From an uncultured Chloroflexia bacterium (lineage in GTDB: Bacteria; Chloroflexota; Dehalococcoidia; DSTF01; JALHUB01): a DNA stretch of 64,000 nucleotides. The DNA is taken from contig OY969814.1 in NCBI GenBank assembly GCA_963703345.1, positions 1,056,001 through 1,120,000 of the forward strand, read 5' to 3'. The notes beneath the pieces were generated by a model. The model had not been told where the DNA came from. It made no database searches and saw only the letters and a list, made by a program, of their open reading frames with translations. The translations under genes and the position numbers were made by a program. How positions within the stretch are numbered: the stretch's first letter is position 1; each line of letters starts with the position of its first letter. Positions 1 to 64,000 of this stretch are shown piece after piece.

Positions 1-1054
1 GGTCCCATACGGTTGCCTCGGCCATAGCCATCCCGTACAGCTCGAAGTTGTTCATGGGCCCGCTGGCGCCGTTCTGGAACTTGTCCCAAATCTTCTCGTA
101 CTTCTGAACACCGGGCACATCCGTGTTATACGCTTGATAGCCGAAGGTGGAGCTTATTATGCCCTCCGAGTTCTTTCCGGCCAGTGCCAGGAAGATATCG
201 CTGGCGTTGATGGCGCTCACGACGATGGGAACTTGCCAGTTGAGAGTGTCGCGTGCGGTGGTGACGAGGCTGGCAGCCTGAGGCGGGATGGCGAAGACAG
301 CAAGTATGTCGGCGCCGGCGTTCTTCAGCCGCTGAGTTTGGGCAGAGACATCAGACTGAACGACGTCGTACTTCTCCACGGCGACGATACTGACGTCGCT
401 GCTCTCGATTCCCGCCCGCAGGCCCTTCTCGCCGTCCTGACCGAGCTCGTCGCTTTGCTCCAGGATGCCCAGCTTGGCGCCGGGGTAGGTCTTGGCTATC
501 CACTGGCCGAGGAACGTGCCCTCGGTGATGTAGTCGGGATTGCCCGCAAAGCGGTTCTTGGAGAGGGGATTCGTCCACAAGTCCAGGCCTGTCGACAGAT
601 ACATGTCGGGGATGCCCTTCTCCTCAAGATACTTGTACACCGCCGCATGAGTCTCCTCACCCAGGCCGCTGATGATGCCGAAGACTTTGTCCTGCTCCAC
701 CAGCATCCGCACGACCTCAACGGTGTCCGGCGGGTTGTAGTGGTCGTCGGCGATGATGAAGTTGATCTTTCGACCGTAGACGCCGCCCTGGGCATTGATA
801 TAGTCGAAGAAGGCTTTCATGCCGTAGGCGATGGGCGCGTAGACGGCGGCAGGATTCCCGCTGAGAGGATAGTGTGTGCCCAGCTTGATCTCCGTGTCGG
901 ACACGCCCGTCGAATCGCCGGCACCTACGGGGGTGCCTCCAGGAGTAGTTGCGGCCTTCTCCTTGGCCCCTCCAGCGCAAGCGCTCGCCATCAGCACGAT
1001 GGCGATGAGGACCACGCTCAGCGCGGTCCAGCCCAGCTTCTTGAGCGATGACAT
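1..1054 (-). CDS. ABC transporter substrate-binding lipoprotein (branched-chain amino acid/LivK-like family); 3' end runs off the window
   Basis: Manual minus-strand translation: MSSLKKLGWTALSVVLIAIVLMASAC (lipobox-like)...GVSDTEIKLG...INAQGGVYGRKINFIIADDHYNPPDT. Open to position 1, so absent from the ORF track. Confidence 0.85.
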   Translation of the reverse strand, partial: MSSLKKLGWTALSVVLIAIVLMASACAGGAKEKAATTPGGTPVGAGDSTGVSDTEIKLGTHYPLSGNPAAVYAPIAYGMKAFFDYINAQGGVYGRKINFIIADDHYNPPDTVEVVRMLVEQDKVFGIISGLGEETHAAVYKYLEEKGIPDMYLSTGLDLWTNPLSKNRFAGNPDYITEGTFLGQWIAKTYPGAKLGILEQSDELGQDGEKGLRAGIESSDVSIVAVEKYDVVQSDVSAQTQRLKNAGADILAVFAIPPQAASLVTTARDTLNWQVPIVVSAINASDIFLALAGKNSEGIISSTFGYQAYNTDVPGVQKYEKIWDKFQNGASGPMNNFELYGMAMAEATVWD

Positions 1055-1368
1055 TGTTCACCCACTGGTGATGAATAAAGACCGCAGGCACCGGAGGGTC
1101 TCCGGTGATGCATGACAGAATACTAACATTATCAGTCTGTTACGGAGCGTGCAATTGGCTCTAGTTAGTCGATAGCTGAGCGACAAACCCTGCCACAGGT
1201 GGGCCAGTGTGACTGACGCGAAGTCTTGCCCAATCACCTGAATCCCTTTCAGGCGGTCGAGTACGGATCGAGAAGACCTGACAGTGTCGGGGCGCTTGGC
1301 GCTCAACGCCAGCTAACGGGTCCAACGAAATACGAGGCGGGCCGCGGCGCCGGCAACCAACAGTGTTC

Positions 1369-1701
1369 CTACCAGCGCCATCGCTCTCCGTAATCTCCCA
1401 AGTGTGGCTCTGTCCCCATCAGGCCAGTCCCGACTGTTGGTCCAGTGATGACAGGCCCGGGAATGTGCTCTGCCGTCGCGGCAGGGATTGATGTTGCCAC
1501 GACCGCAGGCTCGGGCACGGCGCCAGGTTGGTCCTCCATAGCTGAGAGGCCGTTGCCCAGCCCATCCGTGGCGTAGACGCGATCGGTCGTCGGGTTGGCC
1601 GCGACGGCACTGGGATGGTGGCCGAGAGGGACTGTGGCCACGATCGCGTTGGTAGCACCGTCTATCACCGAGACGCCGTCAAGAGAGTGAGAGCATGTGT
1701 A
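1369..1701 (-). pseudogene. 3' fragment of a YVTN/YncE beta-propeller protein
   Basis: YTCSHSLDGVSVIDGATNAIVATVPLGHHPSAVAANPTTDRVYAT is about 1.5 YVTN repeats, followed by a Pro/Thr/Ala linker. The 5' part is missing. Confidence 0.7.
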
Positions 1702-1702
1702 A

Positions 1703-1958
1703 TGCGCTGTGATTGGCCTTCCCGACCCCATCTGGGGCGAAGAGGTGGTGGCCATCATCGTGCGCCAGCCCGGTGAGACACTAACCCCCGAGGAGGTGCA
1801 GGAGTTCTGCAAGGAGCGCCTGGCCCAGCTACAAGACGCCGCGCGAGGTGAGGTTCCGCGAGGAACTCCCTAAGATTCTCGCGGGCAAGGTGATCAAGAA
1901 GGCCCTAAGGGAAGAGCTGATGCAGGAGCGCGGAAAGGGGCAGAGTACTTCCACCTGA
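1703..1958 (+). pseudogene. 3' fragment of an acyl-CoA synthetase (AMP-binding C-terminal domain), frameshifted
   Basis: CAVIGLPDPIWGEEVVAIIV...EFCKERLA, then a 1-nt shift near 1826, then SYKTPREVRFREELPKILAGKVIKKALRE. No start codon. Confidence 0.8.
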
Positions 1959-1971
1959 CGTCGCTCCTCAG

Positions 1972-3174
1972 CTAACCCCGCGGCAGGTCGAGGCCCGCCC
2001 GCGCGATGATGTCACGCATGACCTCCGACGCACCGGCACCGATTGTCCCCTGCACGGCGTCAAGATAGCCGTGGGCGACGATGCCACCGAGCACCGTCCT
2101 CGCCGACGCCGGCAGGAGTCCGCCGTACAGTCCGACGACCTCCATTGCGACCGCTCCGAGTCGCTGCGTCATCTCGGTGTTGAACGCTTTGACCAGCGCC
2201 GCCTCGTAAGTCAGCGTACGGCCCTGACTGCGCAGCCACTGCGCCCGATACGTCAGCAGGCGCGCCACCTCGAACTCGACCGCCAGGTCGGCGAGGCGCT
2301 GGCGCAACGTTGTGTCTTTGCCAAGCGGCCGGCCGTCCTTCTGCACGCGCTTCGCGTACTCGAGGACCGACTCGAACAGGCGGCGCTGACTGCACCAGTG
2401 ATAGAGCGCCAGCCGCTCCGATGCCAGCGCCGACGTCACGATCTGCCATGCCCGGTTCTCCTCGCCCACCAGCCAGCGACGGGGCACGCGCACGTCCTCG
2501 AACGTCACTTCCGTGAACCAGCAAATATCCAACAGGTTAGGGAGAGAGCGAACGGAGACGCCGGGCACGTCCATCGGCGTCAGGAAGAGGGAGAGAGCCC
2601 GATGCCGGGGGGCATCGGGGTCGGTGCGCGCCAGCAGCCAGCAGTATTGAGAGACGTCGGCGCCGCTGGTGTAGACCTTCGCCCCGTTTATCACGTAGTC
2701 GTCGCCGTCGAGCACCGCCCGCGTCCGCAGCGACGCTAGGTCAGAGCCCGCTTCCGGCTCCGTGTAGCCGAGGCATACGTCGGCCTCGCCGCGTGCGATT
2801 CTTGGCAGGACCTCTTTCTTCAGCTCTTCGTTGCCCCAGGCCAGCAGTGTCGGCGCGATTATCGTCCGGCCCATGCTCTCCGCGCCGGGCACGTTGTGGT
2901 ACGCGAGCTCCTCATCGACGATCATCTGGTAGACCAGGGGCTTGCCGCCGCCGCCGTACTCGATAGGCCAGCTCAGAGCCAGCCAGCCCTTGGCTCCGAG
3001 CTTCAGCTCAGCCTCCCGCGACGGCATATAGCCCGGGACGTGCGGCTCCGGCGTGGGCAGGCTCGAACCGTCGGGGAGGGTGCCGGAGTGACGGTCGAGC
3101 GGGTACTCCCGGTCCAGGTATTCGCGAACCTCGCGCCTGAAGGCTTCTTCTTCCGGAGAAAACCTGAAGTCCAT
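1972..3174 (-). CDS. Acyl-CoA dehydrogenase (FadE-like)
   Basis: MDFRFSPEEEAFR start, CLGYTEPEAGSDLASL, INGAKVYTS, C-terminal TIGAGASEVMRDIIA. Confidence 0.92.
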   Translation of the reverse strand: MDFRFSPEEEAFRREVREYLDREYPLDRHSGTLPDGSSLPTPEPHVPGYMPSREAELKLGAKGWLALSWPIEYGGGGKPLVYQMIVDEELAYHNVPGAESMGRTIIAPTLLAWGNEELKKEVLPRIARGEADVCLGYTEPEAGSDLASLRTRAVLDGDDYVINGAKVYTSGADVSQYCWLLARTDPDAPRHRALSLFLTPMDVPGVSVRSLPNLLDICWFTEVTFEDVRVPRRWLVGEENRAWQIVTSALASERLALYHWCSQRRLFESVLEYAKRVQKDGRPLGKDTTLRQRLADLAVEFEVARLLTYRAQWLRSQGRTLTYEAALVKAFNTEMTQRLGAVAMEVVGLYGGLLPASARTVLGGIVAHGYLDAVQGTIGAGASEVMRDIIARAGLDLPRG

Positions 3175-3197
3175 CGGCCGGCAATCCTTCCTGGATG

Positions 3198-3644
3198 CTA
3201 CCCGGTAGGCACGAACACCACGTCGTTCGGCGTCCAGTCCACCAGGCGGCGGAACTTGGCGCGCACGGGCATGCCGATGTAGACTTCCTCCGGTTTGCAT
3301 CCCGTCACGCGGGAGAGGAAGACGGTGTCGATCCCCTCAAGCTCGATGTAGGCGAGGACGAACGGCACGTCAGCCATGAAGGCCTCGGCGGCGAAGTGGA
3401 GAACCGAGAAGCTATGGACCTTGCCCGCCTGAGGCGCCTCGAACCATTCAGTCGGCTTACCGCAGACACCGCAGTCGCGTCGCGGCGGCAGCCACGTGCG
3501 CCCACAACTCGGGCAGCGGGTGGCCAGGAGCTTCCTCTTCTGTAGACCGAGGAAGAAATCGGTCACCTCGCCGTAGCTGTGGATCGAATCGATCTCGTAG
3601 TGGCGGCCCACCTGCAGCGGGTTCGTGTTGTAAACGTGCGTCAT
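3198..3644 (-). CDS. Zn-ribbon/OB-fold protein (DUF35 family), thiolase partner
   Basis: RCPSCGRTWLPPRRDCGVCG ribbon plus OB-fold (PFVLAYIELEG, IGMPV); directly downstream of a thiolase. Confidence 0.9.
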   Translation of the reverse strand: MTHVYNTNPLQVGRHYEIDSIHSYGEVTDFFLGLQKRKLLATRCPSCGRTWLPPRRDCGVCGKPTEWFEAPQAGKVHSFSVLHFAAEAFMADVPFVLAYIELEGIDTVFLSRVTGCKPEEVYIGMPVRAKFRRLVDWTPNDVVFVPTG

Positions 3645-3692
3645 AATGCGCCCCCTATCTTCGCAAACCTAAACGACAAGCCTTGTCCCGAC

Positions 3693-4976
3693 CTAGGCTC
3701 GTTCCAATATGTTCACGGCTATGTACGTGCCGGTACCGGCGTGGCTATGGATAAGGCCACGCTTGGCGTTCTCGACCTGGATCTTCGAGCCGTCTATTCC
3801 CGCCGCGGGGTCGCCGCAGTGCCGTGAAATTGAGCCCTGAAGTTGCCACAGTGCGAAGACGCCCTGCATGATGCCGGTGGCGCCCACGGGGTGGCCGCAG
3901 GCCAGCAGGCCTCCGGAGGGGTTGACCGGCAGCGTGCCGCCGACGTAAGGATGACCCTCCTCCACGAAGCGGCCTCCCTGCCCGTAAAGGGCAAAGCCCA
4001 TATCCTCGTAGGTCTGGAGTTCGCTGGAGGCGTAGGCATCGTGCACTTCTGCGAAGTCGATCTGCTCAAGCGGCCTGGTGATGTTCGCCTGCTGGTACGC
4101 CTGGCGTGCCGCCTCTCGCCCTCCGCGGAATGAGGCTACCCCTGGCCAGCGGCCGGCAAGGTAGTCGTATTTTCCGGGCTCGTCGCCGGGCAGGGGTATA
4201 ACATCACCGCGGGGCCTGTCGCCCAGCCGCATCGTGTCGGTGCCGCAACCCAGGCCAGCGATGACAACGTAGTCGCCATCCGGGCGCAACCGCTTCGCCC
4301 ACTCCTCCGTGCACAGTATCAGGCAGGCGGCGCCGTCGCTCATCACGCAGACCATCGGCCTGGTGAGCGGCGTGGCGATGATGGGTGCCTTAATGACCTC
4401 TTCGACTGTCCAGCGCTCGTGCTTCTGCGCCCAGCGGTTGTGGAAGGCGTTGTCGTAGTTCTTCACCGCGATCTTCGCCATTTGCTCCGACGTCGTGCCG
4501 AACTCGTGCATGTGGCGCTGGGCCATGTTCGCGTAGTAGCCGGAGTAGTAACCCCCCACGGGGAAGTCGAAGTCGGTATCCGAGGCAAGGGCGATGAACT
4601 CGTTGCCTTTCTCCGTGTTGACCTCGCTCATCTTCTCAAAGCCATAGACGAGGCAGACCTCGGAGAGGCCGGAGGCTATGTCCATGTAACCTGCCCGAAT
4701 TCCCAGGCCACCGGTGGCGCCGCCGCCCTCGATGCGCATGGACGGCTTCGGGCACATGGCAAGGTAGTCTTGAGTGAGAGAGTCGAACAGAAGCTGGCTG
4801 TTGAAGTGGTCGGAGAAGTAGGTGCAGATGGTAGTTTGGATATCCCGCAATTCGAGCCGTCCGTTGAGATCATTGAGGGCATAATCCAGGGCATCCTTAC
4901 ACATCGCTTCCTGGGTCAGCAGGTTCGCCTTAGCGAACTTGGTTATCCCGCCAGAGACAATGCAAACCCTTGACAT
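3693..4976 (-). CDS. Thiolase-family (SCP2-thiolase-like) protein lacking the N-terminal catalytic Cys
   Basis: EVHDAY and NPSGGLLACGHPVGATG motifs. EGGGATGG stands where xACASG is usual. Confidence 0.88.
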   Translation of the reverse strand: MSRVCIVSGGITKFAKANLLTQEAMCKDALDYALNDLNGRLELRDIQTTICTYFSDHFNSQLLFDSLTQDYLAMCPKPSMRIEGGGATGGLGIRAGYMDIASGLSEVCLVYGFEKMSEVNTEKGNEFIALASDTDFDFPVGGYYSGYYANMAQRHMHEFGTTSEQMAKIAVKNYDNAFHNRWAQKHERWTVEEVIKAPIIATPLTRPMVCVMSDGAACLILCTEEWAKRLRPDGDYVVIAGLGCGTDTMRLGDRPRGDVIPLPGDEPGKYDYLAGRWPGVASFRGGREAARQAYQQANITRPLEQIDFAEVHDAYASSELQTYEDMGFALYGQGGRFVEEGHPYVGGTLPVNPSGGLLACGHPVGATGIMQGVFALWQLQGSISRHCGDPAAGIDGSKIQVENAKRGLIHSHAGTGTYIAVNILERA

Positions 4977-5168
4977 AGCGGTATCGGTCTCCTTCCTTGA
5001 CTGGGTTGCCCCAGTTGAGCAAATAATAGCCCGCCAGTCTTCAAATGGGCTAGCGCTCGCGGCCTCATGCTACCGTGGCCGGGGCGATAGGCTCAACAGG
5101 TGGCGGATCGCGTCGCCCGATTGTCCTTCAGCAGTCTTGGGGCTGGCGTCAGCAGGAGACCCATCGCC

Positions 5169-5858
5169 ATGAAAAAGGTCTATGCCACCGCCGCGGAGGC
5201 GATTGCCGACGTTGATGACGGCGCCGTCATCATGTTCGGCGGCTTCTTCTCGAACGGCAGTCCCACCAACCTCATCCTGGCCCTTGCAGAGAGGGGCACC
5301 AAGAATATCACAGCCATGTCCAACAACATCGGTCTGGTAGACCGGCTGGACATCCTCTGCCAGAACAAGCAGTTGCGTAAGTTCATCGGCGCCTTCCCAT
5401 TCCGCGCCACTAGCCAGGGGCGCCCCCTTATCCAGGAGGCGTTCATGGCCAAAGAGGTCGAGGTGGAGATAGTGCCGATGGGTACATTCATAGAGCGGAT
5501 AAGGGCTGGCGGCGCCGGCATCGGCGGCTTCTACACGCCGACAGGCATTGGCACCGTGGTTGCGGAAGGCAAGGAAGAGAGGACCATAAACGGCGTGCGC
5601 TACCTGCTGGAGATGCCCCTCAAGGCCGACTTCGCCTTCATCAAGGCCTTCAAGGCCGACACAATGGGCAATCTGATCTACCGCGGGTCCATGCGGAACT
5701 TCAACCCGGTCATGGCCACCGCAGCCCGTATCACCATCGCTGACGTCGAGGAGATCGTGGAGGTGGGGGAACTGGACCCGGAAACAATCATTACCCCCGG
5801 CATCTTCGTGGATAGAATAGTGAAGGGGCCCAAACATGACCCAGATGGGTTTGACTAG
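5169..5858 (+). CDS. 3-oxoacid CoA-transferase subunit A (ScoA/PcaI family)
   Basis: DGAVIMFGGF, ERIRAGGAGIGGFYTPTG, RNFNPVMATAA; AGGAG upstream of the ATG. Confidence 0.92.
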   Translation: MKKVYATAAEAIADVDDGAVIMFGGFFSNGSPTNLILALAERGTKNITAMSNNIGLVDRLDILCQNKQLRKFIGAFPFRATSQGRPLIQEAFMAKEVEVEIVPMGTFIERIRAGGAGIGGFYTPTGIGTVVAEGKEERTINGVRYLLEMPLKADFAFIKAFKADTMGNLIYRGSMRNFNPVMATAARITIADVEEIVEVGELDPETIITPGIFVDRIVKGPKHDPDGFD

Positions 5859-6504
5859 GGAGCAGATCGCGCGTAGGGTGGCGCGGGAGCTCCAGGACGG
5901 CATGATCGTGAACCTGGGCATCGGCATCCCAACGCTCGTGTCTGACTACACTCCCGACGGCGTCAACGTTATCTTTCAGGCGGAGAACGGCATCCTCGGC
6001 TACGGGCCCATCTCGGCCGATGAGAGCCGTATCGACTGGGACCGCATAAACGCCAGCGGCCAGCCCGTCACCCTCCTGCCGGGAGCCTGCTTCTTTCACA
6101 GCGCCGATTCCTTCACAATGATCCGGGGCGGCCACGTCGACCTCGCCGTTCTCGGCGGCCTCCAGGTGTCCGAGAAGGGCGACCTCGCCAACTGGATGGT
6201 GCCGTCGCGGGGAATGGGCAGCATAGGCGGCGCCATGGATCTCGCAGTGGGAGCCAAGCGGGTGGTCATCGCCATGGAGCACGCCACCAAGACGGGCGAG
6301 CCGCGCATTGTCATTGAATGCTCCTACCCGCTCACGGGCGCTAGCGTCGTCGACCTCATCGTCACCAACCTCGCGGTCATCCAGGTTACGCCGGCAGGCC
6401 TCCTGCTCAAGGAGCTAGCTCACGGCGTGAGCCCCGAGTACGTGCAGTCGCTCACGGAGCCGGTACTCATTCCCGCGCCGGATCTGCGGGAGATGGATCT
6501 GTAG
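5836..6504 (+). CDS. 3-oxoacid CoA-transferase subunit B (ScoB/PcaJ family)
   Basis: VNLGIGIPT, catalytic QAENG (usually SENG), GDLANW, GGAMDL; overlaps the subunit A stop. Confidence 0.92.
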   Translation: MTQMGLTREQIARRVARELQDGMIVNLGIGIPTLVSDYTPDGVNVIFQAENGILGYGPISADESRIDWDRINASGQPVTLLPGACFFHSADSFTMIRGGHVDLAVLGGLQVSEKGDLANWMVPSRGMGSIGGAMDLAVGAKRVVIAMEHATKTGEPRIVIECSYPLTGASVVDLIVTNLAVIQVTPAGLLLKELAHGVSPEYVQSLTEPVLIPAPDLREMDL

Positions 6505-6606
6505 AGGCTGTGAGTAAGCCTGGGCAGGCCAATTCATTGGCGGCTGGTGCGCCTAAGGCGCATCACCCGCTGCCTGGAAAACAGATGGTCACCGATCTGC
6601 GGCACG

Positions 6607-6631
6607 AAAAGGCCGGGCTCAACGCCCGGCT
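6607..6631 (-). terminator. Rho-independent terminator downstream of the tRNA-Gly remnant
   Basis: Minus strand reads AGCCGGGC-gttga-GCCCGGCC-TTTT. Confidence 0.65.
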
Positions 6632-6659
6632 TCCTATCTAGTGTACCGTGAGAAAACGT

Positions 6660-6704
6660 TGGAGCGGGAAACGGGACTCGAACCCGCGACCCTCTGTTTG
6701 GGAA
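6660..6704 (-). pseudogene. 3' half of tRNA-Gly(CCC), likely an att-site remnant
   Basis: Minus strand TTCCCAAACAGAGGGTCGCGGGTTCGAGTCCCGTTTCCCGCTCCA gives anticodon loop, T-arm and acceptor with TCCA end. No D-arm or 5' acceptor strand upstream. Confidence 0.85.
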
Positions 6705-6793
6705 GGATGGAGTCTTAACACCCACAGATAAGCCCCCATGCTCGGCTCACTTCAACACCACTACCAAGAACTTGCCTAGCGCCTCCGGCGAGG

Positions 6794-7555
6794 TCAGCTG
6801 CGGACGTACGCGCCGCCGGTTATGCAGAACACTTCGCCTGTCATGTAGCTCGACTGATCACTGGCGATGAACAGCGCGAGATTCGCGATGTCCTCCGGCG
6901 CCCCCAGTCGTCCGAGCAAGGTTCCCCGCCGCCAGTCCTCGAAGAACTCCGGCGAATACACCCGCCTCAAGAACTCGTTGTAGATTAGCCCGGGAGCGAT
7001 CGCGTTGACCCGAACGCCTTTGCCGGCGACCTCGGCGGCTACAGCTCGCGTGAACGCCATAATCCCCGCCTTCGCCGCGCAATAGTGCGCCTCGCCTTCA
7101 TTCGACGCCATCCAGCCGACCGACGATGACATGTTGATGATGTTGCCGCTGCCGCGCCCCATCATGTGGGGAAGGACGGCGCGCGTGCAATGGAAGGTGC
7201 CTCTGAGGTTGACGCCGATCACCAGGTCCCACGTCTCATCGCTCATTTCCCAGACTGGCTGCAGCCGGTTGATGCCGGCATTGTTCATTAGGATGTTGAC
7301 TCTACCGTACTTGTCAACCGCGGCGTCGACCATCTGCTGCACTTGGGTCGTGCTGGTGACATTGACCTCGAGGCCCACGACCTCGCGCCCGGCCTCTTTG
7401 CTCATTGCCTCTGCCTGCTCCTGGACGCGCCGGGCGTGCGCATCGCTGATGACCACCTCAGCTCCCTCTTGCAGAAACCGGCGCGCAACCGCTTGCCCGA
7501 TTCCGGCACCGGCTGCCCCTGTCACGATGGCTACCTGTCCGTCTAGCTGGCCCAT
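6794..7555 (-). CDS. SDR oxidoreductase, similar to IpdF/FabG-type 3-hydroxyacyl-CoA reductases
   Basis: TGAAGAGIG, NNAG, YCAAK; VVISDAHARR and GWMA segments recall mycobacterial IpdF. Confidence 0.88.
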   Translation of the reverse strand: MGQLDGQVAIVTGAAGAGIGQAVARRFLQEGAEVVISDAHARRVQEQAEAMSKEAGREVVGLEVNVTSTTQVQQMVDAAVDKYGRVNILMNNAGINRLQPVWEMSDETWDLVIGVNLRGTFHCTRAVLPHMMGRGSGNIINMSSSVGWMASNEGEAHYCAAKAGIMAFTRAVAAEVAGKGVRVNAIAPGLIYNEFLRRVYSPEFFEDWRRGTLLGRLGAPEDIANLALFIASDQSSYMTGEVFCITGGAYVRS

Positions 7556-7557
7556 GG

Positions 7558-8391
7558 CTAGGCCTCCTTTGCCCTGTAGACGCCGCCCCTCCGTGGGTAC
7601 TGCCGGTAGTCGGGATCCCGGCGCTCCAGGAACGCCTTCTTGCCTTCATCGGCCTCGCCGCTCTTGAAGAAGTCAGGCGCGAACTCGCCGATCCAGTCGC
7701 GCAGCGATGCCTCCCGCAGTGGGTCGTAGACGGAGCGGAACGTGGCCTTGAGGATCTTGAGGCAGCTCGGGCTCTTCGCCATCAGCTCCCCGCACCATTG
7801 ATCGACTTCTTCGTCCAACTTCTCCTTGGGTACCACAGCGTTCACTAACCCCATCTGCAGCGCCTCCTGGGCCGAGTAGGTCCGGCAGAGCATCCATATC
7901 TCCCGCGCCTTCTTGTGACCAACGACCCACGTAAGGAACGACACCCAGTGCCCCGAAGCGGGGCTGCCCACGCGCGGGCCGACCTGCCGGAAGGTGGCGT
8001 GCTCGGCGGCGATGGTGAGGTCGCAGAAGTAGGCCAGGTGGTTGCCGCCGCCGACCGCGTGCCCGTTAACCCGCGCGATCACCGGCTTGAGGCAATCCTC
8101 GATGCCCGAGTGGGGGTCGAAATCTGGGCTGCCCCACGTGCCCTCCTGTTGGAACTCCGCCAGCCACTTCACGTCCGCCCCCGCGCAGAAAGCTCGTTCC
8201 CCCGCACCCGTCATGACTATCACCCCCACGCTCTCATCAGCGTTGGCGTCGTCGACGGCCTGTCGCATCTCCGCCAGCGTCTCGCCGGTGAAGGAGTTCA
8301 TGGCATCTGGCCGGTTGATGGTGATCCACGCAGCCCCGCGGACGCGATCGTGCTTCCGGTAGAGGATGTCCTTGAAACCTAAGTCAGCCAT
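7558..8391 (-). CDS. Crotonase-family enzyme of the MenB/BadI (ring-cleaving hydrolase) type
   Basis: WITINRP, AFCAGAD, QVGPRVGS, GHKKAREIWMLCRTYSAQEALQMGLVN; GGGAGG RBS before ATG 8391. Confidence 0.85.
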   Translation of the reverse strand: MADLGFKDILYRKHDRVRGAAWITINRPDAMNSFTGETLAEMRQAVDDANADESVGVIVMTGAGERAFCAGADVKWLAEFQQEGTWGSPDFDPHSGIEDCLKPVIARVNGHAVGGGNHLAYFCDLTIAAEHATFRQVGPRVGSPASGHWVSFLTWVVGHKKAREIWMLCRTYSAQEALQMGLVNAVVPKEKLDEEVDQWCGELMAKSPSCLKILKATFRSVYDPLREASLRDWIGEFAPDFFKSGEADEGKKAFLERRDPDYRQYPRRGGVYRAKEA

Positions 8392-8715
8392 GTCAGAAAC
8401 CTCCCTGTCGTTACCCTCCATCACGTCGACCCGGGGTGATAGGCGTAGCGCCAACCGATACACAAACGCGCTCAGCCACCCTCGCCTAGGGTATCACACT
8501 AACGAGTGAAGGCTGCAGATGGCGCCGGAACTCAGCGGCCCCACGGAATGACGACCGGTGTCTCCGCCTGGTCCTGCCCGTGGGGCAACAATATTGGATC
8601 CGTATCTGCGGAGGTCAGCGCCGGCCCACTCGTACTCGTGGCGGAGACCACCGAGAACCGGTGGGCCGATCTTCCCTCAGGCCTTGTCGCCCGGGCTCCA
8701 CCTCGCATGAGCCGG

Positions 8716-8743
8716 GGTGCCCTCAAAGGTCGTTATTTCGAAA
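8716..8743 (+). repeat. Dispersed att-like motif, copy 1 (right half only)
   Basis: GGTGCCCTCAAAGGTCGTTATTTCGAAA matches the copies at 10803 and 25896. Confidence 0.6.
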
Positions 8744-8772
8744 CTAACTGGTCGATGTTCTTGAATCGACCG

Positions 8773-9018
8773 ACGTCCTGCGACGGCGACGGCGTGTGCG
8801 TGAGCAAGACCGTGGGCGGAAGTGACCCTCCCATATCTGTACGACCGCGAGGTCGGCCTGCCGGTGCTCATCGACGACGGCGGCCCGCTGGTCCGAGATC
8901 GAGGACCTGGGCGTGACGAAGTACCTGCTGAACAATGCTCTCGGCTCCGTGCGCGGGCTGACGGACGCAAGCGGAGCGCTTTCTGGCACGGTCAACTCCC
9001 ACGTCTTCGTCGCCTGGG
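8773..9018 (+). pseudogene. Degraded RHS repeat-associated core fragment
   Basis: Three frames piece together as DGDGVCVSKTVGG / PYLYDREVGLPVLIDDG / KYLLNNALGSVRGLTDASGALSGT, the D-x-LGS-VR pattern of RHS cores. Confidence 0.7.
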
Positions 9019-9230
9019 ACGACCGGGCCGGCGGTTCTTCTGTCGGTAGGACAATTGGTCGCGGAGTTTCGCGGTGCTGCCCAGGGCGCGGCGCGACGGA
9101 CTGTCAGAGCACATGCGTGGAGTTGTCTTGTCCACGCGGGTCACGCTATGTTGGCGGCAGCATATCCCATTACACGAAGGCCGCCCGGCGTCGTTAGACC
9201 AGAACGACCGTATGAAGAAAGGGGGCACGA

Positions 9231-10700
9231 GTGGTGACAGCTCAGACTGAAGTCAAGAAGTACAATCTTCTCATCAACGGAGAGCGGCGGGAAGCGAGCA
9301 CTCGGGAGACCTCCGAGCGGCGGAATCCCGCGGATCAGACGCTGGTTGCAGTGCTCCCGATGGCTAGTGAAGGCGACCTCGATCTCGCGGTTGAGGCCGC
9401 GCGCAAGGCTTTCGACGGGGGCGCCTGGTCGGCAAGAGCAGCGCAAAGGGCGTCGGTTTTGCGCAAGGCGGCTGCGCTAATCAGGGCGGAATCTGAGATG
9501 CTTGTCCCGCTTCTCAGTCGGGAGGTCGGGAAGCCTCTGTTTGAGTCGAGAATCGAGGTTCTCGGCATGGCCAATGTCTATGATACGTACGCGAACATGG
9601 CTGAGAACATCCGGGGCAGGGTGATCACGAACGCCAGCCCCACCGTTGTCGGTATGGTTCTCAAGGAGCCTGTGGGTGTGGTCGGCCTCATCACTCCCTG
9701 GAACTGGCCTCTCCTTTTGCTCACCTGGAAACTGGGAGCCGCCCTGGCCGCCGGTTGCACCACGGTCATCAAACCGTCGATCCTCACCGGTGCCACGACT
9801 TATGAGGTCGCGCGCATCTTCATTGAGGCAGGAGTGCCGCCGGGTGTCATTAACGTGATCACGGGGAAGGCGAGCGTCGTCGGCGAAAAGCTCGTCGCCC
9901 ACGAGGGGGTCGACAAGATCTGCTTCACCGGGTCCACCGCAACCGGGCGCCACATCATGGAGGTCGCGGCCGGGAACGTCAAGAAGATATCGCTTGAGCT
10001 GGGCGGGAAGTCGCCGAACGTGGTCTTCGCCGACGCGGACATCAATGCGGCCGTTACCGGCTCACTGACGGGGGCGTTCCTGAACTGCGGTCAGACGTGC
10101 CAGGCCGGGACGAGGCTGCTGCTGCAGCGCCAGATTCACGACGAGTTCATGGAGAAGTTCCTGGCGCTGGTCGGAAACATGAAGGTCGGGAACCCGGTGG
10201 ATCCCACTACCAACCTTGGCCCCCTGGTATCAGAAGACCAGATGAATATCGTGACCGGCTACATCGAGCTTGGGAAGAAGGAAGGCGCCAAGCTGGTGAA
10301 AGGCGGGGACCGCCTCGCCGGCGAGCCCTACGATAGTGGCTTTTTCGTCGAGCCGACGGTCTTCGACAACGTCGACAACAAGATGCGCATCGCCCAGGAA
10401 GAGATCTTCGGGCCCGTAGTCTCGGTTATGACATTCGATGACGCGGAAGAGGCGCTGGCGATCTCCAACGACACGGTCTATGGGCTGGCGGCCGCCGTCT
10501 GGTCGAAGGACCTGAGCATCGTGATGAAGTTCGTTAGAGGCTTCAGAGCAGGTACGGTCTGGGTAAACTGCTACCACTCCTCCGGCGTCAACAACATGCC
10601 CTTCGGCGGCTACAAACAGAGCGGGATCGGGCGAGAATGGGGGATGGAGGGTCTCGAGATATTCATGGAGACTAAGAGCGTCCACATCAACCACGCGTAG
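9231..10700 (+). CDS. NAD(P)-dependent aldehyde dehydrogenase
   Basis: ITPWNWP, FTGSTATG, LELGGKSP, catalytic NCGQTCQAG, EEIFGPV, PFGGYKQSGIGRE. Confidence 0.95.
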   Translation: MVTAQTEVKKYNLLINGERREASTRETSERRNPADQTLVAVLPMASEGDLDLAVEAARKAFDGGAWSARAAQRASVLRKAAALIRAESEMLVPLLSREVGKPLFESRIEVLGMANVYDTYANMAENIRGRVITNASPTVVGMVLKEPVGVVGLITPWNWPLLLLTWKLGAALAAGCTTVIKPSILTGATTYEVARIFIEAGVPPGVINVITGKASVVGEKLVAHEGVDKICFTGSTATGRHIMEVAAGNVKKISLELGGKSPNVVFADADINAAVTGSLTGAFLNCGQTCQAGTRLLLQRQIHDEFMEKFLALVGNMKVGNPVDPTTNLGPLVSEDQMNIVTGYIELGKKEGAKLVKGGDRLAGEPYDSGFFVEPTVFDNVDNKMRIAQEEIFGPVVSVMTFDDAEEALAISNDTVYGLAAAVWSKDLSIVMKFVRGFRAGTVWVNCYHSSGVNNMPFGGYKQSGIGREWGMEGLEIFMETKSVHINHA

Positions 10701-10802
10701 AAAGCGTGGCGGGAGCCTCGACGACCCGGGTGACGGGCGCGAATGCGACGCGTGCCGGTGCGATAGGCGAGGGTTCGCGTCCAATGCGTGCGGAGGGCAG
10801 AA

Positions 10803-10858
10803 GATTTCGAGACGGGCGTTGGTGCCCCCCAAAGGTCGCCATTTCGAAATCGTGACGG
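10803..10858 (+). repeat. Dispersed att-like motif, copy 2
   Basis: GATTTCGA...TTGGTGCCCCCCAAAGGTCGCCATTTCGAAATCGTGACGG with an 8-bp inverted repeat GATTTCGA/TCGAAATC. Confidence 0.7.
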
Positions 10859-11242
10859 ATCCGCTTCGCGCGACTACGTGCGGAGCGAGGCATTGTGGGA
10901 CGTCCGCCGCATTTAACTCGACGACGAAGCTGCACGGGGATGGCCCGAGCGCCGAAGAGCCTCCCTTGCGGATCTCCTACGCTGGCACCTCTTGCTGCTC
11001 GACCGGAACAGCTGCCCTCCCCCACTGCCGCGGCAATGCCCAACATAGTCCCACACCGCCATCAAATGTGAGCATAAACACGGGGGCCTTTCTCGTTCAC
11101 GATAGGAATTAACCCCGCCGGCCAATGCGTTGTCTCCCGCAGCCTCGATGGGGAGGAGCTAGGGCGTGCAGCAGGACGCTCGATAGGTCCGCGAGAACAA
11201 GGTCAGGTCGCGTCTCTCGCCACTCGCTGTCCTCGCCGGAGA

Positions 11243-12484
11243 CTACTGGATGACCCTATCGCGCTGGAGCGCGTCCAGCTCCGCCTCGGTCATCCCCAAG
11301 AGCTCCCGGAACACATAGTCATTGTGTTCGCCGAGCAGAGGAGCATGCCGCGCCTCCACTTCGCCCCCCGACATCTTCCAGGGTGGGCCGGCGACCAGGC
11401 GACGTCCCAACTCCGGGTGGTCGATTTCGATCCAGGCGCCGCGAGCGCGAAGGTGCGGGTCATAGAACAGGTCCTCGGCATTGCGCGACGGCGCTGCGGC
11501 GATCCCCTGCCCGGCAAGCGCGTTCGCCACGAAATCGCGGTCACGAGCGCGCGTCCACTCAGAGATAATGCGGTCGAGCTCAGCCTCATTCTTCTTTCGA
11601 GAAGCGGCATCGGCGAATCGGGGATCGGCGGCAAGCTCGCCATGTCCGATAACGCGCGCCAGGGCGGCGAACTCCTCGTCGGTCTGCACGGCGATGGCCA
11701 CCCAGCGGTCGACTCCCCAGCATCGATAGACGTTGTGCGGCGCCAGCAACTCATCGGCGTTGCCCGAACGGCCGGGGCTGCGACCGTTCATCTCGTAGTC
11801 GAGCAGCACTTCCCCAATGAGAGAACTCACACCCTCGCACTGCGAGTAGTCGATGAACTGGCCTTCGCCGGTATCGGCGCGGTGGTGCAGGGCGGCGATG
11901 ACAGCGAATGCCGCCCCGGTGGCGTTCATCACGTCCACGTCAGGGGTGGTAGTGCTGGGCGGGCCGTCGGGATGGCCCGTGATGTGGGAGGCGCCGCCCA
12001 CGGCGTGATGAACCATAGCGTAGCCGGCGTACTGGCTTTCCGGGCCGGTCGCGCCGCGCGAGCTGGAGGACAGCATGATGATCTTCGGATTGACCTGCCG
12101 CAGAGCCTCGTAGCCAAGGCCGATCCTCTCCATCGTGCCCGCCCGCATGTTCTCAATCACGACGTCACTTACGCCTACGAGCCGCTTCACCAGGTCGATC
12201 CCCTCCGTCCGATCGAGATTTATCGTGATGCCCAGCTTGTTGACGTTGAACGAGTTGAAGGCCATGCCCTGATTGGGCGGAATCGTCCGCGGCGCTGGCG
12301 CGAACAGCGGCCAGACAATGGCGCGACGCGTCAGGTCCATGCGCTCTTCACTCTCGATCTTGATGACCTCCGCGCCCAGCAGAGCAAACAGGAATGTTGC
12401 GTGCGGTCCGGCAGCGACCCAGGTGAAATCGAGCACCCGCACGCCCCTTAGAGGAGGAGAGTTCGCTTCCGGTGGTTGGGTCAA
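11243..12484 (-). CDS. Family III CoA-transferase (CaiB/BaiF; BbsF-like)
   Basis: PLRGVRVLDFTWVAAGP, GAEVIKIE, APLLGEHN. TTG start overlaps the upstream TGA. Confidence 0.9.
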   Translation of the reverse strand: MTQPPEANSPPLRGVRVLDFTWVAAGPHATFLFALLGAEVIKIESEERMDLTRRAIVWPLFAPAPRTIPPNQGMAFNSFNVNKLGITINLDRTEGIDLVKRLVGVSDVVIENMRAGTMERIGLGYEALRQVNPKIIMLSSSSRGATGPESQYAGYAMVHHAVGGASHITGHPDGPPSTTTPDVDVMNATGAAFAVIAALHHRADTGEGQFIDYSQCEGVSSLIGEVLLDYEMNGRSPGRSGNADELLAPHNVYRCWGVDRWVAIAVQTDEEFAALARVIGHGELAADPRFADAASRKKNEAELDRIISEWTRARDRDFVANALAGQGIAAAPSRNAEDLFYDPHLRARGAWIEIDHPELGRRLVAGPPWKMSGGEVEARHAPLLGEHNDYVFRELLGMTEAELDALQRDRVIQ

Positions 12485-13704
12485 GGCTCGCTCACCTTCC
12501 ACACCGCTCCCGTCTGGCAAAGGCTCGTGAACTCATCAGGAGAGTATCCAAGCATGTCTTCAAGCACTTCCTTGTTGTGCTGGCCGAGCAAGGGCGCCGG
12601 TCGCCCCACCGCAGGCGGCGAAGTCGGCATCTTGTAGGGCCAGCCGGCGTAGCGCAACCTGCCCGCCCGTGGGTGATCGACCTCGACAAAGTACTCACGG
12701 GCAAGGTACTGTCTGTAGTTCATCACCTCCTCGGCGCTGTAGACCGAGCCGATGGCGAATCCCTTGGCCGCCCCTCGGTGGTGCACGTCTTCTTTGCTCT
12801 GCTGCGCCGCCCATTCAGCGATTCGGTCTGCTATCTCCATCAGGTGTCCGGAACGATAGACGAGAGTGCCCCATTCTGGGCCCGAGGCCCAATCCGGATT
12901 CCCCATCAGGTCGACGAAAGCGCGCCAGTGGCGGTCCTCGATGAGCAAGGCGATAACGTAGCCGTCCTTGCACCGCAGCCGGCCTTGGGCGGGCGGACGG
13001 TCAGGAACGCGACTCCAATTGGCGTGGTCATAGATCGACGAAGCGACGTTCGTCCTCACCAACGCCAGGATGGCCTCCTGCTCTGATACGTCGATCAGCC
13101 GCCCAGCACCGTTAGCTTTGCGCCCATACAGGGCGGCAGCGACGGCAGCGGCGGCGGTGAGGCCGGTGTGGTAGCCGGTAGGATAGCTACCCGCCTTGAT
13201 AGGAGCGCGGCTGGTGTCCTCCGACCGGGCTGGCAGGAGGTTGCCCAAACCGCCGGCGTGATAGGAGGTGAGCTCGCTGCCTCTCTGGCGCGCGCGAGGG
13301 CCAGTGCGGCCGTAAGGCGTAAGCGATGCGAGGATAAGGCCCGGATTGTGCTGGCGTACGTCTTCCCAGCCGAAGCCGAGAGACTCCAGCCTGTCGGGAC
13401 TGTGGTTGTCAATGAGTACGTCGGCCCACGAGAGGAGACGGCGGAATGCTTCTTTTCCGGCGGGACGCTCGAGGTCAAGGCTGACGCCGCGTTTGCTCGT
13501 GTTCAGGTACAGGAAGAGGCCGCTTCGCTCCGGGTCAGGCTCATCGCCGAGAAAAGGGCCGCGCTGCCGCGCCGGGTCGCCGTCCGGCGGCTCTTCCACC
13601 TTGATGACATCGGCTCCCATGTCGGCGAAGAGCTTGCCGCAGTAAGGGCCGGAGACCATTGTTGCGTATTCAACTATTCTGACGTTGCCAAAAGCCTGTC
13701 GCAT
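12481..13704 (-). CDS. Family III CoA-transferase (CaiB/BaiF; BbsE-like)
   Basis: GPYCGKLFADMGADVIKVEEPPDGD, FLYLNTSKRG, APLLGQHN. Confidence 0.9.
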   Translation of the reverse strand: MRQAFGNVRIVEYATMVSGPYCGKLFADMGADVIKVEEPPDGDPARQRGPFLGDEPDPERSGLFLYLNTSKRGVSLDLERPAGKEAFRRLLSWADVLIDNHSPDRLESLGFGWEDVRQHNPGLILASLTPYGRTGPRARQRGSELTSYHAGGLGNLLPARSEDTSRAPIKAGSYPTGYHTGLTAAAAVAAALYGRKANGAGRLIDVSEQEAILALVRTNVASSIYDHANWSRVPDRPPAQGRLRCKDGYVIALLIEDRHWRAFVDLMGNPDWASGPEWGTLVYRSGHLMEIADRIAEWAAQQSKEDVHHRGAAKGFAIGSVYSAEEVMNYRQYLAREYFVEVDHPRAGRLRYAGWPYKMPTSPPAVGRPAPLLGQHNKEVLEDMLGYSPDEFTSLCQTGAVWKVSEP

Positions 13705-13888
13705 CAAACGGTGTCCCCGTTGCAAGATGAAGAAATCTTACTATGGAGAGCGGAAACGGCGCTAGACATTCCGCGGCGGTCTGTCGCGCACCAGCGGAAG
13801 ACCTTGACATGACAGAATCACCGCGATATAGACTGAATGCGGTTCGAGAGCGGGGTCTCCTCCTCAGCCCCGTCGAAAGGAGCGGCCG

Positions 13889-14665
13889 GTGAGTTACGAG
13901 ACGCTGATAGTCACCAAGGACGAACACATCACCACCGTCCGGTTCAACCGTCCTGACCGCCTGAACGCCATCGACAGAATGCTCACGCGTGAGCTAACCG
14001 ACGCTATTCGCGAGATCGCGGACGACGCTGAGACCCGCGTCGTCATTCTGACCGGCGGCGACAAGGTCTTCTGCGTGGGCGCCGACATTAAGGAACAGGC
14101 GTCAGCCGACACCAGCCGTGGCCCGACGCTCCGGCGGAAAGCAACCGTTTTCGACGAGATCGAGCGGTTGGACCGTGTTGTCATCGCCGCTATCGCCGGC
14201 TACGCGCTCGGCGGCGGCCTGGAGTTCGCCCTGACGTGCGACCTGCGTATCGCCGCCAGCAACGCGAAGTTCGGTCTGCCGGAAGTCAAACTCGGCGTGA
14301 TCCCTTCCCGCGGAGGCACGCAGCGTCTCCCGCGACTCATCGGCGCGGCCAGGGCCAAGGAGTTCATGCTGTTGGGCGAGACCATCGACGCGAAACGTGC
14401 CGAGGAGATCGGGCTCGTAAGCCGGGTGGTCGAACCTGAGGCGCTGATGGATGAGGCGCTAGCGATTGCGCGGACGCTGGCCGAACTGCCGCCTCTGGCT
14501 GTTCGCGCCATCAAGAGCTGCGTGAACACCGGCATGGATACAAGTCTTGCCGTGGGGCTCGAGCACGAGGCGCGAATCGTGAGCATGCTTCATACCTCTG
14601 AGGACAGGGCGGAGGGAATGCGGGCTTTCGTCGAGAAGAGGAAGCCCGTGTTCAAGGGGCGTTGA
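13889..14665 (+). CDS. Enoyl-CoA hydratase/isomerase
   Basis: FCVGADI, ALGGGLEFALTCD, FGLPEVKLG (both catalytic Glu), GGTQRLPRLIG; AAGGAG RBS. Confidence 0.93.
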   Translation: MSYETLIVTKDEHITTVRFNRPDRLNAIDRMLTRELTDAIREIADDAETRVVILTGGDKVFCVGADIKEQASADTSRGPTLRRKATVFDEIERLDRVVIAAIAGYALGGGLEFALTCDLRIAASNAKFGLPEVKLGVIPSRGGTQRLPRLIGAARAKEFMLLGETIDAKRAEEIGLVSRVVEPEALMDEALAIARTLAELPPLAVRAIKSCVNTGMDTSLAVGLEHEARIVSMLHTSEDRAEGMRAFVEKRKPVFKGR

Positions 14666-14871
14666 GGTCTCGCATAACCACCAGGACGCCGCGCTCCTGG
14701 TTTCGGAGTGGTGGAATTCGGCGGAGACCAGGGAATGGCACGGCTGCTGGGACACCCGCGTGCGCACCGCTGCACCTGCTGGGTTGCTGTCCCACCGGAG
14801 TTGCTGGCCTGAAAGAAAGCGTTCTCGCCTCGACAGGATGAGAGCTGCTCTTGACTTTAGAGGAGAGAGGA

Positions 14872-15309
14872 ATGAGTGAGACTGAAGAGAGTCCGAAGAC
14901 CAAGCGCATGGTGCCCCTTGAGGAGGGGCTATTCCGCCTTCCGGAACGGTCCGACGGCAAGCCGGTATTGCTGGGGAGCCGTTGTCCAGGCTGCGGTGCG
15001 CACTTCTTCCCGCAGCGGCAGATCTGCCTGGCGTGCGGTCGCAACGGCCTCGAAGAAGCGGAATTGAGCGGCCGCGGCAAGGTGTGGACATACACCATAG
15101 CCCGTCAGACGCCGCCCTGCTCCCTCATCGAGGCCCCATACGCTGTCGTCGTCGTAGAGCTTCCTGAGAATGTGTCAGTGGAGACGGTGCTAACCGATTG
15201 CGACCTGGACTCGGTGCAAGTGGGTATGGCGGTGGAAGCGGTTCTGGCCAAGATGACGGAGGACGAGGAAGGCAACGACGTCGTGTCCTTCAAGTTCAGG
15301 CCGGTCTAG
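14872..15309 (+). CDS. Zn-ribbon/OB-fold protein (DUF35; BbsA-like)
   Basis: GSRCPGCGAHFFPQRQICLACG, GKVWTYT, VGMAV. Confidence 0.9.
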   Translation: MSETEESPKTKRMVPLEEGLFRLPERSDGKPVLLGSRCPGCGAHFFPQRQICLACGRNGLEEAELSGRGKVWTYTIARQTPPCSLIEAPYAVVVVELPENVSVETVLTDCDLDSVQVGMAVEAVLAKMTEDEEGNDVVSFKFRPV

Positions 15310-15373
15310 AATCAGGAGTGCTCTTCAACTGAAACTAGTCTAGTCGCCTGGTCTTGGCCTGGGGAGGCATGCT

Positions 15374-16507
15374 ATGAGCAATGACAAGAGGGTTGTGATA
15401 TTGGGCGTGGGGCTTCACCCCTTTGGTCGGTTTCCGACAGAGAGCCGGAACGACCTAGGTCGCACGGCCGGCTTGGAGGCACTGAAGGATGCCGGGGTCG
15501 ACTTCCGGGACATCGAGGCCGGCTTCTGCGGACGGGTGCAGCCGCCAACAGGCGGTGGCGTGGGCGTGTTCGGCGAGCTGGGGAAGACGGGCATCCCCGT
15601 CACAAACGTGGAGTTGGCCTGCGCCAGCTCATCCCGTGCTGCAGGGCTCGCGGCCGATGCCATCATCGCGGAAAGGCACGAGATGTGCATGGTCATCGGC
15701 GTGGAGAAGATGCGCCGGGGCATGATCGCCGTCGGCGTGGGTCCGGGCGGCGAGGTGAGCTTCAAGGCCGCGATGGGGATGGCCCTGATGCCCGGCGAAT
15801 ACGCCCTGATGGCCCGGCGACACATGTCCCTCTACGGCACGAAGCCGGAGCACTTCGCCCAGGTGTCGGTCAAGTCGCACAAGAACGGCGCCCTGAATCC
15901 CAACGCTCAGTACCAGACGGAGATAGCCCTGGAAGAGGTCATGAATTCGCGGATGATCGCCGACCCGATCACCCTGTATCAGTGCTGCCCCACCAGCGAG
16001 GGAGCGTCGTCGGTGGTCCTGTGCTCTGAGAAGAAGGCGCGCCAGTACACGACCAAGCCTGTCTATCTCACCGCCTGGGGCGGCGGCACTCCCATGTACA
16101 CGCCGGGCGAGATCACCCTGGGCGAGGGCCCTACGGAATATGTGGCGCAGAAGGTATACAAGATGGCGGGCCTGGGGCCCGAGGACGTGGATGTGGCCCA
16201 GGTGCACGATGCCTTCACCGCCGGCGAGATCTTCACCGTCGAGAACCTGGGGTTCTGCAAGAAGGGGGAGGGCGGTCCCTTTGTCTGGGAGGGGAACACC
16301 GAGATAGGCGGCAGCAAGCCCGTCAACACCGACGGCGGCCTCCTGAGCAGGGGACATCCCATGGGGGCAACAGGCGGCGCGATGATCACTGAGATCGTGC
16401 GGCAGCTACGCGGTCAGGCGGGACCGCGCCAGGTAGCGAATCCGAAGGTGGGCATGCTGCACAACGCCGGGATCGGCGGCGTCCAGATAATGACCTTTCA
16501 GGTCTGA
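15374..16507 (+). CDS. Thiolase family protein (SCP2-thiolase/BbsB-like)
   Basis: NVELACASSS (catalytic Cys present), VHDAF, GGLLSRGHPMGATG. Confidence 0.92.
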   Translation: MSNDKRVVILGVGLHPFGRFPTESRNDLGRTAGLEALKDAGVDFRDIEAGFCGRVQPPTGGGVGVFGELGKTGIPVTNVELACASSSRAAGLAADAIIAERHEMCMVIGVEKMRRGMIAVGVGPGGEVSFKAAMGMALMPGEYALMARRHMSLYGTKPEHFAQVSVKSHKNGALNPNAQYQTEIALEEVMNSRMIADPITLYQCCPTSEGASSVVLCSEKKARQYTTKPVYLTAWGGGTPMYTPGEITLGEGPTEYVAQKVYKMAGLGPEDVDVAQVHDAFTAGEIFTVENLGFCKKGEGGPFVWEGNTEIGGSKPVNTDGGLLSRGHPMGATGGAMITEIVRQLRGQAGPRQVANPKVGMLHNAGIGGVQIMTFQV

Positions 16508-16616
16508 GCATAGTCGCCCGTACGCCTATCCCACGGCCGGCGTCCGACTGTGGGTTTCGCAAGAGGCCTTCATACGACCTCGTCGCACTGAGAGAACGAA
16601 CAGGAGGCCAGTTGAA

Positions 16617-17402
16617 ATGGACCTTGGACTCACTGATCGGGTAGCGCTGGTCACCGGCGCGGGCCGTGGGATCGGCCGCCAGATTTGCGCGACGCTCGCC
16701 GGGGAGGGCGCGCGCGTGGCAGTAAACGACTTCTTCCAGGAGCGGGCGGAGGAGGTTGCCCAAGAGCTCCGAGAGGCAGGCGGTAAGGCTATCGGCGTGA
16801 CGGCAGATGTGACGGACTCCGATTCGGTACGACAAATGACCAAACAGGTGCTCGACGAATTCGGACAACTGGACATCCTGGTGAACAACGCGGGCATCCC
16901 GGTGTCTCCTGCCGAGGAATCAGGAGGGCCGTACTTCGCGCAGAGCACGCGGAACCAATGGGACAGAACGATGCACGTGATCATCTACGGGGTGATGAAC
17001 TGCAGCCGGGCGGTCATCGAGCACATGTGTGAGCGTCGGTGGGGCCGCGTCATCAGTATCATCTCCGACGCCGGGCGCGTCGGTGAGCCGCGCCTAGTGG
17101 CGTACTCTGCGGCTAAGGGGAGCGTGGTGGCCTTCACGAAGGCTCTGGCCAAGGAGGTTGGCCGGGATTGCGTCACGGTCAACTGCGTGTCGCCGGCCAC
17201 GACTGAGACTGAGGCAACCGCCGCGTGGATTCTCCCCCGAATAGAACAACTGGTACGTCAGTATCCGATGGGAAAGGGGCTAAACCGCCTCGGCCGTCCT
17301 GATGACATAGCCAACGCGGTAGCCTTTCTGGCTTCTGAGCGCGCGGAGTGGATCACCGGGCAGGTGCTGAGCGTCAACGGCGGGTACTCAATGGTGGACT
17401 AG
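16617..17402 (+). CDS. SDR oxidoreductase (FabG/BadH-like)
   Basis: TGAGRGIG, NNAG, SDAGRVG, YSAAK. Confidence 0.9.
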   Translation: MDLGLTDRVALVTGAGRGIGRQICATLAGEGARVAVNDFFQERAEEVAQELREAGGKAIGVTADVTDSDSVRQMTKQVLDEFGQLDILVNNAGIPVSPAEESGGPYFAQSTRNQWDRTMHVIIYGVMNCSRAVIEHMCERRWGRVISIISDAGRVGEPRLVAYSAAKGSVVAFTKALAKEVGRDCVTVNCVSPATTETEATAAWILPRIEQLVRQYPMGKGLNRLGRPDDIANAVAFLASERAEWITGQVLSVNGGYSMVD

Positions 17403-17419
17403 GAACTGTCGGCGCTCTG

Positions 17420-18648
17420 CGGCCCTTGTACTCCGCCGGTACGGTCGACTCGTCCGCGCCGTACGCGTGCGAGACCTGCCGGCAGAGCGAATTGACCAGC
17501 GCCCGTCCGTCCGAGGAGGCCGGCGTTGCGCCGATGAAGCGGACGACTCTCTCCGCCCCGGGATGCGCGGCGCGCGCTTCCTCCGCTGCTTTCGCCATCA
17601 GCGCCGATTTGCCTGAACCGGGCTCACCGAGCAAGGCCAGCGGACTATGATCGGTCCCCTCTATGTAGTTGCCGATGGCATTCAGGATGCTGGCCCAGCC
17701 GGTGAAGAATTCGGCGCGCTTCTCGCCAAAGGCATCATGCTCCGCGGTCTCCTTGTCCAGCGGGTCAGCCTCCAGCCGCGCGACCTCTTCCTCGATGATC
17801 CGGGAGAGGGCGTTGAACACATCATCGCATAGCTGAGGCACGTGGTCGGTGGTCACGCCGCTGCCTGTCCATCCCGCCTCGTAGTCGTGGATGTTGCCGG
17901 GGGGAAGACAGTGCAGCTTCTCCTTTAGGTCGTCCCCCCGCGCGGCGGCCTCGATATCCGGATTGCCGCTGGTGTCCAGATCCACGAAGTCCTTCGCGCT
18001 CAGATCCTGGGGCAGGTCCTTGATCGTCCGGAAGAAGCAGAAGACGCGCTCGGGGGCATCCGCAACCCGTAGCGCCCCCTGGGCGATCTCCTGCTCGGTG
18101 GCCGACGCCTCGTACTTCATGCGGTCGTAGGCCTCCAGCGGCATCCCCTGCACGGCTCGGAGCAGGATGGAACGGATCTCGCGTTCGACCACCTCCCATG
18201 CGTCGAAGTCCTCGTACTCTTCTCCACGTGGCTTCAAGCAGTACTCGGGCCGCACCGCGTTGTCGTCTCTCTCGTACCATTCCCTAAGGCGCTCCTGCTC
18301 CTCCGCGGAAATGCGCCGACAGATCTCTTCGAACTCCTCAGCGACGATCTGTGGCGGCAACGGGCGCCAGCCGTAGCGGTCACCCAGGAGCACGATGAAG
18401 TTGGGACGTGGCGTAATCCTCCGACACCGTTGGATCTCGCCCAGGCAGATGTTCATGGCCTGCTGGTCGAGGGCCGCCTCCTCGCTAACCCCCTAGCGCA
18501 GGTCGATCGCCTGGAACCGGGCGCCGTGCTGCATGCAGAGCTCGCGCAGCCTGGGGAAGGCCCGCTCCTGGAGTGCGTTGCGCTCCTCCTTGAGGTCGCC
18601 GAAGGTGGAGCTCACGAAGATGCGGAATGTCCTGCCTAGCCGTGCCAC
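17420..18648 (-). pseudogene. DUF4062 + NACHT/AAA NTPase (NWD1/TEP1-like), with an internal TAG and truncated 3' end
   Basis: GTG start gives RTFRIFVSSTFGDLKEERNAL...IDLR*GVSEE (TAG at 18493-18495 replaces the W of DLRWG), FIVLLGDRYGW, SATEQEI, Walker A GEPGSGKS, RFIGATP. Homology stops about 60 aa after Walker A. Confidence 0.85.
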
Positions 18649-18708
18649 CTCATGCCTCCTTCTGAGCGGTCCGCCTAGGCGCGGTCACTTGCGCCGCCGG
18701 AACCGCCA

Positions 18709-20439
18709 CTAGGATCTCCCGCCCGACGGGGCGTCTGCCGGCATTCGGGTGACGAACGGGTTGACCCGCATGCGGCCCTTGCGGCCCGGCTGCGGGCAGT
18801 CGACGACCTGGCCGAGCCAGCTTCTCTCCGACGGGAATTGCTCAAAGCAGGCAGGGCAGCGCACCTTTGGCCCGTGCCCAAAGTCCGCCGCTGTCACAAT
18901 AATAGGCTCATACGCAATGCCCACCGGGTCGATGAAGTAAACGTTTCCACCCGCGTCGCCGCAGAACGTGAACGGAAGGCGCGGGTGGATAGCGACGCAA
19001 AACAGGGCACCGAGAAGTACCAGGGTCACCCGCTCCTTGCCCGTCGCCGCGTCCCAGATCTTCAGGGTCTCGTCCATGCTGGCCGAGACGGTGAAGGAGC
19101 CGTCTGGGCTAATCACGCAGGCGTTGACGTAACCGGTGTGGCCGCTGAGGGTCAGCCGCTCCCTGCCATTCGCCGCGTCCCAGATCTTGAGGGTCTTGTC
19201 GCTGCTCGCGGAGACGACGAAGGAGGAGTCAGCGCTTATCGCGCAGGCGGTGACCTCGTCGGTGTGGCCGGTGAGGGTCAGCCGCTCCTTGCCCGTCGCC
19301 GCGTCCCAGATCTTCAGGGTCTTGTCCATGCTGGCCGAGACGATGAAGGAGGAGTCGGGGCTGATCGCGCAGGCGAGGACGTGACCGGTGTGGCCGATGA
19401 GGGTCGGCAGCCCCTAGCCCGTCGCCGCGTCCCAGATCTTCAGGGTCTTGTCCATGCTGGCCGAGACGACGAAGGAGGAGTCGGGACTGATCGCGCAGGA
19501 GACCCCACCGGTGTGGCCGGTGAGGGTCAGCCGCTCCTTGCCCGTCGCCGCGTCCCAGATCTTCAGAGTTCCGTCGTGGCCCGCCGAGACGACGAAGGAG
19601 GAGTCGGGGCTGATCGCGCAGGCGCCGACCTGACCGGTGTGGCCGCTGAGGGTCGCCCGCTCCTTGCCCGTCGCCGCGTCCCAGATCTTCAGGGTCTCGT
19701 CCATGCTGGCCGAGACGACGAAGGAGGAGTCGGGGCTGATCGCGCAGGCCCAGACCTGACCGGTGTGGCCGCTGAGGGTCAGCCGCTCCTTGCCCGTCGC
19801 CGCGTCCCAGATCTTCAGGGTCTTGTCCAGGCTCGCCGAGACGGTGAAGGAGCCGTCTGGGCTAATCACGCAGGCGTTGACGTAACCGGTGTGGCCGCTG
19901 AGGGTCAGCCGCTTCTTGCCCGTCGTCGCGCCCCAGATCTTCAGGGTGTTGTCCCAGCTTCCGGAGACGACGAAGGAGCAGTCGGGGCTGATCGCGCAGG
20001 CGCTGACCCAATTGGTGTGGCCGGTGAGGGTCAGCCGCTCCCTGCCCTTCGCCGCGTCCCAGATCTTTAGGGTCTTGTCCCTGCTCGCGGAGACGACGAA
20101 GGAGGAGTCAGCGCTTATCGCGCAGGCGTCGACCGGAGCGGTGTGGCCGCTGAGGGTCGCCCGCTCCTTGCCCTTCGCCGCGTCCCAGATCTTCAGGGTT
20201 CCGTCGTGGCTCGCCGAGACGACGAAGGAGGAGTCGGGGCTGATCGCGCAGGCGTAGACCGGACCGGTGTGGCCGCTGAGGGTCAGCCGCTCCTTGCCCG
20301 TCGCCGCGTCCCAGATCTTCAGGGTCTTGTCCCAGCTCGCCGAGACGATGAAAGAGGAGTCGGGGCTGATCGCGCAGGCCAAGACACTACCGGTGTGGCC
20401 GGTGAGGGTCCAGGTTGGGAAAACACCACCGGTACTCAT
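18709..20439 (-). pseudogene. WD40-repeat protein (11 highly conserved repeats) with C-terminal Zn-ribbon; one in-frame TAG
   Basis: ORFs 19414-20439 and 18709-19329 are in the same frame, separated by TAG 19414-19416. AGGAGG RBS before ATG 20439. Tail CGDAGGNVYF...VRCPAC...CPQP. Confidence 0.88.
19027..20409 (-). repeat. Tandem array of eleven 126-bp coding repeats (one is 123 bp)
   Basis: Unit TL(S/T)GHTxxVxACAISPDSSFVVSASxDxTLKIWDAATGKERL; span 1383 bp = 11x126-3. Confidence 0.95.
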
Positions 20440-20611
20440 TGATCCCTCCTATCCCCAGGTGGGAACTTCCTCCGCGCCGACGGAAAGTCTTCAAGGAGAG
20501 AGACACGGTCCGAGGCGCGATGGAAAACTGTTGCCGCCCCTAGGCTCGGGCCAACGTTTGCCTAGCAGCCTGCTGGGGATCAGTTTCTGCCCGCCTGGAG
20601 GCTGCACGAGT

Positions 20612-20639
20612 ATTCTAGTCTTGATGGGGGACTTGTCAA
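20612..20639 (-). promoter_or_regulatory. Sigma70-type promoter for the WD40/DUF4062-NACHT operon
   Basis: Minus strand TTGACA-16 bp-TAGAAT, about 170 bp upstream of the WD40 start. Confidence 0.6.
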
Positions 20640-20993
20640 GTGAGAGAATATGCAGGCTGTGGAAACCGATTGCGCGAGATGGTGGGCGGAGGAAGCATTG
20701 GCTCGGTCTGCACGTAGACCTTGAGCAGTTAGAGGACGGGACCCACTATGTGCGCCCGTGGGCCGCCGGGGCGCTGGCATTAAGCACGCATGGTGTTACA
20801 GGCCGCTCAATCTAGGGCCTTAGATGGAGAGTACTCACGGATAGCCAGCTTGCCGTCAGCCACCCGTCACAACTGGCGCAATGCGGCGTAGCACTGCGCA
20901 GCCCCTGAGTTGGCGGCGCCGCTAATTAACCCAGCGTTCTGGACGCGCCGGTCGAGACTATTCGGCGATGTTCAGCCGTCAGCGGCGGAGGTG

Positions 20994-21206
20994 CTAGCCT
21001 TCCTCGTACTTGAACGAGAGCTTGATCCTCGCGCGGTAAAGGACCACCTTGTTCTTGTCGACAGTCATGTCGAGGTTCTCGACCTCCGCGATCCGTAGAT
21101 CGCGCAGAGTGCTGCTGGCCCGCTCGACCGCACTGCGGGCTGCCGCTTCCCACGACTCCGTGCTGGTTCCCACGAGTTCTATGATTTTGTAGGCACTCTC
21201 CGCCAT
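20994..21206 (-). CDS. Dodecin (flavin-binding protein)
   Basis: YKIIELVGTSTESWEAAARSAVERASSTLRDLRIAEV...YRARIKLSFK; GGAGGT RBS. Confidence 0.93.
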   Translation of the reverse strand: MAESAYKIIELVGTSTESWEAAARSAVERASSTLRDLRIAEVENLDMTVDKNKVVLYRARIKLSFKYEEG

Positions 21207-21244
21207 AACCGGCACCTCCGTGCGCTCTACTCAGATTCGCAATC

Positions 21245-21324
21245 GTACGCCCGCCGCAGCGCTGGAGCAACTGCGTCATGGGGATGGTACGCTCGCCGCA
21301 GCGCTGGAGCAACTGCGTCATGGG
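21245..21324. repeat. Two-copy 42-bp tandem duplication, intergenic
   Basis: GTACGC(C/T)CGCCGCAGCGCTGGAGCAACTGCGTCATGGG at 21245 and 21287. Confidence 0.85.
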
Positions 21325-21666
21325 ACGTTGTTGGTCAGTGATTCTGCCCAGGGCCCCCAGGTCGAATTGCCCAGCCTTCCTTGTTCCCAACGCGATGACC
21401 ATCTGCTTTCCGGGAAGATGCCCTGAAGATTCCTTGCCCCCCCGGTGCCGTCTTGCACTAGCGTGTAGGGAAGTCGGGCAGGCAGGCGACATCGGTAGGC
21501 TGGAGTCGCCCTGGCGTGTCGAGGGGGCTTGGTACGCAGACACCAATGGGTTCCCATCTCCCATCCGCGGTCTTCCAGATGTCGATAAGTCTTTAGTAAG
21601 CTTCATTGTCTGCGAAAGGCTGCCGATAATGACTAGTGGGATGCCCATAGAAGAGGCAAGTTCGCT

Positions 21667-23808
21667 ATGCCCGAGAATTGGGGCCAGCAGTCTTCCGGCG
21701 ATGTAGCACCTGCGCGCGGCCACGCGGATCTCGATGAGGTCCTGGGCTCCTCCATCAGGTTTGCCTGCGAGATCCTCAAGAGTGATGCGGCGACGATAGC
21801 TCTACTTGATGAGAAGGGCCTTCTCGGGTTCCGCAGCCAGCACGGCCTATCACTGCAGTTGGGGGAGGGCTGGCACCGCCATCCCGCGGAGAGCGTAATA
21901 GGCATCGTGTTCCGGACCGGCCGGCCACACGTCATCTCCGATCTACTTGCTGAGAGGGAGTACGCTGGGGGGCCACTGGCCCGCGAGAGGCTACGTAGCG
22001 TCATAATACTGCCGTTGAAGACTGGGGAGGCCGTGACGGGCTGCCTTTGCGTTGGAGACAGGAGGCCGGGCCATTTCTCACCAATCGATGTGCGGCTGGC
22101 AGGCCTCTTCGCCGATCAGGTGGCGATGTCGATTGAGAACGCCCGCCTGTACCAGGCAGAACGGCGGGAGCGCCAAACAACGGAAGCGCTGCTAGACGTG
22201 CTGACAACCGCCACCTCCAGTCTGAGTTTGAGGAAGGTAATGGCCAGTGTATGCGAGACGGTGATTAGCCTCAGCGTCGGCGAGCGCTGCAGCATCTTCC
22301 TGATGGACGCCGAACATCGCCGTTTGGAGCCCGTCATGTCTCTGGGCACTCGGGACGAGGAACTATGGCAGAAGTTCCTTCAACCGCCCGCCGGGGTGAG
22401 GCGTGACCCGGCAGAGCACCGCTTCTGGCAGGCCGCAGCCAACCAGGAAGGCCCCGTAGTCATCGAGGACGCGGAGAATTCACCGATTCTGCCTCGCTGG
22501 TGGGTGGAGACCTTCGCTCTGAAGTCACTCGTCCAGTACCCGCTGCGGGTCAAGGACAAGACGATCGGGGTGATGACGGTGGACACCTCCCGTAACCGGG
22601 TTAACTTCCCTCAGGAGGAAGTCGAGACGCTCGCTGCTGTCGCCAAACAGGCGGCGATCACAATTGAGAACGCTCAGTTATACGAGAGGCTGGAGGAGCA
22701 GGCAACCACCGATCCCTTGACTGGCCTCTGCAATCACCGACAGATTCATGAGCGGTTGGAGGAGGAGTTCGCGCGAGCCTCGCGCAGCGGCCGGCCGCTC
22801 GCTGTCATGATGCTGGACATGGACAACCTCAAATACTTCAACGACAGCTGTGGCCATCTTGTTGGTGATGAGGTACTTAGGTTCGTCGCCGGTCTTTTCG
22901 TCAAAACGCTGCGGATTTCCGACGTCCTCGGCCGGTACGGCGGGGACGAATTCCTGGCCGTGTTGCCGGAGACCGGCCGCGCGCTGGCAAAGCAGTTGGG
23001 GCAGCGCATAGTGTCCCTTCTTGCCGAACATCCATTCTCACCGGCCGACTCGGCGCAGCAGGTGCCCGTTGGAGTTAGCATCGGCGTAGCCTGCTACCCT
23101 GAGGATGGCGCCGAGGCTCGGAAGCTTCTAGCCCTCGCCGACGCAGCGCTTTACGAGGCGAAACGGTTGGGTGGGGGACGAGTCATATCGGCGCACAGCG
23201 ATATCAGGGAGCAGGAAGCGTCATCGGGCATGGGTTTTGGCTTCCTGCGGAGTTTGCTCAACGCTTTGGCGTACAAGGACCCATCCACGAGAAAGCACTG
23301 CGATGACAATGTCCGTTACGCAGACCGGCTGGCAGAGCAGTTACATCTCCCCGCGGAGGCCAAGGACTCACTGCGCAAAGCCGCTCTCCTGCACGATGTG
23401 GGGAAGATCGCGATACCCGATAGTACGCTCCTCAAGCCGGGACCTCTGGACAGTGGGGAGTGGGAGGTCATGCGCCAGCACGTGCAGTTCGGGGAGGCTA
23501 TCGTAAAAGGCATCGCCGAGATCTCTGACGCTATCGAGCCCGTGGCCACTCATCACGAACGTTACGACGGCGCCGGGTACCCGAAGGGGCTGAAAGGGGA
23601 GGAGATTCCTCTACTAGGACGGCTCCTGGCGGTAGTGGACGCCTATTCGGCGATGACCCTGGACCGTCCCTACCGCAAGGCGTTAAGCCACGAAGAGGCG
23701 AAGGAGGAACTGCGGAAAGGGTCGGGCAGCCAGTTCGACCCCGCGGTGGCGGAGGCGTTCCTAGCGGTAATCGAGGCAGAAGAGCAGGCGGGGGCAAAGG
23801 CAGCATGA
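21667..23808 (+). CDS. GAF-GAF-GGDEF-HD-GYP protein (diguanylate cyclase/phosphodiesterase)
   Basis: IENARLY and IENAQLY GAF ends, TDPLTGL, RYGGDEF, LLHDVGK, HHERYDGAGYP. Confidence 0.92.
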   Translation: MPENWGQQSSGDVAPARGHADLDEVLGSSIRFACEILKSDAATIALLDEKGLLGFRSQHGLSLQLGEGWHRHPAESVIGIVFRTGRPHVISDLLAEREYAGGPLARERLRSVIILPLKTGEAVTGCLCVGDRRPGHFSPIDVRLAGLFADQVAMSIENARLYQAERRERQTTEALLDVLTTATSSLSLRKVMASVCETVISLSVGERCSIFLMDAEHRRLEPVMSLGTRDEELWQKFLQPPAGVRRDPAEHRFWQAAANQEGPVVIEDAENSPILPRWWVETFALKSLVQYPLRVKDKTIGVMTVDTSRNRVNFPQEEVETLAAVAKQAAITIENAQLYERLEEQATTDPLTGLCNHRQIHERLEEEFARASRSGRPLAVMMLDMDNLKYFNDSCGHLVGDEVLRFVAGLFVKTLRISDVLGRYGGDEFLAVLPETGRALAKQLGQRIVSLLAEHPFSPADSAQQVPVGVSIGVACYPEDGAEARKLLALADAALYEAKRLGGGRVISAHSDIREQEASSGMGFGFLRSLLNALAYKDPSTRKHCDDNVRYADRLAEQLHLPAEAKDSLRKAALLHDVGKIAIPDSTLLKPGPLDSGEWEVMRQHVQFGEAIVKGIAEISDAIEPVATHHERYDGAGYPKGLKGEEIPLLGRLLAVVDAYSAMTLDRPYRKALSHEEAKEELRKGSGSQFDPAVAEAFLAVIEAEEQAGAKAA

Positions 23809-23890
23809 CGGGCTGTGAACTGCCAAGAAAGCCTATTGGCGTCCTTCAAAGCGTGCGCTGGGAGCGGCCTGTCTCCCTAACGAGAGAACG

Positions 23891-25705
23891 ATGCTCAAAG
23901 TGAGACCATCTCGAAATCAAGCCCTGCTAACGAGTGTGGCGTTGCTGGCGCTAGTAGTCAGCGTGGTAGCGCTCGCAGCCTGGCGTGACCAGCATGCTAA
24001 GGAAGCGGCCCGCTCGGTCGATCGCCACTCTGCAGTGGCTGCCGCCATGGACGATGCCCGCGTCCAGACCTCCCTCCTGGCCGCCCAGATTGCGTCCTCC
24101 ACGCTCTCAGGCAACGCGACCCCCATCGCAGACCTGTACCCTCAAGCCGCCGCGGCGATAGACGGAGATATGCAGGTGGCTGAAGCCGGGCTATCCGCCA
24201 TGGGCGAAATGGACGAATTCGCCGCACTGAACGCGGCGGATTCAGAGATGGAGCAGTTAACGCAAGATCCAGACGTGGTCGCCCTTGTCACGTCCCCGAA
24301 CAGTGGAGACAAGACGGAGTTGGGGCGGCAGTACTATTCACGGATCTGGCCCGGGGTCGAGAGTGTGATGGCCGAGCTGCAGCAACTTGCCAGCGGAGAG
24401 CGTGACAAACTGGCAGCCGAGCAAGCGACCGCGAGCCGCGTCTCGGACCACACATTCGGACTGTTGACCGGGCTTAGCCTGCTCGCCTTTCTCGGGGGAG
24501 CGGCGATGCTGATCAGGCTTGTCCCGCTGGTGGTGCGCCCCCTTTCTGTCCGGGACCGCAACAAGATGGCCAGCCAGCGCATCCGGGTGGAGCAGGCACT
24601 GAAGCGCCAGGCAGCCACGGACAGACTGACCGGACTTCGTAGCCACCGTTCTCTACACGAAGAGCTGGCCAAGGAGGTGGAACGCAGTCTGCGCTACGGT
24701 CGGCCCGTGACCATCATGATGATGGACATCGATGGATTCAGGCTCTTCAATGACACTTATGGTTACCAAGAGGGAGACCGCGTGTTGAAGCAGGTGGCGA
24801 AGGTGCTCGAACGCGAATTTGGATCCGTCGATATCGTCGGTCGCTATGGCGGTGATGAGTTCGTGGCTATCCTGCCAGAGACCGACCGTGACGAGGGTGT
24901 CGCGCGCGCGAACCGGCTCTTTGAAGCGCTCTCCCACGAACGTGTCCAGCCTCGCTTCGGGGAGAGCGTGCCTCTCGTGCTGAGCATGGGTATCGCCGTC
25001 TGTCCCGACGATAGCAGGCACCGGGAAGAATTGATCGCTTACGCAGACGCGTCGCTGACGGAGGCGAAGCAAGTCTCCGGAAACGCCCTGGTGGTCGGGC
25101 AACGGGAGCCAGGCGAAATCATCACCAGAGAACGCTCGCCGTTCGGGGTCCTTGATGCTCTCGTGAGGGCGGTCGACAGAAAGGATCGCTACACGCGTCG
25201 GCACTCGCAGCAGAACGCTGAGTTCGCTGTGGAGCTTGGGAAGGCGGTAGGGCTAACCGAGGGTGCCGTGAGCGCACTGCGTATCGCGGGCCTCCTGCAC
25301 GATGTCGGCAAGATCGGAGTCCCGGATGACATACTGAAGAAACCCGGCCCGCTATCTGACGAGGAACGGGCTCTGATGCGCGAGCATGTGGTGTTGAGCA
25401 ACCTTATCGTTCATGGTATCCCAAACCTGGAGGACGTGTCCGACGCGGTCTACTGCCACCACGAACGCTGGGACGGTACGGGCTATCCTCGGGGCTTGAA
25501 GGGGGCAGAGATACCTCTCCCAGGTCGCATAATGGCGCTTGTAGATGCATACTCGGCAATGATCCTCGATCGGCCGTACCGAAAGGCCCTAACGAATGAG
25601 GGAGCCACAGCAGAGTTGAGGCGCAACGCCGGCACCCAATTCGACCCAGAGCTTGTCGAGCCCTTCATCCAACTACTGGAATCCAGCGAAGCGGCGGCCG
25701 CCTAG
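23891..25705 (+). CDS. Membrane-anchored sensor GGDEF-HD-GYP protein
   Basis: Two hydrophobic segments around a helical sensor domain, TDRLTGL, RYGGDEF, LLHDVGK, HHERWDGTGYP. Confidence 0.92.
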   Translation: MLKVRPSRNQALLTSVALLALVVSVVALAAWRDQHAKEAARSVDRHSAVAAAMDDARVQTSLLAAQIASSTLSGNATPIADLYPQAAAAIDGDMQVAEAGLSAMGEMDEFAALNAADSEMEQLTQDPDVVALVTSPNSGDKTELGRQYYSRIWPGVESVMAELQQLASGERDKLAAEQATASRVSDHTFGLLTGLSLLAFLGGAAMLIRLVPLVVRPLSVRDRNKMASQRIRVEQALKRQAATDRLTGLRSHRSLHEELAKEVERSLRYGRPVTIMMMDIDGFRLFNDTYGYQEGDRVLKQVAKVLEREFGSVDIVGRYGGDEFVAILPETDRDEGVARANRLFEALSHERVQPRFGESVPLVLSMGIAVCPDDSRHREELIAYADASLTEAKQVSGNALVVGQREPGEIITRERSPFGVLDALVRAVDRKDRYTRRHSQQNAEFAVELGKAVGLTEGAVSALRIAGLLHDVGKIGVPDDILKKPGPLSDEERALMREHVVLSNLIVHGIPNLEDVSDAVYCHHERWDGTGYPRGLKGAEIPLPGRIMALVDAYSAMILDRPYRKALTNEGATAELRRNAGTQFDPELVEPFIQLLESSEAAAA

Positions 25706-25756
25706 GTTATCCTCGGCGCGTGGAAGACATCTCGCGTCGAAATGAGATTCGAAAAC

Positions 25757-25800
25757 TGGAGGAAGTGAGGGGTTCGAACCCTCGACTCCCGGATTCGCTG
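25757..25800 (-). pseudogene. tRNA-like 3' half (isotype uncertain, possibly Arg)
   Basis: Minus strand CAGCGAATCCGGGAGTC-GAGGG-TTCGAAC-CCCTC-ACTTCCTCCA: perfect T-arm and CCA end, acceptor strand 1 nt short, no 5' half. Confidence 0.6.
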
Positions 25801-25895
25801 CCTCTCGGTCACTCGTTGAGCCTGCCGCATCACCATGGGGACATGGTGCCTCAAGGCTGGCCCATATGCCCTGCAGGGGATGAAGGGGGACGGAG

Positions 25896-25954
25896 GATTT
25901 CGAAATCGGACGGTTTGGTGCCCCCAAATGTCGCCATTTCGAAAATCGTGACGG
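25896..25954 (+). repeat. Dispersed att-like motif, copy 3
   Basis: GATTTCGAAATCGGACGGTTTGGTGCCCCCAAATGTCGCCATTTCGAAAATCGTGACGG; right half near-identical to copy 2. Confidence 0.7.
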
Positions 25955-26027
25955 CTCGGCCCGTAGAATCACGACCATATTCGCTTATTGTGCGCGGAAG
26001 TCAAGTCGAGAAGGGCCGGTACGAGAG

Positions 26028-26816
26028 TTAATCGAAGCTCCAGACTTCGAGAGAGTACGAGACATGTCGCATCAGCTCCTCTTCCATGTTGCCGTAGTGG
26101 TGCCTATACCATTGTTCGAACTCCGCGAGGCACTCCTGGAACAGATCATCGGGGATCTCCCACGTCCACGAGTGGCTGCGGCTGCGAATTCGTTCCAGAT
26201 TCTGTTCCGGCGTCCGACGAACCTCCCCCTCGGCGAAGGTTACCACCCGGCATGACCCTCCAAGGGCACGCAGTGCACTATGGATCTCGTCAGCACTGGG
26301 TCTGGCGCGTGGAGCTAAGTTTCGGGCCGCCATTAGCTCCCTCCACTTGGCCGAGCCCACGCTCCACTCCCCCGACGTCTGTGATCTCGTGTTGTCGCCG
26401 ATTAGAACGCCGCCCGGCGCCACCACCCGGCGCAATTCCTCCAGCGCCGTCTGCCAGGGGGATACGAGGTGCAACACATGAATGACCAGCACGGCTCGGA
26501 AGGATGCTGAGACAAGCGGCAGCCGGGTCGCGTCGCCCATCATCAGGTCTGGCGGCGTGTGCTGTGGCCCAAGCTGTTCTCGCAGCCGCGCAAGCATGCG
26601 GGGAGCAATGTCGACGCCCAAGACCCTGACGCCGCGCTCGGCCAGGGGGCGAGCAATCCGCCCTGTGCCGACGCCCACCTCAAGGATGCTATCAGCGCCC
26701 ACGGCTGCAATCTCGGAGAGAAGGGCATCCGTGAGTTTCTGAGCTACATCTTCGGGCAGGGCTCGCGTCACGTCATAGGTGTCCGCGGCGCGGTCGAAGC
26801 TGATGCTTCCCATCAT
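26028..26816 (-). CDS. Class I SAM-dependent methyltransferase
   Basis: SFDRAADTYD, ILEVGVGTGR (motif I), GDATRLP, LRRVVAPGG. Start chosen at MMGS. Confidence 0.88.
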   Translation of the reverse strand: MMGSISFDRAADTYDVTRALPEDVAQKLTDALLSEIAAVGADSILEVGVGTGRIARPLAERGVRVLGVDIAPRMLARLREQLGPQHTPPDLMMGDATRLPLVSASFRAVLVIHVLHLVSPWQTALEELRRVVAPGGVLIGDNTRSQTSGEWSVGSAKWRELMAARNLAPRARPSADEIHSALRALGGSCRVVTFAEGEVRRTPEQNLERIRSRSHSWTWEIPDDLFQECLAEFEQWYRHHYGNMEEELMRHVSYSLEVWSFD

Positions 26817-27063
26817 GATCTGATTCATCATGGCACAGTTCGCCAATGGCTTCCACCTTGGAGCCCCCGGGCGTGTGTGCGCTAACGATGATCGCACACG
26901 ATGATGCATTAGTGTGCGAGGAAGTCAAGCGGTCGGCGGCGCAGTGCGCTCTCATAGCGGAGCCCGATCCTTGCCCATGAGTCAGCGCCGGAGAGGGAAG
27001 TCTTGCTTAGCCGAGAGTAGCCTCAGGGGTTACTGGTCGGTGGTGTCTGCCCAAGTTGTAGAC

Positions 27064-28623
27064 CTACGCCGGCGCGTCCTTTGCCCGCTCCTTGTCGATG
27101 AGCTCTCGCCGTAGTATCTTGCCGGTCAGGCTCTTCGGTATGACGTCGATGAATTCCAGTTCGCGCACCTTCTTGTAGGGGGCCACCCTTTCCTCGATGA
27201 ACCCTCGTATCTCCTCGGCACTGGCAGTGGCGCCTGGCCGGAGGACGACGAACGCCTTGGGGAAATCGCTGCCGTCCACCTGGCGCTTGGGGATGACGGC
27301 GGCGTCGAGCACGGCGGGATGGGTCGTGAGGAGGGCCTCGAGCTCAGCGGGAGCTATCTGATAGCCCTTGTACTTTATCAGTTCCTTCTTGCGATCGACG
27401 ATGTGGACGTAGCCGTCCTCGTCGACATAACCGATGTCGCCGGTTCGCAGCCAGCCGTCCTCGGTCAGGGTATCGGCGGTTGCCTGCGGCTGGTTCCAGT
27501 AGCCCTTCATGATCTGCGGCCCCTTCACCAGAAGCTCTCCCTCCTTTCCCGCTGGCAGCTCTTCGTCGGTGTCCAGGTCAACCACCTTCTCCAGAGTGTC
27601 GGAAACGGGAGCGCCCACGGCGTCAAGCTTGATCATGTGGATAATCTGGGTGTTGATGAGGGGGCTGGTCTCGGTCAGGCCGTAGCCATTGATTAGGGGG
27701 CAGTTGAAGGCTCGGGTGGCCTGCTCGGCCAGTTCCAACGGCAGGGGCGCGGCCCCGGAATAAATGAAGCGCAGAGACGACTTGTCGTATTGGGAGAAGC
27801 TGGGATGATTCAGCATGATGAGCAGGGCAGGAGGAACGGTGAACACGTCGGTCGCCTTGTACTTCTGGATGAGGGCCAGGATCTGCTCTGGGTTGAAGCC
27901 GGGCACCACTACCTGGGTCCCGCCGCTGGCAAAACCCGCGTTCATAAGCATGTTCATTCCGTAGATGTGAAAGAAAGGCAAGAAGTGGAGCCCGACGCTG
28001 TCGGAACTGGTGTAGCCTACGGCCAGCATTTGGTGGATGTTACTGGTGAGGTTGAAGTGAGTCAGCATGACCCCTTTGGGTAGGCCGGTGGTGCCGCTGG
28101 AGTAGGGGAGGACGGCGAGGTCTTCAACGGGATCGATCTCGACGGGCAGCGGCTCCGGCGGGGTGTCCTTCGCCCATTCCCAGAGGTCCTCCATGCAGTA
28201 GACTCGCTTTACGTTGGGGAGCTTCTCGACGGTCGATTGGGCCACGGGCATCAGAACATGGGCGACAAGAAGAACGACAGCGCCTGAATCCTCGAGTTGG
28301 TGGTGAACCTCTCCTTCCTTGTACATGGAGTTCAGAGTGGTCGCAACGGCACCGGCGCGAAGGATGCCCTGTACGGCGACGAGGTACTCGGGACAGTTGG
28401 GGGAAAAGATGCCCACGCGGTCCCCCTTGACTACACCCTCATCCTGAAGAAAGCGAGCGACCTTCTTCGACCAGTGAATTATCTGCCCAAAGGTGTGCTC
28501 CTTGCCGTCGGGTGATATCGCGGCCGCCTTGTCCCCGAACCCGGCGCCACAAGCTTCCAGGAAGTGGGCCAGGTTCATCTTGGGATAGGGCTCCAGGGTC
28601 ATCCAGGGACTTGTGATGGGCAT
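27064..28623 (-). CDS. AMP-dependent acyl-CoA ligase (4-coumarate-CoA ligase-like)
   Basis: YSSGTTGLPKGV, GYGLTETSP, WLRTGD, DRKKELIKYKGYQIAPAELE, PKSLTGKILRR. Confidence 0.93.
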   Translation of the reverse strand: MPITSPWMTLEPYPKMNLAHFLEACGAGFGDKAAAISPDGKEHTFGQIIHWSKKVARFLQDEGVVKGDRVGIFSPNCPEYLVAVQGILRAGAVATTLNSMYKEGEVHHQLEDSGAVVLLVAHVLMPVAQSTVEKLPNVKRVYCMEDLWEWAKDTPPEPLPVEIDPVEDLAVLPYSSGTTGLPKGVMLTHFNLTSNIHQMLAVGYTSSDSVGLHFLPFFHIYGMNMLMNAGFASGGTQVVVPGFNPEQILALIQKYKATDVFTVPPALLIMLNHPSFSQYDKSSLRFIYSGAAPLPLELAEQATRAFNCPLINGYGLTETSPLINTQIIHMIKLDAVGAPVSDTLEKVVDLDTDEELPAGKEGELLVKGPQIMKGYWNQPQATADTLTEDGWLRTGDIGYVDEDGYVHIVDRKKELIKYKGYQIAPAELEALLTTHPAVLDAAVIPKRQVDGSDFPKAFVVLRPGATASAEEIRGFIEERVAPYKKVRELEFIDVIPKSLTGKILRRELIDKERAKDAPA

Positions 28624-29044
28624 TGTCTTTCCCCTTCTGAAGAGGTATCTCCTCCGGAATTCCGCATTTCAACGTGGCGAGCCGGAAATTGGGACTGCTC
28701 CCGACTGATGAGATACTACTCTGAGCTGAATACCGCATCAACCTTCCTCTTTGCCAATGAGAGGAGAGTTCCTTTGCCCCTCCTATCGTGACCTGCGTCC
28801 TAGACCCTCTGTGTGCCAGGCATATCGCCCTAAGCGCCGTGTTAGCGCATGCCACAAACGGCCAGCGGCGCGAGCGAAAGCACGCAGTTGTCGTCTGAAA
28901 ACAAGCTCCTTGACACAGCGTTGCGGCGGGCCTCGGCACGAGTAGGGGAAGCGTCATCAATTGCGCCACGACGTTGTGGCACACCCCTCCGCGGTCCCGG
29001 CCCTTCCTGATGCTCCGCCTTCCACACGGTGGCCATTGGCGCCG

Positions 29045-29073
29045 TTGACGCGCCCGACGGATGCCCCTACAAT
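29045..29073 (+). promoter_or_regulatory. Sigma70-type promoter, copy 1 of a direct repeat
   Basis: TTGACG-17 bp-TACAAT upstream of ORF 29139. Confidence 0.7.
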
Positions 29074-29138
29074 CGCCGCGACGAGCGTTTTGCATGGAAT
29101 GTTGGCTCGACCTCGGGGCCGGTCAGGGGACTCGCAGG

Positions 29139-29846
29139 ATGCCGCTATTCTCGAAGAAGCCAGAGGTCAACCTGGAGACCTTCTGCTCCGAGTTCTTCGA
29201 TTCGCAGATTCTCGCCCCGGTGATCGCAGGGGTAGATGGTGCCGTTTTCGTAGAAACCCTCTTGGAATCCGTTGGAAGCGCTGATCCTTCGTTCGGGCGC
29301 GCGACTTTGCCCGCTTTTCGACGAGAAATCAACGCGCTCCACACCGAACTGTTCGGCCTCGCGTTTGACTTAGTCGTGAAGAAGGCTCCTCTTTGTTTGA
29401 AGGTGAGTGCCTGGACCAAGCGGTACCTTGAGGAAAAGGGCGCAACTGACATGTGGGCGGGTGCCGAGGTGTACAATCAGACGATTGCACGTTCCAGCCA
29501 TGAGATCTTTCAGCGGGAGCGAATTCGAAGGGCGAACATCACCTTCTTGAACTCATTCCGCTTTAGAAGCGCAAAGAAATGGTACGAAGCCGCCACCGCG
29601 GCTGATGCCTCGTTCGCCGGAACAGATCCAGAATGCATGGTTCGTGTCGCGAACCGTTTAGGCACTGAGGTGGCTTGGAGGAAGGGAATCACTCTCGCCA
29701 TGCTGGTAGGTACGTTGCTTCAGCAACTCGGAGTCGAAGTGAATGCCGAGGCGCGCTTCCGCCTTCAGACTATCGTGTCCGGTCTGTACGAAGGCGCTCG
29801 GGAGACTGTTGCGTCAGTGTCCTTCGATGTCCCTCGTGGGGGATAA
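29139..29846 (+). CDS. Hypothetical protein (235 aa, predicted helical)
   Basis: Long ORF MPLFSKKPEVNLETFCSEFFD..., with a strong promoter upstream and visibly lower GC than its neighbours; no family recognised. Confidence 0.7.
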   Translation: MPLFSKKPEVNLETFCSEFFDSQILAPVIAGVDGAVFVETLLESVGSADPSFGRATLPAFRREINALHTELFGLAFDLVVKKAPLCLKVSAWTKRYLEEKGATDMWAGAEVYNQTIARSSHEIFQRERIRRANITFLNSFRFRSAKKWYEAATAADASFAGTDPECMVRVANRLGTEVAWRKGITLAMLVGTLLQQLGVEVNAEARFRLQTIVSGLYEGARETVASVSFDVPRGG

Positions 29847-29878
29847 TCAGTGCGTGCGAATGGCACAAGATAGGGGCA

Positions 29879-29907
29879 TTGACGCGCCCGGCGGACGCCC
29901 CTACAAT
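29879..29907 (+). promoter_or_regulatory. Sigma70-type promoter, copy 2 of the direct repeat
   Basis: TTGACG-17 bp-TACAAT; the spacer differs from copy 1 at 2 positions. Confidence 0.7.
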
Positions 29908-30028
29908 CACCGCATTGCCAGCCTGCTTACCACGGCCAGCATCATCGCCTCGGGCCGCCCGCGGCGCATCGGTGCTCATCTGATCCGCCGACAACTCTAC
30001 AAGCAAACCAGCCGCATCATTCGCAAGA

Positions 30029-30184
30029 TCAAATAGCGAAGGGCGGTTGCCGCTGTGGGGTGGCAAAACTCCATCCGTATGGGCAGCGCCAGCAGGTCTC
30101 ACGCGGATCGACCTTGTGGTCCAGGTACACCCACCCGCCGCAATGGGCACAGCGGCGGCACCTGATACTAGGCACACGCGACAA
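30029..30184 (-). CDS. Small Cys-rich Zn-ribbon-like protein (about 51 aa)
   Basis: RCRRCAHCGGWVYLDHKVDPRETCWRCPYGW; GGAG 7 nt before a TTG start. Too short for the ORF track. Confidence 0.45.
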   Translation of the reverse strand: MSRVPSIRCRRCAHCGGWVYLDHKVDPRETCWRCPYGWSFATPQRQPPFAI

Positions 30185-30510
30185 GCTCACTCTCCAAGCT
30201 TAGGAATTGCCCATTTTTTCGCGCAAGACGCCGATTATGAAGGTGCCCCGTCGGGGGAGCCCGGAGGTAAACAGGCTCGTTGCGGCCAGCGGCGGCCAAG
30301 AGCAAGAATCACGCCAGCACACCCCAGCGGGGCCATAGCAGGAATGGGGCAGAGAAGGCACGCGCGGATTGGCGTCACGATGTTCGGGTCGTGTGTGTTG
30401 AAGGGCGTAACGGTGAGCGCTAGATCTGCCAGTACACTTCGTAAAGCCACAGGGGTTCTCGAAGCCGCGCAGCGCACCGTAGCGTCTTGCAGCTTGATGG
30501 GCCGCGCATC

Positions 30511-33500
30511 ATGATGCAATCGAAGATTCGCCAAGGTCAGGGGGAAACTGGCTTGAACAGCGGCAGCCGGGGTTTTCGTAGCGCCATCCGCACCATCTGG
30601 GGCCGCCGCCACAAGCAGGGGGTCGAGCCGGCACGGAGCGGCGACGACCTGCCACCGCTGCGCGCCGAGCTGCTCAGCCTCGAGCAGCTTAAGGGCCACG
30701 CGAAAGAGCTTGCGGCGAGGCACGCCGTCGAGGAGAAGCGGGGGCCGGATCTTCTGCTCCCACAGCTCAATGAGAACGAGCGTGTCCTCCTCAATGCCTA
30801 CCGGCTCATGACGGACGAGGGGGAAGAACAGGTTCGTGTCACTCCGGCCGCCGAGTGGCTGCGCGACAACTTCTACCTTATCGAGGAGCAAATACGGGCC
30901 GCGCGGGCCCACCTGCCCAAGGGGTACAGTCAGGAGCTCCCCCGCCTGCTGGGCGGCACCTCGGCCGGCTACCCCGTCGTCTACGCCATCGCCTTAGAGC
31001 TTGTCTCCCACGGAGACGGGCGCGTCGACGCGGGCAGTCTGAGCGCTTTCGTCTCTGCCTACCAGGCAATCAGACCGCTAAAGTTGGGCGAGCTTTGGGC
31101 GATTCCGATCATGCTGCGCCTGGCGCTGATTAACAACCTTCGCCGCGTCGCGGCTCGCATCGCCGCCGACCGACTCGCGCGCAACCAGGCGAACCATTGG
31201 GCCGACCGGATGATCGAGGTGGCGGGGAAAGAGCCGACGAGCCTGATCCTCACCCTAGCGGACATGGCGCGGTCCCGGCCGCAGATGTCCAGTGCCTTTG
31301 TAGCTGAACTCGCCCGCCGGCTCCAGGGCCAAGGCCCCGCGCAGGCGATGCCGCTTACCTGGCTGGAGCAACGGCTCACCGAGATGAGCCTGACGATCGA
31401 GCGGCTGATCCAGCTTGAGGGCCAGCAGCAAGCAGAGGGCCAGGTTTCGATCAGCAACAGTATCGGCAGCCTCCGCTTCCTCGACGCCACCGACTGGCGT
31501 GAGTTCGTGGAGACGATGAGTGTCGTCGAGGACACGCTCCGTGACGACCCGGCCGGCGTCTACAGTCAGATGGACTTCGCCACGCGCGACCGCTACCGGC
31601 ACGTCGTCGAACGCGCGGCCCGCCGAGGCGGCCTCGCGGAGCGAGAGGTGGCGCAGAAAGCGGTGGACTTGGCAGCGGCCGCGCGGACGCAGGCCGGCTC
31701 CCAGGACCGGACGGCCCACGTCGGCTACTACCTGATCGACCGGGGCGTCCCGCTTTTCGAGCGCGCCGCTCAGGTCCGCCTCTCGCCCCTTGAGCGACTT
31801 CGGCGAGCGGCAGGCCGCATACCCCTGCTCCTCTACCTCGGTTCGATCTGGCTGATCGCCGCGACCGTAACGTTCGCGGTGCTGGTGCAGGCCATGGCCT
31901 TCGGTACCCGGGGCTGGGGGCTGCTACCGCTCGGCGCGCTCATCCTCCTTTGCGCCAGCTCGCTCGGGATCGCAGTCGTGAACTGGCTGGCGACGATTCT
32001 CGTCAAGCCCAACACGCTGCCGCGGCTCGACTTCTCGCGGGGAATACCTTCCGACCTGCGCACGCTCGTCGTCGTGCCCATGCTCCTTACCGAGCCGGAG
32101 GACATCGAAGATCTGCTTGGCGCGCTGGAGGTGCGTTTTCTGGCGAACCACGACAATAACCTCTACTTCGGACTGCTGACGGACTTCCGCGACGCGCCGG
32201 CGGAGGTGATGCCGGAAGACGGGGAACTGCTCCGTCTGGCGCGCGAGGGAATCGAGACGCTCAACCGCAAGTACCAGGACGACCGCGATGACGCCTTCTT
32301 CCTCTTCCATCGACCGCGCCGCTGGAACCCTCAAGAGCGCGTGTGGATGGGCCACGAACGCAAGCGGGGGAAGCTGAGTGACCTCAACGCCCTCCTGCGT
32401 GGTGCGGAGGACGGCCGATTCTCGCTGATCGTCGGCGAACGGTCGGTGCTGCCGGCCGTCAAATACGTGCTCACGCTCGACGCCGACACGGAGCTCCCTC
32501 GCGACGCCGCCCGCCTCCTCGTCGGCACGCTCAGCCACCCTCTCAACCGACCGCGTTACGATGAGGCGAAGGGGCGCATCTGCGAAGGCTACGGCATCCT
32601 GCAACCGCGCCTATCGCCGGCGATGGCGAACGTCAGCCGCTCACCGTTCAGCCGCCTGTTCGGCGGTGAGCCCGGCATCGACCCCTATACACGCGCCGTC
32701 TCCGACGTCTACCAGGACGTCTTCCGCGAGGGGTCTTTCACCGGCAAGGGAATCTTCGACGTGGACGCTTTCGAGCGGGCGCTCGGCGGCCGCTTCCCCG
32801 AGAACCTGATCCTCAGCCACGACCTGCTTGAAGGCTGCTATGCGCGGTCCGCGCTTGTCACTGACGTTCAACTCCAAGAGAGCTACCCGACGCGCTTCAG
32901 TGCCGATGTGACCCGCCGCCACCGCTGGATCCGCGGTGACTGGCAGATCGCCCGTTGGCTGTTGCCGTTTGCGCCCGATGCCAGCGGCCGTTCGGCGCGC
33001 AACCCGCTCTCGGCGCTCTCGCGCTGGAAGATATTCGACAATCTACGGCGGAGTCTACTGCCCGGTGCGCTCGTGCTCCTCCTGCTCCTTGGGTGGACAA
33101 CTCTTGGGCCGGCTTGGTTCTGGACATGCATTGTCGCCGGCATCGTCCTTCTCGGTCCGCTTCTGGCCTTCCTTGGCGACATCGCCGCCAAGCCAACGGG
33201 TCTGCCGATCCGCTTGCACCTCAGGGCCGCCGCCGCGTCGGGCGCCAGGCGAATGGCCCAGAGCGCGTTCGGCCTGGCGGTCCTGCCCTACGAAGCGGCT
33301 TTCAGCCTGGACGCCGTGCTCAAGACTTGGTGGCGGATGCTAGTCACGCGGCGCGGTCTCCTTAAGTGGACAACGTCAAGCGACGCCAGGCGGAGCGCCA
33401 GCAGGCGGCTCGCCGAGTTCTTGCGAATGATGTGGGTAGCGCCGGCCATAGCTCTCGCGGTGATGGGCTACCTCTCGGTTGAGCGGCCTATGGCGCTCCT

Positions 33501-36500
33501 GCCTGCGGGGCCGCTTCTCGCTGCCTGGGTGGCCTCGCCGGTCATTGCCTGGTGGGTAAGCCGACCGATCGAGCAGCGGGAGCCGCACCTCTCGCCCGTG
33601 CAAACGAACTTCCTGCGCAAGCTGGCCCGCGAGACGTGGCGCTTCTTCGAGACGTTCGTAGGCCCTGAAGACAACTGGCTGCCGCCCGACAGCTATCAGG
33701 AGGAGCCGATCGAGACGGTTGCCCACCGGACCTCGCCCACGAACATGGGACTTTCACTCCTCGCCAACCTGGCTGCGTACGACTTCGGTTATATATCCGC
33801 CCGCCGCCTGATCGAGCGGACGACGCGCGCACTCCAGACGATGGAGGGGCTGGAGCGGAACCGCGGCCACTTCTACAACTGGTACGACACGATCACGCTG
33901 CGGCCGCTTGCGCCGCTCTATGTTTCCACGGTTGACAGCGGCAACTTGGCCGCCCACCTACTCACGCTGAGGCCGGGCTTGCAGGAGTTGGCGGATAGCC
34001 AGGTTCTGCCACCTCAGGCTCTTGGCGGCCTCCGCGACACGCTCGGCCTCCTGGCCGGCGCAGCACGGGCTGCCCGCTCGCCCGAGACGCCAGATAGTGA
34101 CAGCGGCCTCACCGGAATGCTCGACGAGATCGCCGGGTTAATCGACACGCCGGCCAGCCCTCCCGTCGGCCTCTACGCCTGCCGCTCACTCCTCGATCAG
34201 TTGATGACGGCGGCTGGGCGCATCGCTGGCGACTTGGGCCCCGAGCCCGATGCCGAGGCGGAGTGGTGGGCTCGCTCGTTCAAGGAGCAGTGCGAGGACT
34301 GGCTCGGCGACCTCGACCACCTAGCGCCCTGGGCGGCACTGTCGCCTCCGCCCGACGCCCTAGTCGATAACGGGGCTACCGAAGCCGCGGCGTCCGAGGC
34401 GTTGTTCGATGCGATCTGCCGGCTCGAGGAGGGCCCCACGCTCCGCGAAACCGCCGACTTCAGTGAGACGCTCATCCCGGCGCTCGACGCCAGGCTTGCC
34501 GCCCTCACGGTCGACGGCACGCGACCTGCCCACGAGTGGCTGGCCCGTTTACGGGGCGCAGTGAGCGAGGCGAGCAGCCACGCAGCTGACCGGTTGGAAA
34601 CCATCGAGCGGCTCGGCGGGCTCAGCTACAGGCTGGCCGACGCGGACTACGACTTCCTGACGGACCATTCGCGCAACCTGTTCGCCATCGGCTACAACGT
34701 CGCCGAGCGGCGGCGCGACCCGAGCTACTATGATTTGCTGGCCTCAGAGGCGCGGCTTGCCAGCTTCGTCAGCATCGCGCAACGACACCTGTCGCAGGAT
34801 CACTGGTTCGCGCTTGGTCGCCTCGTCACCACCTCCGGCGCCGACCCCGCTCTCCTCTCCTGGGGCGGCTCCATGTTCGAATACCTGATGCCGCTCGTCG
34901 TCATGCCGACATACGGCGGCACTGTGCTTGACGGGACCTATAAGGCCATCGTCCGTCGTCAGATCGGGTACGGCGCGCAGCGGGGCGTCCCTTGGGGCAT
35001 CTCGGAGTCCGGCTACAATACGACGGACGCCCACCTCAACTACCAGTACCGCGCCTTCGGCGTGCCGGGGCTCGGCTTCAAGCGAGGTCTCGCGGAGGAC
35101 CTCGTCGTCGCGCCCTACGCGACGGTGATGGCGCTGATGGTCTCACCGAAAGAGGCATGCGCAAATCTTGAGCGCCTCGCCGACCTCGGCGCGGAGGGCC
35201 GCTACGGCCTCTACGAGGCGATCGACTACACATCCTCGCGCCTGCCGCGCGGCGAGACGTTTGCGCTCGTGCGGTCGTTCATGCCACACCACGAGGGTAT
35301 GAGCTTCCTCTCTCTCGCCTACGCGCTCCTCGGCCGGCCGATGCAGCGCCGCTTCCTCTCCGAGCCGATCTTTCGGGCGACAGAGGGTCTGCTGCAGGAG
35401 CGCGTGCCTAAGGTCGCACCTTTCTACCCAAACGCCGCCGAGACGTCCGGGCTGCAGCAGCGCGCCGGTGAGTACCAGGCCCTCCTTCGCGTGTTCAGCA
35501 ACCCCAACTCCGCCTCGCCGGAGGTGCACCTGCTTTCCAACGGCAGCTACAACGTTATGGTGACCAATGCCGGGGGCGGCTATAGCCGTTGGCGCGACCT
35601 CGCGGTCACGCGCTGGCAAGAGGATGCGACTCGCGATTGCCACGGCACGTTCTGCTACCTCCGCGACCTGACGAGCGGCGAGGTATGGTCCACGGCCTAC
35701 CAGCCGACGCTGAGGCAGCCGAAGACCTACGACGCGATCTTCTCCCAGGCGCGCGCCGAGTACCGCCGCCGCGATGGCGAGATCGACACGCATACGGAGA
35801 TCGCCGTCTCGCCGGAGGACGACGTCGAGATCAGACGCATCAGGATAACGAATCGCTCCGGCACGCGGCGCACTATCGAGGTGACGAGCTATGCGGAAGT
35901 AGTCATGGCGCCGCCGGCCGCCGACGCCGCCCACCCGGCCTTCAGCAACCTCTTCGTCCAGACGGAGATCGTCCCGTCGCACGACGCCGTCCTTTGCTCG
36001 CGGCGGCCTCGCTCGCCCGGCGAGCCGACGCCCTGGATGGTCCATTTGATGGACGCGAGAGCGACATCCTCCATCGGCGAGACATCGTTCGAGACGGACC
36101 GGCTGCGCTTCATCGGGCGGGGCCGCTCCCTCGCCGACCCTGAAGCAATGCAAGACACTGGCCGCCTTTCCGGTAGCCAGGGCGCCGTGCTTGACCCGAT
36201 CGTCTCAGTCCGCCGCCAGGTTACGGTGGGTCCGGATGAGACGGTCTGGGTGAACGTGGTGACCGGTGTCGGCGAGACGCGCCAGCGGGCGATGGCGCTC
36301 GCAGGCAAGTACCACGACCGCCGCCTGGCCGACCGTGTCTTCGATCTGGCGATGACCCACCGGCAGGTCGTCCTCCGCCAGCTCAACGCGACCGAGTCCG
36401 ACGCCCAACTCTACGGCCGCCTCGCTAGCTCGATCGTCTACGCCAACGCGGGCCGCCGAGCGCCGGCGAACGTGCTCGCTCGCAACCGGCGCCCGCAGTC

Positions 36501-39393
36501 CGGACTCTGGGGCTTCGGCATCTCCGGCGACTTGCCGATCGTACTTCTGCGCATAGGCGACCGAACGAAGATCGAACTCGTGCGGCAGCTCGTCCAGGCG
36601 CACGCGTACTGGCGCCTCACCGGGCTCGCAGTCGACCTTGTGATCTGGAACGAGGAGCCATCCGGCTACCGACAGGAGCTGCACGAGGAGATCATGGGAA
36701 TCGTCTCCGCCGGAACTGAGTCGCACGTCATTGACCGGCCGGGTGGCATCTTCGTCCGGCACGCCGACCAAATGTCGGAGGAGGATGGGATCCTCCAGCA
36801 GACTGTCGCCCGCGTTGTGATCGTCGATACTGCCGGGACGCTGGCCGAGCAGATCGAGCGCCGCCGCCGCGTCCAGCAAGCTGTGCCGGCGCTCACGCCG
36901 GCCGATGGCATCGTGCCCGAGCGCGAGCGCGCCGTCGAGCTTCCAAGCCGCGACCTCCTGTTCTCGAATGGCCTCGGCGGTTTTGCGCCGGACGGGCGCG
37001 AGTACGTCATCACTCTGCGGCCGGGCGAGACGACGCCAGCGCCCTGGGCGAACGTGCTGGCGAACCCGCAGTTCGGCGCCGTGGTTACAGAGAGCGGGGG
37101 TGGCTACACCTGGGGTGAGAACGCCCACGAACTCCGTCTGACTCCCTGGTACAATGATCCGCTCACGGACACTAGCGGAGAGGCTTTCTACGTTCGTGAC
37201 GAAGAGACCGGTCGCTACTGGTCGCCGACGCCCCTACCAGCGCGCGGCGTGACCGCCTACACGTGCCGCCACGGCTTCGGGTACACGGTTTTCGAGCACG
37301 CGGAGGACGGCGTCGTCTCCGAGCTGGCCGAGTACGTTGCGCTCGACGCGACGGTGAAGCTGATGGCGCTTACGCTTCGCAACGAGTCGGGCCGGGCGCG
37401 GCGCCTCTCGGCGACGGGCTACGTCGAGTGGGTGCTCGGCGAGCAGCGGTCAAAGTCGCTCCTCCACGTCGTTACGGAGATCGACCCGAAGAGCGGCGCC
37501 GTCTTCGCCCGCAATCCCTACAACGGCGACTTCCCCGGCCGCGTCGCCTTCTTCGACGTGGACGAACCGCACTGCACCGTTACCTGTAATCGCGCCGAGT
37601 TCATCGGCCGCAACGGCCTGCCAGGCCAGCCCTCGGCAATGAAAAGGGCTCGTCTATCCGGCCAGGTTGGCGCTGGGCTGGATCCCTGCGCCGCGCTGCA
37701 GGTCCAGGTCGACCTGGCCGACGGCGAGGAACGGGAGATCGTCTTCGTCCTCGGCGTCGGGCGCGACGAGGAGGAGGCGCGCGACGTCGTGCAGCGCTTC
37801 CGCGGCCTCGGGCCCGCGCACGCGGCGCTGGAGGCGGTCAAGGCGCACTGGGAGCGTGTCCTTGGCGCCGTCCGCGTCGAGACACCGGAGCCAACCGTCA
37901 ACATCCTCGCCAATGGCTGGCTTCTCTATCAGACAATCGCTTGCCGCCTCTGGGCGCGGACCGGCTTGTATCAGTCGGGTGGCGCCTTTGGCTTCCGCGA
38001 CCAGCTCCAGGACGTGATGGCGCTTGTCCACGCCCAGCCGCTACTCATCCGCGACCACCTGCTGCGCTGCGCGGCCCGCCAGTTCCGCGAGGGGGACGTC
38101 CAGCACTGGTGGCACCCGCCGACAGGGCGTGGCGTGCGAACGCGCTGCTCCGACGACTTGCTCTGGTTGCCACTGGCGACGGCCCGCTACGTCCTCGCGA
38201 CGGGCGATACCGGCGTCCTCGACGAGCACGTCGCCTATATCGAGGGGCGGCCGCTCAACCCGGGCGAGGACTCCTACTATGACCTGCCGGCGCGGTCGGA
38301 GGAGACGGGCACCCTTTACGAGCACTGCGTCAGGGCGATCGAGCGGGGAACGCGGCTCGGCCGACACGGGCTGCCGTTGATCGGCTCCGGCGATTGGAAC
38401 GACAGCATGAACACGGTCGGCCTGGGCGGTAAGGGCGAGAGCGTCTGGCTGGCGTTTTTCCTCCAGCATGTTCTTACACAGTTCGCCGAAGTCGCGCGCC
38501 TCCACGGCGATGCCGCCTTCGCCGAGCGTTCAGAGTCGGAGGCCGCGGCACTCCGCCAGTCGGCAGAGATGCACGCCTGGGACGGCGATTGGTACCTTCG
38601 CGCCTACTTCGACGCCGGCGAGCCGCTTGGCTCTGCTGGCAGCCCGGAGTGCCGCATCGACTCGATACCTCAGAGCTGGTCTGTGATATCCGGTGCCGGC
38701 GACCCGCAGCGCCCTCGCGTCGCCATGGAGTCTGTCGACCGGCTGCTCGTGCGCCGCGATCAAACCCTCATCCAGCTCCTTGACCCGCCGTTTGACAAGT
38801 CCGAACTGAATCCCGGCTACATCAAGGGGTATCCGCCGGGCGTGAGGGAGAACGGTGGCCAGTACACGCATGCCGCGGTCTGGGCGATCATGGCGTTCGC
38901 GGCGCTGGGCGACGGCCGCCGCGCCTGGGAGTTGCTCTCGCTGATCAGCCCGCTCAACCACGCGTCGGCTGCAGAGAAAGCGGCGACCTATCGTGTCGAG
39001 CCGTACGTTGTCGCCGCCGATGTCCACGCGCTGCCGCCGCGCACGGGCGAAGGCGGCTGGACCTGGTACACGGGTGCCGCCGGCTGGATGTACCGGCTGA
39101 TCGTCGAGTCGCTGCTCGGCCTTCGCTTGGAGGTAGATCGGCTGTCCTTCACGCCTTGCCTGCCGGCCGACTGGCAGTCGTTCAGCCTCAGGTACCGTTA
39201 CCGGGAGACGACCTACGCGATCACCATTCGACGAGCGGGCGAGGGCGATGGAGTGTGCGTAGTCGTAGACGGCGTTGAGCAGCACGAGACGTCGATCCGG
39301 CTCGTTGATGACAACCGGCCGCACACGGCCGAGGTCGAAATCGGCCGGGGCGACGGAAGTAGCCACACCATCGCCCGCTTCGACAATCGTTGA
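30511..39393 (+). CDS. ndvB: Cyclic beta-1,2-glucan synthase (GT84 + glucoamylase-like + GH94 phosphorylase domains)
   Basis: About 2960 aa: EWLRDNFYLIEEQI, LDADT, SHDLLEG, RRHRWIRGDWQ, TM helices, HRTSPTNMG, YYDLLASEARL, YQSGGAFGFRDQLQD, GDWND, ENGGQYTHAA. Confidence 0.93.
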   Translation: MMQSKIRQGQGETGLNSGSRGFRSAIRTIWGRRHKQGVEPARSGDDLPPLRAELLSLEQLKGHAKELAARHAVEEKRGPDLLLPQLNENERVLLNAYRLMTDEGEEQVRVTPAAEWLRDNFYLIEEQIRAARAHLPKGYSQELPRLLGGTSAGYPVVYAIALELVSHGDGRVDAGSLSAFVSAYQAIRPLKLGELWAIPIMLRLALINNLRRVAARIAADRLARNQANHWADRMIEVAGKEPTSLILTLADMARSRPQMSSAFVAELARRLQGQGPAQAMPLTWLEQRLTEMSLTIERLIQLEGQQQAEGQVSISNSIGSLRFLDATDWREFVETMSVVEDTLRDDPAGVYSQMDFATRDRYRHVVERAARRGGLAEREVAQKAVDLAAAARTQAGSQDRTAHVGYYLIDRGVPLFERAAQVRLSPLERLRRAAGRIPLLLYLGSIWLIAATVTFAVLVQAMAFGTRGWGLLPLGALILLCASSLGIAVVNWLATILVKPNTLPRLDFSRGIPSDLRTLVVVPMLLTEPEDIEDLLGALEVRFLANHDNNLYFGLLTDFRDAPAEVMPEDGELLRLAREGIETLNRKYQDDRDDAFFLFHRPRRWNPQERVWMGHERKRGKLSDLNALLRGAEDGRFSLIVGERSVLPAVKYVLTLDADTELPRDAARLLVGTLSHPLNRPRYDEAKGRICEGYGILQPRLSPAMANVSRSPFSRLFGGEPGIDPYTRAVSDVYQDVFREGSFTGKGIFDVDAFERALGGRFPENLILSHDLLEGCYARSALVTDVQLQESYPTRFSADVTRRHRWIRGDWQIARWLLPFAPDASGRSARNPLSALSRWKIFDNLRRSLLPGALVLLLLLGWTTLGPAWFWTCIVAGIVLLGPLLAFLGDIAAKPTGLPIRLHLRAAAASGARRMAQSAFGLAVLPYEAAFSLDAVLKTWWRMLVTRRGLLKWTTSSDARRSASRRLAEFLRMMWVAPAIALAVMGYLSVERPMALLPAGPLLAAWVASPVIAWWVSRPIEQREPHLSPVQTNFLRKLARETWRFFETFVGPEDNWLPPDSYQEEPIETVAHRTSPTNMGLSLLANLAAYDFGYISARRLIERTTRALQTMEGLERNRGHFYNWYDTITLRPLAPLYVSTVDSGNLAAHLLTLRPGLQELADSQVLPPQALGGLRDTLGLLAGAARAARSPETPDSDSGLTGMLDEIAGLIDTPASPPVGLYACRSLLDQLMTAAGRIAGDLGPEPDAEAEWWARSFKEQCEDWLGDLDHLAPWAALSPPPDALVDNGATEAAASEALFDAICRLEEGPTLRETADFSETLIPALDARLAALTVDGTRPAHEWLARLRGAVSEASSHAADRLETIERLGGLSYRLADADYDFLTDHSRNLFAIGYNVAERRRDPSYYDLLASEARLASFVSIAQRHLSQDHWFALGRLVTTSGADPALLSWGGSMFEYLMPLVVMPTYGGTVLDGTYKAIVRRQIGYGAQRGVPWGISESGYNTTDAHLNYQYRAFGVPGLGFKRGLAEDLVVAPYATVMALMVSPKEACANLERLADLGAEGRYGLYEAIDYTSSRLPRGETFALVRSFMPHHEGMSFLSLAYALLGRPMQRRFLSEPIFRATEGLLQERVPKVAPFYPNAAETSGLQQRAGEYQALLRVFSNPNSASPEVHLLSNGSYNVMVTNAGGGYSRWRDLAVTRWQEDATRDCHGTFCYLRDLTSGEVWSTAYQPTLRQPKTYDAIFSQARAEYRRRDGEIDTHTEIAVSPEDDVEIRRIRITNRSGTRRTIEVTSYAEVVMAPPAADAAHPAFSNLFVQTEIVPSHDAVLCSRRPRSPGEPTPWMVHLMDARATSSIGETSFETDRLRFIGRGRSLADPEAMQDTGRLSGSQGAVLDPIVSVRRQVTVGPDETVWVNVVTGVGETRQRAMALAGKYHDRRLADRVFDLAMTHRQVVLRQLNATESDAQLYGRLASSIVYANAGRRAPANVLARNRRPQSGLWGFGISGDLPIVLLRIGDRTKIELVRQLVQAHAYWRLTGLAVDLVIWNEEPSGYRQELHEEIMGIVSAGTESHVIDRPGGIFVRHADQMSEEDGILQQTVARVVIVDTAGTLAEQIERRRRVQQAVPALTPADGIVPERERAVELPSRDLLFSNGLGGFAPDGREYVITLRPGETTPAPWANVLANPQFGAVVTESGGGYTWGENAHELRLTPWYNDPLTDTSGEAFYVRDEETGRYWSPTPLPARGVTAYTCRHGFGYTVFEHAEDGVVSELAEYVALDATVKLMALTLRNESGRARRLSATGYVEWVLGEQRSKSLLHVVTEIDPKSGAVFARNPYNGDFPGRVAFFDVDEPHCTVTCNRAEFIGRNGLPGQPSAMKRARLSGQVGAGLDPCAALQVQVDLADGEEREIVFVLGVGRDEEEARDVVQRFRGLGPAHAALEAVKAHWERVLGAVRVETPEPTVNILANGWLLYQTIACRLWARTGLYQSGGAFGFRDQLQDVMALVHAQPLLIRDHLLRCAARQFREGDVQHWWHPPTGRGVRTRCSDDLLWLPLATARYVLATGDTGVLDEHVAYIEGRPLNPGEDSYYDLPARSEETGTLYEHCVRAIERGTRLGRHGLPLIGSGDWNDSMNTVGLGGKGESVWLAFFLQHVLTQFAEVARLHGDAAFAERSESEAAALRQSAEMHAWDGDWYLRAYFDAGEPLGSAGSPECRIDSIPQSWSVISGAGDPQRPRVAMESVDRLLVRRDQTLIQLLDPPFDKSELNPGYIKGYPPGVRENGGQYTHAAVWAIMAFAALGDGRRAWELLSLISPLNHASAAEKAATYRVEPYVVAADVHALPPRTGEGGWTWYTGAAGWMYRLIVESLLGLRLEVDRLSFTPCLPADWQSFSLRYRYRETTYAITIRRAGEGDGVCVVVDGVEQHETSIRLVDDNRPHTAEVEIGRGDGSSHTIARFDNR

Positions 39394-39735
39394 TGTACTG
39401 GAGCGACCTGACACTTCTGTTGTGCCCTACACCCTAGAGGATATCATTCGAACCATCGATCAGTGGGCTTTTGTTGGCAAGCCCAGCGGAAACCAGAAGC
39501 CGGCATCTGGATCTGACTTGCACTCATATCTTGCATTGAAGGGCAAGCTGGGATCGCTGCGCAGGACAGGTGCCTTCGATGCGCCTAACGTCCCTCCGAT
39601 GAGGGCTTCTGAGTTGATTCAGGCAGGCCGCGTCAGTGTGTTCGATGTGTCCTACGCAAATGATCGCCTGAAAAACCTGGTCATCGCTCAGCTTCTGCGC
39701 TCAGTATTCGACTACAAGAGAACCAATGAGAAGGC
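39386..39735 (+). pseudogene. Internal fragment of a HerA/DUF87-like ATPase
   Basis: YTLEDII...SYLALKGKLGSLRRTGAFD...ELIQAGRVSVFDVSYANDRLKNLVIAQLLRSVFDYK resembles the segment before Walker B. No start or Walker motifs; abrupt drop in GC. Confidence 0.6.
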
Positions 39736-40376
39736 CGCTGCCCGAAAGCAAGCGCGCCGATTTCGCCGCCGAGAGCGCCGAAGCAGCAGGCAAGGTCGCC
39801 AGAGGACTGTCAGGGCTGACCCTACCGCGACCAGGGCTCCTCCTCCAGGCCAGACTCTAGGCTTCTTGCCTTTCACGAATATCATCCTCCTTTACGATAA
39901 TAAGCAGTACGACGAGATACTCAAGCGTCAGTCGAGCGGGATCCATCCTCCTTTCGACGAACGCAACGCGACGAGGCACGACAAGCTTCAGTTGAGCGGG
40001 TCCCGGTTCGATTCGGCGCCTGCTCTTCTGAGACTGCACAGGTCAGCGCCAGCGCGCACTAGACAGGAATGTTCGCGTCCGATCTTGCGACCGGCCCGAG
40101 GCGGGCGAGTGGTATGTAGCCTACAAGATAGTCACCTCTTTGTCAAGGCGCGAGCGCCCCGCTGCACAATACGCTGAAATAGCTAGAATTAGCTCGAAAT
40201 AAGTGCGGCGCGACCACCTGAGTGGGTATCTTCGGCGGTCTGCATCGAATCTGAAAAGGCCGGTTTAGCTTCGCAGCTCATAGATATTGTCAAGATCTCC
40301 TGAAAGGGCAGATGCACACCTAACTAGTAAGTTCTTGGGGGGGGGAGAATTGCGGGGATGAGGCCGATTTTGAATC

Positions 40377-40422
40377 TGGTCGGGGCGGTGGGATTCGAAC
40401 CCACGACCTCCTGAACCCCATT
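40377..40422 (-). pseudogene. 3' half of tRNA-Pro(GGG), likely an att-site remnant
   Basis: Minus strand AATGGGGTTCAGGAGGTCGTGGGTTCGAATCCCACCGCCCCGACCA; no 5' half. Confidence 0.85.
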
Positions 40423-40558
40423 TGGAGGCTCCTCGATTGAATCGGTGTCGGAGGGAGGCTTCCTGATTGGTATTTCGGAGATCTTCGAGTCAGGGCGATA
40501 TCTGAAGACACCATCCCGGTGCCAACTGGTGCGTAGTCATCTCCAACATCATATCCAC

Positions 40559-40597
40559 GTCACACTTTCGTCACGCTCGCATCACACGCATGTCACA
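40559..40597 (+). promoter_or_regulatory. Four direct repeats RTCACR at 11-bp period (OmpR/PhoB-type or other DNA-binding array)
   Basis: GTCACA 40559, GTCACG 40570, ATCACA 40581, GTCACA 40592. Confidence 0.55.
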
Positions 40598-40601
40598 GGA
40601 T

Positions 40602-40671
40602 GCCCTCGCTCAGGCCAAGAGAAGGGTTTCGAGACCGCGTGTCGCAGGTTCGAGTCCTGCCGGGGGTACCA
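40602..40671 (+). pseudogene. Degenerate tRNA-Arg-like gene (intact 3' half, eroded 5' half)
   Basis: ACCGCGTGTCGCAGGTTCGAGTCCTGCCGGGGGTACCA gives T-arm, acceptor and CCA. Upstream GCCCTCGCTCAGG...AGAG...GGTTTCG looks like a damaged tRNA-Arg 5' half. Confidence 0.7.
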
Positions 40672-40735
40672 GCAATCTGGCTGGCGCCCCGTGCCCGGCG
40701 TCCGCGCGGCGTGCGAAGGGACAGGTGGCCTCCTT

Positions 40736-41401
40736 CTAGTACTTGGAGACGTTAAGCTCCTCCAACCGCCCCGTCACCAGGTACGCGACGCGTTCGCAGA
40801 CGTTGGTGACCCGATCGGCGATGCGCTCCAGGTTGTGCGCAACCCAGAGCAGTCGCGTCGCCCGCTCAATCGTATGTGGGTCGTTGAGCATGTAGGTCAA
40901 GAGCTCGCGGTAGACCTGGTCGTAGAGCGCATCGACCTCGTCGTCGCGGTTCATGGTCGAGCGTGCCAGGCCAGCGTCGCGGCGCTTGAACGCCTCGATG
41001 GCGTCTCGCAGCATCTCGGACGCGATGTCCGCCATCCGCGGCAGATCGACGTACGGCTTGAGCGGCGGCTCGTCGGCAAGCATCACGACGATCTTCGCGA
41101 TTCCTTCCGCGTGGTCACCCATCCGCTCTAGGTCGACGATCATGTGCAGCACGGCGACGATCGTCCGCAGGTCGCCGGCGAGCGGCTGCTGGGTCGCGAT
41201 GAGCTCCAGGCAGCGCTCCTCCGTGTCATAGCGCTTGCGGTTGATCTTGACGTCATCGGCGATGATCTGCCTGGCGAGATCGAGATCGCGATTCCTCAGG
41301 GCTACGATGGAACGCTGGATGGCGCTGTCTACCATGTCCGCCATCACGAGCATGTCTTCCTGGACGCTGGCCAGGTTCCGTTCTAGAAGCGTGCGGGCCA
41401 T
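40736..41401 (-). CDS. phoU: Phosphate signalling/transport regulator PhoU
   Basis: ATQQPLAGDLR, DLERMGDHA, RDDEVD, LERIADRVTN; last gene of the pst operon. Confidence 0.95.
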   Translation of the reverse strand: MARTLLERNLASVQEDMLVMADMVDSAIQRSIVALRNRDLDLARQIIADDVKINRKRYDTEERCLELIATQQPLAGDLRTIVAVLHMIVDLERMGDHAEGIAKIVVMLADEPPLKPYVDLPRMADIASEMLRDAIEAFKRRDAGLARSTMNRDDEVDALYDQVYRELLTYMLNDPHTIERATRLLWVAHNLERIADRVTNVCERVAYLVTGRLEELNVSKY

Positions 41402-41814
41402 TGTTCCACTCCTCCAACGAACTCGCGGATAAGTTCCTCCAGGGTATCGCGTACACGATTAAAGCACGCCAGCCTCGCTGCCTCGTCGCCGGGGGCAACC
41501 GACGGGTCGGGCAGGCTCCAGTGCAGGAAGCGAGGAGCGCCGGGGAAGAAAGGGCATGCTTCCTTCGCCTCGTCGCAGAGCGTGATGACCACATCCGGCG
41601 AACCTTCGATCTCGCCGACGTCCTTCGCGCGCTGACCGCTAATGTCGATGCCGATCTCGCGCATAGCCGCGATCGCCAGATGGTGCACTTCGGTCGGCGC
41701 CACGCCCGCGCTCTCGACCTCGAAGCGGTTGCCGGCCATGTTGCGTAGCAGCGCCTCCGCCATCTGGCTGCGGGATGCATTGTGGGTGCACAGGAATAGC
41801 ACTCGAACTGCCAT
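41383..41814 (-). CDS. arsC: Thioredoxin-type arsenate reductase / LMW-PTP family
   Basis: VLFLCTHNASRSQMAE P-loop, ITLCDEAKEACP resolving Cys pair, HWSLPDP. Confidence 0.88.
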   Translation of the reverse strand: MAVRVLFLCTHNASRSQMAEALLRNMAGNRFEVESAGVAPTEVHHLAIAAMREIGIDISGQRAKDVGEIEGSPDVVITLCDEAKEACPFFPGAPRFLHWSLPDPSVAPGDEAARLACFNRVRDTLEELIREFVGGVEQWPARF

Positions 41815-41824
41815 GTCGACCTCT

Positions 41825-42706
41825 TCAGCCAAAGCGGCCGGTGATGTAGTCTTCGGTGCGCTTGTCCCTGGGATTGGTGAATACCTCGCTCGTCGCTCCG
41901 AATTCTATCATCTCGCCGGCGCGGTCCTCCGCCATCATCATCACCGCCGTGCAGTCGGCGACGCGGGCCGCCTGCTGCATGTTGTGTGTGACAATCACGA
42001 TGGCGTAGCTGCTCGACAACTCACGCATCAGGTCTTCGATCTTCAGCGTCGCAACGGGATCGAGAGCGCTGCACGGCTCGTCCATCAGAATAACCTCCGG
42101 CTCGATGGCGAGGGCGCGGGCGATGCAGAGTCGCTGCTGCTGCCCGCCTGAAAGTTCGGTGGCCGGCCGGTTCAGCTTGTCCTTCACCTCGTCCCACAGC
42201 GCCGCTCGCCGCAGCCCCTGCTCGACGATGTCTGCGAGATGGCTGCGCCTGGAGAAGAGACTGTTGAGCTTCAGGCCGGCGGCGACGTTGTCGAAGACGG
42301 ACATCGTCGGGAAGGGATTCGGCTTCTGGAAGACCATGCCGACGCGGCGTCGCACAAGCACGGGGTCGGTGCCGTTTCCGTAGATGTCATCGGACCGCAG
42401 GAAGACCTGCCCGGCGACGCGCGCCTTAGGGGCGACCTCATGCATGCGGTTCAGGCAGCGAATGAGCGTCGACTTGCCACAGCCGGATGGACCGATTACC
42501 GCGGTCACGCGCCTCGGCCCGACAAGCAGATTCACATCTCTGATCGCCTGAAATGAGCCGTACCAGGCGCTCAGGTTGCGAATTACCATGCCTTCCTCCC
42601 ATGCTTCGGTCTCTGATACCGGGCACGTCATTTCGGTTTCAGGTCCGCGTTGCTCGTCAGAAGTCATGGCTGGCGGTTTGAACCGAAAGTCAGTCATCAT
42701 AACCAT
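41825..42706 (-). CDS. pstB: Phosphate ABC transporter ATPase (true start may be downstream)
   Basis: [63 protein letters not shown]. Confidence 0.95.
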
Positions 42707-42710
42707 TTCC

Positions 42711-43553
42711 TTATCCTCTCCTCGATAGCAGCAGGCGCGACACCAGGCTAATACAAAACACCACTGTCACAAGCACGAAGGCGGCTGCCCATGCCTGTTG
42801 ATGCTGTTGGTTATAGGGGCCTGTGCCGTACTGGTAGATCCGCAGGGGCAGCGCGTCGATTGGCTTGTCGGCGATGCTCAGGCTCCAGAACTGATTGCCG
42901 AGAGCGGTGAAAAGTAAAGGCGCGGTCTCGCCGGCTGCGCGGGCCACGGCGAGGAGGCCGCCGGTGATCAGGCCGCGTCGCGCCGCCGGAATGACGATGC
43001 TCAATATCGTCCGCCAGCGCGTCACGCCCAGCGCCAGGGCCGCCTCCCGCTGCGACTGCGGCACCAGCTTCAGCATCTCCTCGCTGGAACGCGCCATGAT
43101 GGGCAGCATGATGATCGCCAGGGCGACCGCTGCGGCCAGCGCGGAGAAGTGGCCCATTTTGAGCACTAGCCACGAGTAGACGACGATACCGACGACAATC
43201 GAAGGCACGCCCGTCAGGACGTCGGCGGTGAAGCGAATGATGCCGGCCAGCCTGGGGCCCGCCATCTCGGCCACGAACACGCCGGCACCGATGCCGAACG
43301 GGATTCCCATCGCAGCGGCAAGGCCGACCGTCAGGAGCGAGCCCGCAATCGCGTTGGACACGCCGCCTCCCGATTCGTCTGGAGGCTTCGGCAACTGCGT
43401 GAAAAAATCGACATTGATATAGCTGATGCCGTTGTACAGCACATAGCCCAGGATCAGCGCCAGCACTCCAATCGCCAGCAACGCCGAGGTCGTGCAGAGG
43501 CCCAGCATGACGGTGTTCGTCCATTTTCGTCTGGCGTGTGTTATCGCGCTCAT
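42711..43553 (-). CDS. pstA: Phosphate ABC transporter permease
   Basis: [26 protein letters not shown]; ATGA overlap with pstC. Confidence 0.95.
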
Positions 43554-44533
43554 TCCCTGATCGCCTCCGGAGAGCGGGCTATTCGCCAGACCAGCAGCCT
43601 GGCGGCGACGTTCACAAGAAGAGTTATGCCCAGGAGTATCAGCGCCAGCTCCATCAGCGCCGAAGTGTACAGGCTGAAGCTGGCCTCGCTGAACTCGCTG
43701 GCGATCTGGCTGGCCGCCGTGCTCGCCGGCGCGAACAACGAGGTGTTGATATCGTACGTCTTGCCGATGACCATCGTCACGGCCATCGTCTCGCCGAGCG
43801 CGCGTCCTAGCCCCAGCAGCACCGCACCGACCAGGCCGGAGCGGCAGTACTGTAGAACAGCGCGACTTATCATCTCCCACTTCGTCGCGCCCAATGCCAG
43901 CATCGCCTCCCGCTGCGAGGACGGCACCGCCAGCAGGGAATCGCGTGCGATGGCGGTGATGATCGGCAGGATCATGATCGCCAGGATGACGCCCGCCGCG
44001 AGCATGCCGACGCCGAAGGGCGGGCCGCTGAACAGCGGCAGGAAGCTAAGATGGCTCCCCAGAGTCTTCTCCACCGGGCTTCGAATCCACGGCACGAGCA
44101 CGTAGATCGCCCACAGCCCGAAGACTACGCTGGGTATGGCGGCCAGACTCTCGACGAGGAACGACGCGGGATGCCGCAGCCAGGGCGGCGCCATCTCCGA
44201 CAGGTAGATCGCCGCGCCCAGGCTGACCGGCACGGCGAGAATCACCGCGATGATGGAGCTGACGAGTGTCCCGTAAATCGCCGGCGCCGCGCCGAATGTG
44301 CGGCTCACTGGATTCCAGGTCGTGCCGGTCAGGAAGCCCCAGCCAAACGTGCTAATGGAATCGCGCGACTCGAAGGCCAGTTGCCACAGCATAAGCGCAG
44401 CCAGCAGCAGCACCGACGCTCCGAAGACGGCAATGACGGCGCGGAACAGCATGTCACCGGCGTGGGCGCGCCTCCACGAGCGTAGCAGGCGCCATGCTGC
44501 GTTGCCGTTTGGTTCGCCTGTTGCTGCCTGCAT
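43550..44533 (-). CDS. pstC: Phosphate ABC transporter permease
   Basis: LAAIPSVVFGLWA, ILAIMILPII, GRALGETMAVTMVIG. Confidence 0.95.
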   Translation of the reverse strand: MQAATGEPNGNAAWRLLRSWRRAHAGDMLFRAVIAVFGASVLLLAALMLWQLAFESRDSISTFGWGFLTGTTWNPVSRTFGAAPAIYGTLVSSIIAVILAVPVSLGAAIYLSEMAPPWLRHPASFLVESLAAIPSVVFGLWAIYVLVPWIRSPVEKTLGSHLSFLPLFSGPPFGVGMLAAGVILAIMILPIITAIARDSLLAVPSSQREAMLALGATKWEMISRAVLQYCRSGLVGAVLLGLGRALGETMAVTMVIGKTYDINTSLFAPASTAASQIASEFSEASFSLYTSALMELALILLGITLLVNVAARLLVWRIARSPEAIRE

Positions 44534-44693
44534 ATTTCCGCTTCTCCATCCTAGACGGCAGAAGCGAGGGCTCCCGCGTCACGCGCATGAGCCCTCGCTC
44601 GCCCCGAGCGCAGGTAATGTAGATAGGGGCCAAGGGACACGGTGCAGGGCCCCGCCTCTCCCTTTTTCCGAGTCACTCGGCCCCACATCCGGG

Positions 44694-45887
44694 CTACGGC
44701 AGTCGCAGCAGGGGCTGCCCCTGGTAGCTGATGGACTTGATCTCCGCCTCCGCTTTCTTGACGATATCCGTCGAGAGCGGCGCGTAGAGCAGGTCCTTCG
44801 AGTACTGCTGGCCATCGTGAATGCTCCACCAGAGATAGGACACGAGCGACTCGCCCTTCGCCTGGTCGGGCTGATTCACGTAGGCAAGAATCCAGGTGAA
44901 GCCGACGATCGGGTAGGCGCTCGGGTTGCTCGAGTCCGTGATCATCACCTTCGTGTCGTCGGGAATGGTCACGCCGGTCGAGGCGGCGGTTGTCGTCTCC
45001 AGGCTCGGCTCCTCGTAGTTGCCGGACTGGTTCTTGAGCGACGCCCAGGTGAGGTTGTTCTGGATGGCGTAGGCCAGCTCGACGTAGCCGATAGCCCCGG
45101 GTATCTGCTTGACCTGCTGGGCGACGCCGTCGTTCTTCTCGCCGCCGATATCGCCGGGCCACTGCACGGTCGTTGCGTTGCCAACCTTGGTCTGCCACTC
45201 CGAGCTCACCTTGCTCAAGTAGTTGGTGAAGATGAACGTCGTGCCGGAGCCGTCGGAGCGGTGGACGACCGCGATGTCGCTGCTCGGAAGGTTGAGGCCG
45301 GGGTTGAGGGAGGCTATCTTCGGGTCGTTCCACTTGGTGATGTTCTTCAAATAGATGTCCGCCAGAACGTCCGGCGTGAGCTTGAGCTGCCCCTGCTCGA
45401 CGCCCGGCAGGTTGGCGATGACGGCGACGGCCCCGCTGGTCATCGGGATGTGCAGTATTGGGCCTCCCGCGGCCTCGGCGGCAGCGACCTGCTCGTCGGT
45501 CATGATACCGTCGCTGGCGCCGAAGTCCACCGTCTTCGCCGTTATCTGCGATATGCCGGCGCCGGAGCCGACGGACTGGTAGTTGATCTGGACGCTGCAC
45601 TCCTTATCGAACTGTGACGTCCACTTCGAGTACAGCGGGTACGGGAAGCTTGCGCCGGCACCCGTCAGGCTCGTGGCTGCGCCGCCCGGCGGACAGGGGC
45701 TCTGCCCGGCTGTTCCGGTTGACTGAGCCGTCGGGGATTTGCTCGATGCTGTCGGAGTCGGACTGGAAGCGCTGCTGCCGCCGCATGCGGAGGCCAGAAC
45801 GGCCGCCACACCGGCGACCAGCACCGCGCCGAAAGCGAGGCGCCCCCGCCACCATCTCCGCCCATCTTTCGTGTTGTGTGCATCCAT
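44694..45887 (-). CDS. pstS: Phosphate-binding lipoprotein
   Basis: LASAC lipobox, GAGASFP, YQSVGSGAG, DFGASD, RSDGSGTT, GYVELAYA. Confidence 0.96.
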   Translation of the reverse strand: MDAHNTKDGRRWWRGRLAFGAVLVAGVAAVLASACGGSSASSPTPTASSKSPTAQSTGTAGQSPCPPGGAATSLTGAGASFPYPLYSKWTSQFDKECSVQINYQSVGSGAGISQITAKTVDFGASDGIMTDEQVAAAEAAGGPILHIPMTSGAVAVIANLPGVEQGQLKLTPDVLADIYLKNITKWNDPKIASLNPGLNLPSSDIAVVHRSDGSGTTFIFTNYLSKVSSEWQTKVGNATTVQWPGDIGGEKNDGVAQQVKQIPGAIGYVELAYAIQNNLTWASLKNQSGNYEEPSLETTTAASTGVTIPDDTKVMITDSSNPSAYPIVGFTWILAYVNQPDQAKGESLVSYLWWSIHDGQQYSKDLLYAPLSTDIVKKAEAEIKSISYQGQPLLRLP

Positions 45888-45919
45888 CAGAAACTCATCC
45901 CTCCTACTATTGCCTTTCG

Positions 45920-46210
45920 TTAGGCCGGCTGTCCCCAGCCGTCGTTGTCCGAAGGAGTGAAAACCTCTGTCAAGAAGGTCAACCGGCGCTGGCGCGGAAG
46001 CCGAACAACTTCTCGCACCAGGGCCACTGCCCGCAGGCGGACGCGAACGTCTGCCGGGCTTCCAGCAGTGCCCAACTCGGACAGCAATTCGAAGACGGCG
46101 CGACTACTGGCGCGCAGCAGGTGTTCCCGCGCCAGCCGGCAAGCCATCTCTAACTCTTCTTTCGGACCGGTCTCCGCCCATGGGGGCGCGGAGATCGTTG
46201 CTGTCGTCAA
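45920..46210 (-). CDS. Small hypothetical protein (96 aa) in the pst operon leader
   Basis: TTG start overlaps the upstream TGA, purine-rich AGAAGGGA RBS, stop 33 bp before pstS. Confidence 0.45.
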   Translation of the reverse strand: MTTATISAPPWAETGPKEELEMACRLAREHLLRASSRAVFELLSELGTAGSPADVRVRLRAVALVREVVRLPRQRRLTFLTEVFTPSDNDGWGQPA

Positions 46211-46419
46211 TGTTTCCCTTCTTTCCGGGGGCCCATGAGGCCAGAATCTCGGAGCGCAGCCATCGCGACCGGCAGCCAGCGGTCTCGTCGTTCTCTCGCG
46301 AACCGAGCGATGCGGCCGGCCCATCGCCGCGTCGTCTCGCCGGCGGAGCCTGGCTGCTTCGAGGCTCCCGGTGTGGGAAGAGTGTCCGCCTTGCCCCATG
46401 CCACCTGTTGATCGATCAT
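46207..46419 (-). CDS. Small hypothetical protein (up to 70 aa) in the pst operon leader
   Basis: Starts just after a Pho-box-like promoter and is coupled (TTGA) to the next ORF. Confidence 0.35.
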   Translation of the reverse strand: MIDQQVAWGKADTLPTPGASKQPGSAGETTRRWAGRIARFARERRDRWLPVAMAALRDSGLMGPRKEGKH

Positions 46420-46428
46420 CTCGACTTC

Positions 46429-46482
46429 AGAATAGCGATGAGGAATTAACGTGCCTTCAACGCCGGTAAACGGGATGTAAAC
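46429..46482 (-). promoter_or_regulatory. Putative Pho box and -10 element
   Basis: Minus strand GTTTACA-tccc-GTTTACC (11-bp period, like the Gram-positive TTHACA box) and TATTCT downstream; lies between phoR and pstS. Confidence 0.55.
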
Positions 46483-46494
46483 GTTTTGGGAGCG

Positions 46495-48270
46495 TTAGGA
46501 GAGTTGAGAGGGGTCGCTGACAGGAAGCGTGAAGATGAACGTCGAGCCATGGCCTTCCTGGCTGCGGGCGCTGACGGTGCCGCCGTGAGCCTCGACGGTG
46601 TGCTTGACGACGGCGAGACCCAGGCCGGTGCCACGGTCACCGCGGGCGCGGTCGACCTTGTAGAAGCGCTCGAAGATGCGCGGCAGTTTCTCGGCCGAGA
46701 TGCCATCGCCCGTGTCCTCGACCTCCACCTGCACGGCGCCGTCAACGAGTTGCGCCGATACTCGAACTAAGCCGCCTTCGAGCGTGAACTTGATCGCGTT
46801 GTCCAGCAGATTGACCGTAGCCTGCTCCAACCGCCCGGCGTCGCCGATAACCGGGGGCAGCGTCGGCGCGACTTCGAGGGTGAGCGTAAGGCCCTTTCGC
46901 TCCGACTGCGGCCGCATTCGCTCGACTGCCTGCTCCAGCATCGGCCCGACTTCGACCGGCTCTCTAGCCAGCGGCGCCTGCCCCGATTCCAGCCGCGACA
47001 GCTCCAACAGCTCAGTTACCATCTGCACCAGCCGGTCAACTTCCGCATCCGCGCGGGACAGGAAGTCCTGCGCGACGGCCTTGTCGTCCAGGGCGCCGGA
47101 CTGCAGCGTCTCGACGACGGACTTGATGGAGGCGAGCGGTGTCCGCAGCTCGTGCGAGACGTTGGCGATGAAGTCGCGACGCGTGTCCTCGACGCGCTTC
47201 GCCTCCGTGACGTCGTGGAAGACGACCAGCGCTACCCAGTCGCCGCCGCCGGCGATAGGCGCCGCCGACACCTGGAGGAAGCGACCCTTCGGCCTCTCGA
47301 TGACCAGACTCCGCATCTTGCTGGTCTCGCGGGCGTCGCGCAAGGCCTGGACGGCCTGCTCCTCCGGCATCGCCCACACGAACGGATTGCCGACGGCCTC
47401 TTCCGGTCGTCGGCCCAGCAGCGGCCCGACGGCGCGGCTGGCAAATGTGACGCGCCCCTCGGTGTCAACGGCCAAGACGGCGTCGCTGCCGCTGTCCAGC
47501 ACGGCCGTGAGGCGGCCGCGCTCCTCGGAGACCTTGGCGACCAGACTTTCGACGCCCTGCGCCATCTGGTTGAACGCGTCCGCCACCTCGCCAACTTCTC
47601 CGGATGGTCGTGGCTTCACGCGACGCGTCAGGTCGCCTCGCGCGACGCCGCGGGCCGCATTCGCCAGGGCGCCGAGAGGACGAACGATGGTGCTGCCGAT
47701 GATGAGGCTGAGCAGCGCAGCGATGGCACCAGTGATGACAATGGCGATCAACAGCGAGTGGGTGATGCTGGAGAGCGTTGCGTCGATGGCCGACAGGGGT
47801 CGCGCTACCCGCACGACGGCGGCCGGACTGCCGTTGACATCCACACGCTCGGCCACGTAGCTGAAGTTGACGCTCAAAGTCGCGCTGCTGCGCACGTCCT
47901 TCCCCGAACCTGACTGCATCGCCGCCTGGACCTCCGGCCGGCTGGCGTGGTTCTCCATCGTCGCTGGATCGGCCTCGGAATCGCCCAGGACGGTGCCGTC
48001 GGGGGCGATGATCGTAACCCGCGTATCGACGCCCGCACCGACCTGCTTCGCGAGTGCGTCGAAGCTGGACTGAGGCGCGTTCGATTCCAGCAGAGCATGC
48101 ACGGAGTTGGCGACGATCTGTGCTTCGGAGGTGAGGTATGACTCCGTGTTCGAGCGCATGTCCGCGTCGACTTCGTGGATGACGACGAGGCCGAGCGCGC
48201 CGAAAGCGGCGACGATCAGGAGGACGTAGGCCGCGATGCGAAGTCGAATGCTGCCGAGCATGCTAGCCAT
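46495..48270 (-). CDS. phoR: Sensor histidine kinase (HAMP-PAS-HisKA-HATPase)
   Basis: [48 protein letters not shown]; next to phoB and pst. Confidence 0.9.
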
Positions 48271-48943
48271 CGAAGCGATAGCCCGTGCCGCGTACGGTAA
48301 CCAGGCGCGTGGGCTTCGCCGGCTCGTCCTCTATCTTCTGACGCAGCCAGCTAACGTGGACGTCAACCGTGCGCGTGCCGCCGACGAAATCGTATCCCCA
48401 GATCTGGTCCAGCAACTGCTCGCGGGTGAAGGCGCGGCCGCGGTTTCGCAGGAAGAACGTAAGAAGCTCAAGCTCCTTCGGCTTCAACGTCAGCACTTCG
48501 CCGCATCGCGACGCCTCTCGCCGTCTAAGGTCGATTTCGATGTCGCGACACGAAAGGGTCTCCGGCTGCTCTTCGCTTCCGGCTGTCGAGCGACGAAGGA
48601 GGCCCTTCACCCGTGCCATCAGCTCGCGCATGCTGAACGGCTTCGTCACGTAGTCGTCGGCGCCGATCTCCAGGCCCACAACTCTGTCGACCTCTTCGGT
48701 CTTGGCTGTAAGCATGAGGATGGGCACGTTCATCTCGCGCCTCAGCAGGCGGCAGACTTCGAAACCGTCGATCACCGGCAGCATAACGTCGAGGACTATG
48801 AGATCGGGGCGATCCTGACGAGCGCGATTGAGGGCGGTCTCGCCGTCGCCGGCGGTAGCGACGCTGTAGCCTTCACGCTCGAGGTTGTACTTGACCGTCG
48901 CCACGAGCGTGGGCTCGTCATCCACAACGAGGATTCTCTTCAC
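48263..48943 (-). CDS. phoB: OmpR-family response regulator (PhoB/PhoP)
   Basis: [47 protein letters not shown]. Confidence 0.9.
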
Positions 48944-49006
48944 AATCGGCTATCCAGACTCACCACTATTATACGGTTCGCGACGCCTTGTCACCATTAG
49001 CGGGGC

Positions 49007-49287
49007 GCCACCCTCGTGTTCTGCTCGGTGCCCGACCCAATAGCAGGCCTCTGGGAGTTGAGGCGAGTGCTGCGGGCGGGCAACTCCTTCTGTTAGAGCA
49101 CGTTCGAGCGGAGCAACCCCGCGTTGGGACCCGCATCGCCCCTTCTCAATCCGATTACCGGCCGCATGACGGGAGCCAACATCAACCGACGAACTGTTGA
49201 CAATGTTAAGGCCGCCGGATTCGCGGTGACGGCGGTCGAAAAGCATGCCGCAATCATCCGGCTAATCGAGGCGGCGCCCTACTCTAG
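49007..49287 (+). pseudogene. Frameshifted 3' fragment of a class I SAM methyltransferase
   Basis: ATLVFCSVPDPIAGLWELRRVLR / GGQLLLLEHVR / LNPITGRMTGANINRRTVDNVKAAGF in shifting frames. Confidence 0.75.
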
Positions 49288-49376
49288 GGGCCCAAGAAAT
49301 GCGCGGCCGGCCTTCCCACGCCGGCGATCTCCGTTGCCGCCGCCAAGCTTTCCGAGCTCCGTCCGTTCAGCAGGGG

Positions 49377-49404
49377 TTGACAGAAATACTCCAGCCGTTA
49401 AAAT
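49377..49404 (+). promoter_or_regulatory. Sigma70 promoter of the Rrf2 gene
   Basis: TTGACA-16 bp-TAAAAT, followed by CTACTAAGTCCATAG, which resembles an Rrf2-family operator. Confidence 0.55.
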
Positions 49405-49449
49405 GGCTACTAAGTCCATAGACTTCATGGCATCAGAAGGGCCGGGAAC

Positions 49450-49893
49450 ATGAAAGTATCCACCAAGGGCAGATACGGCACGAGGGCGATGCTGGACGTT
49501 GCTCTGCATGCCGACGAGGGCCTCGTTCACCTGAAAGACATTGCCGAACGGCAGGAGGTCTCCAAGAAGTACCTCGAGCACCTGGTGACCCGGCTCGAAG
49601 CGGACGGCCTGCTGAGGACTGTTCGCGGCGCCGGTGGCGGAGTCGCCCTCGCCAGGCCGCCGTCGGAGATCACGATTCTGGACATCCTGTGCACTTTGGA
49701 GGGGACCCTGGCGCCAGTCGAATGCGTCGACCGGCCGGAGGTGTGTCCGCGCTCTGTCAACTGTGGGGCGCGCGACCTCTGGGCGGACTTGGGCGGCGTC
49801 ATAACGGATTTTCTGGGATCGGTCACGCTCGACGACCTCTGCGAGCGGCAGCGGGCGAAGGAAAAGCCCTCCGCTTTCACCTACTATATCTAG
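49450..49893 (+). CDS. Rrf2-family transcriptional regulator (IscR/CymR-like, three Cys)
   Basis: MKVSTKGRYGTRAMLD, IAERQEVSKKYLE, RGAGGG, ECVDRPEVCPRSVNC. Confidence 0.93.
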   Translation: MKVSTKGRYGTRAMLDVALHADEGLVHLKDIAERQEVSKKYLEHLVTRLEADGLLRTVRGAGGGVALARPPSEITILDILCTLEGTLAPVECVDRPEVCPRSVNCGARDLWADLGGVITDFLGSVTLDDLCERQRAKEKPSAFTYYI

Positions 49894-49914
49894 CGGCGGC
49901 AGGGGAGCCTCCAA

Positions 49915-50949
49915 ATGAAGATGACCGCGGCGGGCACCCGGTCGTACACCTTCCACGTCAACGGCATGCACTGCAAAGCATGCGTATTGCTCGCCGAGAG
50001 CGAACTTGCCGAGCATCCGAAAGTGATCTCCGCCAGGGCTAGCCTGCGGACGCGATCTGTGCAGATTCGCGGAGACTTCGGGGCCAGACCGCCCGAGGAA
50101 GTCGTCAAAGAGCTGTCCGCCTTCCTATCCCAACACTCGCTGTCGACGACAGCGCAAGAAAGACACGTTGACTGGGATGAATTTGGCGTCGCCGTTCCCA
50201 TCGCCATCAGTTGTGCCGCGCTCTTCGTCCTGTTGCAAGCGCTTGGCATCGGAAACCTTGCCAGCGGGAATGCCACCACCTACGGCACCGCCTTCGTGGT
50301 CGGCGTGGTCGCATCTCTTTCGACCTGCGCGGCAGTTGTTGGCGGCCTGGTGCTCTCGATATCGGCGACATTCGCGCGGTCGGGGGAAAAGGCGAGACCG
50401 CAGGCCTTGTTCCACGCCGGCCGAATTGTTTCGTTCTTCATCCTGGGCGGCGCAATCGGCCTGCTCGGCTCCGCATTTCGTTTACAGTCGACGGGGACGT
50501 TCATACTGAGCTTTGCCGTCGCTCTTCTCATGCTCGCGATCGGCCTCAATTTGATGGACGTGTTCCCCTGGGCGCGCCGGTTTCAACCCTCGCTGCCGCG
50601 ATTCGTCTCGAAGAAGGCTTTGGGCGCCACCGGCCTCAGCAGCACAGTGGCGCCGGCGCTGGTCGGCGGTGCGACGTTCTTCCTGCCCTGCGGCTTCACC
50701 CAGGCCATGCAGTTCTACGCGGTGTCAACCGGCAGCGCCGTAACTGGCGCTCTCACGATGCTCTTTTTCGCCCTCGGAACGCTTCCGGTGTTGGCGGCGC
50801 TGAGTTTCACCTCGTTGGCCGTCAACACGAAAGAGAACCAGGGCGTCTTCTTCAAATCGGTGGGGATGCTGGTGATTCTTTTCGCGGTTTTCAATGCCGT
50901 CAACAGCCTGGCGGCGCTTGGTGTGATCGACCCGGTGTTCAGCCGCTGA
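49915..50949 (+). CDS. HMA domain + DsbD_2/UreH-like membrane protein
   Basis: GMHCKAC metal-binding motif, SLSTCAAVVGG, FFLPCGFTQAMQ, multiple TM segments. Confidence 0.87.
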   Translation: MKMTAAGTRSYTFHVNGMHCKACVLLAESELAEHPKVISARASLRTRSVQIRGDFGARPPEEVVKELSAFLSQHSLSTTAQERHVDWDEFGVAVPIAISCAALFVLLQALGIGNLASGNATTYGTAFVVGVVASLSTCAAVVGGLVLSISATFARSGEKARPQALFHAGRIVSFFILGGAIGLLGSAFRLQSTGTFILSFAVALLMLAIGLNLMDVFPWARRFQPSLPRFVSKKALGATGLSSTVAPALVGGATFFLPCGFTQAMQFYAVSTGSAVTGALTMLFFALGTLPVLAALSFTSLAVNTKENQGVFFKSVGMLVILFAVFNAVNSLAALGVIDPVFSR

Positions 50950-50963
50950 TGGGGAGGCGCGAT

Positions 50964-51380
50964 ATGACGAAGAGCAACAGGAAGTCAAGGACACCCACGA
51001 TACTGGCGTGGCTCGTCGCTGCCGTCGTCGTGTCGGTCGTGGCCACCGTCGTGCTCGTTCGGCATGGTGGGAACGCGGGAGATGCGGGGCAGACCAACGC
51101 CTCCATCGTCGGCGGAAACCAGACCGTCGAGATCACTGCCAAGAACGGCTACAGTCCGCGGGATACGATAGCAAAAGCGAACCTGCCGATGACCCTCAAA
51201 ATCGAGTCCGCCGGGGACTTCGACTGTTCGTCGTCTCTCAGCATCCCCAAGCTGGGCTACCAGGCGAATCTGCCGCCCTCGGGAGAGACGGTGATCGCTG
51301 TGCCGCCCCAGCAAGCGGGCTCGACGCTAAAGGGATTGTGCTCGATGGGAATGTACAGCTTCACCATCCGGTTCGAATAG
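50964..51380 (+). CDS. Cupredoxin-like domain protein with N-terminal anchor
   Basis: GYSP, DCSSSLSIP, GLCSMGMY; GGGGAGG RBS. Confidence 0.85.
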   Translation: MTKSNRKSRTPTILAWLVAAVVVSVVATVVLVRHGGNAGDAGQTNASIVGGNQTVEITAKNGYSPRDTIAKANLPMTLKIESAGDFDCSSSLSIPKLGYQANLPPSGETVIAVPPQQAGSTLKGLCSMGMYSFTIRFE

Positions 51381-51474
51381 GAGGCGCTCCGCGCAGTGTG
51401 GGCTATCGTGCATGTCATGCACTAAAGCACGGAAACGGACAGAGAATAGCTAGAAAGGTCAGGAGGTGACCGAG

Positions 51475-52062
51475 ATGGCAACAAGAGGCGAGGCCCGCCC
51501 ATTTGGGAAAAGTGAGTTGACCGGGCAGTCGGTCCGGGTTAGGAAGGTGGGCATCCCCCGGACTTGGGTAGCTGCCCTCCCCGATCTCCTCGCCCAATCC
51601 ATTATGGTACCTGCTACGCTCGTGTTACGGCTAACGATGGGTTGGATCTTCATTTACGCCGGCTTCGACAAGCTCCTGACTGGTTTCAGCGCCTCAAGCT
51701 ATCTGCTTCACAGCACGAAGGGGCCGCTGACCTTCTGGTTCCACAGCCTGGGCTCGAATCAGGCGGCGATCAACGTGATCAACCCGCTGGTCACCTGGGG
51801 CGAGATCCTGATCGGGATGACGCTCGTACTGGGGCTCTTCACGCGGGGCGGCATCTTCTGGGGATCGGTGATCCTGATGATGTTCTACCTGTCCCAGTGG
51901 CCTCCGGCGACCAATCCCTTCATGGGTTACCACCTGGTCTACATCTTGCTGCTGACGCTGCTGGGTGCCTTGGGGGCAGGACGGACACTTGGCGTGGACG
52001 CGCTGGCGGAGCGGATACCCTGGGTCAAGCGGAATCACGCGGTCACCCTGCTGCTAGGGTGA
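51475..52062 (+). CDS. DoxX-family membrane protein (copy 1)
   Basis: LRLTMGWIFIYAGFDKL, WGEILIG, GAGRTLGVD; AGGAGGT RBS. Confidence 0.88.
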   Translation: MATRGEARPFGKSELTGQSVRVRKVGIPRTWVAALPDLLAQSIMVPATLVLRLTMGWIFIYAGFDKLLTGFSASSYLLHSTKGPLTFWFHSLGSNQAAINVINPLVTWGEILIGMTLVLGLFTRGGIFWGSVILMMFYLSQWPPATNPFMGYHLVYILLLTLLGALGAGRTLGVDALAERIPWVKRNHAVTLLLG

Positions 52063-52223
52063 CGAGTCGAGAGTCAAACGGCGGGGGGCGGCCGCACCAG
52101 CGATAGGCATCCAGCAACTGGATGAACTTCCAGAAGCGAGTGGGGCCGCTCTCCGACAAGACCTAAGGTCGAGCTGTAGCGGCTCGACAGGCCGTTGACA
52201 GGCGAAGCGAGCGGTGGACGCAA

Positions 52224-52372
52224 TCACCGGCTTGCGCTCGTCAGGTCGGCGGCGACCTTCTCGACAGCCGCGAAGCCGCCCTTCAGCTCCATGCTGATCA
52301 TAGCGCCGAAGCCGCTCATCTGCTTGTTGGCCAGCGCGTATTGCTGGTTGCTGGGCAAGCCCGGGAGCAGGA
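52224..52372 (-). pseudogene. Internal fragment of a cystathionine/methionine gamma-lyase-family enzyme
   Basis: PGLPSNQQYALANKQMSGFGAMISMELKGG matches the YPGLPSHPQH...QMxGFGG segment. Confidence 0.75.
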
Positions 52373-52626
52373 GGGTCGCCAGCATTGCAAGGAGCAGAGA
52401 TCGCTTCATTTTCACCTACCGACCTAGCCCGGCCGCGGACCTCTCACGTCATCGGCGGCATCTGTCGAATGTGTCGCCTGCAGTCTATGTCATTCGGTGC
52501 CGTTCGATTCTGCATCCGGGCAGAAAGCAGCGCAACAACCGCGGCAAATTCGAGCCGATGTTAGTTCTCATCGCTGCGATGACAATCCCAGTGACGTAGG
52601 GCCACGAGGCGATCACGTTGCGCGAC

Positions 52627-52655
52627 TTGACATGCTGCTCCAACTGGGCGACAAT
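52627..52655 (+). promoter_or_regulatory. Sigma70 promoter upstream of the LysM-NlpC/P60 gene
   Basis: TTGACA-17 bp-GACAAT. Confidence 0.55.
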
Positions 52656-52778
52656 TCCTGTCGCGTGGAAAGAGCGGCCCTGGACTTGGAGGCCGCCTCT
52701 ACGGAACCCGACAGGACGGCAGGCCCGCGAGACGGGGGAGCCAGACGGGCCGTTCCGCTCTAGCAGGAGGCGAGGAGC

Positions 52779-54029
52779 ATCAAAGGCACGCTCAGCCCGC
52801 GTTGTCCTGGGCCCGGGAACCGCCCGGAGACGCGAAACCCCCCGCGACAAGAATCTCCTACCGCCGCCCGATTCCGACGGAAGTACAGGCCGTGTCTGCA
52901 TCTCCTCATTTTCGTTCTCGTCGGGCTGGCTGTTCTCTCCGCCACTCTCTTCTCCCGACACCTCGATCTCAGCACTAACGCGGCATCTACCCGCATAGAC
53001 GCGCCGCCGGTTGCGCCTACCGGTTCGGTGACGGCGGTGCAAGGCGATTCTGTCCTCCATTCCGCGCTATTGCCGCTGACAATCATCACGGCTCACCCCA
53101 ACGACGTCTCCGGCCCCCTTCTGCTGCCGTCGCCCGCCGCGACGCCCGTACCGTCAGATGATGCGACGATCATGGAAGCGGCCGGCCTCAGCGACGAGAC
53201 CCCCCAGCCGACGCCATCGCCCTCGCCGCTGCCCATCTGCACCACATATGTCGTGCAGGACGGCGATACTGTGAGCGGTCTGGCGGCAAGGTACGGGATT
53301 TCATCCGCGACAATTCTCTGGAACAACGACCTCAAGAGCGCCGATTCGCTTTCGCTCGGGCAGCAGCTTCGCCTGCCGACGAGCGACGGCATCATCTACG
53401 AAGTCAGGCCCGACGACACGTTGAGCGACATCGCCGCTCGCTTTAATGTCGACGTTCAGGCGATCGTCGGCTTCCCGGCGAACGGCCTCGCCGACGCCAA
53501 CAGCCTCGCCGTGAACCAGACGATCTTCATTCCCGGCGGCGTCATGCCCGCCCCCATCGCGACGGCCAGCGCTACGCCTGAGCCTCGTCCCACGAATCCT
53601 CCGGCAGCCACGGCCGTGCCCCCGCCTGCGCCGGCATCCGGCGGCAGCTCAACCGACCTCGGGTCACGAGCGGTGGAGCTGGCGCGCTCCCGCATCGGCT
53701 CGGCGTACTCCCCGGGCGGCGCCGGACCGGACCGCTTCGACTGCAGCGGATTGGTTTCCTGGGTCTATTCGCAGCTTGGCATCGACATACCGCGCTCGGC
53801 CCCGGACCAGTACGCCTGGGCGACTCCCGTCTCGCGCGACCAGATGGAGCGCGGCGATCTGGTCTTCTTCGAAGGGACGACCTCATCGGGCGGGATCACT
53901 CACGTTGGCATCTACGCGGGCGGCGACGGAGTCATTATGGCGGTGGATAACGGCGACACCGTCCGCGAGGTGTCGCTCGCCGAAGACTACTGGAACGAGC
54001 ACTTCGCCGCCGCCGGCCGACCCCACTGA
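52779..54029 (+). CDS. LysM-LysM-NlpC/P60 peptidoglycan endopeptidase (start uncertain: ATC 52779 or GTG 53028)
   Basis: YVVQDGDTVSGLAARYG, YEVRPDDTLSDIAARF, FDCSGLV, HVGIY. The frame is open upstream of 53028 through a TM segment. Confidence 0.85.
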   Translation: MKGTLSPRCPGPGNRPETRNPPRQESPTAARFRRKYRPCLHLLIFVLVGLAVLSATLFSRHLDLSTNAASTRIDAPPVAPTGSVTAVQGDSVLHSALLPLTIITAHPNDVSGPLLLPSPAATPVPSDDATIMEAAGLSDETPQPTPSPSPLPICTTYVVQDGDTVSGLAARYGISSATILWNNDLKSADSLSLGQQLRLPTSDGIIYEVRPDDTLSDIAARFNVDVQAIVGFPANGLADANSLAVNQTIFIPGGVMPAPIATASATPEPRPTNPPAATAVPPPAPASGGSSTDLGSRAVELARSRIGSAYSPGGAGPDRFDCSGLVSWVYSQLGIDIPRSAPDQYAWATPVSRDQMERGDLVFFEGTTSSGGITHVGIYAGGDGVIMAVDNGDTVREVSLAEDYWNEHFAAAGRPH

Positions 54030-54164
54030 TCGCCGCACCTGCCTGACCTTGCGACTCACCACGCGTCGCGCTGACGGACTGTCCGCTCGCTACGACGAGC
54101 AGCGATAAGATAGACTGGTGTTGACCTTCTTTAGTCGATGGCGGAGCGTTGCGGGCAGGCAGCT

Positions 54165-54977
54165 ATGGACGAAGTCGACAGGTACGACAGGCACATCCTT
54201 TTTCCAGGCATTGGCGAGGCGGGACAGGAGAAGCTCGGCCGTAGCAGCGTCGTGATCGTCGGCTGCGGGGGTCTCGGCAGCACTGCCGCGACCGCTCTCG
54301 CCCGCGCCGGCATCGGCCGCCTCCGTGTCATCGACCGCGACTTGATCGAATACCACAACCTGCATCGCCAGGTTCTCTACGACGAAGAGGACGTGAAGCG
54401 GCGGACCCCGAAGGCCGTTGCCGCCGAGCGCCGCTTGAAGGCCGCCAACTCGGCAATCGAGGTGGAAGGAATAGTAGCCGACGTCAACAACCGCAACGTC
54501 GAGAAGCTCGTCGAAGGCGCGGACGTCATCGTCGACGGGCTGGACAACCTCGAAGCCCGCTACCTCATCAACGACGTTTCCCTGAAGCTGCGAATCCCCT
54601 GGGTCTACGGCGCCGCCGTCTCCTCCTTCGGCATGATGATGGCCGTCCTGCCGGGCCGCACGCCCTGCATTCGCTGCCTCTTCTCGTCCCTGCCGCCGCT
54701 GGGAACGCGCATCACATCCGACACGGTGGGCATCCTCAACGCCGTCCCCATGGTCGTCGGCGCGCTGCAAGCGGCGGAGACGATCAAGCTCCTTGTGGCC
54801 GAGGCGACGCCCGGATTGGTGACTGTCGACCTCTGGTCCGGCGAGTTCCAGCGACTGGCCGTCGGTGAGCCGTCGCCGGATTGCCCTGCCTGCCAGGGCC
54901 GCTACGAATTCCTCGACGCGCGTTTCGGCGTTCGAGCATTACCCGTCTCAGGAGGGAACCATGACAAAGATCGCTGA
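54165..54977 (+). CDS. ThiF/MoeB-family adenylyltransferase
   Basis: [37 protein letters not shown] and CPAC zinc motifs. Confidence 0.9.
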
Positions 54978-55911
54978 CAACATTACGGAGCTCGTCGGCA
55001 ACACGCCTCTCGTCAGGCTGGAGAAGCTGTCCGGGGGCTCGACAGCGATGATAGTGGCGAAGCTGGAGTCGTTCAATCCCTGCGGCAGCGTCAAGGACCG
55101 CATCGGCCTCTCTATGATTCAGGCGGCCGAAGAGCAAGGGCTCATCAAGAAGGGCAGCGAGATCATCGAACCGACGAGCGGGAACACGGGGATCGGGCTG
55201 GCCTTCGTCTGCGCGGCAAAGGGCTACCGCCTGGTCCTCACCATGCCCGACACGATGTCCATCGAGCGCCGTCAGCTTCTGACGGCCTTCGGCGCACAAC
55301 TGGTGCTGACCGAGGGCGCCAAGGGGATGCCCGGAGCTATCGCCAAGGCGGAGGAGCTCGTGGCCCAAACACCGGGCGCTTTCATGCCGCAGCAGTTCAA
55401 GAACCCGGCAAACCCGGAAGTCCACCGTCGGACGACGGCGGAGGAGATCTGGCGCGATACGGACGGCAAGGTCGACATTCTGGTGGCCGGCGTCGGGACT
55501 GGTGGCACGATAACCGGCATCGCGGAGGTTATCAAGCAGCGGAAGCCGACGTTCAAGGCCATCGCCGTCGAGCCGGAGGGATCGCCGGTGCTCTCCGGCG
55601 GCAAGCCCGGCCCGCACAGGATACAGGGTATCGGCGCCGGCTTCGTGCCGGAGGTGCTACGGATGGACCTGGTCGACGAGGTTATCCAGGTGTCGGACAA
55701 CGAGGCTGGCGAGACCGCCAGGTGGCTGGCCCGCGAGGAAGGCATCCTCGTCGGCATATCTTCGGGCGCCGCTGCCTGGGCCGCCGGTCAGATGGCCGCG
55801 AGGCCGGAGAACGCCGGCAAGCTGATCGTCGTTATCCTCCCCGATACCGGCGAGCGCTACCTCACGACGTGGCTGTTTCGGATGGAGAACGCCTTCGCGC
55901 CGAAGACCTGA
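54961..55911 (+). CDS. cysK: Cysteine synthase A
   Basis: VGNTPLV, SVKDRIG (PLP lysine), [33 protein letters not shown]. Confidence 0.95.
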
Positions 55912-55964
55912 GGAGCCGGTCACACTGGGCAGGCGTGGAAATCGTGGCGCCCGGGTTGTCGGCC

Positions 55965-56591
55965 CTAGCGCGACAGGACGAATATCCCCGATGATGCGAG
56001 CAGGTTGGGGAACAGCCTGACTCTCCTCTTGTCTCCGACGAAGACGGCTTTGTTAATCTTGATCTCCCTGCGGCGGCAGTACTCGCTGAAGTCGGAGATG
56101 CTGAGGAAGTGCAGGTTCGGCGTGTCGTGCCATTCGTAGGGAAGCGACGGCGTTATCGGCGTCCGACCCCTGAAGAAAAGCTGGAAGCGCGCCGAGATGT
56201 GGGCGAAGTTCGGAAAGCCCAGTATCACCCACTTGCCCACCCGCAGCGCCTCCTGGAGCACCGTGTCTGGGCTCTTCACCTGCTGCAGGCTCTGGTTCAG
56301 CACTACGTAGTCGAACGACTTGTCGCCGTACTCCGGTAGCCCCGTGTCGATGTCGCCGTGGAGGACGCTCAGCCCCATCGCGACGCAGCGGTAGATCGCC
56401 TGCTCGTCGATCTCGATGCCCTGCGCGCGCGCCTTCCGCTCCCGCACCAGCGCCGACAGCAGCTCCCCGTTGCCGCAACCGAGGTCCAGCACCGACGAGC
56501 CGACCGGAATGAGCTCCACGATTAGCCGGTGCTCCAGCGTCAGAGCCGGGGCAGCCTTGTCGCGCGCTTCAGTCTCGTCCCGCACGGTCAC
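55965..56591 (-). CDS. metW: Methionine biosynthesis protein MetW
   Basis: [37 protein letters not shown]; follows metX. Confidence 0.93.
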
Positions 56592-57780
56592 GGTAGACCC
56601 TTTCCAGGAAGTGGCGAATCAGGTGGGTCTCCTCGTCGGCTTCTAGCAGGAACGCGTCGTGGCCGTAAGACGAGGCGATCTCGCAGTACGTCGCGTCGAG
56701 GCCGGCGCGCTTGCAGGCCCGGACGATCTCCTGCGATTGGTACGCCGGGTAGAGCCAGTCCGACTTGAAGGCAATGACCAGGACCTTCGTGCTGGTGCCC
56801 TTGAGCGTCTCGCCCAGGTTCTTGCCCCCCGAGGCGTCGAACAGGTCGATGGCCTTGGTGATATACAGATAGGAGTTGGCGTCGAACCGGTCGACGAAGC
56901 TCCGGCCGCGGTACTGGAGGTACCCCTCGACCTCAAAGTCGGGGCTGAAGTTGAAGAACGGCTTCTCGCCCGTGAAGCGCCGCCCGAACTTCTCCGCCAT
57001 CGACTTGTCACTCATATAGGTGATGTGGCCGATCATCCGCGCCACGGCGAGGCCGGCCGCTGGCGGAGCGTCGTCGTAGTAGGCGCCCTCGCGCCAGTTG
57101 GGGTCGGCCATTATCGCCTGCCTGCCGACTTCATTGAAGGCGATCTGCTGCGGCGAGTGCTTGACGGCGGTGGCGATCGGAATCGCGCTCAGTATGCGTT
57201 CCGGCCGCGCGACCATCCACTCCAGCACCTGCATGCCGCCCATCGATCCGCCGGCGACCGAGAGCAACCGCCCTATTCCGAGGTGGTCGAGCAGATGCGT
57301 CTGGGCGGTGACGGTGTCGCCGACCGTCACGAAGGGAAAGTCGAGGCCGTAGGGCCTGCCCGTCGCCGGGTTTATCGAGGAAGGTCCGGTGGAGCCCTTG
57401 CAGCCGCCGACGACGTTCGAGCAGATGACGAAGTACTTGTCGGTGTCGAACGCCTTGCCCGGCCCGATCAGGTTGTCCCACCAGCCGGGGCGCCCGTCGT
57501 CCGCCGCGACGCCGGCCGCGTGCGCGTCGCCCGACAGCGCGTGGACGACCAGGACGGCGTTGGACTTCGCATCGTTCAGCCGGCCGTACGTCTCGTAGGC
57601 GAGGGTGATGGGCCCCAGCTTCTCGCCGCTCTCCAGCGTCAGTTCGGCCGGCGGCTCCGCGAACGTGAAGTAGCGCGTCTCGACGACGCCGATTTCGCGC
57701 GAGCCGGCAACGTCGCCCCGGTTGACCGAAGCGACGTCGCGCGCCGGCGAACGCCCTGCCGATGGCTGCTCCTGTGGCAT
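56569..57780 (-). CDS. metX: Homoserine O-acetyltransferase
   Basis: [34 protein letters not shown]. Confidence 0.95.
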
Positions 57781-57781
57781 A

Positions 57782-59688
<1,907 letters not shown>

Positions 59689-59716
59689 GATTTCCTCCTT
59701 TTGGCCCGAACGAGGC

Positions 59717-61558
59717 CTATCTTTGAATCGAAGCGGCAAGCTCCGCCGCGACGTCGAAGCGGCCGAACGAAGGCATCAGGCAGACGCCCTCCACCTTGCC
59801 GCGCACCTGCTGGAGCAGCTCACGCGCAATCGCCATGCCTTCCGCGAGGCCTTTCTCGCCGGCCAGGCGCATCCGCTCCCGAACGGCGTCCGGCAACGTC
59901 ACGCCACCCAGCTCATGATGGATGAACTCGGCGTGACGGTGGCTGTACAGCGGCATGATGCCCAGGATGACGGGCAGCTTGAATCGCTTGATCGCTTCCA
60001 GATACTCTGACGCCGCTTCCACGTCGAACACCGGCTGCGTGAGCAGGAAATCGGCGCCCGCCTCTTGCTTGCGACGCGTCGTCTTCATCTCGATGTCGAT
60101 CTGCCCCGTCGGGTTGGCCGCCGCGCCGACAAAGAACGACGCCGGCTGGCCGATGCTGCCGCCGGAGGAATCGACACCTTCGTTCATCCCCTTCAAGACG
60201 CGGATCAGCCCGATCGAGCCCACGTCCCAGACGCCGATGGCGCGGGCGTAGCCGGGGCCGCGCGGTGGGTCGCCGCGCAGGCAAAGGATGTTGCGTAGCC
60301 CCAGCGCGTGCGCGCCGATCAGGTCGGCCTCCAGCGCGATAAGGTTCCGGTCGCGGGTCGTGCAGTGGACGATCGTCTCCACGCCGACCTGCTGCGTCAG
60401 CATCACGGACATCGCTATGGCGCTCATGTGCGTGCGCGCCATCGGGCTGTCGCCGATGTTCAAGCAATCGACGCCAGCCTCCTTGAGCAGCGCCGCGCCG
60501 TCCAGGATCGGCCGGACGTTGAGGCCGCGCGGCGGGTCAACTTCCACGGTGACGACGAAGCGACTTGCCGCGAGCTTCTCGCGCAGCGTCTGCGGCTCTG
60601 GGCCTGCCGACGGCTCCCTCTCGCTAATGACGATGGGCGCCCGCCGCGACGCCGTCGCCGCCGGCACCGTCGCCGTCTCTCCCGACAGCGCCTGGTTCAT
60701 CGCCGCTATGTGCTCCGGCGTGGTTCCGCAGCAGCCGCCGATGACGGAGGCGCCGGCCTTTACGAACTTCGGGGCGTATTCGGCGAACGACTGCGGCGTC
60801 CCCGGATAGACTATCGTCTGCTGCCGGACCTGCGGCTGACCGGCGTTCGGTTGCGCCGAAAGCTTGACCGGCTTCGCCACGGCCATGCGCTTGACGATGT
60901 CGAGCGCGAGCTGCGGGCCCGGCACGCAGTTGACGCCGACGACGTTCGCGCCCAGGTCGCGCAGGGCCAGCGCCGTCTCGCCGGGCTCCTCGCCGGACCA
61001 CGTGCGGCCGTCGCGCTGGAACGATAGCTGGACCATCACCGGCAGGTCGTCGCCGCACTCGCGGACCGCCCGCAGCGCTTCCTTCGCCTCGGCTAGCGTC
61101 GGGAACGTCTCGATGGCGATGAGGTCCACGCCGGCCTCCAGCAGCGCCTCGATCTGCTCGCGGAAGACGCGGTACGCTTTCTTCAGTGTCACGTTCTCGG
61201 CGCCGGGCAGGCCGACGTCGAGCGGTCCGACGGCGCCGGCGATGTAGACCGGCTGGCTGGTCTGCGACTGCGCCTGCCGTGCTATCTCGACCGCGCGCCG
61301 GTTTACCTCGCGCAGCCTGTCCGCCAGGCCGAAATGCGCCAGCTTGAGGCTGTTGGCGCCGAACGTGTTCGTCTCGATGATGTCGGCGCCGGCGTCGACG
61401 TAGTCGGCGTGCACCTGGAGCACGACCGCCGGGTCGTCGAGGTTGAGCGCTTCGAGGCAGGCGTCGCCGGGCACGCCCCGCTCCCGCAGCAGCGTGCCGA
61501 TGGCGCCGTCGCAGAGGAGCGGCCTCTGGTCGAGAGTTGTCAGAAAAGGACTTCGCAC
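59717..61558 (-). CDS. yitJ: Bifunctional homocysteine S-methyltransferase / methylenetetrahydrofolate reductase
   Basis: DGAIGT, ETNTFGAN, GVNC, IGGCCGTTP, then VEVDPPRG, TTRDRN, GADFLLTQP. Confidence 0.9.
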   Translation of the reverse strand: MRSPFLTTLDQRPLLCDGAIGTLLRERGVPGDACLEALNLDDPAVVLQVHADYVDAGADIIETNTFGANSLKLAHFGLADRLREVNRRAVEIARQAQSQTSQPVYIAGAVGPLDVGLPGAENVTLKKAYRVFREQIEALLEAGVDLIAIETFPTLAEAKEALRAVRECGDDLPVMVQLSFQRDGRTWSGEEPGETALALRDLGANVVGVNCVPGPQLALDIVKRMAVAKPVKLSAQPNAGQPQVRQQTIVYPGTPQSFAEYAPKFVKAGASVIGGCCGTTPEHIAAMNQALSGETATVPAATASRRAPIVISEREPSAGPEPQTLREKLAASRFVVTVEVDPPRGLNVRPILDGAALLKEAGVDCLNIGDSPMARTHMSAIAMSVMLTQQVGVETIVHCTTRDRNLIALEADLIGAHALGLRNILCLRGDPPRGPGYARAIGVWDVGSIGLIRVLKGMNEGVDSSGGSIGQPASFFVGAAANPTGQIDIEMKTTRRKQEAGADFLLTQPVFDVEAASEYLEAIKRFKLPVILGIMPLYSHRHAEFIHHELGGVTLPDAVRERMRLAGEKGLAEGMAIARELLQQVRGKVEGVCLMPSFGRFDVAAELAASIQR

Positions 61559-61640
61559 CTTGATTCTTTGCCCCACTTGAGATGAAAGGGAAGTGATCTG
61601 AGGATAGCTAATCGACGCGCCTTGAGCAATCTGGAGAAGG

Positions 61641-62108
61641 TTAGCGCCGCCGGACCAGCAACAGGAGCCCAATGACGATGACGATCAGCGGCCAGAGCTT
61701 CGACCAATGGAACCAGCCGAGCAGATCGAGGTTGCCGAGGAGAAAAAGGGCGCCCAGGATGATGAGCAGGAGCCCGGCCAATGCCGCCGGCTCCAGGCGT
61801 CGCGGCTCCTCCGACGACACGCCCCGCAGCGTCGCGTGGACTTCGTTGCCGATCTGCCTGGCCGACGATGCCATGTCGTCGACGTTCTCGCGCAGCGACT
61901 CCCGCGTGCTCTTCCCCAACGACGCCTCGGCCGGAACGATGAGCCAGAGCAGCAGGTAGAGGACGACGCCGATGACACCGGCGGTGGCGACAGTGATGAT
62001 GGCGTAGATGACCCTCACAATCGTCGGGTCGATGTTGAAGTACTCGCCGAGCCCGCCGCAGACGCCGCCGAGAATCCGCTGCGTCGAGCTGCGATAGAGC
62101 CGTTCCAT
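61641..62108 (-). CDS. PspC-domain membrane protein
   Basis: RLYRSSTQRILGGVCGGLGEYFNIDPTIVR, plus a C-terminal LWPL membrane motif. Confidence 0.9.
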   Translation of the reverse strand: MERLYRSSTQRILGGVCGGLGEYFNIDPTIVRVIYAIITVATAGVIGVVLYLLLWLIVPAEASLGKSTRESLRENVDDMASSARQIGNEVHATLRGVSSEEPRRLEPAALAGLLLIILGALFLLGNLDLLGWFHWSKLWPLIVIVIGLLLLVRRR

Positions 62109-62234
62109 TTGCGCTGACCTCCGTGAAACCCATTATAGCAGCAGCGGCAGCGTCATCATCGAGGAACTCGGGCAGCGGAAGAACGTCGAGGGCCGGTCGA
62201 TATGCCGGCCCCCGCGTTGGTCGCCCTCAGAAGA

Positions 62235-62816
62235 CTATCCCAGGAGCAGTGTGACCAGATGGTGGCGCTTCACCCAGGGCAGGCGCTCGATCCAGGCGTC
62301 GAGGCCAAGTATGCGACCCGCGCCTAGAGCGCTGAGCAGGCCGAGCAGCAGAATGTAGACCAGGTGCTCGTCCATCCAGGGGTTCTGCGCCGGCGGGAAC
62401 TGCGCGAGGTAGTAAAGCATCATCATGATCGTGCCCCAGAAAGCGCCGGCGCGCGTGAATATGCCGAAGATTAGCGTCAGGCCGATTAGTATCTCTCCCC
62501 AGACGACGAGAGGGTTAATGATGTTCGTCGCCATCTGACTGCCGCCCAGGCTGTGGAACCAGAACGTGAGCGGCCCCTGCGTGGCGTGCAGCAAGAAGGG
62601 GGAGGCGGTGAACCCCCTGATCAGCTTGTCGAAGCCCGACCAGACGAATATCCAGCCCAACGTCAGACGCGCTACTAGCGTGAACGGTCCCAGGACGGAT
62701 TGAGCTAGTTGCTCGGGCAGCGCCTCCGTCCAGATGCGTTCTATGCCCGTCCTGCTTACAAGGCCGGCCCAGCCGGTCGCCCGTGTTTGTGGAATGGAGT
62801 GAGCTCTTGTGGCCAT
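62235..62816 (-). CDS. DoxX-family membrane protein (copy 2)
   Basis: RLTLGWIFVWSGFDKL, WGEILIG, GAGRILGLD; paralogue of 51475-52062. Confidence 0.88.
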   Translation of the reverse strand: MATRAHSIPQTRATGWAGLVSRTGIERIWTEALPEQLAQSVLGPFTLVARLTLGWIFVWSGFDKLIRGFTASPFLLHATQGPLTFWFHSLGGSQMATNIINPLVVWGEILIGLTLIFGIFTRAGAFWGTIMMMLYYLAQFPPAQNPWMDEHLVYILLLGLLSALGAGRILGLDAWIERLPWVKRHHLVTLLLG

Positions 62817-62857
62817 TTGTGCACCTCCTGTGTTCTAACTTCCCTGTTGTTACTTGC

Positions 62858-62925
62858 ATTGTAAGCGTGGAAAGTGTGCAAAGACAATGGTGGGAGCCGC
62901 GCACAGCGTGAAGAGACCGTGAAGA
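62858..62925 (-). promoter_or_regulatory. Promoter of doxX copy 2 with an upstream direct repeat
   Basis: Minus strand TCTTCAC-ggtc-TCTTCAC (11-bp period), then TTGTCT-18 bp-TACAAT. Confidence 0.5.
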
Positions 62926-62989
62926 AGCCTCGGTTGACGGGCGACGGCGAGTGCGCTGTAATTTGACGAAACGGTGTGAGGAGAGACAG

Positions 62990-63919
62990 ATGCGTTTGCT
63001 GACTTATCGACGAGAAGGCGTTGCGAGAGCGGGCATCGAGGTCGGCGGCTACGTCGTGGAGACGGCGAAGGCGTCGGAGCTGGGCGTCGACGGCCTGTCA
63101 GACGCCGGCGACCTGCTGGACCTACTGCGCGGCGGCGAACCCATGCTCGATGCGGCGCGACGGCTCCTCGCCGCCGTGGAGCGCCAGATCAGCGCCGGCC
63201 GCGCGGATGAGCTCGTCGCGCGCGGGATCGCGCACAGGTTCAACGACGTTGCGTTGATGGCGCCCGTGCCCGTACCGCCCAAGGTCGTCGCCATCGGCCT
63301 GAACTACCGCGACCACGCCCGCGAGCAGGGCGTGCCGGTACCGGAAAGGCCGCTCATCTTCGCCAAGTTCCCCACGTCGGTCATCGGCCCGGGCGAGGCG
63401 ATAACCTGGGACCCGCGCTTGACGCAGCAGGTCGACTACGAGGCGGAGCTGGCGGTCGTCATCGGCAAGAAAGCCCGCAACGTGAGCGAGGCGGAAGCGC
63501 TCTCTTTCGTCGGCGGCTACACCTGCGGCAACGACGTCAGTGCCCGCGACCTCCAGTTCGGCGACCGGCAGTGGGTGCGGGGCAAGAGCCTGGACACGTT
63601 CTGCCCGCTGGGACCCGCGCTCGTGACACCGGAAGAGGTTGGCGACCCGCGGTCGCTCGCTATCCGCGCGCTCCTCAACGGCGAGGTTATGCAGGACTCG
63701 TCGACCCGCGAGATGGTGTTCGGGGTAGCGGAGCTCATCGCTTTCGCCAGCCGCGCCTTCTCGCTGCTCCCCGGCGACGTCTTGCTGACCGGCACGCCGA
63801 GCGGCGTCGGCGTCTTTCGCAAGCCGCCCGTCTTCCTGAAGGACGGCGACCGAATAGCCGTGGAAATCGAGGGGATCGGACGGCTGGAGAACGTCTGCCA
63901 GACCGCGGCGGGGGACTAG
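62990..63919 (+). CDS. Fumarylacetoacetate hydrolase family protein
   Basis: IGLNYRDHA, DYEAELAVVIG, NDVSARD, GKSLDTFCPLGP, TGTPSGVG. Confidence 0.93.
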   Translation: MRLLTYRREGVARAGIEVGGYVVETAKASELGVDGLSDAGDLLDLLRGGEPMLDAARRLLAAVERQISAGRADELVARGIAHRFNDVALMAPVPVPPKVVAIGLNYRDHAREQGVPVPERPLIFAKFPTSVIGPGEAITWDPRLTQQVDYEAELAVVIGKKARNVSEAEALSFVGGYTCGNDVSARDLQFGDRQWVRGKSLDTFCPLGPALVTPEEVGDPRSLAIRALLNGEVMQDSSTREMVFGVAELIAFASRAFSLLPGDVLLTGTPSGVGVFRKPPVFLKDGDRIAVEIEGIGRLENVCQTAAGD

Positions 63920-64000
63920 CGGAGTGGCGAATAGGGAAGCGTGAACACGGGGAACATCCGCTCCACCGGCGCGTTCTGGCGAATGGCGCGGAAAAAGGCG

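Follow-up and report, generated by a model that had tools for sequence, protein, structure and literature searches.

The window, a 64,000-nucleotide stretch of contig OY969814.1, carries what we read, with a probability of about 0.7, as the dead remnant of a split NLR-like system. In such a system, a DUF4062-NACHT protein (the hub) likely docks onto separately encoded sensors composed of a segment designated LINK and a series of WD40 repeats. The window copy itself serves as a pointer only; the intact loci found elsewhere are what matter.

Both genes of the locus, with all features described for them here, lie on the minus strand. They are flanked by a short-chain dehydrogenase (SDR) gene (16617..17402, plus strand), which serves as a synteny marker, and by a dodecin gene (20994..21215, minus strand), both outside the system. 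The sensor gene (18709..20439) is preceded by a sigma70-type promoter-like site, TTGACA-16-TAGAAT (20612..20639; 11 of 12 consensus matches), and by an AGGAGG ribosome binding site (20445..20450) in front of ATG 20439. One site of this promoter type is present in the sequence, compared to 0.5 expected from shuffles, and contig C166 of a genome of the same genus, G007, carries identical hexamers with identical spacing. The gene encodes a 10-codon N-terminal stub, 11 WD40 repeats (19022..20410; 11.0 copies of a 126-bp unit, mean DNA identity 0.87, 85% matches), a degenerate closing blade and a C-terminal Zn ribbon (18745..18906), and is interrupted by an in-frame TAG. The hub gene (17374..18648) follows after an intergenic gap of 60 bp, with its own AGGAGG site (18655..18660) before GTG 18648. 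It encodes DUF4062, a domain of a TIR-like NADase family, and the start of a NACHT domain, with a Walker A motif at 17605..17628 and a SATEQE motif at 18088..18105, the last Glu of which is the putative catalytic residue of DUF4062. Pfam matched WD40, DUF4062 and, weakly, NACHT/AAA_16 in the window genes, and the hub fragment is 77% identical over 409 aa to the hub of an intact Dehalococcoidia locus (L048). A preliminary description of this DNA had already recognized the promoter, both ribosome binding sites, the 11 repeats and a DUF4062-NACHT gene 60 bp downstream of the WD40 gene, all of which were confirmed here.

Split loci in other bacteria and the LINK segment

Our survey yielded 158 related loci. 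In 43 of them the hub end was reached and followed by a stop, and 76 were single-chain relatives; after removal of redundancy, 42 split and 71 fused hubs were retained. An intact hub comprises DUF4062, NACHT, a winged helix and, as its last element, one half of helical domain 2; the stop follows directly or, in some cases, after a Zn ribbon. The sensors of the family consist of LINK and ~7 to 20 WD40 repeats, often with a Zn ribbon, and in the fused relatives the two halves of helical domain 2 are consecutive in the chain. A stand-alone LINK-WD40 gene was found near 38 of the 42 non-redundant split hubs, compared to 1 of the 71 fused ones. Among loci with at least 3 kb on both sides (wide loci), such a gene was present in 26/28 split and 0/28 fused cases. 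Two or more stand-alone sensors accompany 20 of the 42 split hubs (18 of the 28 in wide loci), and four of the 42 had no sensor in the retrieved flank. Sensor genes occur both up- and downstream of the hub, with one to five full-length genes per locus, and the split loci span at least seven phyla; L048, L049, L057, L075 and L091 are examples of intact loci. The pairing of a WD40-Zn ribbon gene with an adjacent DUF4062-NACHT gene, which the preliminary description proposed to look for in other genomes, is widespread, and none of nine homologues of the sensor tail carries NACHT, so that neither of the two observations named there as refuting the idea was made.

LINK lies within the first 35 residues in 137 of the best 150 LINK matches. 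Pfam contains no family for this segment, and the Atlas leads connecting it with APAF1_C were sub-threshold only. In the predicted structure of a fused relative, one helical domain extends across the junction, with pLDDT values of 84-97 over most of residues 191-360 and a dip to 70-81 at the hairpin, and the protein aligns to residues 404-586 of Apaf-1 (Z 8.2, rmsd 3.4, 172 residues). The model of an intact hub (pLDDT 89) has STAND proteins as its top structural matches, and Pfam detected HTH_NWD1 on the intact hub. According to these models, LINK is the second half of STAND helical domain 2, a domain predicted to be complete only once LINK has been added. The identity of LINK tracks that of the hub C-terminus (partial r 0.44 vs 0.08 for the nucleotide-binding domain), in a set of loci that are related and not independent samples. 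Judged from the sequences, the hub would probably dock in trans, via these half-domains, onto separately encoded WD40 sensors.

Split hubs are scattered in the hub tree, with 13 changes (110 rows; 3 truncated and 4 long-branch rows omitted), and a single origin of the split was rejected by the AU test (p 0.0003; 80 rows after thinning). Since the split hubs do not form one clade, splitting and re-fusion appear to recur. Recurrence of this kind is also predicted if the sensor genes are spare cassettes.

We consider it unlikely that the stand-alone LINK-WD40 genes are such cassettes or fission debris, occasionally recombined onto a hub or donating repeats, and not subunits. Several observations are consistent with this alternative: strongly supported split clades contain fused forms (L163 with L061, L069 with L123), four fused proteins have a split-type hub end joined straight to LINK, LINK-only fragments exist (L065), and repetitive prokaryotic propellers are often disrupted, according to the accessible part of a published study (PMC9218822). 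However, hubs from different phyla end at the same place, give or take a few residues, and of the 120 top homologues with lengths of 270-860 aa, 118 reach the hub end, where 93 stop and 25 add a Zn ribbon only. The sensors retain a conserved LINK and their start codons, ATG or GTG being located just before LINK in 81 of 89 sensor frames, although just 35 of the 89 starts have a Shine-Dalgarno-like site. In 14 of 43 hubs the sensor is directly upstream, an arrangement from which read-through fusion is impossible, and catalytic motifs are intact also in the sensor-less hubs.

Effector, sensor surface and gene neighbourhood

All 43 split hubs keep the G, G, K and S residues of Walker A, both Asp residues of Walker B and the last Glu of SATEQE. 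On an intact hub (P0004), Pfam detected NACHT above the cut-off and also DUF4062. The hub profile matched the DUF4062 structure of TEP1 at E 8e-20. The invariant hub Glu follows the third strand, in the expected place, and would on this basis be equivalent to TEP1 E1008, the TEP1 alignment having ended ten residues before E1008 and a second search being also short. The Arg matching R976 of TEP1 is kept, whereas the hub profile has lost the one matching R908. Three hubs, intact or partial, and the window fragment were compared with the antiviral-STAND models of PADLOC 2.0 (library from 2023), without a match. In the accessible parts of two reports (10.64898/2026.05.01.722283, 10.64898/2026.09.04.749371), NADase activity of DUF4062 is shown for TEP1 and for antiphage proteins, and by analogy an immune NADase output of the split system is likely.

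The repeats of the window sensor are variable at columns 8, 10, 26 and 28 (and 7). The four test columns were fixed beforehand from HET-E codons under positive selection (PMC1805685); in the available text of that study, codons 7, 9, 25 and 27 form two variable pairs within near-identical repeats. At these four columns, pN was 0.62 in the window compared to 0.077 elsewhere in the repeats, and 0.65 compared to 0.098 in G007. Among other sensors, the four-column pN exceeded the overall pS in just 18 of 39, and in seven of the nine with homogeneous repeats.

RyR-domain genes were found in 16 of the 28 split and 13 of the 28 fused wide loci. RelA/SpoT, TrkA-N and ClpB-like neighbours recur, as do integrase and transposase genes. 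No complete known defence system was detected near the loci (PADLOC on 128 of 204 picked frames, Pfam on 60), and the matches of the neighbour frames were to shared domains, e.g. ClpB-like AAA, RelA/SpoT and ThiF. These neighbourhoods would suit an alternative in which the split complex does form but acts, together with RyR-domain, RelA/SpoT and TrkA-N partners, as a stress or metabolic signalling switch and not as an antiphage executioner. We regard this as improbable. The hypervariable positions on the top face of the propeller fit conflict systems, as do the variable number of sensors, the integrase and transposase neighbours and the antiphage NADase role of DUF4062 described in the parts of the reports cited above. 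The patchy presence of the system, which was found in 2 of the 41 relatives examined and in none of 400 further genomes of the class, fits conflict systems as well.

Lesions of the window copy

The locus in the window is almost certainly a pseudogene, i.e. a broken and likely non-functional copy of the split NLR-like system, a point missed in the preliminary description. In the same-genus genome G007, the hub gene runs to its natural stop, without repeats, and ~10.2 kb of extra sequence is present before the SDR gene shared with the window. The G007 hub and sensor genes are on separate contigs, with the gap falling in the repeats, and contigs of runs X2, X3 and X4 have the WD40 tail joined to DUF4062.

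The window hub carries an in-frame TAG at codon 52 (18493..18495), in place of a Trp that is kept in 43/43 split hubs. This stop lies in a zero-difference contig of run X1, 4-6 bases from the contig end, and contigs of runs X2-X4 read a Trp codon. Walker A is the sole Walker motif retained: a deletion with its junction at 17403..17426 has removed Walker B, the winged helix and the first half of helical domain 2, a C-terminal part that is intact in G007. After the deletion the frame reads into the 3' end of the SDR gene, and contigs of runs X2 and X4 diverge from the window at 17426. The NACHT gene, described earlier as cut off, does end here; the cause is a real deletion at ~17426, the natural stop being present in G007.

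In the sensor gene, a TAG is located at the end of repeat 8 (19414..19416), a repeat that is also one codon short. An in-frame loss of 78 codons, with its junction at 20410..20431, has removed LINK. The G007 sensor begins with LINK and has 88 residues before repeat 1, compared to 10 in the window, and contigs of runs X3 and X4 diverge from the window at 20431. The protein of only WD40 repeats reported earlier is thus a deletion product. Its Zn-ribbon tail had been correctly identified, but the loss of the fourth Cys, replaced by Arg (18783-18781), had been missed; four Cys residues are kept in 75/75 other full-length Zn ribbons, and runs X8 and X5 carry the Cys codon. A probable third loss is located at 20720..20932, where in G007 two divergent genes start, one of which we take to be SLOG-like (no match in Pfam or NCBIfam) and the other encoding an ATPase-RyR protein. 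Neither was found in the window's genome, and no RyR-domain gene was detected in it.

An Arg-to-Trp change at 17697, in an invariant column of alignment A1, is bridged by a zero-difference contig of run X1. The window hub has seven missense changes, including the stop, at conserved columns, which is not exceptional (mean 3.6, range 0-11), and such a load does not discriminate as a proof of decay. In the non-variable repeat columns, pN/pS was 0.57 in the window vs 0.40 in G007, indicating relaxed constraint.

No further WD40 array, LINK segment or intact hub was found in the genome of origin, a 2.28-Mb, 96%-complete single contig. Besides a DUF4062 relic of 34 residues and a cyclase-ATPase that is unrelated, the search yielded only a weak LINK-like match, which had three stops and no LINK-profile support and was dismissed. 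With a hub predicted to end at codon 51, a sensor devoid of a docking segment and no other LINK in the genome, the locus is predicted to be dead.

It is highly improbable that the window copy works, its LINK-less propeller serving in trans either as a free sensor or decoy or as a reservoir of repeats, even though the promoter and ribosome binding site are intact, the loss of LINK is in frame, the 8 repeats before the stop would be enough for one 7-bladed propeller and the 158 loci include one gene (L122) for a WD40-Zn ribbon protein that lacks LINK and starts with an ATG of its own. The genome offers no hub, LINK or other WD40 array as partner or recipient, LINK is present in eight of the nine tail homologues (the ninth being incomplete), and the non-variable columns are relaxed. 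The earlier suggestion of a repeat reservoir or decoy therefore finds nothing in this genome to serve. That of a split NLR with a propeller in trans fits the intact family, in which the sensor is not a bare propeller but is led by LINK, and does not hold for the dead copy in the window. Finally, it is very improbable that assembly errors or TAG recoding conceal a locus intact in the living organism. In favour of this alternative, the two stop codons are both TAG and share their local context, no listed X1 contig covers the repeat TAG or either deletion junction, and the hub TAG is near a contig end. However, all 14 X1 pieces aligned at at least 96% match at at least 99%, and the lost hub half, the SLOG-like gene and the RyR gene occur nowhere in the single-contig genome. 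Recoding is ruled out since TAG ends 241 of 525 long ORFs, more than any other stop codon, and no PylS was found above the cut-off.

Proposed mechanism and relation to known systems

For the intact split system, we propose that LINK would complete helical domain 2 in trans, giving an Apaf-1-like closed unit. The variable top face of the propeller would bind a ligand, probably a protein of phage or other foreign origin, upon which the NACHT domain would swap its nucleotide and oligomerise, and the clustered DUF4062 domains would hydrolyse NAD+, resulting in cell arrest or death. The benefit of the split would be that specificities could be added or exchanged without duplicating the toxic engine. 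On balance, we favour a modular NLR with one NAD-destroying NACHT engine and plug-in WD40 sensors bearing engine-matched docking half-domains, the specificities being gained, shuffled and lost gene by gene, and the loci often being clustered with RyR-domain and alarmone-synthetase proteins. If this is true, the family would provide a natural reprogrammable model for TEP1/NWD1-type receptors. The split inside helical domain 2 and the presence of several sensors raise the question of whether the engine is held back or switched on by its WD40 sensors, which is directly testable given that the hub is a gene of its own and expressible alone or together with a sensor. The intact loci are tractable bacterial models of the TEP1/NWD1/NWD2 architecture, for which we know of no activating signals. 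Neither the split nor the RyR association is described in the literature searched, which comprised few subscription papers and no supplements; survey tables of STAND, NACHT or DUF4062 proteins could list them.

NLR and STAND receptors are described as single chains, in which the sensor keeps the ATPase shut in cis. In NAIP-NLRC4 and in plant NRC networks many sensors feed one executioner, as they would in the split family; however, each of these sensors is a full NLR that has a nucleotide-binding domain itself, whereas the split family divides one NLR between chains. Structure comparison places Apaf-1 among the top matches both of the hub and of a segment of a fused relative that spans the winged helix, helical domain 2 and WD40 repeats. 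Apaf-1 differs in having NB-ARC and a CARD effector, a single chain and one fixed ligand, at 13-18% identity.

The following comparisons are based on the accessible parts of the cited papers. Kibby et al. (10.1101/2022.07.19.500537) place TEP1 in their NACHT clade 16, and TEP1/NWD1/NWD2-type proteins (10.64898/2026.05.01.722283), like their fused bacterial relatives, have the same domains in the same functional order as the split system. The TEP1/NWD1 types form one polypeptide, whereas in the split family the chain is interrupted within helical domain 2, the sensor gene often preceding that of the hub, and the hub DUF4062, unlike theirs, has a long insert before the putative catalytic helix. 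PsAvs2, Swarozyc, Vulcan and Vesta (10.64898/2026.09.04.749371, 10.64898/2026.05.01.722283) share the DUF4062 NADase effector. PsAvs2 has DUF4062 on a STAND NTPase, as in the hub, but in one chain with a TPR sensor, and the Swarozyc domain is distantly similar to that of the hub (E 0.0095). Unlike the split family, DUF4062/NIR antiphage proteins are described, in the available portions of these reports, with no separate WD40 sensors.

HET-E and HET-D (PMC1805685) also have near-identical repeats with equally spaced variable pairs (codons 7, 9, 25 and 27, corresponding to columns 8, 10, 26 and 28), and the fungal NWD family has pseudogene members, as does the window. These proteins are single chains with HET effectors and exchange of repeats between loci, whereas in the split family whole sensor genes vary around one hub. 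The cyanobacterial WRAP operon (PMC9218822), for which a role in innate immunity was proposed and frequent disruption was noted, likewise couples an effector-STAND gene, there a TIR-STAND, with a recently amplified WD40 propeller gene. The WRAP propeller protein carries its own STAND, whereas the sensor of the split family has no NTPase and only half of helical domain 2.

The window locus and its same-genus counterpart

All elements on which the preliminary description was built are present on the minus strand: a promoter-like site (TTGACA-16-TAGAAT, 20639-20612), an AGGAGG preceding the sensor start codon (ATG, 20439), eleven 126-bp WD40 repeats followed by a Zn-ribbon tail and, after a gap of 60 bp, a second AGGAGG with a GTG (18648) opening a frame with DUF4062 and Walker A. 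However, one in-frame TAG in each gene had been overlooked (19416-19414 in the WD40 gene, 18495-18493 in the DUF4062-NACHT gene, hereafter the hub). Where repeats 8 and 9 meet (19390-19416), five substitutions, of which the TAG is one, fall within ~30 bases, beside the loss of one codon. Elsewhere in the window, a 42-bp unit (1.9 tandem copies, 21245-21324) lies just upstream of a dodecin gene, and a 2968-aa ORF (30487-39393) presumably encodes a protein resembling the cyclic beta-1,2-glucan synthase/phosphorylase type.

Among 41 genomes searched, the hub was matched only in the window's genome (G000) and in one of the same genus (G007); no match at E 1e-20 was found in 400 further genomes of the class. 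The G007 hub continues past Walker B through a winged helix and a few helices, and stops without repeats. The G007 WD40 gene has the same promoter as the window and 88 residues ahead of repeat 1, compared to 10 in the window, so the protein previously described as WD40-only is a deletion product. We use the name LINK for the conserved portion of these 88 residues. The two G007 genes lie on different contigs, the break falling within the repeats. The SDR gene abutting the window's hub stump is located about 10.2 kb beyond the hub stop in G007. In the stretch present in G007 and missing from the window (L005:2014-9338), a protein of 1708 aa that bears a long array of repeats is encoded together with a CHASE2 adenylate cyclase; arrays similar to that of the 1708-aa protein occur elsewhere in G000.

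Distribution of the split family

Hubs on a separate gene from their WD40 sensor (split) were searched for among proteins of 270-860 aa, which excludes single-chain (fused) forms by design. Of the best 120 of 569 matches (P0001-P0120), 93 terminate within 30 residues of the hub end, 25 carry just a Zn ribbon beyond it, the same as that of the sensors, and two stop before reaching the hub end. Such a ribbon also ends the hub in 8 of 43 loci, including L048:7668-10208; it may serve as an additional docking module or may be a scar left when an internal segment was deleted.

Loci with a hub alignment (78 genomic and 80 metagenomic, from the top 80 of 548 and the top 80 of 559 confirmed) were classed as split (46), fused (76), other (1) or incomplete (35). 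After exclusion of the incomplete and other loci, three truncated "split" rows and six near-duplicates, a stand-alone LINK gene was present in the locus of 38/42 split hubs (two or more in 20) compared to 1/71 fused. When the count was restricted to loci flanked by 3 kb or more on each side, the proportions were 26/28 (18 with two or more) and 0/28. The LINK profile is not blind to fused proteins, since it detected LINK within 51 of them. Of 43 hubs, 14 have a sensor immediately upstream, 18 have one immediately downstream and 10 are flanked on both sides; two loci, L057 and L065, each contain five full-length sensors.

An ATG or GTG immediately precedes LINK in 81 of 89 sensor frames, and a Shine-Dalgarno-like site was found in 35. 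In a 50%-identity library LINK had 589 matches, and among the best 150 it lies inside the first 35 residues in 137, three being hub-fused. The possibility that every homologue of the WD40 protein carries an N-terminal NACHT, raised in the preliminary description, was not borne out: of nine homologues of the window's own tail, eight begin with LINK, one is incomplete and none has NACHT. In a rare LINK-less form (L122:7543-9990), a WD40-Zn ribbon gene with its own ATG and just the last residues of LINK directly precedes the hub. Additional domains, none of which reaches its curated cut-off, are seen in the sensors P0124, P0213 and P0218: HEAT-like repeats or a C-terminus of cyclic-nucleotide-binding-like type.

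Named split loci with sensors belong to Acidobacteriota, Chloroflexota, Bacteroidota, Pseudomonadota, Bacillota, Aminicenantes and Ignavibacteriota, and the split system behind the window copy is real and widespread. Split hubs are clustered in the NACHT-core tree (13 changes vs 34 in shuffles), yet a single clade was rejected (AU p 0.0003), and both fission and fusion therefore recur. That the stand-alone LINK-WD40 genes are cassettes for occasional re-fusion is nevertheless unlikely.

Position of the cut and proposed action

The hub model (pLDDT 89) structurally matches Avs3, Apaf-1 and plant NLRs. In four fused relatives, a split-type hub end continues directly into LINK. In a model of one such relative, confidence stays high through the junction, where four residues form a loop separating the final hub helix from the initial LINK helix. 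This model aligns with Apaf-1 404-586 (Z 8.2, rmsd 3.4, 172 residues); the cut therefore lies inside helical domain 2. Only Apaf-1 and Dark gave Z of at least 8, and the Z of 8.2, modest for helical domains, is consistent with Foldseek and domain order. As modelled, each half of the domain likely needs the other. In 39 loci, LINK identity tracked identity over the final 78 hub columns (r 0.64, partial 0.44) better than identity in the nucleotide-binding domain (r 0.51, partial 0.08). Between sensors, LINK identity was 0.48 within one locus and 0.32 across loci. Because related loci are not independent, these results are suggestive only.

In Podospora NWD repeats, codons 7, 9, 25 and 27 are positively selected and lie on the propeller top face, according to the available text of PMC1805685. 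This spacing corresponds to columns 8, 10, 26 and 28 of the window repeats, where pN is 0.62, compared to 0.077 elsewhere (overall pS about 0.13); the G007 values are 0.65 and 0.098. At these columns pN exceeds pS in 7/9 other sensors with homogeneous repeats, and in 18/39 overall, where pS is largely saturated.

DUF4062 is described as a TIR-like NADase in TEP1 and antiphage proteins in the available text of two reports (10.64898/2026.05.01.722283; 10.64898/2026.09.04.749371). The hub profile matched the TEP1 DUF4062 structure (E 8e-20). An Arg corresponding to TEP1 R976 is retained in all 43 hubs, as is the final Glu of SATEQE, the putative equivalent of E1008; a counterpart of R908 is absent from the hubs.

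We propose that LINK completes helical domain 2 in trans, that a ligand on a propeller, probably a phage protein, would release the NACHT domain for oligomerisation, and that the clustered DUF4062 domains would deplete NAD+. The antiphage step draws on homology and evolutionary pattern, since no complete known defence system was found among the neighbour genes scanned. A role in non-immune signalling, together with the RyR and RelA/SpoT neighbours, is rather improbable. RyR-domain genes occur in 16/28 split and 13/28 fused wide-flank loci, and none was found in G000. They were noted in L048-L205 and at L206:1432-4440, accompanied by TrkA-N, RelA/SpoT or an ATPase. Beside split loci L073, L076, L096, L103, L116, L169 and L060, a double AAA gene of ClpB-like type recurs, for which PADLOC gave weak matches to PDC-M37B and DolB.

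Decay of the window copy and known systems

The window locus is a pseudogene, a dead copy of the split system. Its in-frame TAGs are true stops, because TAG terminates 241 of 525 long ORFs in G000 and no PylS was found above cut-off. The fourth Cys of the Zn ribbon, present in 75/75 other ribbons, is missing. A working free propeller in G000 is very unlikely: the window sits within one 2.28-Mb contig (96% complete) that contains no second copy of either gene, and no LINK was found anywhere in G000. Missense changes at conserved hub columns are unremarkable (7 vs a mean of 3.6, range 0-11), which speaks against decay. At G000:C1:559301, outside the window, 34 residues of another DUF4062 N-terminus persist as a relic between unrelated genes, so this lineage had already lost such a gene. 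Among the matches listed, the best named hub, from a Dehalococcoidia genome, is 77% identical to that of the window, which hints at the class of the host.

In contigs of three sequencing runs (X2, X3, X4), ~92% like the window, the WD40 tail is joined to DUF4062 and a Trp codon stands where the window hub has TAG. Those of X2 and X4 diverge from the window at 17426, and those of X3 and X4 at 20431. Near 20720-20730 the window also departs from G007 and X4; at this point G007 carries a gene that we take to be SLOG-like and an ATPase-RyR gene, both divergent from the sensor promoter and missing from G000. That the lesions are an artefact is hardly credible. In run X1, possibly the source population, 14/14 pieces match the window; they bridge an Arg-to-Trp change in a hub alignment column that is otherwise invariant and read the hub TAG close to where a contig ends, and the repeat TAG and the deletion junctions lie outside them.

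The component parts are known already, and the split system is apparently unpublished. A split of this kind is absent from the available text of a STAND survey (PMC13581612), the bNACHT preprint and a conflict-system survey (PMC7159879), and PMC9503650 mentions neither RyR nor DUF4062. We found no description of it in the literature searched; supplementary tables could still list these proteins. TEP1/NWD-type proteins are delimited as one chain, unlike the split system. Among published systems of two genes the cyanobacterial WRAP operon comes closest; in the available text of PMC9218822, both of its proteins carry a STAND domain.

Follow-up and report, generated by a model that had tools for sequence, protein, structure and literature searches.

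A window of 64,000 nucleotides (the whole stretch of DNA analysed here, from an uncultured Chloroflexia bacterium) contains an array of WD40 repeats that are nearly identical except at a few positions. The initial annotation took it for a receptor diversified by recombination, in the manner of the fungal HET-E protein. The locus therefore raises the question of what shaped this array and to what kind of protein it belongs.

Organization of the WD40 array

The array (19027..20409, minus strand) comprises 11 units of 42 codons running from 20409 to 19027, with the exception of unit 8, which has 41 codons (123 bp); the H-S-D-W tetrad is whole in all 11. TRF identified a 126-bp unit in 11.0 copies (19022-20410). 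Throughout the text, column 1 is the T of TLSGHT and each unit has 42 columns. Pairwise DNA identity among the units ranges from 81 to 97% (mean 87%), which bears out the near-identity in DNA noted in the initial annotation; the post-GHT and x-D-x motifs given there (11 of each) and the four blocks recurring in non-adjacent repeats were all found exactly as listed. At the protein level the mean identity is 78%, with at least 70% in 48 of 55 pairs.

The ORF starts with an ATG at 20439, 10 codons ahead of repeat 1, and no NACHT domain is in frame with the array. The genome, a 2.28-Mb single contig that is 96% complete, contains no second WD40 array. An AlphaFold model of units 1-8 reached a pLDDT of 91.9, and the closest solved folds to this model are 8-bladed propellers.

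Positive selection at hypervariable codons

The columns of highest entropy among the 11 repeats are 8, 10, 26 and 28 of the 42. Together with column 7 they account for 48% of all pairwise nucleotide differences, and the combination of residues at the four hot sites is distinct in each of the 11 repeats. The hot columns flank an invariant Val (column 9) and an invariant Asp (column 27). In HET-E, the selected codons given in Paoletti 2007 (PMC1805685) are 7, 9, 25 and 27, placed around the conserved codons 8 and 26; columns 8, 10, 26 and 28 correspond to these four with identical spacing, shifted by one. Columns 8, 10 and 26 also correspond to R1-2, R1 and D-1, the hot spots of the WD40 top face in Wu 2012. 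Mapped on the propeller model, columns 7-8 end the d-a loop, column 10 starts strand a, and columns 26-28 lie in the b-c turn. The assignment to the top face combines the DSSP positions of the model with Paoletti 2007 and Wu 2012 and is not measured geometry.

At columns 8, 10 and 26 pN is 0.68, versus a scaffold pS of 0.115. Comparison of the codon models M1a and M2a gave LRT values of 35.5 and 46.2 on two trees, with an omega of ~7-9 for the selected class and M2a posteriors of at least 0.98 at columns 7, 8, 10 and 26; column 28 was not called. In 54 neutral runs, simulated with either 4 or 10 recombining segments, the LRT rose to 10.2 at most, versus 36 observed. The expectation that top-face sites equivalent to those of HET-E are under diversifying selection has thus been confirmed by the per-site dN/dS: the codons at propeller top-face positions were diversified under positive selection.

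The same pattern might be ascribed to a decaying gene in which constraint is relaxed or mutation locally elevated, e.g. through a diversity-generating retroelement. In favour of this, the array gene is a pseudogene (see below), WD40 proteins throughout the family are variable at identical positions, and much of the gain in likelihood is recovered with a neutral fast (hypermutable) class. This class, however, fits 5.5 lnL worse than selection, a margin that was reached in none of 97 neutral-hypermutable simulations. Moreover, columns 6, 11, 35 and 41, which are as free as the hot ones in divergent relatives, are invariant in the array, and synonymous sites beside the hot codons are almost invariant (1 variant in 54 at columns 6, 9, 11, 27 and 29). 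The array was also rejected as the target of a diversity-generating retroelement, as the genome contains neither a reverse transcriptase (no PF00078 match) nor a template, i.e. a second DNA copy of the region. We regard this explanation as extremely improbable and retain positive selection for the present array. In other arrays the selection LRT was 16.0 (L044), 16.3 (L012 sensor B), 2.5 (L043) and 0 (L012 sensor A; the L numbers denote related loci, see below), and in all four selection is not separable from hypermutability.

Homogenization and probable recombination among the repeats

The repeats were homogenized recently: their scaffold pS is 0.12-0.14, versus 0.39-0.42 for the NACHT gene against the NACHT genes of L012 and L014, and in the repeat tree the 11 units group with one repeat of L015, apart from the repeats of L012, L014 and L043.

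Recombination has probably shaped the array. The closest repeat pairs (5-11, 3-10, 2-7 and 1-9) stand at unequal offsets, which a single block duplication would not produce. Exact tracts of 79, 71 and 62 nt are shared between repeats. Clean chimeras are seen in repeats 11 and 7; repeat 11 tracks repeat 5 through 7 codons before switching to repeat 6 for another 3. Tests for gene conversion, which the initial annotation had proposed, came out divided: a PHI-type test was significant when all sites were used (p=0.008-0.03) and lost significance once the hot codons were removed (p=0.10-0.37), and the incompatibility (homoplasy) of the scaffold was 0.30 versus 0.15 expected (P=0.054). A triplet max-descent chimera test, dominated by overall similarity, gave p=0.17. 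Gene conversion within the array has, in sum, moderate support.

The sensor gene of L015 contains ~150 nt that are 92-95% identical to the array repeats, with different hot residues. This repeat has 2 synonymous differences in 33 from the array, as against 25 in 49 in the common tail (p=1e-5). Such a contrast between scaffold and tail suggests that blades were exchanged between lineages, unless the metagenome contig L015 is chimeric.

Could the array instead have arisen by recent amplification from one blade, with selection at the hot codons and a few unit duplications or deletions, and without continuing HET-E-like conversion? Low dS among repeats is read in this way for such arrays in Hu 2017 (PMC5587647) and Pereira & Lupas 2022 (PMC9218822), the recombination tests are not significant on the scaffold alone, and the genome is devoid of a second array that could act as donor. 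On the other hand, simple amplification is at odds with the differing offsets of the closest pairs, with the two clean chimeras, with the PHI result on all sites and with the occurrence of an array-type scaffold repeat in the divergent gene of L015. We consider it rather unlikely; continuing HET-E-like conversion is likely, albeit not separated from recent amplification by these data. Of the recombination-driven receptor diversification proposed initially, selection at the hot sites stands, recombination is moderately supported, and a working receptor with an active mechanism is unsupported, since the gene is broken, there is no NACHT in cis and no second array could serve as exchange partner.

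The mosaic order of the repeats and the defects of repeat 8 (see below) could also be blamed on assembly errors. Chimeric HIC repeats are known to arise in short-read assemblies (PMC12222747); the array is spanned by no contig of the sequencing runs compared, with 19364-19687 uncovered among the pieces of run X1 listed, and the best placement of a 126-nt X1 contig, at 19438-19559, has 10 differences and 3 gaps. Nevertheless, the genome was assembled into a single 2.28-Mb contig with 96% completeness, and the longest exact repeat within the array is only 79 nt. Furthermore, each of the 13 X1 contigs retained at the 97% threshold matches to at least 99%, without a single differing letter; the stretches covered include the repeat-11 junction, spanned with 0 differences, and the TAG at 18494. 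This agreement is not independent, because X1 may be the source sample. Assembly error is, in our opinion, very unlikely, and we treat the mosaic as genuine. The 126-nt X1 contig, whose depth of 2.7 equals that of the strain and which is missing at the 97% threshold, is possibly a variant repeat in the population.

Degeneration of the sensor and core genes

The sequence suggests that operon and sensor gene start within 20431..20730 (minus strand), where an upstream/promoter region, a GGAGG ribosome-binding site and the ATG at 20439 are located. Contigs of runs X3 and X4 match 20431-20730 (26 and 22 differing letters, respectively, in ~300) and then diverge to other sequence, the X4 contig extending 241 nt beyond 20431. 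From this departure we infer an in-frame deletion with its junction at 20410..20430 (minus strand), which removed the N-terminal docking helices (~80 codons). The distance from the Met to the first repeat is 10 aa here, versus a median of 89 aa in relatives (53 proteins), and the A2 profile, used as evidence for the loss of these helices, has no match in this genome.

Repeat 8 carries a one-codon deletion and a garbled end with an in-frame TAG (19414-19416, minus strand), which is uncovered by X1 contig pieces among those listed. Stop-codon read-through was considered and rejected: the 54 ARAGORN calls include no tRNA with a CTA anticodon, and at 18494, the other TAG of the locus, other runs have TGG.

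The array is followed by a degenerate last blade and a C-terminal zinc-ribbon-like domain (18709..19026, minus strand; CPAC at 18858, second knuckle at 18798). The fourth Cys of the zinc ribbon is replaced by Arg; this Cys is kept in 27 of 27 pattern-matching relatives. ESM Atlas gave a weak zinc-ribbon lead (0.91, family on 32% of members). The zinc-ribbon-like domain (18750-18930 of the window) also ends related sensors (L012, L014 and many relatives) and approximately a third of the cores, and it may be a homotypic interaction module.

The adjacent gene (17426..18648, minus strand) is a broken DUF4062 (TeTIR, TIR-like)-NACHT core gene (Pfam DUF4062 and AAA_16), 74% identical to the intact L012 protein. 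It has a TAG at codon 52 (18493-18495) within the RWG motif, where other runs have TGG, retains Walker A at 17628, and is truncated ahead of Walker B at ~17426, beyond which X2 and X4 contigs continue. At the truncation edge lies a short-chain dehydrogenase gene (16617..17402, plus strand; Pfam adh_short_C2), which is outside the system. Searches of the genome with tblastn, blastn and the RyR and A2 profiles found none of the missing operon parts elsewhere. The sensor and core copy in this genome is a relic that has lost its function.

A different fate can be imagined, in which the gene, after the deletion and the stop, is still expressed as a novel stand-alone propeller of 8 blades (19414-20439) with a role of its own. 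The ribosome-binding site and the ATG are intact, and the ORF holds exactly 8 units, modelled with high confidence as 8 blades (see above). Yet unit 8 is devoid of one strand-a residue and has a garbled end, the docking helices are gone and the partner gene is destroyed. We find this proposal barely credible as compared with decay of the operon.

The locus was not found in three genomes of the same genus and one of the same family (92-97% complete), which fits a horizontally acquired island, nor was the tail of the array gene found in 400 genomes of the class. In DNA the locus is 77% identical to a Dehalococcoidia locus, a weak indication of the class of its host, since the locus is mobile. 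It is likely that this immune operon was horizontally acquired. PADLOC gave no match for the system, and NCBIfam only weak matches below the cutoff.

Intact relatives encode a core and separate sensors

In intact relatives the core is accompanied by one to four separate WD40 genes, which start with the helices missing from the relic and often adjoin an RyR-domain ATPase gene. The L012 operon has the order RyR-domain ATPase, WD40 sensor A, DUF4062-NACHT and WD40 sensor B, and the relic is the counterpart of its sensor A and core. L013 combines one core with four genes that have a common N-terminal domain, an RyR ATPase and a DUF4062-NACHT-TPR gene. At seven loci from two phyla (L012, L013, L014, L042, L077, L079 and L081; L079 and L081 are near-identical) the core ends at a common motif beside standalone sensors.

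Core homologues were scored for the best 120 of 1029, all proteins of at most 1472 aa, and 95 of the 120 carried the split motif. Sixty-two of these end no more than 15 aa after the motif, 32 end after a zinc ribbon and 1 continues; fused forms are under-counted here, because the NACHT search was limited to proteins of at most 1472 aa. Source names of the core homologues include Acidobacteriota, Ktedonobacterales, Actinomycetota and Deltaproteobacteria. The RWG motif, TAG-broken in this genome, is present in 107 of the 120 core relatives, and an S-x-TE-x-E motif, which we do not equate with TEP1 E1008, in 104.

The first 110 residues of the sensor gave 61 matches. Among the best 56, all of them free of a P-loop motif, 54 have the matching helices at the N-terminus. 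Fused proteins also exist, with four matches, three of which had a NACHT annotation. In one fused protein, P0062, the alignment of the core extends to ~residue 832 and the sensor starts at 845; the two halves are contiguous, and the split point is therefore precise. It is fixed across the family. Among 33 loci examined, the sensors are, by our reading, standalone in 23, fused in 8 and unclear in 2, kin among these loci not being independent. Genome surveys detected the docking-helix domain in this phylum in 3 of 401 genomes, and in the phylum of L013 in 11 of 301.

An intact fused NTPase-WD40 gene is located at L044 (7002-10490, G590). Its 11 repeats are 89% identical, with repeats 5-7 recurring as 9-11 in an apparent block duplication, and omega is ~7 at columns 7, 8, 10 and 26.

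Homologues of the RyR ATPase flank L012, L013, L015, L016, L077 and L085. A P-loop ATPase of ~900 aa with C-terminal RyR domain(s) is encoded at 2616-5312 of L012, 4678-7623 of L013, 6243-8975 of L015, 5739-8999 of L016 and 15467-18139 of L077; it has no match in PADLOC or NCBIfam. TrkA_N-RyR, SLATT and TIR genes occur near the RyR ATPase or the system. Ahead of the ATPase gene in L012 (1184-2518) and L015 (4901-6184) there is an unannotated gene whose first codons are similar to those of the DUF4062-NACHT gene, with 75% identity in DNA across 108 nt.

Predicted docking and a model of action

As the proteins of this genome are broken, the complex was modelled with those of L012. The prediction for the core and sensor halves scored 0.84, the best of 3 controls scoring 0.00; the runs had at least 87% of contacts in common, and partner pLDDT was at least 77. 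The mark applied to this score is passed by 116 of 157 solved and by 2 of 215 mismatched pairs; the two parts of a split domain, however, are prone to pass such a test through their likeness to the intact fold. In the model, the core contributes its last helices to the interface (residues ~711-766) and the sensor its first (residues ~13-47). WD40 sensors are thus predicted to dock onto the core. Pfam does not recognize the docking helices (APAF1_C at E=0.039 in 1 of 8 members), and we assign them as HD2/APAF1_C-like from their position within the fused protein.

The N-terminal domain of the L012 core matches the human TEP1 TeTIR structure 11gz (E=2.4e-14). DUF4062/TeTIR domains are described as TIR-like NADases, antiphage in one bacterial system, although three isolated prokaryotic TeTIR domains had no NADase activity (10.64898/2026.09.21.753143, 10.64898/2026.05.01.722283).

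Based on these observations, we suggest that the array is probably the broken sensor gene of a split TEP1/NWD1-type NLR operon, composed of a DUF4062-NACHT core and separate docking WD40 sensors. By analogy with APAF-1-type STANDs, each WD40 protein would use its N-terminal helices to complete the last helical domain of the core in trans, and a ligand bound at the variable top face might release autoinhibition. NACHT oligomerization would follow, and the clustered TIR-like domains could then cleave NAD+, so that the infected cell would be killed or arrested through NAD+ depletion. The putative ligand is most likely a phage protein. Specificity might be set at two levels: (i) within a sensor, by amplification, exchange and selection of repeats, and (ii) by the gain or loss of whole sensor genes. 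Bacteria with intact relatives are likely to vary recognition by both repeat shuffling and the swapping of whole sensors.

A broader proposal, toward which we incline only slightly, is that two-part NLRs of this kind are widespread in prokaryotes, uniting one TIR-like NADase-NACHT core with interchangeable WD40 sensors, HET-E-like shuffling, trade of repeats between genomes and an RyR ATPase as regular partner.

Comparison with known receptors

The array resembles those of the fungal HNWD/NWD NLRs (HET-E and HET-D of Podospora anserina; PMC1805685), with WD40 units of 42 aa/126 bp that are more than 80% identical in DNA. As in HET-E, there are 11 repeats, a NACHT partner and four variable codons with omega above 1 flanking invariant V and D, although the fourth of them, column 28, is in the present array marked by entropy and not by M2a. 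In contrast to HNWD proteins, the system is prokaryotic, its effector is DUF4062/TeTIR and not HET, and the copy found here is a pseudogene. Effector, NACHT and WD40 do not form one polypeptide, the sensor and NACHT being encoded by separate genes, and the relatives are split as well. The P. anserina repeats form a pool of ~70 over 10 loci, whereas this genome has one array, and no exchange among several loci of one genome is seen. The repeat shared with the gene of another organism at L015 is suggestive of exchange beyond the genome. The locus is outside the HNWD family, yet its array behaves like HNWD arrays.

High internal identity is likewise a feature of repetitive prokaryotic WD40 proteins (PMC5587647, PMC9218822) and of the HIC repeats of bacterial NLRs (10.1101/2020.01.06.895854), which also have in common with our array a low dS, diversity at hot spots and frequent disruption by stops. 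The array shows the internal identity of at least 0.7, the tetrads and the hot spots that define such proteins in Hu 2017, judged here pairwise and not by the six-of-eight rule. In the part of Dyrka 2020 (10.1101/2020.01.06.895854) compared, a fungal-type regime in bacteria is no more than suggested, and the term 'positive selection' is missing from the portion of Hu 2017 (PMC5587647) compared; here the array was tested per site. The portions of Hu 2017, Pereira & Lupas 2022 and Dyrka 2020 considered do not describe a split multi-sensor operon. The repeat pattern is, in conclusion, already known in prokaryotes (Hu 2017, Dyrka 2020), and the split architecture seems to be the new part.

TEP1, NWD1 and NWD2 (10.64898/2026.09.21.753143, 10.64898/2026.05.01.722283) share with our system a DUF4062/TeTIR domain with an RWG loop immediately before NACHT (supported here by Pfam and, for L012, by the match to 11gz), followed by an NWD1-type winged helix and then a helical domain and WD40. 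However, the members described are single-chain, whereas here the chain is cut inside the helical domain and there are several sensor genes per core. A C-terminal WD40 or TPR region in the same chain is not the rule, as 94 of the 95 scored relatives (at most 1472 aa) end at or just after the split. The words 'split' and 'operon' are missing from the portion of the TeTIR preprint text compared.

Stand-alone algal proteins with APAF1_C and WD40 (Kwantes & Wichard 2022, PMC8891106) are similar to the sensors in combining a helical domain with WD40 and no nucleotide-binding domain. Complementation in trans is considered in that paper, but no solitary NB-ARC partner is reported in Ulva in the part covered; in our case, by contrast, a NACHT gene without a sensor lies next to the sensor gene and terminates at the position complementary to it. 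Antiviral STANDs (Avs, bNACHT; PMC13581612) also consist of a STAND ATPase, an N-terminal effector and a repeat sensor, and their distribution is also patchy. They differ in being single-chain, mostly with TPR sensors; the system described here has no PADLOC match and its antiphage role is putative. No such split system is described in the parts of Kaur 2020, Kaur 2021 and the 2026 STAND survey (PMC13581612) that were compared, and a search of the main texts of largely open-access papers returned no description of a split core with a multi-sensor operon.

The repeat pattern alone would constitute a further prokaryotic example of a known fungal mechanism, with per-site statistics; the split architecture is weightier. 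To our knowledge, sensor and ATPase are in one chain in the NLR/STAND receptors described so far. If our reading is true, a fixed split with several sensors per core would make recognition modules exchangeable at the protein level, and signalling from sensor to ATPase could be tested by mixing subunits. The intact relatives would then provide tractable bacterial models for TEP1/NWD1, the activating ligands of which are unknown.

Other features of the window

A near-perfect 42-nt tandem duplication (21245-21324) is located just upstream of a small minus-strand ORF (~20983-21204), the product of which resembles dodecin; this ORF has no NCBIfam match. A tRNA-end-like sequence of ~41 nt (25756-25795) has ~10 further copies in the genome, with 88-97% identity, two of which overlap or abut ARAGORN tRNA-Lys calls. 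These are possibly att-site remnants or a dispersed repeat. The window also encodes a 2968-aa GH94/glucoamylase/GT2 protein (30487-39393), presumably similar to cyclic beta-glucan synthase, and, at 21667-25705, a GAF-GGDEF-HD gene, after which a second ORF carries comparable motifs.
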